Virus record (IMG/VR): IMGVR_UViG_2681813227_000024
From: a virus
Lineage: Duplodnaviria > Heunggongvirae > Uroviricota > Caudoviricetes
Direction: 5' to 3' (one strand)
Length of the DNA: 7,812 bases
Shown: positions 1 through 7,812 of the stretch, piece by piece
Layout of the letters: every line of letters begins with the position of its first letter
Position numbering within the stretch: position 1 is the first letter of the stretch
Translations under genes and position numbers: made by a program
The notes under the pieces: generated by a model
What the model was told of the DNA's origin: nothing
The model's database searches: none
What the model saw: the letters and a program-made list of their open reading frames with translations, nothing else

Positions 1-135
1 ATGGTGCATTACGAAGTAGTTCAGTATTTGATGGATTGTTGCGGTATCACTTACAGCCAAGCTGTACAGGCTCTACGCAGCAACGACTGGGATCTCTGGC
101 AGGCAGAAGCCGCTATATGCAGCAACAAGATGTGA
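1..135 (+). CDS. ydaG: YdaG-like small Rac prophage protein (44 aa), function unknown
   Basis: ATG at 1, TGA at 133-135. Translates to MVHYEVVQYLMDCCGITYSQAVQALRSNDWDLWQAEAAICSNKM, which matches my memory of 44-aa K-12 YdaG in length and sequence pattern. Too short for the ORF track. The gene starts at the window edge, so an upstream in-frame start cannot be excluded. Confidence 0.6.
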   Translation: MVHYEVVQYLMDCCGITYSQAVQALRSNDWDLWQAEAAICSNKM

Positions 136-145
136 GATTCGCAAA

Positions 146-298
146 ATGCAAAAAATCGACCTCGGCAACAACGAATCCCTAGTGTGTGGCGTGTTCCCCA
201 ACCAGGATGGAACGTTCACCGCCATGACGTATACCAAAAGCAAAACATTTAAAACTGAAACAGGCGCACGTCGCTGGCTTGCCAAAAATACCAGCTAA
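146..298 (+). CDS. ydaF: YdaF-like small Rac prophage protein (50 aa), function unknown
   Basis: ATG 146-148 is the first start in an open frame ending TAA 296-298. Translates to MQKIDLGNNESLVCGVFPNQDGTFTAMTYTKSKTFKTETGARRWLAKNTS. It lies 10 nt after the ydaG stop in the same orientation, consistent with the ydaG-ydaF pair of Rac. No strong Shine-Dalgarno is seen. Not in the ORF track (<60 aa). Confidence 0.55.
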   Translation: MQKIDLGNNESLVCGVFPNQDGTFTAMTYTKSKTFKTETGARRWLAKNTS

Positions 299-496
299 TC
301 CATTTATTGGATTAATTCAATATTCTCGCTGTAGAGGTATAGCCGAGGCCACCAAAGCCCGGAGGTGGTGAAATAAAACCGGGCATAACACGAAGGCGCA
401 TTTCCGGTATCCATAAAGAGTCGGTCTTGTCTGTCAAATTTAAATGGTGGGAGTGCGCCTCCGGTTGTGAATAACAACACTGCTGTGTGTAGTCTT

Positions 497-543
497 GGCG
501 GCATCAGTTTTTTCTTGAAGTTCGACTGATGTCCGCCCTTTTT
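497..543 (+). terminator. Terminator-like hairpin: ~11-bp GC-rich stem with 1-nt bulge, 18-nt loop, then C + T5
   Basis: 5' arm ggcggcatcag (497-507) pairs with ctgatgtccgcc (526-537), with t532 bulged. It is followed by c + ttttt (538-543). The loop is long, so the efficiency is uncertain. The ATG of a 26-codon ORF (529-609) lies inside the 3' arm. Confidence 0.3.
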
Positions 544-715
544 AAAGTGAAAACACCTGGAGGCACCAGGCACCGCATCAACAAAGTTCACTTCGGTGAT
601 GAAAGGTGAGAGAAAATGTTGAATGTAGCTATTGAAAACCAGAACGGGTGGAATTATAGTGCACCTGCACCTTATAAAACGGGTGCCGGGCGTGGAAACC
701 CGATGATGATTACCG

Positions 716-748
716 CGCATAACCGCGCTCAGGCGGTTTTTTTATGCG
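716..748 (+). terminator. Intrinsic-terminator-like palindrome: GC stem + T7 tract, nested inside a longer 7-bp outer complement
   Basis: ccgc (723-726) pairs with gcgg (733-736) around loop gctcag; with the flanking aa/tt this gives a 6-bp stem followed by ttttttt (737-743). The outer arms cgcataa (716-722) and ttatgcg (742-748) are perfectly complementary. A U-tract follows the stem only on the + strand. It lies inside the 5' part of track ORF 616..1464. Confidence 0.4.
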
Positions 749-912
749 TAATGCACAGCCACATTCAGATTATGGTGGGGCGTGCAGGGCAGCCGCAAAG
801 CTGGCCGGTTTCGGTAGTCGCCGGTATTTCCACCCCTGTACGTCTCACCACCCTTATGGTCGTGGAAAACCTTGGTGGTGAGTTATTTAAACTGACTATC
901 GAGGCTGTCATT

Positions 913-1464
913 ATGACTACTATCCCTACCCTTTCTCACCCTGACGTAACCATCGAAAACGGTCGCGCTGTAACTACATCCATTGCGATCGCAGAGTTTT
1001 TTGGCAAGCAACATCATCATGTTGTCCAAAAAATAGAATCCCTCGAATGCTCTGAATATTTTTTAACCAGCAACTTTTCGCGGGTTAAATTCGAACATCG
1101 CGGCAATTCCTATAATGCCTACCAGATCACCAAAAACGGCTTCGTTTTCCTGGTGATGGGCTTCACTGGCAAAAAAGCCGCTGCATTCAAAGAGGCCTAC
1201 ATCGCTGAGTTCGACCGCATGGAAGCAGAACTACGCCAGAATAATACCACTCCCACAAACAAAATCATTCCGGGCGATGGGCGCACTCTGGTTGTTCGCT
1301 TCGACAAATTCGGCAACGTCGAATTCACTGAAACCGTTCCTGATGACGCTCTCGTCTGTACCCTAGACACTTTCCGCCTTTATCTGGAGAAACAGGGCTG
1401 GACTCTTGTAAACCGAAGCGCAATTAAAAACATGACCGTCGAGCAGTTGTTGAGTATTAAATAG
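913..1464 (+). CDS. Phage regulatory protein, Rha family (Phage_pRha-type N-terminal domain); start uncertain (alternative ATG at 616 gives 282 aa)
   Basis: The segment GRAVTTSIAIAEFFGKQHHHVVQKIESL...YQITKNGFVFLVMGFTGKKAAAFKEAYIAEFDRMEAELRQ fits the conserved pRha pattern (VTTS..IAE.FGK.H..V...I..L ... G...L.MGFTGK.A..FK..YI..F..ME). That domain is normally N-terminal, which favours ATG 913 (GAGG 901-904, 8-nt spacer), giving 183 aa. However, the frame is open back to ATG 616 (AGGTGA 604-609) with coding-like composition, so 616..1464 cannot be excluded. Confidence 0.6.
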   Translation: MTTIPTLSHPDVTIENGRAVTTSIAIAEFFGKQHHHVVQKIESLECSEYFLTSNFSRVKFEHRGNSYNAYQITKNGFVFLVMGFTGKKAAAFKEAYIAEFDRMEAELRQNNTTPTNKIIPGDGRTLVVRFDKFGNVEFTETVPDDALVCTLDTFRLYLEKQGWTLVNRSAIKNMTVEQLLSIK

Positions 1465-1510
1465 TTTTCTGGAATTTTCTTAATACGACAAATTTATTAA
1501 GGAGATAATT

Positions 1511-1732
1511 ATGATTGCTCATCACTTCGGAACCGATGAAATACCACGCCAGTGCGTGACTCCTGGCGATTATGTTCTTCATGAAGGCCGGACATATATT
1601 GCCTCGGCAAACAATATTAAAAAGCGAAAACTTTATATTCGTAGCCTAACTACAAAAACATGCATTACTGACTGCATGATTAAAGTCTTCCTCGGTCGTG
1701 ATGGTTTACCTGTAAAGGCGGAGTCATGGTGA
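1511..1732 (+). CDS. kilR: KilR, Rac prophage killing protein (cell-division inhibitor), 73 aa
   Basis: Track ORF translation [73 protein letters not shown] matches K-12 KilR as I recall it, in sequence and length. Strong Shine-Dalgarno AAGGAG at 1498-1503. Confidence 0.9.
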
Positions 1733-1902
1733 CGACTAAGAAAATAAAATGTGCTTACCACCTTTGCAAAAAAGACGTTGAAGAAAGCAAAACTATAGAA
1801 AGAATGCTTCACTTCATGCACGGGACTTTATCAAAAGACGAACCGAGAAAATATTGCAGTGAAGCTTGTGCCGAAAAAGACCAGATGGCACACGAACTTT
1901 AA
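1726..1902 (+). CDS. ydaE: YdaE-like small Cys-rich (putative zinc-binding) Rac prophage protein, 58 aa
   Basis: ATG 1726-1728 (or GTG 1729) to TAA 1900-1902 gives [58 protein letters not shown], with Cys pairs C-x4-C and C-x3-C. The start overlaps the kilR stop (ATGGTGA), suggesting translational coupling. Sits between kilR and racC as in K-12. Not in the ORF track (<60 aa). Confidence 0.75.
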
Positions 1903-1976
1903 TTAATTGACTATTCGAAACTGAATTTATGCCAGAAATGGCAGGGATTCGCTCAACCTTAATTCAGGAGAAAAAC

Positions 1977-2252
1977 ATGATTACCAATTATGAAACCACT
2001 GTTGTAACTACCGATGACATTGTTCACGAGGTGAATCTGGAAGGAAAGCGCATTGGCTACGTAATTAAAACAAAAAATAAAGAAACCCCATTCACTGTGG
2101 TTGATATCGATGGTCCATCAGGCAACGTAAAAACACTTGATGAAGGTGTCACAAAAATGTGCCTGGTTCACATCGGAAAGAATCTGCCCGCAGAAAAAAA
2201 AGCCGGATTTCTGGCAACTCTGATTGCAATGAAATTAAACGGTGAAATCTGA
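1977..2252 (+). CDS. racC: RacC, Rac prophage protein of unknown function, 91 aa
   Basis: The internal ATG at 1977 gives MITNYETTVVTTDDIVHEVNLEGKRIGYVIKTKNKETPFTVVDIDGPSGNVKTLDEGVTKMCLVHIGKNLPAEKKAGFLATLIAMKLNGEI, matching the length and sequence I recall for K-12 RacC. Shine-Dalgarno AGGAG lies just upstream. The track start at 1929 adds 16 unconserved residues and is probably an over-extension. Confidence 0.8.
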   Translation: MITNYETTVVTTDDIVHEVNLEGKRIGYVIKTKNKETPFTVVDIDGPSGNVKTLDEGVTKMCLVHIGKNLPAEKKAGFLATLIAMKLNGEI

Positions 2253-2257
2253 AAGAA

Positions 2258-2282
2258 ATAGCCTGCGTATGGCGCAGGCTAT
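2258..2282 (+). other. Perfect 10-bp stem / 5-nt loop hairpin in the racC-recE intergenic region (no U-tract)
   Basis: atagcctgcg (2258-2267) + loop tatgg + cgcaggctat (2273-2282) is an exact inverted repeat, starting 6 nt after the racC stop. No T-run follows, so it is not a canonical intrinsic terminator. Confidence 0.5.
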
Positions 2283-2353
2283 GAACAGTGTGTATCCGGC
2301 AAGATCATTCACTGAACAAAACGAATTTTAATCTGAGTTGAGGTTAAAAAACA

Positions 2354-5026
2354 ATGAGCACAAAACCACTCTTCCTTTTACGGAAAGCGAAAAAATCATC
2401 CGGTGAGCCTGACGTCGTCCTGTGGGCAAGCGACGATTTTGAATCAACCTGTGCCACTCTGGACTACCTGATCGTTAAGTCAGGTAAAAAACTGAGCAAC
2501 TATTTTAAAGCTGTTGCCACGAATTTTCCTGTCGTTAATGACCTGCCCCCTGAAGGTGAGATCGATTTTACCTGGAGTGAACGCTATCAACTCAGCAAAG
2601 ACTCCATGACCTGGGAACTAAAACCGGGAGCAGCACCAGACGACGTTCACCACCAGGATAATGCTCAGGAAACCAAAGAACTGGCGGGAGGCCTGGAAGA
2701 AAACGCGCAGGCAGACGCCCACGGGGATTGCCAGGATTGCGAAGTCTCTGTAGCCACTTTGCGGTTCACACAGCGTCTTCTGCACATTTTTACGTATGCG
2801 GCCGGGGATCGGAAATACCTGCATCATGCCACCCGTAAACAACGCGAACACATTACCGCTCTTGAGATGGATCAGGAAAACAGCTATGTCCAGAATCTGC
2901 TGTTGGCCATACGCGGCATGGCAGAACCGACAACTCTGGATAATGCCGCCCTGCTCCGCCTGACTGATGCAATTAAGGCAGTTTTCTCTATCACGAAAAA
3001 ACATCAGCCCTATGAATTTAAGAATTTCATTTCAGCCTGGCTGGACACCGAACACATTGATCGCGGTCTTCTAACAAAAGAATGGCGAAAAGGGAATCGT
3101 GTTTCACGCATCACTCGCACAGATTCCGGTGCTAATGCAGGCGGCGGGAACCTTACCGATCGCGGCGAAGGTTTCGTTCATGATCAGGCGTCGCTGGCCC
3201 GCGACGTAGCCACTGGCATTCTGGCCCGTTCAATGGACGTGGACATCTATAACCTTCATCCGGCACACGCTAAACGCATTGAGGAAATTATCGCTGAAAA
3301 TAAACCGCCCTTTTCTGTTTTCCGCGACAAATTCATCACCATGCCTGGCGGGCTGGATTATTCCCGCGCCATCGTGGTTGCGTCCGTGAAAGAAGCACCA
3401 ATTGGGATCGAGGTCATCCCCGCGCACGTCACTGAATATCTGAACAAAGTACTGACTGAAACTGATCATGCCAACCCTGATCCGGAAATCGTGGATATTG
3501 CCTGCGGTCGTTCCTCTGCCCCGATGCCGCAGCGTGTAACAGAAGAAGAAAAACAGGATGATGAAGAAAAACCGCAACCATATTGCGCAATGGCAGATGA
3601 ACAGGCAACGGCTGAAACAGTGGAACCGGATGCAACTGAACATCATCAGGACACGCAGCCGCTGGATGCTCAGTCACAGGTAAATTCTGTTGATGAAAAA
3701 TATCAGAAACTGCGGGCAGAACTCCATGAAACACGGAAAAACATTCCGCCCAAAAATCCTGTCGATGCAGACAAATTACTGGCTGCTTCGCGTGGTGAGT
3801 TCGTTGAAGGGATTAGCGACCCGAACGATCCGAAATGGGTAAAGGGGATCCAGACTCGCGACTCTGTGTACCAGAACCAGCCAGAAACGGAACAAAACAC
3901 GCCAGAAACTGTAAAAACCAGCCCGGATGTGAAACAACCTGAACCAGTAGTGCAACAGAAACCGGAAATAGTCTGCAATGCCTGCGGTCAGACTGGCGGG
4001 GATAACTGCCCTGACTGTGGTGCGGTGATGGGCGACGCAACGTATCAGGAAACCTTTAATGAAGAAAATCTGGATGAATCTCAGGAAAAAGAGCCGGAGG
4101 AAATGGAAGGCCCTGAACATCCGCACAATGAGAATGCTGGCAGCGATCTGCATCGCGATTGCAGTGATGAAACTGGCGAAGTCGCAGATCCCGTAATCGC
4201 AGGAGACATAGAGCCTGGTATTTATTACGGAATTTCGAATGAGAATTACCACGCGGGTCCCGGTGTCAGTAAGTCTCAGCTCGACGACATTGCTGATACT
4301 CCGGCGCTGTATTTGTGGCGTAAAAATGCCCCTGTGGACACCACAAAGACAAAAACGCTCGATTTAGGAACCGCTTTCCACTGCCGTGTACTTGAACCGG
4401 AAGAATTCAGTAACCGCTTTATCGTAGCACCTGAATTTAACCGCCGTACAAACGCCGGAAAAGAAGAAGAGAAAGCGTTTCTGATGGAATGCGCAAGCAC
4501 AGGAAAAACGGTTATCACTGCCGAAGAAGGCCGGAAAATTGAACTCATGTATCAGAGCGTTATGGCTTTGCCGCTGGGTCAATGGCTTGTGGAAAGCGCC
4601 GGACACGCTGAATCATCAATTTACTGGGAAGATCCGGAAACAGGAATTTTGTGTCGGTGCCGTCCGGACAAAATTATTCCTGAATTTCACTGGATCATGG
4701 ACGTGAAAACCACAGCGGATATTCAACGATTCAAAACGGCTTATTACGACTACCGCTATCACGTTCAGGATGCATTCTACAGTGACGGTTATGAAGCACA
4801 GTTTGGTGTGCTGCCAACTTTCGTTTTTCTGGTTGCCAGCACAACTGTTGAATGCGGACGTTACCCGATTGAGATTTTCATGATGGGCGAAGAAGCAAAA
4901 CTGGCAGGCCAGCAGGAATATCACCGCAATCTGAGGACCCTGGCTGACTGCCTCAATACCGATGAATGGCCAGCTATTAAGACGTTATCACTGCCCCGCT
5001 GGGCTAAGGAATATGCAAATGACTAA
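2354..5026 (+). CDS. recE: RecE, exodeoxyribonuclease VIII (5'-3' dsDNA exonuclease of the RecET recombination system), 890 aa
   Basis: The N-terminus [26 protein letters not shown] and the C-terminal third ([24 protein letters not shown] ... [25 protein letters not shown] ... [13 protein letters not shown]) match RecE as I recall it, including a PD-(D/E)xK-type nuclease motif (RPD...MDVKT). The protein also carries a central acidic low-complexity region and a C-x2-C-x7-C-x2-C motif (nt 3974-4018). It sits directly upstream of recT with overlapping stop/start. Confidence 0.95.
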
Positions 5027-5828
5027 GCAACCACCAATCGCAAAAGCCGATCTGCAAAAAACTCAGGGAAACCGTGCACCAGCAGCAGTTAAAAATAACG
5101 ACGTGATTAGTTTTATTAACCAGCCATCAATGAAAGAGCAACTGGCAGCAGCTCTTCCACGCCATATGACGGCTGAACGTATGATCCGTATCGCCACCAC
5201 AGAAATTCGTAACGTTCCAGCGTTAGGAAACTGTGACACTATGAGTTTTGTCAGTGCAATCGTACAGTGTTCACAGCTCGGCCTTGAGCCAGGTAGCGCC
5301 CTTGGCCACGCATATTTACTGCCTTTTGGTAATAAAAACGAAAAGAGCGGTAAAAAGAACGTTCAGCTAATCATTGGCTATCGCGGCATGATTGATCTGG
5401 CTCGCCGTTCTGGTCAAATCGCCAGCCTGTCAGCCCGTGTTGTCCGTGAAGGTGACGAGTTTAGCTTCGAATTTGGCCTTGATGAAAAGTTAATACACCG
5501 CCCGGGAGAAAACGAAGATGCACCAGTGACCCACGTCTATGCTGTCGCAAGACTGAAAGACGGAGGGACTCAGTTTGAAGTTATGACGCGCAAACAGATT
5601 GAACTGGTGCGCAGCCAGAGTAAGGCAGGTAATAACGGGCCGTGGGTAACTCACTGGGAAGAAATGGCAAAAAAAACGGCTATTCGTCGCCTGTTTAAAT
5701 ACCTGCCTGTCTCAATTGAAATCCAGCGTGCAGTATCAATGGATGAAAAGGAACCACTGACAATCGATCCGGCAGACTCCTCTGTATTAACCGGGGAATA
5801 CAGTGTAATCGATAATTCAGAAGAATAA
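5019..5828 (+). CDS. recT: RecT, single-strand annealing protein (RecT/Redbeta family), 269 aa
   Basis: ATG 5019 gives [64 protein letters not shown]... ending ...[14 protein letters not shown], 269 aa, matching K-12 RecT as I recall it. The start overlaps the recE stop (ATGACTAA) and follows AAGGA at 5006-5010. The track start at 4962 is an over-extension lying inside recE. Confidence 0.93.
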
Positions 5829-5872
5829 TTCAGCCAAGCGGTGTAATGCACCGCCAACGTGAGATAGTTTTT

Positions 5873-6079
5873 ATGACAAAAACTTTGAGATATGACGATG
5901 TTAAACCATGTCCGTTTTGTGGTTGTCCATCAGTAACGGTGAAAGACATTTCATGATATTACCGGGCAAAATGCAACGGATGCGAATCCCGAACTGGCTA
6001 TGGTGGAAGTGAAAAAGAAGCGCTCGAAAGATGGGATAAACGAACCACTGAAAATATTAATGGAGGCGTTCATGTATAA
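5873..6079 (+). pseudogene. ralR: ralR (lar) restriction-alleviation / type I toxin gene interrupted by an in-frame TGA at 5954-5956
   Basis: ATG 5873 (the K-12-equivalent start is TTG 5885) reads MTKTLRYDDVKPCPFCGCPSVTVKDIS, then TGA, then continues in the same frame as YYRAKCNGCESRTGYGGSEKEALERWDKRTTENINGGVHV to TAA 6077-6079. The two halves together form a CPFCGC...CNGC zinc-ribbon-like motif and a 64-68 aa product like K-12 RalR as I recall it. The downstream half has no start codon of its own. Confidence 0.6.
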
Positions 6080-6260
6080 AATTACCGCTACAATTGAAAA
6101 GGAAGGTGGCACTCCTACTAACTGGACAAGATATTCAAAATCTAAACTAACGAAATCAGAATGCGAAAAAATGCTCTCAGGTAAAAAAGAAGCAGGCGTT
6201 TCCAGAGAGCAGAAAGTAAAACTGATAAATTTTAATTGCGAGAAACTTCAGTCCTCGTGA
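6072..6260 (+). CDS. ydaC: YdaC-like small Rac prophage protein (62 aa), function unknown
   Basis: ATG 6072 with GGAGG at 6062-6066 (5-nt spacer) gives MYKITATIEKEGGTPTNWTRYSKSKLTKSECEKMLSGKKEAGVSREQKVKLINFNCEKLQSS. It overlaps the ralR stop (ATGTATAA) and sits in the position of ydaC in K-12. The track start at 6000 lies inside ralR and lacks a Shine-Dalgarno. Identity with K-12 YdaC is not verified. Confidence 0.55.
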   Translation: MYKITATIEKEGGTPTNWTRYSKSKLTKSECEKMLSGKKEAGVSREQKVKLINFNCEKLQSS

Positions 6261-6292
6261 ATTGCATTGTATTCAAATTAAAACTTCATAGC

Positions 6293-6308
6293 TGATTATT
6301 AATAATCA
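6293..6308. promoter_or_regulatory. Perfect 16-bp AT-rich palindrome tgattattaataatca upstream of xis; candidate operator / protein-binding site overlapping -10-like hexamers
   Basis: The sequence is exactly self-complementary. It lies in the 99-bp ydaC-xis intergenic region, ~50 bp upstream of the xis start, and overlaps TATTAA/TAATAA -10-like hexamers. An imperfect 10-bp inverted repeat (caggcgtcaa 6313-6322 / ttggcgcctg 6336-6345) follows it. Confidence 0.35.
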
Positions 6309-6359
6309 ACATCAGGCGTCAATTTCAGTCTAACATTGGCGCCTGCCAGAGGTGATGCG

Positions 6360-6575
6360 ATGGCACAAGTAATCTTTAATGAAGAGTGGATGGTTGAATA
6401 CGGCCTGATGCTTCGCACTGGTCTGGGGGCCAGACAAATTGAAGCATACCGCCAGAACTGTTGGGTGGAGGGCTTCCACTTCAAACGAGTATCTCCTTTA
6501 GGTAAGCCAGACAGCAAACGAGGGATTATCTGGTACAACTATCCAAAGATAAATCAGTTTATCAAAGACTCATGA
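6360..6575 (+). CDS. xisR: Excisionase XisR (YdaQ), lambda-type Xis DNA-binding protein, 71 aa
   Basis: ATG 6360 with GAGGTGA at 6346-6352 gives [71 protein letters not shown], matching Rac XisR/YdaQ as I recall it. Its stop TGA 6573-6575 lies 1 nt before the int ATG. The track start at 6336 adds 8 residues with no Shine-Dalgarno. Confidence 0.85.
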
Positions 6576-6576
6576 T

Positions 6577-7812
6577 ATGTCTAAATTACCAACAGGTGTC
6601 GAGATTAGAGGTAGAAACATTCGCATCTGGTTCATGTTTCGAGGAAAACGATGTCGGGAAACATTAAAAGGCTGGGAGATTACAAACAGTAATATTAAAA
6701 AGGCCGGAAATTTAAGAGCGCTGATAGTTCATGAAATAAACTCCGGTGAATTTGAGTATTTAAGACGTTTTCCCCAGTCCAGCACTGGGGCAAAAATGGT
6801 GACAACGAGAGTCATAAAAACGTTCGGGGAGCTTTGTGATATCTGGACAAAAATTAAAGAGACAGAGTTAACAACAAACACAATGAAGAAAACGAAATCA
6901 CAATTAAAAACACTCAGAATAATAATTTGTGAAAGTACCCCGATATCATATATTCGTTATAGCGATATCTTAAACTACCGGAATAAACTGCTGCATGGAG
7001 AAACGCTTTACCTGGATAATCCAAGATCCAACAAAAAAGGAAGAACCGTGCGCACAGTTGATAACTATATCGCCCTGCTCTGTTCGCTGTTACGTTTTGC
7101 GTATCAGTCGGGATTTATATCAACCAAACCATTTGAAGGAGTAAAAAAATTACAGCGAAACAGAATAAAGCCTGACCCGTTATCTAAAACAGAATTCAAT
7201 GCATTAATGGAAAGTGAAAAAGGACAGAGCCAAAACTTGTGGAAATTTGCCGTTTACTCCGGGCTTCGTCACGGGGAACTGGCAGCTCTGGCGTGGGAGG
7301 ATGTGGATTTCGAGAAGGGAACTGTGAATGTCAGAAGAAACCTGACGATACTGGATATGTTCGGTCCCCCAAAAACAAATGCCGGGATCCGGACAGTAAC
7401 ATTACTGCAGCCTGCTCTTGAAGCACTGAAGGAGCAATACAAACTGACCGGGCATCATCGCAAAAGCGAAATCACCTTTTATCATCGGGAGTACGGCAGA
7501 ACCGAAAAGCAAAAACTGCATTTTGTTTTCATGCCCAGGGTGTGTAACGGAAAACAGAAACCTTATTACTCGGTAAGCAGTTTGGGGGCAAGGTGGAATG
7601 CAGCAGTAAAACGTGCTGGTATTCGCCGCCGTAATCCGTACCATACGCGGCATACTTTTGCCTGCTGGCTGTTGACGGCAGGAGCGAACCCGGCATTTAT
7701 AGCCAGCCAGATGGGGCATGAAACTGCGCAGATGGTGTATGAAATTTACGGTATGTGGATTGATGATATGAACGACGAACAGGTAGCCATGTTGAATGCG
7801 CGGCTATCGTAG
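6577..7812 (+). CDS. intR: IntR, Rac prophage tyrosine site-specific integrase, 411 aa
   Basis: The N-terminus MSKLPTGVEIRGRNIRIWFMFRGKRCRETLKGW matches Rac IntR as I recall it (lambda-Int-like arm-binding region). The C-terminal catalytic region has the tyrosine-recombinase signature (R...HTRHTFACWLL...GH...YEIYGMW, i.e. HxxR box and C-terminal catalytic Tyr). Full length with TAG at 7810-7812. Confidence 0.95.
   Translation: MSKLPTGVEIRGRNIRIWFMFRGKRCRETLKGWEITNSNIKKAGNLRALIVHEINSGEFEYLRRFPQSSTGAKMVTTRVIKTFGELCDIWTKIKETELTTNTMKKTKSQLKTLRIIICESTPISYIRYSDILNYRNKLLHGETLYLDNPRSNKKGRTVRTVDNYIALLCSLLRFAYQSGFISTKPFEGVKKLQRNRIKPDPLSKTEFNALMESEKGQSQNLWKFAVYSGLRHGELAALAWEDVDFEKGTVNVRRNLTILDMFGPPKTNAGIRTVTLLQPALEALKEQYKLTGHHRKSEITFYHREYGRTEKQKLHFVFMPRVCNGKQKPYYSVSSLGARWNAAVKRAGIRRRNPYHTRHTFACWLLTAGANPAFIASQMGHETAQMVYEIYGMWIDDMNDEQVAMLNARLS

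Follow-up and report, generated by a model that had tools for sequence, protein, structure and literature searches.

What occupies the roughly 315 bp that follow ydaF in this prophage? The window analysed here, meaning the whole stretch of 7,812 nucleotides, reads as the early-left arm of a Rac-type prophage on the + strand, and the chromosomes of E. coli 13E0725 and O157:H7 F6294 are 100.0% identical to it, one indel apart. Its layout is as follows.

1-135, + strand: ydaG
146-298, + strand: ydaF
299-615, + strand: the gap in question
616-1464, + strand: Rha/antirepressor open reading frame (ORF)
1511-1732, + strand: kilR
2354-5026, + strand: recE
ending at 5828, + strand: recT
6078-6256, - strand: ralR with the RalA sRNA
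from 6577: xis and int

The recE, recT, ralR/RalA, xis, and int ORFs in the rest of the window are intact. Within 299-615, every + frame is interrupted (5, 5, and 8 stops), and the only ATG-initiated ORFs that start there have 8 codons (position 444), 26 codons (529-609, translated as MSALFKVKTPGGTRHRINKVHFGDER), and 7 codons (position 599), so the interval holds no credible ORF, as the first-pass annotation had stated. Comparison with relatives and with Pfam likewise recovered no conserved ORF or family match across 299-615. Taken as a whole, the interval is predicted to fold more stably than shuffled versions of it (z = -3.05; none of 100 as good). It had also been described as lying upstream of kilR and recET; kilR is not the next gene, as the Rha/antirepressor gene and its two sRNAs (616-1464) intervene. 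The interval is the non-coding KilS locus of a Rac-type prophage. The main result is thus one of clean-up, in which a seemingly empty gap is explained by a published sRNA, while the kinship of that sRNA with DicF, a shared structured leader, a unique deletion, and several annotation artefacts are incremental points.

The KilS sRNA gene and its terminator

RefSeq lists the ncRNA kilS (b4833) of E. coli K-12 at NC_000913.3 1418405-1418502, between sieB and kilR. By alignment, window positions 447-543 are its orthologue, an element already known and annotated in the reference genome.

447-543, + strand: KilS sRNA gene, orthologue of K-12 kilS (b4833)
478, + strand: position equivalent to the K-12 RNase E cleavage site, mapped by alignment
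481-494, + strand: single-stranded seed UGCUGUGUGUAGUC, the same in K-12 KilS
497-543, + strand: KilS intrinsic terminator (hairpin 1), with an 11-bp stem and one bulged U (497-537), C538, and U5 (539-543)

The gap is not empty because K-12 kilS aligns from its first to its last base with 447-543. End to end, 92 of 98 positions are identical (94%), the seed is the same, and the differences amount to five substitutions and one U fewer in the loop, the RNA being 97 nt long in the window and 98 nt in K-12. The surrounding sequence agrees, since a BLAST search of complete E. coli genomes placed the sieB-kilR intergenic region of K-12 Rac at ~95% identity to window positions 324-551. As in K-12, KilS of the window lies in a Rac-type prophage, 3′ of ydaG-ydaF and 5′ of kilR.

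Only in K-12 is it known that KilS is expressed and depends on Hfq, and where its transcription start and RNase E site lie. There, KilS was predicted from RIL-seq data and assigned to the kilR 5′ UTR (Bar et al. 2021, PMC8175672). Northern analysis gave a band in the wild type and none in delta-hfq, using two probes that match the seed and the hairpin, and the RNA builds up in stationary phase at a size that agrees with RNA-seq (PMC8175672). Supplementary file 6 of the same study gives a transcription start site at 1418502, which corresponds by alignment to window position 447, and an internal RNase E site at 1418471, or KilS nt 32 (PMC8175672). Because 447-543 aligns to this northern-verified gene, hairpin 1 is the terminator of KilS, and an sRNA gene, one of the candidate roles first proposed for the interval, was the right choice.

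The GC-rich hairpin with a C+T5 tail that had been noticed in the initial reading was recovered at 497-537, followed by C538 and T539-543. The predicted folding energy of its sequence, GGCGGCAUCAG…CUGAUG(U)CCGCC (497-537), is -19.5 kcal/mol (z = -3.9), a value that none of 200 shuffles reached. It escaped a simple terminator scan solely on account of its loop, which is longer than 8 nt. The U-tract is short, at 5 nt, and the 3′ end of K-12 KilS maps to the last U of the terminator according to the RefSeq end and the alignment. Covariation is uninformative here, since the stems do not vary among 17 KilS, DicF, and intermediate variants.

Among the partners reported for KilS is yncL, with which it forms RIL-seq chimeras (PMC8175672). 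Positions 484-493 of the seed can form ten consecutive Watson-Crick pairs with the yncL 5′ UTR at -36 to -27. By our estimate, ~0.035 such matches are expected by chance, and a windowed duplex test against shuffles gave p ~0.1. The predicted pairing is therefore only moderately unlikely by chance; it agrees with the RIL-seq partner and is not proof of it.

Matches to window positions 280-640 were found in 2087 of 5426 complete E. coli genomes. In one scan of GTDB species representatives, the motif was present only in Escherichia, Shigella, Salmonella, and two metagenome bins, which are probably contaminated. Annotation pipelines leave KilS unmarked outside K-12.

Taken together, the locus very probably encodes a KilS orthologue, a DicF-like sRNA that acts in trans and has a terminator that additionally limits read-through. 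Orthology to K-12 indicates an RNA of ~97 nt that starts at 447 and ends at the terminator U5 (539-543). It would be transcribed from an extended -10-type promoter in the loop of a leader hairpin, and read-through from the early-left genes ydaG-ydaF would probably supply it as well. Trimming by RNase E near 478 would leave a DicF-sized core of ~66 nt, in which the single-stranded seed (481-494) is followed by the terminator hairpin. This layout matches that of DicF, a 53-nt, proven trans-acting sRNA, and by this analogy KilS appears to work as DicF does, with its seed pairing with target mRNAs on Hfq. The terminator would stop part of the transcription toward the ant module, kilR, and recET, and KilS would therefore double as an attenuator, like the DicF terminator before dicB.

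Judged from position, the attenuator or silencing role is plausible and compatible with the anatomy, as a GC-rich stem-loop with a U-tract lies on the transcribed strand upstream of ant, kilR, and recET. The element might even act solely in cis, as a lambda tL-like terminator or attenuator that silences ant, kilR, and recET in the lysogen, with the RNA a targetless by-product. We regard this as unlikely, although a strong hairpin and U-tract do separate the early-left genes from toxic downstream genes, and Cardinale et al. in 2008 are said to have found that transcription termination keeps kilR silent in K-12. The RIL-seq partners of KilS are also few, with 3 unique targets at low prediction scores (PMC8175672). 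However, KilS of K-12 is stable and Hfq-dependent and forms specific chimeras (PMC8175672), its 14-nt seed is invariant across KilS variants while adjoining positions vary, and its paralogue DicF is proven to act in trans; moreover, the two roles are not mutually exclusive.

The shortened spacer and the inserted antirepressor module

Between the KilS terminator and the end of the interval lies a segment that differs from that of all relatives.

544-615, + strand: spacer remnant, made up of the first 8 nt (544-551), the junction AA (552-553), and the cargo-proximal end

In every relative, the spacer from the sRNA terminator to the cargo gene measures ~175 nt. The window keeps its first 8 nt and last 62 nt, and the AA at 552-553 replaces 113 nt. 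This junction is absent from the 5426 complete E. coli genomes, IMG/VR, and JGI metagenome contigs. The remnant contains a hairpin, CCUGG-AGGCA-CCAGG, at 556-570, and the intact spacer of relatives gives sub-threshold Rfam matches to STnc100. Located just 3′ of KilS, the deletion might change 3′ processing or read-through.

The same deletion accounts for the 26-codon ORF (529-609), which is an accident of the 113-nt loss unique to the window. It begins in the 3′ arm of the terminator, runs across the junction, and stops within the conserved cargo-proximal part of the spacer; intact relatives have a different and interrupted frame. A role as a leader peptide, for which it could have been considered, thus falls away, since it spans a window-unique junction and has no conserved counterpart. 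A small protein gene, whether this ORF or a 138-residue ORF on the - strand (304-720), is extremely improbable. Both ORFs exist mechanically, and PGAP labels the same spacer in a relative (L003) as ‘partial DicB’, but that product has no similarity to real DicB and results from translating a 5′ UTR. In L001 the - strand ORF is split into 89 + 64 codons, in K-12 it has 95 codons, and neither ORF has a Pfam match.

Beyond the spacer, the window carries a compact module on the + strand.

632-660, + strand: promoter-like site TTGAAA-17-TATAGT, from a promoter scan
667-743, + strand: IsrK-family sRNA (Rfam isrK, 62.7 bits; cut-off 50)
721-738 (stem) with T7 at 739-745, + strand: IsrK terminator (hairpin 2), from a terminator scan
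744-881, + strand: 45-codon ORF
768-855, + strand: C4-type antisense RNA (Rfam C4, 73.1 bits; cut-off 45)
913 (probable start) to 1464, + strand: Rha/antirepressor gene with a Phage_pRha domain

Hairpin 2, whose pairing can be extended to 716-748, folds at -13.6 kcal/mol (z = -3.6). The first-pass annotation was right that this hairpin exists and ends in T7; it lies outside 299-615. Nor do the two hairpins form a tandem terminator pair, since they belong to two separate sRNA genes, KilS and IsrK, the latter within a separate inserted module. Pfam Phage_pRha matches residues 120-203 of the 282-residue ORF, and the frame from an ATG at 772 continues in frame into the Rha ORF. Annotation pipelines translate neighbouring RNA genes and 5′ UTRs as protein, as seen in ‘partial DicB’ and in the 282-residue ‘Rha’.

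The order of the module (promoter-like site, IsrK, 45-codon ORF, C4-type RNA, and Rha/antirepressor gene) mirrors that of isrK-orf45-anrP in Salmonella Gifsy-1 and of immI in P1/P7 (C4 RNA-icd-ant). The Gifsy-1 module adjoins a Q-like antiterminator gene, whereas that of the window is part of the early-left arm of a Rac-type prophage, with KilS on one side and kilR on the other, and isrJ was not detected in it. Only 24 of the 5426 E. coli genomes carry this 0.85-kb ant module between KilS and kilR. The same module occupies the equivalent point between DicF and dicB in L003; because it is present in both the KilS-kilR and DicF-dicB spacers, it behaves as a mobile insert in a conserved spacer.

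The leader and candidate promoter of KilS

Upstream of KilS, the interval contains a short junction followed by a structured segment shared with K-12.

299-323, unstranded: AT-rich junction that follows the ydaF stop and includes an imperfect palindrome of 18 nt (305-322)
325-347, + strand: predicted small hairpin CUCGCU…AGCCGAG, where the sequence in common with the K-12 sieB-kilS intergenic region begins
349-383, + strand: candidate H-type pseudoknot, from hand-parsed segments
394-460, + strand: conserved leader hairpin, with the KilS 5′ end within its 3′ arm
432-440, + strand: extended -10-like box TGTCAAATT, ending 7 nt 5′ of the orthologous KilS start

The AT-rich inverted repeat reported after ydaF is real, with arms TATTGGATT and AATTCAATA that match at 8 of 9 positions, and its coordinates are 305-322 rather than 304-321. 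A palindrome as good occurs in ~3% of shuffles of the region, and as RNA it is weak (-3.4 kcal/mol, z = -1.8). In K-12 Rac, the divergent sieB sits at this point between ydaF and the leader and kilS, whereas the window is without it. Other lineages have different small divergent ORFs in the sieB slot, and the window has none.

The segment at 324-446 is common to K-12, where it lies between sieB and kilS. On its own, the fold of 324-400 is not significant (z = -1.0). The hand-parsed pairing of 349-383 has the textbook geometry of a candidate H-type pseudoknot, in which S1 pairs CCACC (349-353) with GGUGG (364-368), S2 pairs CCCGG (358-362) with CCGGG (379-383), and the third loop (369-378) is A-rich. 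Relatives preserve this arrangement while S2 is changed on both sides, to CCUG/CAGG in L029, L062, L006, L018, L021, and L075 and to CCCG/CGGG in L108, and its equivalent in most DicF loci is a plain hairpin (CCCUGA/UCAGGG). A put-like antiterminator resembling that of HK022 was considered for 324-400 and rejected, as a blastn search of 299-560 against 50,697 phage records, at ~65% identity or more, gave no HK022 match. The HK022 put RNA consists of two stem-loops, not a pseudoknot.

The leader hairpin at 394-460 lies within a segment (385-483) that folds at -33.9 kcal/mol (z = -3.7). It occurs at both KilS and DicF loci with a nearly invariant loop motif of the GUUAAAUUU type (GUCAAAUUU in the window), while its closing stems are type-specific (GCGCAUUUCC/GGGAGUGCGC, GCGCACGG/CCGUGCGC, and GCGCGUUC/GAGCGCGC). 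Because MAFFT alignments of the leader hairpin and pseudoknot were not structure-consistent, the comparison relied on strand-asymmetry folding and hand parsing. The + strand is the stabler in 35 of 36 unique KilS/DicF variants, with means of -21.4 vs -15.8 kcal/mol, suggesting that the feature works at the RNA level and not in the DNA. Since the mapped KilS start falls inside its 3′ arm, the hairpin would form only in transcripts that arrive from upstream. Rfam has no match for the pseudoknot at 349-383 or the hairpin at 394-460, and the literature searched makes no mention of a shared structured leader; this strand-specific element, conserved at both loci, has apparently been examined by nobody.

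The same loop motif resembles an extended -10 box, 7 nt before the mapped KilS start, and we take 432-440 as the candidate KilS promoter. A consensus promoter scan returned nothing at 432-440. K-12 and most relatives have TGTTAAATT at this position, where the window has TGTCAAATT. The hexamer is CAAATT in the window vs TAAATT in K-12, one mismatch worse, and the T-to-C change at its first position, which may weaken the KilS promoter, is confined to the ant-insertion lineage (window, L001, and L033).

This substitution raises the question of whether the KilS allele of the lineage is a decaying remnant that is no longer expressed or functional, as do the 113-nt deletion immediately 3′ of the gene and the frequent defectiveness of Rac-type prophages. 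We consider decay improbable. The 97-nt RNA is intact, with its seed and terminator unchanged, early-left read-through could supply it, and the recE-to-int ORFs listed above are preserved in the same window.

KilS and DicF as related prophage sRNAs

An Rfam scan at a permissive threshold matched DicF (RF00039) at 484-538 with 42.8 bits (E = 6.7e-7), short of the gathering cut-off of 48 bits. K-12 KilS scores 39.1 bits and the true DicF in L003 75.8. A pattern scan of IMG/VR and GTDB genomes returned 133 sites, which fall into two main types, canonical DicF (97) and KilS (36, or 35 plus the window), with an intermediate (L108) and a Salmonella variant beyond them. The elements UGGCGG-AUCAG-UUUU…CUG…CCGCCCUUUUU are invariant in 17 KilS, DicF, and intermediate variants, and the DicF terminator scaffold UGGCGG-AUCAG…CUG…CCGCCC-U5 is present in KilS of the window. 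Among the 133 sites, YdaF/YdfA (DUF1391) lies upstream of both types, and the next gene is mostly dicB after the DicF type and always kilR at the 36 KilS sites; DicF+kilR hybrids occur in L006, L037, and L039. Past the terminator, the spacers of Qin-type and Rac-type loci share 73-82% identity.

From these alignments, KilS looks like a diverged paralogue of DicF, and the two appear to be alleles of one prophage cassette consisting of a DUF1391 gene, a structured leader, an sRNA, a conserved spacer, and a division-inhibitor gene. We do not file KilS as a DicF family member, because the Rfam cut-off was missed and the ftsZ-pairing segment is not conserved. The word DicF is absent from the main text of Bar et al. 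2021 (PMC8175672). The literature searched likewise held no report that connects DicF to an sRNA of Rac, although the kinship may have been noticed earlier.

The shared scaffold, the Rfam match, and the same position before a division-inhibitor gene could also suggest that the window carries a functional DicF copy, one that would repress the translation of ftsZ and so reinforce the division block by KilR. A GGCG/CGCC contact with ftsZ 5′ of the ribosome-binding site could still form. Yet a score of 42.8 bits, below the cut-off and far from that of true DicF, argues against it, and the segment that pairs with the ftsZ ribosome-binding site is replaced, with no ACUCCG and a different 5′ seed. 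In duplex predictions with ftsZ (-80 to +40), KilS does no better than shuffled sRNAs: the fraction of shuffles at least as good is 0.77 for KilS of the window, 0.27 for K-12 KilS, and 0.23 for real DicF, so that this low-power test does not separate real DicF either. On balance, such a copy is very unlikely.

More speculatively, a single mobile cassette may take either DicF or KilS as its head, with the shared leader a cis-acting RNA device and the seed swapped to retarget the sRNA; we put this forward only as a tentative idea that is doubtful at present. The parts of the leader would then be the candidate pseudoknot at 349-383, a CAYAACRCGAA linker, and, at 394-460, the hairpin specific to the + strand, whose AU-rich loop is invariant. 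If so, the leader, for example as a processing or anti-termination switch, would decide the fate of the early-left transcript, between a stop at the sRNA and read-through into dicB or kilR, and a seed swap between prophage types would retarget the sRNA. Irrespective of such a device, the KilS/DicF pair offers a natural experiment in the retargeting of a prophage sRNA with its scaffold kept and a different FtsZ inhibitor downstream.

Apart from K-12 KilS, which is the same gene, the closest known system is DicF of the dicBF operon in the Qin/Kim prophage. In both RNAs, an unpaired 5′ seed precedes a GGCGG…CCGCC hairpin and U5, and both loci place the conserved leader hairpin 5′ and a homologous spacer 3′ of the sRNA, between a DUF1391 gene (ydfA or ydaF) on the 5′ side and a gene for an FtsZ-directed division inhibitor on the 3′ side. 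RNase E generates the 5′ end of DicF, and an internal site for this enzyme has been mapped at a comparable position in K-12 KilS; Hfq dependence is also common to DicF and K-12 KilS. The KilS core is ~70% identical to DicF, but the seed is UGCUGUGUGUAGUC in KilS vs UUUCUGGUGACGUU in DicF, and the DicF loop segment …UUUUACUCCGUGACUGCUCUG…, which pairs with the ftsZ ribosome-binding site, becomes UUUUUUCUUGAAGUUCGACUGAUGU. The ACUCCG…CUGCUCUG segment is likewise replaced, leaving KilS without the anti-ftsZ (anti-Shine-Dalgarno) ACUCCG box, and the DicF pairing segments for ftsZ, xylR, and pykA are not conserved. KilS has the longer and more regular stem (11 bp vs 5+2+5 in DicF), DicF loci have ~125 nt extra between the leader hairpin and the sRNA compared with KilS loci, and the downstream partner is kilR for KilS and dicB for most DicF.

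As the DicF terminator precedes dicB, so an intrinsic terminator in KilS stands between the early-left genes and ant, kilR, and recET. This arrangement also recalls lambda tL-type terminators and leader attenuators, where an intrinsic terminator likewise lies in the early-left unit before kil and recombination genes. Unlike lambda tL, no N/nut or put-type antitermination element was identified in the window, and, on the K-12 data, the terminated product of the KilS locus is itself a stable, Hfq-bound sRNA.

Conserved spacer between the sRNA and the division-inhibitor gene

Among the KilS- and DicF-type loci compared here, the non-coding stretch that separates the sRNA terminator from the division-inhibitor gene (dicB or kilR) matches the Rfam family of STnc100, a Salmonella sRNA, only below threshold, at 39 and 28 bits (cut-off 47), at the following positions:

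L003 (DicF locus with dicB downstream) 2391-2532: sub-threshold STnc100-like spacer match
L134 (locus with sieB) 423-609, - strand: sub-threshold STnc100-like spacer match

Part of this stretch in L003 (2449-2532) carries the PGAP label “partial DicB, missing C-terminus”. The labelled feature is 5′ UTR spacer in translation (VLWVDSLYPALIVNWLTSPGGTRHRINKVHFGDER) and does not resemble genuine DicB, whose gene lies 0.9 kb downstream.

The window lacks most of the STnc100-matching spacer: relative to E. coli 13E0725 and O157:H7 F6294, which are elsewhere 100% identical, 113 nt of the KilS-to-cargo spacer are replaced by AA at 552-553. This junction had no match in 5426 complete E. coli genomes, IMG/VR, or JGI metagenome contigs; a rare deletion, misassembly, or editing of the sequence could account for it.

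Four loci (L006 from Salmonella enterica, L037, L039, and L063) are hybrid cassettes: a DicF-type sRNA is followed either directly by kilR or by the ant module (the IsrK-C4-Rha/antirepressor insert) and then kilR. These arrangements indicate recombination within the conserved spacer. Also recovered was an intermediate sRNA variant, followed by a different gene from kilR or dicB:

L108 (IMG/VR contig) 3719-3757, - strand: KilS seed GCUGUGUGUAGUC carried on a shorter, perfect hairpin

Leader and putative promoter region upstream of KilS

KilS loci and DicF loci alike keep the leader hairpin; its stems are type-specific and its loop motif, GUUAAAUUU, is near-invariant. The + strand is the more stable in 35 of the 36 variants, and the 3′ arm of the hairpin contains the mapped K-12 KilS start. 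Stem 2 of a candidate H-type pseudoknot is altered on both sides among related loci, and the candidate matches no Rfam family.

Window 349-383: candidate H-type pseudoknot, CCACC-AAAG-CCCGG-A-GGUGG-UGAAAUAAAA-CCGGG
Window 394-460, L003 about 2118-2180, and 35 other variants: leader hairpin

At the first position of the -10-like hexamer ahead of KilS (window 435), the members of the ant-insertion lineage (the window, L001, and L033) carry C, and K-12 and every other KilS-type locus carry T.

Small, divergently transcribed genes occupy a variable slot that lies between ydaF and the KilS leader; in the window (299-323) this slot holds only an 18-nt palindrome. Its occupants elsewhere are:

L134 872-1360, and K-12: sieB
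L062: ORF of ~92 residues with CxxC…CxxH
L029: ORF of ~55 residues

RalA and the Rha/antirepressor reading frame

A full-length Rfam match to the RalA antitoxin sRNA (218 bits; window 6078-6256, - strand) lies opposite to and overlaps the ralR region; RalA/ralR is a known type I toxin-antitoxin system of Rac. Within the ant module, PGAP assigns a 282-residue ORF (616-1464) to the “Rha family” in identical genomes, and this ORF traverses the IsrK (667-743) and C4 (768-855) RNA genes. The Pfam Phage_pRha match is confined to residues 120-203, and the RNA-overlapping part (residues 14-109) matches Phage_ASH. The true start of the Rha protein is probably the ATG at 913, or the ATG at 772, which would give a long form like Ant1. 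The window also has an ORF of 45 codons (744-881) that is reminiscent of orf45 in the Gifsy-1 isrK locus.

Follow-up and report, generated by a model that had tools for sequence, protein, structure and literature searches.

A predicted P4 CI/P1 c4-type RNA immunity module within the long open frame of a Rha-family gene in a Rac-like prophage

The Rha cassette and its long open frame

We analyzed a window of 7,812 nucleotides, the whole stretch of IMG/VR record IMGVR_UViG_2681813227_000024, which represents a Rac-like lambdoid prophage. Compared with the Rac prophage of K-12, the window carries an inserted cassette of 907 bp on its plus strand (594–1500) that comprises a leader RNA module, a Rha gene and 36 nt of 3' flank. 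Blastn against the K-12 locus aligned window positions 554–593 with 3339–3378 and 1501–2400 with 3387–4286, and since these matches occur only on either side, 594–1500 has no K-12 counterpart. The cassette is located between a DicF-like non-coding block and kilR, directly upstream of kilR. The initial annotation had placed sieB of K-12 Rac between ydaF and kilR on the opposite strand, which we confirmed, and had viewed the Rha gene as a mosaic swap for it. Both genes do fall within the ydaF–kilR interval, yet they occupy separate points, with a conserved DicF-like non-coding block of 230 nt between them: the Rha cassette is an insertion beside kilR, not an allelic replacement of sieB. A tblastn search of the window with K-12 SieB returned three short, non-significant segments, the best of which (E = 0.52, 14 aa) fell inside recE. 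It had also been stated that no minus-strand membrane-protein ORF is present; there is a minus-strand ORF of 138 aa at 304–720, but it has no Pfam match. This ORF overlies the non-coding block, where K-12 has no annotated gene, and it was rejected as a sieB substitute, having neither a family match nor similarity to SieB.

The Rha gene can be read in a long and a short form. The long frame (616–1464, plus strand; 282 aa) was confirmed to be open from ATG 616, is in frame with ATG 913 and is annotated by PGAP as a Rha protein (WP_000935601.1, 849 nt). Both starts are preceded by Shine–Dalgarno-type sequences, as had been noted: AGGTGAG at 604–610 before ATG 616, which is only partly conserved (AGGTAAG, AGGAAAG or AGGTAGAG in close relatives), and GAGG at 901–904 before ATG 913. 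The coding-like appearance of the upstream extension (616–912) was also reproduced, with G at 34% and T at 12% of codon first positions, while the remaining two frames contain 7 and 6 stops. An opening of 99 codons in a given frame was retained in 0.66% of 20,000 mononucleotide shuffles, close to the chance of roughly 1% estimated initially.

The short form (913–1464, plus strand) is a predicted Rha-family regulator or antirepressor-like protein of 183 aa, assigned by Pfam, PHROG and its substitution pattern, with a start that is predicted to be under RNA control. Phage_pRha (PF09669) matches residues 120–203 of the long product, equivalent to residues 21–104 counted from Met913, at 91.6 bits against a cut-off of 29.9 (E = 4.7e-26), and spans profile positions 1–90 of 91, making the domain full-length. 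As the initial annotation had proposed, the domain begins close to the N-terminus of the Met913 form (at residue 21), its usual position in the family (Rha phage regulatory proteins/Bro-network antirepressors); the annotated N-terminal 99 residues fall outside the family proper. The 913–1464 product also matches PHROG families of Rha-like regulators and anti-repressors, while its last 80 C-terminal residues match no Pfam family. Met913 and its GAGG are nearly invariant, Met913 aligns with the start of P4 Kil (MATTLTPSHPEF), and the coding-type substitution pattern begins at 913. We infer that the regulated Rha product is the 183-aa protein from Met913, since the RNA lock described below is proposed to act on that start.

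RNA elements and target sites in the extension

The extension contains two RNAs of known families behind a predicted sigma-70 promoter, all on the plus strand. The promoter (632–660; TTGAAA, 17-nt spacer, TATAGT) matches 10 of 12 consensus positions and would start transcription near 667; in alignment, its position is the same as those of P4 PLE, which shares the TATAGT, and of the Gifsy-1 isrK promoter. ATG 616 lies 16 nt upstream of the -35 box. An IsrK/P4 SeqA-like small RNA follows at 667–743 (Rfam RF01394, 62.7 bits against a gathering threshold of 50, E = 6e-12), composed of hairpin 1 (667–686), hairpin 2 (687–702) and an intrinsic terminator at 721–738 with a T run to about 745, which corresponds to the terminator-like palindrome recognized initially. 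The terminator helix is only 65% paired in the module alignment, because two terminator variants are misaligned there and not because the hairpin is absent. The second RNA, a C4/P4 CI-like antisense RNA at 768–855 (Rfam RF01695, 73.1 bits against a gathering threshold of 45, E = 2.9e-13), has a 17-bp basal stem, two hairpins, an a' loop (812–820) and a single-stranded b' element, TTTCCAC (827–833). Its basal stem is 100% paired in the alignment with 4 compensatory pairs, and 4 of the 5 pairs of its first hairpin are compensatory. The 3' end of the C4-like RNA is separated from ATG 913 by 57 nt, with no gene between.

Each of the a' and b' elements has one complementary site upstream and one downstream of the C4-like RNA, again on the plus strand. 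Upstream, the b1 target GTGGAAA (692–698) lies in the loop of hairpin 2 and is complementary to b' (helix 97% paired, 6 of 7 pairs compensatory), and the a1 target TGATTACCG (707–715) is complementary to the a' loop when G–U pairs are included (95% paired, 7 of 9 compensatory). Downstream, the P4 seqC-like b2 target GTGGAAA (862–868) is an exact 7-mer complement of b', and the a2 target TGACTATCGAGG (893–904) overlaps the GAGG (901–904) of ATG 913 and pairs with a' (91% paired, 8 of 12 compensatory). ATG 856, considered as a start beside b2, was rejected as it is not conserved and is replaced by ATAAGG or GAG in other members.

We assessed these pairings by covariation across samples of 27–96 modules, the 96 distinct modules being drawn from IMG/VR and phage records. 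Overall, 91–97% of cells in the target helices were paired, compared with 32–51% when partners were slid (35–45% for a'–a2), and an exact downstream 7-mer complement of b' was found in 99% of the 96 modules for cognate pairs but in only 8.5% of non-cognate pairs. The 96 modules include 37 a-loop and 18 b variants, and these covary with their targets. Irrespective of the cargo gene, the a2 site adjoins or overlaps the Shine–Dalgarno sequence of the ATG that follows it; in most of the 96 modules, among them every Rha-linked one, a2 ends 5–11 nt short of that ATG. The isrK–C4 pair recurs with equal spacing in 13 other phage loci and is also found in P4, where the two are about 107 nt apart. Similarity to other phages starts at 665–668, which is the 5' end of the RNA and not ATG 616. 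As judged from sequence, the extension is a complete RNA immunity module of the P4/P1 type, with promoter, IsrK/SeqA-like RNA, C4/CI-like RNA and targets. This slot had been expected to carry an immunity-type function, and the cassette agrees with that expectation in an unexpected, RNA-based form.

An invariant ATG (772–774, plus strand) is embedded in the 5' stem of the C4-like RNA, in frame with both ATG 616 and ATG 913. It is homologous to the AUG that opens Gifsy-1 orf45 at +107, a position that places the transcription start here at about 666. A 45-aa ORF at 744–881, considered as the counterpart of orf45, was ruled out by this mapping, which assigns the orf45 start to ATG 772.

Selection on the extension and competing explanations

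Pairwise diversity by codon position differed between the two parts of the long frame, at 0.306/0.314/0.299 in 667–912 and 0.349/0.262/0.533 in 913–1230. Likewise, dN/dS of the extension was about 0.9 to about 1 (range, 0.49–2.07), like that of the other two frames, compared with 0.06–0.27 for the Rha domain. By these measures, the alignments show no amino-acid constraint in 667–912 and clear constraint from 913 onward. The frame itself follows a different pattern. Across 51 related Rha-linked modules, a clade defined solely by downstream start context, this frame contains no stops, while the others contain 115 and 204, corresponding to 25 and 31 distinct stop events (raw counts that ignore kinship among modules). 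Module length is 254 or 257 nt in 49 of the 51, and every module indel in alignment A2 is a multiple of three or compensated. Among all 91 modules compared, the frame is open in 61 and contains stops in 30, so the open frame is a feature of the clade rather than a requirement of the RNA system. One close relative, an Stx2a phage (L009), lacks an upstream start and is interrupted by a stop immediately ahead of the module, which indicates that such a start is dispensable in some members. In mEp460, ST64B, cdtI and tandem arrays, the long ORFs overlap the preceding gene by ATGA. Selection appears to keep the frame open while the peptide sequence is probably irrelevant.

An apparent case for a protein domain comes from Pfam, in which Phage_ASH (PF10554) matches residues 14–109 of the long product at 60.4–66.8 bits against a gathering threshold of 26 (E = 2.6e-16). 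In every locus, as in P4 Eta, this profile falls on the isrK and C4 RNAs, and epsilon does not match it. Purifying selection on amino acids, which we sought within the Phage_ASH region, was not detected there: codon-position diversity was flat and dN/dS was as in the off-frames. A Pfam and PHROG search with the extension alone returned solely Phage_ASH, phrog_995 and phrog_821, each a translated module. On this evidence, Phage_ASH is a translation of the RNA module and not a protein domain. Homologues with conserved colinear N-terminal extensions, which the initial annotation had named as grounds for refuting its reading, were indeed found, as Phage_ASH-matching extensions are widespread and the 51 related modules are free of stops. 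In these comparisons, the extension is conserved as RNA plus an open frame and not as an amino-acid sequence.

These observations bear on each of the explanations that we weighed. We regard it as very unlikely that the 282-aa product is a true two-domain protein in which an N-terminal 'Ash' domain of functional sequence is fused to Rha. The Phage_ASH match, the 61 open modules, the PHROG families built on long forms and the annotation of the long ORF by PGAP and in many phage records would all fit such a protein, but codon periodicity is missing and dN/dS is near 1 over 667–912 while the Rha part is constrained. Moreover, the segments that vary are precisely those engaged in RNA pairing, and they covary with their partner sites; homology starts at the 5' end of the RNA; the module occurs with a closed frame in TL-2011b and in a further 29 cases, and the frame of PA2 stops at the C4 3' end. 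The Gifsy-1 module works without a long ORF (PMC4825925), and the P4 immunity factor produced from the corresponding region is an RNA (PMC10111431). Still less credible, to the point of being almost negligible, is the idea that a deletion joined what was left of an upstream gene to Rha. Strain N17 does have a DicB 5' pseudogene fragment annotated just upstream, and the cassette sits at a recombination-prone junction, but the DicB fragment stops before ATG 616, outside the ORF, and no protein family except Phage_ASH matches the extension. Only 51 nt of the ORF lie outside the RNA module, and these bear the promoter. The initial annotation had offered a long Rha protein or a fusion with a gene remnant as explanations, and neither holds, the extension being explained by the RNA immunity module instead.

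Its third suggestion, a structured leader with a coincidentally open frame, was half right. The leader is supported by the Rfam matches to IsrK-like and C4 RNAs and by covarying pairings, while the coincidence is contradicted by the stop-free frame of the 51 modules. A purely coincidental frame, which no ribosome need cross, therefore strikes us as improbable, if somewhat less so than a two-domain protein. The RNA elements are real by Rfam, their conservation alone would propagate any frame that chanced to be open, stops close this frame in one third of modules, and L009 lacks an upstream start. Against this, stops are absent from the clade despite hypervariable loops and despite the distinct stop events in the other frames, every module indel preserves the frame, and the ATGA overlap of long ORFs with the preceding gene occurs repeatedly. 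In addition, P4 eta, as summarized in PMC10111431, provides an experimental precedent that translating such a frame matters.

A more plausible option, although one we still consider unlikely, is control of the Gifsy-1 type, with IsrK acting in trans to open ATG 772 and giving either a 230-aa isoform or coupling to ATG 913. ATG 772 is invariant and maps to the first AUG of Gifsy-1 orf45 (+107), which is translated and required for anrP expression, and Gifsy-1-like modules (L019 and L075) have a TGA just before the ATG and an ATGA overlap at the start of the cargo gene. However, ATG 772 has no recognizable Shine–Dalgarno sequence and lies within the 17-bp C4 stem, which alone may explain its invariance, and the window has no separate orf45, the ORF at 744–881 being in another frame and not homologous. 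Control of this type at ATG 772 is compatible with the explanation that we favor.

Proposed control of Rha and its relation to known systems

We consider it likely that 616–912 is the control region of Rha, namely a P4 CI/P1 c4-type RNA immunity module inside an eta-like open frame. Transcription from the near-consensus promoter at 632–660 would start at about 667 and first produce the IsrK/SeqA-like RNA, ending at the intrinsic terminator (721–738), with read-through transcripts extending into the C4/CI-like RNA (768–855). By analogy with P1, P4 and Gifsy-1, the C4-like RNA would be cut out of the read-through transcript and pair with b2 and a2, blocking ribosome entry at ATG 913 and favoring termination. 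This would keep the antirepressor-type Rha protein off in the lysogen and, in the same three systems' manner, could confer specificity-dependent immunity against incoming relatives, with pairing of the IsrK/SeqA type modulating the C4 lock. Because ATG 616 lies upstream of the internal promoter, its frame would be present only on transcripts arriving from upstream, from the ydaG–ydaF early-left operon. As in P4 eta/kil, ribosomes translating this frame may pass through the terminator and the C4 region, thereby overriding the lock and sparing Rha, kilR and recET from polarity. More tentatively, and as a suggestion that we find plausible rather than probable, a large clade of lambdoid prophages may carry a 'translate-only' ORF that is kept solely for ribosomes to cross the IsrK terminator and the C4 lock.

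The RNA switch itself is of a known type, the P4 CI/P1 c4 class. Mature RNAs of P1 and P4 arise from a leader transcript processed by RNase P and PNPase. P4 offers the closest parallel, with the same order of internal constitutive-type promoter (TATAGT in both), SeqA/IsrK-like RNA, C4/CI RNA, downstream target and Shine–Dalgarno sequence plus ATG. In both elements, a long ORF also begins before the promoter and shares its frame with a short regulated gene: P4 ORF 8168–8812 (eta/kil, with the Rho-dependent terminator timm within kil, X51522 8365–8209) is colinear with window ORF 616–1464, Phage_ASH matches both over the RNA region, and the window's MTTIPTLSHPDV aligns with the N-terminus of P4 Kil, MATTLTPSHPEF. 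According to the summary of Forti 1999 given in PMC10111431, eta contains the P4 CI RNA, Kil is a truncated version, and translation of eta from an upstream promoter prevents termination; processing of the CI RNA is mentioned there as well. The two elements differ in cargo (65-aa Kil in P4, a 183-aa Rha-domain protein here), in the b sequence (GTGAGAA versus GTGGAAA) and in spacing, with about 84 extra nt between SeqA and CI in P4, which is a satellite rather than a Rac-like lambdoid prophage. Ahead of the promoter, the window's ORF has just 17 codons and is not coupled to an alpA-like gene as in P4, whereas the corresponding portion in mEp460-type phages runs to about 120 codons and is coupled to an upstream gene. 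No counterpart of timm could be located in the window.

The isrK–orf45–anrP locus of Salmonella Gifsy-1 (Hershko-Shalev 2016, PMC4825925) shares IsrK with its terminator, a C4-like RNA (the STnc1160 region), the conserved internal ATG, a2- and b2-type sites and an antirepressor-type cargo, and its DNA aligns throughout. Gifsy-1 orf45 is a separate ORF of 45 codons, with a TGA just before its ATG and an AUGA overlap with anrP, whereas here the open frame begins at 616 and is continuous with the cargo, such that the ATG 772 frame enters Rha without a stop. AnrP has an ORF6N domain (PF10543) in place of PF09669, with only weak C-terminal similarity to the window protein (BLASTP E = 0.014), and its module follows antQ, whereas that of the window is in the early-left arm before kilR. 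In immI of P1 and P7, a C4-family RNA likewise comes from the same transcript as its target, carries a' and b' elements that each have an upstream and a downstream target, and exists as sequence variants that give heteroimmunity. There, c4 blocks ant translation around the ribosome-binding site (PMC12197685), and both systems place the downstream target over the ribosome-binding site of the gene that comes next, with a2 (893–904) including GAGG in the window. P1 and P7 have icd between c4 and ant, whereas no icd separates the RNA from the antirepressor-type gene here; the cargo is Rha-type rather than Ant, and the upstream targets are placed inside a terminated small RNA of the IsrK/SeqA type.

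For annotation, these results place the Rha start at 913, where RefSeq gives 616–1464 with two RNA genes missing and no ncRNA features. The 'Ash domain of unknown function' of Stx and other phages would be a translated RNA immunity module and not epsilon, so PF10554 can mislead as a protein marker; if the translate-only proposal is right, translation of a conserved RNA has produced artifacts, namely the Pfam and PHROG 'Ash domain' and the hundreds of 'long Rha' proteins in annotations. The locus would also be an example of selection on translatability, in which an ORF stays open while its peptide drifts. In that case, the ORF would provide a built-in, ribosome-driven override of RNA immunity and early-gene polarity, and the nested in-frame starts at 616, 772 and 913 could give differently regulated routes of Rha expression. 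Beside kilR and recET, the cassette probably subjects an antirepressor-type protein to a second layer of control that is RNA-based. It would extend the eta/kil logic of P4 to Rac-like and Stx-type prophages, in which the variety of a-loop and b sequences points to many interchangeable specificities.

Genomic setting of the extended Rha frame

The window corresponds to one arm of a Rac-like prophage, with plus-strand genes in the order ydaG, ydaF (DUF1391), a 600-nt gap, the open reading frame (ORF) at 616–1464, kilR, ydaE, racC, recE, recT, ralR with RalA, xis and int. The antitoxin small RNA RalA, a known Rac feature, is intact and full length on the minus strand, antisense to ralR (6078–6256; 218 bits). 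The long plus-strand Rha ORF was correctly described in the initial annotation, with 282 open codons, of which 99 (616–912) form an extension upstream of an in-frame ATG at 913. The accompanying features were also confirmed: the Rha domain (PF09669, E = 4.7e-26) starts 21 residues past Met913, Shine–Dalgarno (SD)-like sequences precede both starts (AGGTGAG before ATG 616, GAGG before ATG 913), codon first positions in the extension are rich in G and poor in T, and a terminator scan recovered the suspected palindrome as a hairpin with a T run at 721–738. The frame stayed open over 99 codons in just 0.66% of shuffles, in line with the roughly 1% first estimated.

In K-12 Rac, the interval from ydaF to kilR contains an opposite-strand sieB gene; tblastn gave no significant SieB match in the window (best E = 0.52). 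To this extent the proposed replacement of sieB by Rha was loosely accurate, but the absence of sieB and the presence of the Rha gene map to distinct sites: window 1–277 and 324–551 match K-12 to either side of sieB, and 594–1500 is a 907-bp insertion relative to K-12 that stops 8 bp before the kilR ribosome-binding region. This cassette, comprising the leader RNA module and the Rha gene, was found at ≥80% query coverage in 64 of 5,426 complete Escherichia coli genomes. Between the sieB point and the insertion lies a conserved, non-coding block (324–551; 230 nt, 95% identity to the sieB–kilR interval of K-12 Rac) with a plus-strand DicF-like element (484–538; 42.8 bits, under the 48-bit gathering threshold); the K-12 Rac copy scores 39.1 bits, with nothing annotated. 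The element lies upstream of the cell-division inhibitor gene kilR, an arrangement also seen in Qin (dicF–dicB). Downstream of the element, at 551/554, a small non-coding deletion removes ~112 nt present in K-12 Rac (L002 3230–3338) and strain 13E0780 (L001 3254–3366), the latter otherwise 99.9% identical to the window.

An antisense RNA module at the Rha start

The extension contains plus-strand isrK (667–743; Rfam 62.7 bits, threshold 50) and C4 antisense (768–855; 73.1 bits, threshold 45) RNAs, both exceeding curated thresholds, and the Rfam family for c4 a1/b1 targets matched more weakly at 654–706. The structured leader suggested by the initial annotation was therefore borne out. A near-consensus plus-strand promoter at 632–660 (TTGAAA, 17 nt, TATAGT) predicts a transcription start at ~667, which leaves ATG 616 upstream of the promoter. 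In a comparison with 50,697 phage records, all matches of 560–930 started at window 665–668, the RNA 5′ end and not ATG 616. The same pair with fixed spacing occurs in mEp460, ST64B, cdtI, phiP27, P88, TL-2011b, PA2, several Stx phages and Gifsy-1, and P4 also has isrK-like and C4 elements, ~107 nt apart.

A pattern scan of IMG/VR plus phage loci yielded 96 distinct modules, in each of which two C4 recognition segments are complementary to targets on either side (plus-strand window positions in brackets). Segment a′ (812–820), which forms the second C4 hairpin loop, is complementary to a1 (707–715), located after IsrK hairpin 2 but before the terminator, and to a2 (893–904), immediately 5′ of the downstream start codon; the single-stranded C4 junction, b′ (827–833), is complementary to b1 (692–698), the IsrK hairpin 2 loop, and to b2 (862–868), ~10 nt past C4. 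Partners vary in concert across 37 a-loop and 18 b variants, with compensatory changes in 8 of 12 pairs of helix a′–a2 (91% of cells paired), 7 of 9 of a′–a1 (95%) and 6 of 7 of b′–b1 (97%); sliding the partner by 1–3 columns gave pairing of only 32–51%. An exact b′ complement was found downstream for 99% of cognate pairs versus 8.5% of non-cognate pairs.

Segment a2 always adjoins or overlaps the SD (GAGG 901–904 in the window), and the ATG lies 5–11 nt beyond a2 in most modules, including all Rha-linked ones, irrespective of the downstream gene; among those observed are Rha, ORF6N AnrP, a P4 epsilon-like derepression protein and Kil. Hardly any variation affects Met913 or its SD, which align with the P4 Kil start (MATTLTPSHPEF versus MTTIPTLSHPDV). 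Together, these features of sequence identify ATG 913 as the predicted RNA-controlled start of the Rha gene.

The minimum-free-energy fold of 667–930 (z = −4.5) also sequesters the ATG 913 SD in cis, where it pairs locally with CCUUGG 870–875 to form a hairpin within 870–905, and GGTGGTGAG (874–882) is exactly complementary to the C4 3′ stem strand CTCACCACC. Both suggest alternative folds of the kind reported in Gifsy-1.

A frame kept open without peptide constraint

No amino-acid constraint was detected in 667–912 by codon-position diversity or dN/dS. Pairwise diversity at codon positions 1, 2 and 3 was 0.306, 0.314 and 0.299, with dN/dS of 0.49–2.07 over nine pairs, a range equal to that of the two off-frames; the corresponding values for 913–1230 were 0.349, 0.262 and 0.533, with dN/dS of 0.06–0.27. 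Coincidence, which the initial annotation had considered, is contradicted by the Rha-linked set of 51 distinct modules, selected solely by downstream start context: the extension frame has 0 stops, versus 115 and 204 in the other frames (25 and 31 distinct events). Of the 51, 49 modules measure 254 or 257 nt and two measure 253 nt because of a 1-nt deletion directly before the ATG; all four within-module indels in alignment A2 are multiples of three or compensated within 27 nt. Across all module types the frame is open in 61 of 91 and closed in 30, and openness is clade-specific; closed modules include Gifsy-1-like ones, whose conserved ATG follows a TGA and whose short orf45 ends in an ATGA overlap. 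The lack of peptide constraint and the maintained frame point in opposite directions, yet both results are robust, and the evidence argues for a frame selected for translatability, not for its peptide.

In mEp460, ST64B and cdtI, the frame runs 120 codons farther upstream, with an ATGA overlap with the preceding gene. This odd, Cys/Leu-rich stretch (mEp460, L004 1141–1500, and the ST64B and cdtI equivalents) matched no Pfam family; instead of a domain, it may be a further region that is simply translated through. In tandem arrays (L052 9289–11266, minus strand; also L036, L037, L101 and L121), two or three units recur every 656–659 nt, and each unit combines an isrK–C4 module with a short Rha-like gene; a/b specificity differs from unit to unit, and consecutive long ORFs (219–220 aa) overlap via ATGA.

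Known systems and a proposed mechanism

P4 has exactly the layout of the window: its isrK-like SeqA element and CI RNA lie inside the eta ORF (L016 8168–8812, minus strand; 197–199 aa counted from the MMM start), whose final 65 codons are kil. In an account of Forti et al. 1999 (PMC10111431), read-through gives Kil translation, full-length Eta is made only from an upstream late promoter, and Eta translation blocks termination. In Gifsy-1, isrK transcripts extend by read-through into orf45–anrP, orf45 initiates at a conserved AUG at +107, anrP expression requires orf45 translation, and the processed RNA STnc1160 comes from the C4-like region (PMC4825925); the AUG corresponds to window ATG 772. 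In P1/P7, c4 RNA acts around the ribosome-binding site to block expression of ant, and heteroimmunity rests on it (PMC12197685). In the P2-like phage P88, the module lies upstream of an epsilon-like 'derepression protein', with a 206-aa alternative frame open across both; the annotated hypothetical SF19_gp13 (L007 1508–1696, minus strand), antisense to the module, is probably spurious.

Sequence evidence establishes which parts are present and in what order, the pairings among them, that a2 overlaps the SD, that ATG 616 precedes the promoter, and that the frame is kept open without peptide constraint; a mechanism can be proposed on this basis. In a lysogen, most transcripts from the 632–660 promoter would end at the IsrK terminator, and read-through would yield the C4-like RNA, whose pairing with b2 and a2 would occlude the ATG 913 SD, favour termination and keep Rha off; incoming relatives with the same a/b specificity would also be restrained. 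On derepression, transcription would enter from the upstream early-left ydaG–ydaF operon, and ribosomes from ATG 616 would cross the terminator and C4 region, breaking their structures and protecting the RNA from Rho, with expression of Rha, perhaps in a longer isoform, and of downstream kilR–recET. As in Gifsy-1, IsrK may activate a third entry point at ATG 772.

The Pfam family PF10554 (Phage_ASH) matches the module translation in each long ORF examined. In P4 it hits Eta and also the former 'cI' ORF across the SeqA–CI RNA region (L016 8168–8812, minus strand), a stretch still carrying a 137-aa 'cI transcriptional repressor' CDS in the RefSeq record. It does not match P4 epsilon, which is PF25738. 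Ash is listed as a domain of unknown function in a Stx phage paper (PMC8951638), and a survey of P4-like satellites took PF10554 as an epsilon/Ash marker (PMC8628076). The evidence here indicates that the profile captures a conserved RNA translated in one frame. Two by-products of this analysis are an annotation correction and evidence for a Pfam 'domain' being a translated RNA.

Follow-up and report, generated by a model that had tools for sequence, protein, structure and literature searches.

The DNA analyzed here, referred to as the window, is a stretch of 7,812 nucleotides that forms the left arm of a Rac-type prophage of E. coli, whose insertion site adjoins ttcA. The genes are arranged in the order ydaF, Rha/Ash regulator, kilR, ydaE, a racC-like gene, recE, recT, ralR, rcbA (DUF1187), xisR, and intR. 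The gene recE covers positions 2354-5026, recT 5019-5828, xisR 6360-6575, and intR 6577-7812. The rcbA/ydaC-type ORF (DUF1187, 62 aa) is located on the plus strand at 6072-6260; it shares 8 nt with the end of ralR, its ATG overlapping the stop, and nearly all of the ORF is antisense to the gene for the small RNA RalA. Both the window and the RefSeq loci that match it have ralR placed within a Rac-type prophage, in the series from recT to rcbA, xisR, and intR and beside ttcA. The Rac prophage of E. coli K-12, which carries the RalR/RalA pair (b1348/b4714), shows the same order of recE, recT, ralR, rcbA with RalA antisense to it, xisR, and intR beside ttcA.

The left part of the window differs from K-12 Rac. 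Where K-12 has its sieB region, the window contains a Rha/Ash module that includes isrK and C4-like RNAs and resembles P1 immI (isrK/C4/Rha). Rfam located isrK at 667-743 (+; 62.7 bits, threshold 50) and a C4 antisense RNA at 768-855 (+; 73.1 bits, threshold 45). Both RNAs lie within the 5' third of an ORF at 616-1464, which PGAP annotates as 'Rha family phage regulatory protein'; the Pfam family Phage_ASH was assigned to residues 14-109 of this ORF, corresponding to the DNA of both RNAs, and the Rha domain begins at residue 120. Either the annotated start of this ORF may lie too far upstream, or part of the Ash 'protein family' may be a translated RNA locus. Furthermore, about 111 bp (108 bp and a small alignment shift) are missing from the window at 551/552. 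This segment is present in 13E0725, OkiPb01680, FWSEC0003, and the IMG/VR contig L025, and in fact in every close relative examined; L025 (7,923 bp) corresponds exactly to the window span plus the segment. The missing segment could reflect a deletion or an assembly difference. A match to a DicF-like small RNA is located directly upstream of it at 484-538 (+; 42.8 bits, just under the gathering score of 48, E 6.7e-07). Two bases set the window apart, A5837 and T1450; at these sites every compared complete genome and IMG/VR contig carries G and C, respectively. A5837 shortens the GGCGGTG/CACCGCC hairpin after the recT stop by one pair.

The ralR frame (5873-6079, +) translates as MTKTLRYDDVKPCPFCGCPSVTVKDIS, a stop, YYRAKCNGCESRTGYGGSEKEALERWDKRTTENINGGVHV, and a second stop. 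A TGA codon is located at 5954-5956 and followed by 40 sense codons in the same frame before TAA at 6077-6079, in agreement with a preliminary description of this DNA. The same description had noted the motifs CPFCGC before and CNGC after the stop, as well as the lack of an in-frame ATG, GTG, or TTG after TGA; both motifs were seen in the translation, and none of the 40 codons is one of the three start codons. The sole near-start codon in frame past the TGA is ATT at 6056. Re-initiation producing the C-terminal half of RalR is ruled out by the absence of ATG, GTG, and TTG in frame after the TGA.

The annotated ATG start of K-12 ralR is replaced by TTG at 5885 in the window. An ATG at 5873, which is also found in K-12, provides an in-frame upstream alternative. 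Since two starts are possible, the stop falls on codon 24 when numbered as in K-12 and on codon 28 when numbering begins at 5873. The remaining 5' part of ralR (5873-5956, +) ends at the TGA and encodes a stub of 27 residues from the ATG or 23 residues from the TTG, the start in PGAP and K-12, with CPFC as its only knuckle. The orphaned 3' part (5957-6079, +), consisting of the 40 sense codons and TAA, has no in-frame start of its own; it encodes the second knuckle CNGC and a helix with W50, D51, K52, and R53. PGAP annotates ralR as the equivalent of 5885-6079 and flags it as 'pseudo, internal stop'.

Alignment of K-12 ralR (b1348, 64 aa) with positions 5885-6079 was gapless and revealed 16 differences in 195 nt (92% DNA identity). 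One of them, G70T in ralR, is a G>T change at 5954 by which the Gly24 codon GGA of K-12 becomes TGA; the length of 64 aa and the Gly codon GGA at this site, both given in the preliminary description, were confirmed by this alignment. GGA at 5954-5956 (+) was also found in the nearest intact alleles. The nearest of all is that of strain SJ7, and within ralR the G>T at 5954 is its sole difference from the window, exactly the single base change that had been claimed. With respect to K-12, the window protein therefore differs in having a stop for Gly24, TTG for the ATG start, and Asp for Asn51. The Asp codon, GAT at 6035-6037 (+), was linked to every TGA copy seen.

Family membership was examined with the stop translated as Gly. 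The restored protein matched the NCBIfam RalR equivalog NF007260 end to end with 153.3 bits (cutoff 113, E 2e-45) and Pfam Lar_restr_allev (PF14354) with 50.8 bits (cutoff 28.6) over residues 9-58. The 27-aa stub scored 50 bits with NF007260, under the cutoff of 113, and stayed under the cutoffs of both families. By sequence and position the window copy belongs to the RalR family, but it has no uninterrupted frame of about 64 aa; because the intact frame is missing, it is labelled a pseudogene. A Lar-family search of the whole library yielded 1,690 representatives, from which 59 single-domain members were aligned; conservation was determined over 252 domains. Many of the representatives are proteins of 100-430 aa with 2-5 tandem Lar domains, and RalR is a single-domain member. 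Invariant columns in the 59-member alignment were C9, P10, F11, C12, C30, C33, W50, and N51. Over the 252 domains, C9, C12, C30, C33, and W50 were 98.8-100% conserved and N51 96%, and position 24 was Gly in merely 38%. Like the Lar family (PF14354, TIGR03655), the restored window protein has C9, P10, F11, C12, C30, C33, and W50; it differs in the frame broken between the knuckles and in Asp for the family Asn51. All four Cys ligands, forming two CxxC knuckles, are encoded in the window, but on opposite sides of the stop. The W50-N51 motif is broken as well, with W-D encoded at a site where 235 of 245 domains have Asn and 4 have Asp.

In the structure that AlphaFold predicts for an intact homologue (pLDDT 78.7), residues 17-22 and 25-30 are strands and residues 43-54 a helix; Gly24 would therefore form the turn of a beta-hairpin between the two knuckles. 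To say that the stop splits a zinc ribbon, as had been proposed, thus seems a reasonable description on this modest fold evidence. In a sequence search of solved structures, RalR gave a weak match to the chitin-binding protein CbpD, which was regarded as spurious, and nothing else.

Changes of RalR at residues 14, 37, 39, 49, 51, and 52 lower its toxicity, and K52Q abolishes its DNase activity (PMC4041452). Five of these six positions (37, 39, 49, 51, and 52) fall after the stop, and the residues cut off include C30, C33, W50, and position 51. From the sequence we strongly infer that truncation would abolish the toxicity and DNase function of RalR. The description of RalR as a DNase toxin goes back to a single study (Guo et al. 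2014; PMC4041452), and the gene had earlier been assigned to restriction alleviation as lar (King and Murray 1995, cited in PMC4041452); hence, it is uncertain whether the lost activity was that of a DNase toxin or of Lar. Text on Lar was not found in the EcoSal restriction-modification review.

The antitoxin RNA, which had been expected to be encoded nearby, was placed by Rfam RF02694 on the minus strand at 6078-6256 (218.2 bits, gathering score 170, E 8.8e-53). The match spans model positions 1-179 of 179, indicating a full-length RalA gene that is fully antisense to rcbA and abuts the ralR stop as in K-12. Two of 179 positions differ from K-12 (99% identity), namely 165 and 168; these lie in the 3' hairpin and, by direct reading of the sequence, are both synonymous in the overlapping rcbA frame. 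Within the 80 nt upstream of RalA there are 2 differences from K-12. According to Guo et al. [quoted passage not shown] Its 16-nt seed (RalA positions 63-78; 6179-6194, -) is identical to that of K-12, and the 16-nt pairing site in the ralR mRNA (6007-6022, +), about 50 nt downstream of the TGA, is intact. The sole change in the pairing site, G6022 for A in K-12, converts an A-U pair into G.U and leaves 10 contiguous Watson-Crick pairs plus one G.U as compared to 11 in K-12; the predicted energy of the seed duplex is -18.6 kcal/mol in the window and -19.8 kcal/mol in K-12. The 16-nt pairing is thus preserved.

The change G168A introduces a C.A mismatch into the RalA 3' hairpin (6078-6100, -; positions 157-179) relative to K-12, with a possible loss of termination efficiency or stability. 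G168A also occurs in relatives whose GGA codon is intact; it is therefore unlinked to the ralR stop. A promoter scan identified no clear RalA promoter, the sole strong minus-strand match ending 39 nt upstream of the RalA 5' end, and a terminator scan found no intrinsic terminator in 5700-6400. Across 5885-6256, divergence from K-12 amounted to 8.2% in ralR (16/195) and 1.1% in the RalA/rcbA segment (2/179). This contrast points to a dual constraint, imposed by the small RNA and the overlapping coding frame, or to a recombination boundary.

The distribution of the TGA allele was surveyed in 5,426 complete E. coli genomes using exact matches to a 61-mer centered on codon 5954-5956. The 61-mer with TGA was found in 15 genomes and the same 61-mer with GGA restored in 58. 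The best genome matches to window positions 5800-6300 were one base off (5837) and had the TGA in common. OkiPb01680 carries the TGA together with one synonymous change, G5938A, and two sister strains that match with equal identity values are likely to carry it as well. In IMG/VR the TGA was present in 5 of 27 contigs of the window haplotype and in none of 7 metagenome contigs. Other Rac-like prophages, which were to be surveyed according to the preliminary description, thus provided 15 genomes, OkiPb01680, and 5 IMG/VR contigs with the same TGA; the 5 contigs may share isolate kinds with the complete genomes and are not fully independent of them. Sources of the carriers include cattle, beef, and humans, and their countries of origin Germany, USA, Canada, and Japan, among others. 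All five carriers inspected, 2013C-3264, 13E0725, OkiPb01680, FWSEC0003 (O45:H2), and 61_150228, have ralR flagged by PGAP as 'pseudo, internal stop'. The TGA allele is already labelled a pseudogene in RefSeq annotation; a literature search for 'ralR' with 'pseudogene' returned no description of it. Some carriers contain a second ralR-like place elsewhere in the chromosome, as in NZ_CP031916.1 (FWSEC0003) and NZ_CP038372.1 (F6294).

A K-12-type 61-mer into which TGA had been introduced artificially matched none of 1,693 K-12-type genomes exactly, so the ralR TGA is confined to one haplotype. Across 501 nt the carriers are identical or one base apart, and they are near-identical from about position 5400 to the window end. 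Upstream of about 5400, 2013C-3264 and 61_150228 have K-12-like recE/recT, giving two recE/recT mosaics among the carriers, and in 2.9 kb of chromosome beyond intR carriers are up to 46 bases (1.6%) apart. Given this flank divergence and the mosaics, the allele has either persisted through prophage mosaicism or been moved between host lineages by recombination.

These data bear on whether the stop is real and whether it is read as a stop. We consider it very probable that the ralR TGA is a genuine, inherited null allele, i.e., a pseudogene, with RalA kept. A sequencing or assembly error, with G as the true base at 5954 and an intact ralR, had been offered as an alternative, and the difference of the window from intact alleles is indeed a single base. 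Moreover, A5837, T1450, and the gap of about 111 bp set the window apart from every complete genome checked, so that elsewhere its sequence is not beyond question. The T at 5954, however, recurs in the 15 complete genomes with the exact 61-mer, in OkiPb01680, and in 5 IMG/VR contigs; it is common to many independent assemblies, originating from different laboratories, countries, and years, and each inspected copy was flagged independently by PGAP. The TGA is also perfectly linked to D51 in every copy seen, as expected of an inherited haplotype, and the divergent flanks and two recE/recT mosaics of the carriers do not fit an assembly artefact. An error at this base is thereby excluded for practical purposes. 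Programmed recoding, in which UGA is decoded as selenocysteine or read through so that functional full-length RalR is made, is extremely improbable as well. UGA is the selenocysteine codon and the leakiest stop codon in E. coli, and 40 codons remain open downstream of it; the open frame is accounted for by the youth of the allele, as its carriers are identical or one base apart. The 60 nt after the UGA have an MFE of -9.4 kcal/mol (z +0.91), a value equalled or surpassed by 166 of 200 shuffled sequences; a SECIS-like hairpin or other structured recoding signal is thus absent directly 3' of the stop. GGA alleles have an identical sequence downstream of this codon, so nothing has co-evolved with the stop. 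The base after the stop is U, reportedly a context of efficient termination in E. coli (Poole et al. 1995). Furthermore, neither the 59-sequence alignment nor the 252 Lar domains show a break at position 24, and TGA at this codon is absent from all 1,693 K-12-type genomes; the readthrough or recoding site considered in the preliminary description is thus unsupported.

An attenuated or re-purposed allele is only slightly less improbable. It would make traces of a G24W toxin by basal readthrough, or use the stub, or re-initiate at a new AUG. Such an ATG does exist: with T at 5954, positions 5953-5955 read ATG and overlap the TGA (AUGA, 5953-5956). This ATG, a product of the G>T change, opens an out-of-frame ORF of 19 codons, MILPGKMQRMRIPNWLWWK, whose stop codon is located at 6010-6012. 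The ORF ends just beyond position 6000, where an ATG lies in the rcbA frame. Position 24 also appears tolerant, with Gly in 38% of domains, so a readthrough product might fold; any trace of full-length RalR arising by UGA leakage would probably carry Trp there. This product would, however, still have D51 in place of a 96%-conserved Asn at a toxicity-reducing position. The stub, for its part, remains under both family cutoffs and has one CxxC only, and the 20 nt before the new ATG (GTAACGGTGAAAGACATTTC) contain no evident Shine-Dalgarno-like sequence; the 19-codon ORF is regarded as a by-product. A further alternative addresses which event came first and does not conflict with the pseudogene explanation: the toxin may already have been weak or dead through N51D and the TTG start when the stop arose, so that the TGA was functionally neutral. 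We regard this as possible, though less likely than not. It is favored by a nested series of alleles, since AR_0061 has GGA and N51, SJ7 and CAU16175 have GGA and D51, and the window has TGA and D51. In IMG/VR, D51 was found in 5 of 5 TGA copies and N51 in 21 of 21 GGA copies with a readable codon. The series N51/GGA, D51/GGA, D51/TGA suggests a stepwise decay, and the toxin was maybe weakened before the stop, because residue 51 is near-invariant (Asn in 235 of 245 Lar domains, Asp in 4) and is one of six positions at which mutation lowers toxicity (PMC4041452). Replacement of the K-12 ATG start by TTG in the window haplotype points in the same direction. On the other hand, Asn to Asp is a conservative change and Asp is natural in 4 domains; the intermediate is represented by about 4-5 complete genomes, and its linkage to the stop may be one of chance descent.

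Disruption of ralR was not limited to the window haplotype. Independent lesions include a stop after Arg49 (P0009, 11 member sequences) and a stop at Lys44 inside the 16-nt site (IMG/VR L032), frameshifted tails (P0004 and P0005), and internal deletions that fuse ralR to rcbA (P0008, P0010, and P0016). Several independent lesions in public data mean that ralR is repeatedly broken in nature, and the Gly24 stop is the earliest truncation seen. These alleles have in common with the window that one gene was lost independently; they differ in the mutations, their positions, and the confinement of the Gly24 stop to one haplotype. The fusion P0008 is joined exactly at two 16-nt repeats (SEKEA/GVSREQ), which implies a deletion between the toxin target site and the antitoxin seed, direct repeats on the DNA.

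A single G>T transversion at 5954 turned Gly24 (GGA) into TGA, probably as the second of two steps after N51D, an order based on 4-5 intermediate genomes. Ribosomes would then stop after 23 residues when starting at TTG or 27 when starting at ATG. The resulting stub would keep the first CxxC knuckle only; with C30 and C33 absent, a Cys4 zinc ribbon could not form, and with the helix containing W50, N51, K52, and R53 absent as well, neither DNase, toxin, nor Lar activity would be made. The block with the TGA allele would later have spread among cattle-associated, STEC-type E. coli. The proposal that the prophage lost its toxin and kept the flanking genes fits these data: recE, recT, rcbA/DUF1187, xisR, and intR are intact, and the loss of the toxin is indicated by the truncated frame. 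Because RalA and the 16-nt pairing site are intact, what is left of this type I toxin-antitoxin pair is the antitoxin only, and loss of the toxin with the antitoxin retained would be the harmless direction of decay. One might speculate that the orphan RalA serves as an anti-addiction or immunity factor against ralR of incoming or co-resident Rac-like prophages, such as might be represented by the second ralR-like place in some carriers, or as an antisense regulator of rcbA, and that the allelic series reflects selected disarming of the toxin in cattle-associated, STEC-type lineages and not neutral decay; we consider this quite unlikely.

Compared with the K-12 Rac pair, DNA identities are 92% for ralR and 99% for RalA. 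In E. coli K-12, chromosomal copies of hok/sok have reportedly been disrupted by IS elements or point mutations, the antisense RNA genes persisting (Pedersen and Gerdes 1999). These decayed copies share with the window a destroyed toxin frame next to an intact antitoxin RNA gene. They differ in that RalR is a soluble zinc-ribbon protein and not a membrane peptide, and in that the RalA sequence is also constrained by the overlapping rcbA frame. By this analogy, the ralR/RalA locus appears to decay like other chromosomal type I systems, with the toxin lost first.

RalR/RalA has already been characterized and the allele is already a RefSeq pseudogene, so its significance beyond annotation is small. 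When toxin-antitoxin or anti-restriction genes are surveyed, strains with the TGA allele should be excluded from the counts of a working RalR toxin or Lar restriction-alleviation function. The allelic series N51/GGA, D51/GGA, D51/TGA, together with the other disruptions, provides a natural test of which residues RalR/Lar needs. The ralR lesions also bear on the question of whether chromosomal type I toxins routinely vanish while their antitoxin RNAs persist.
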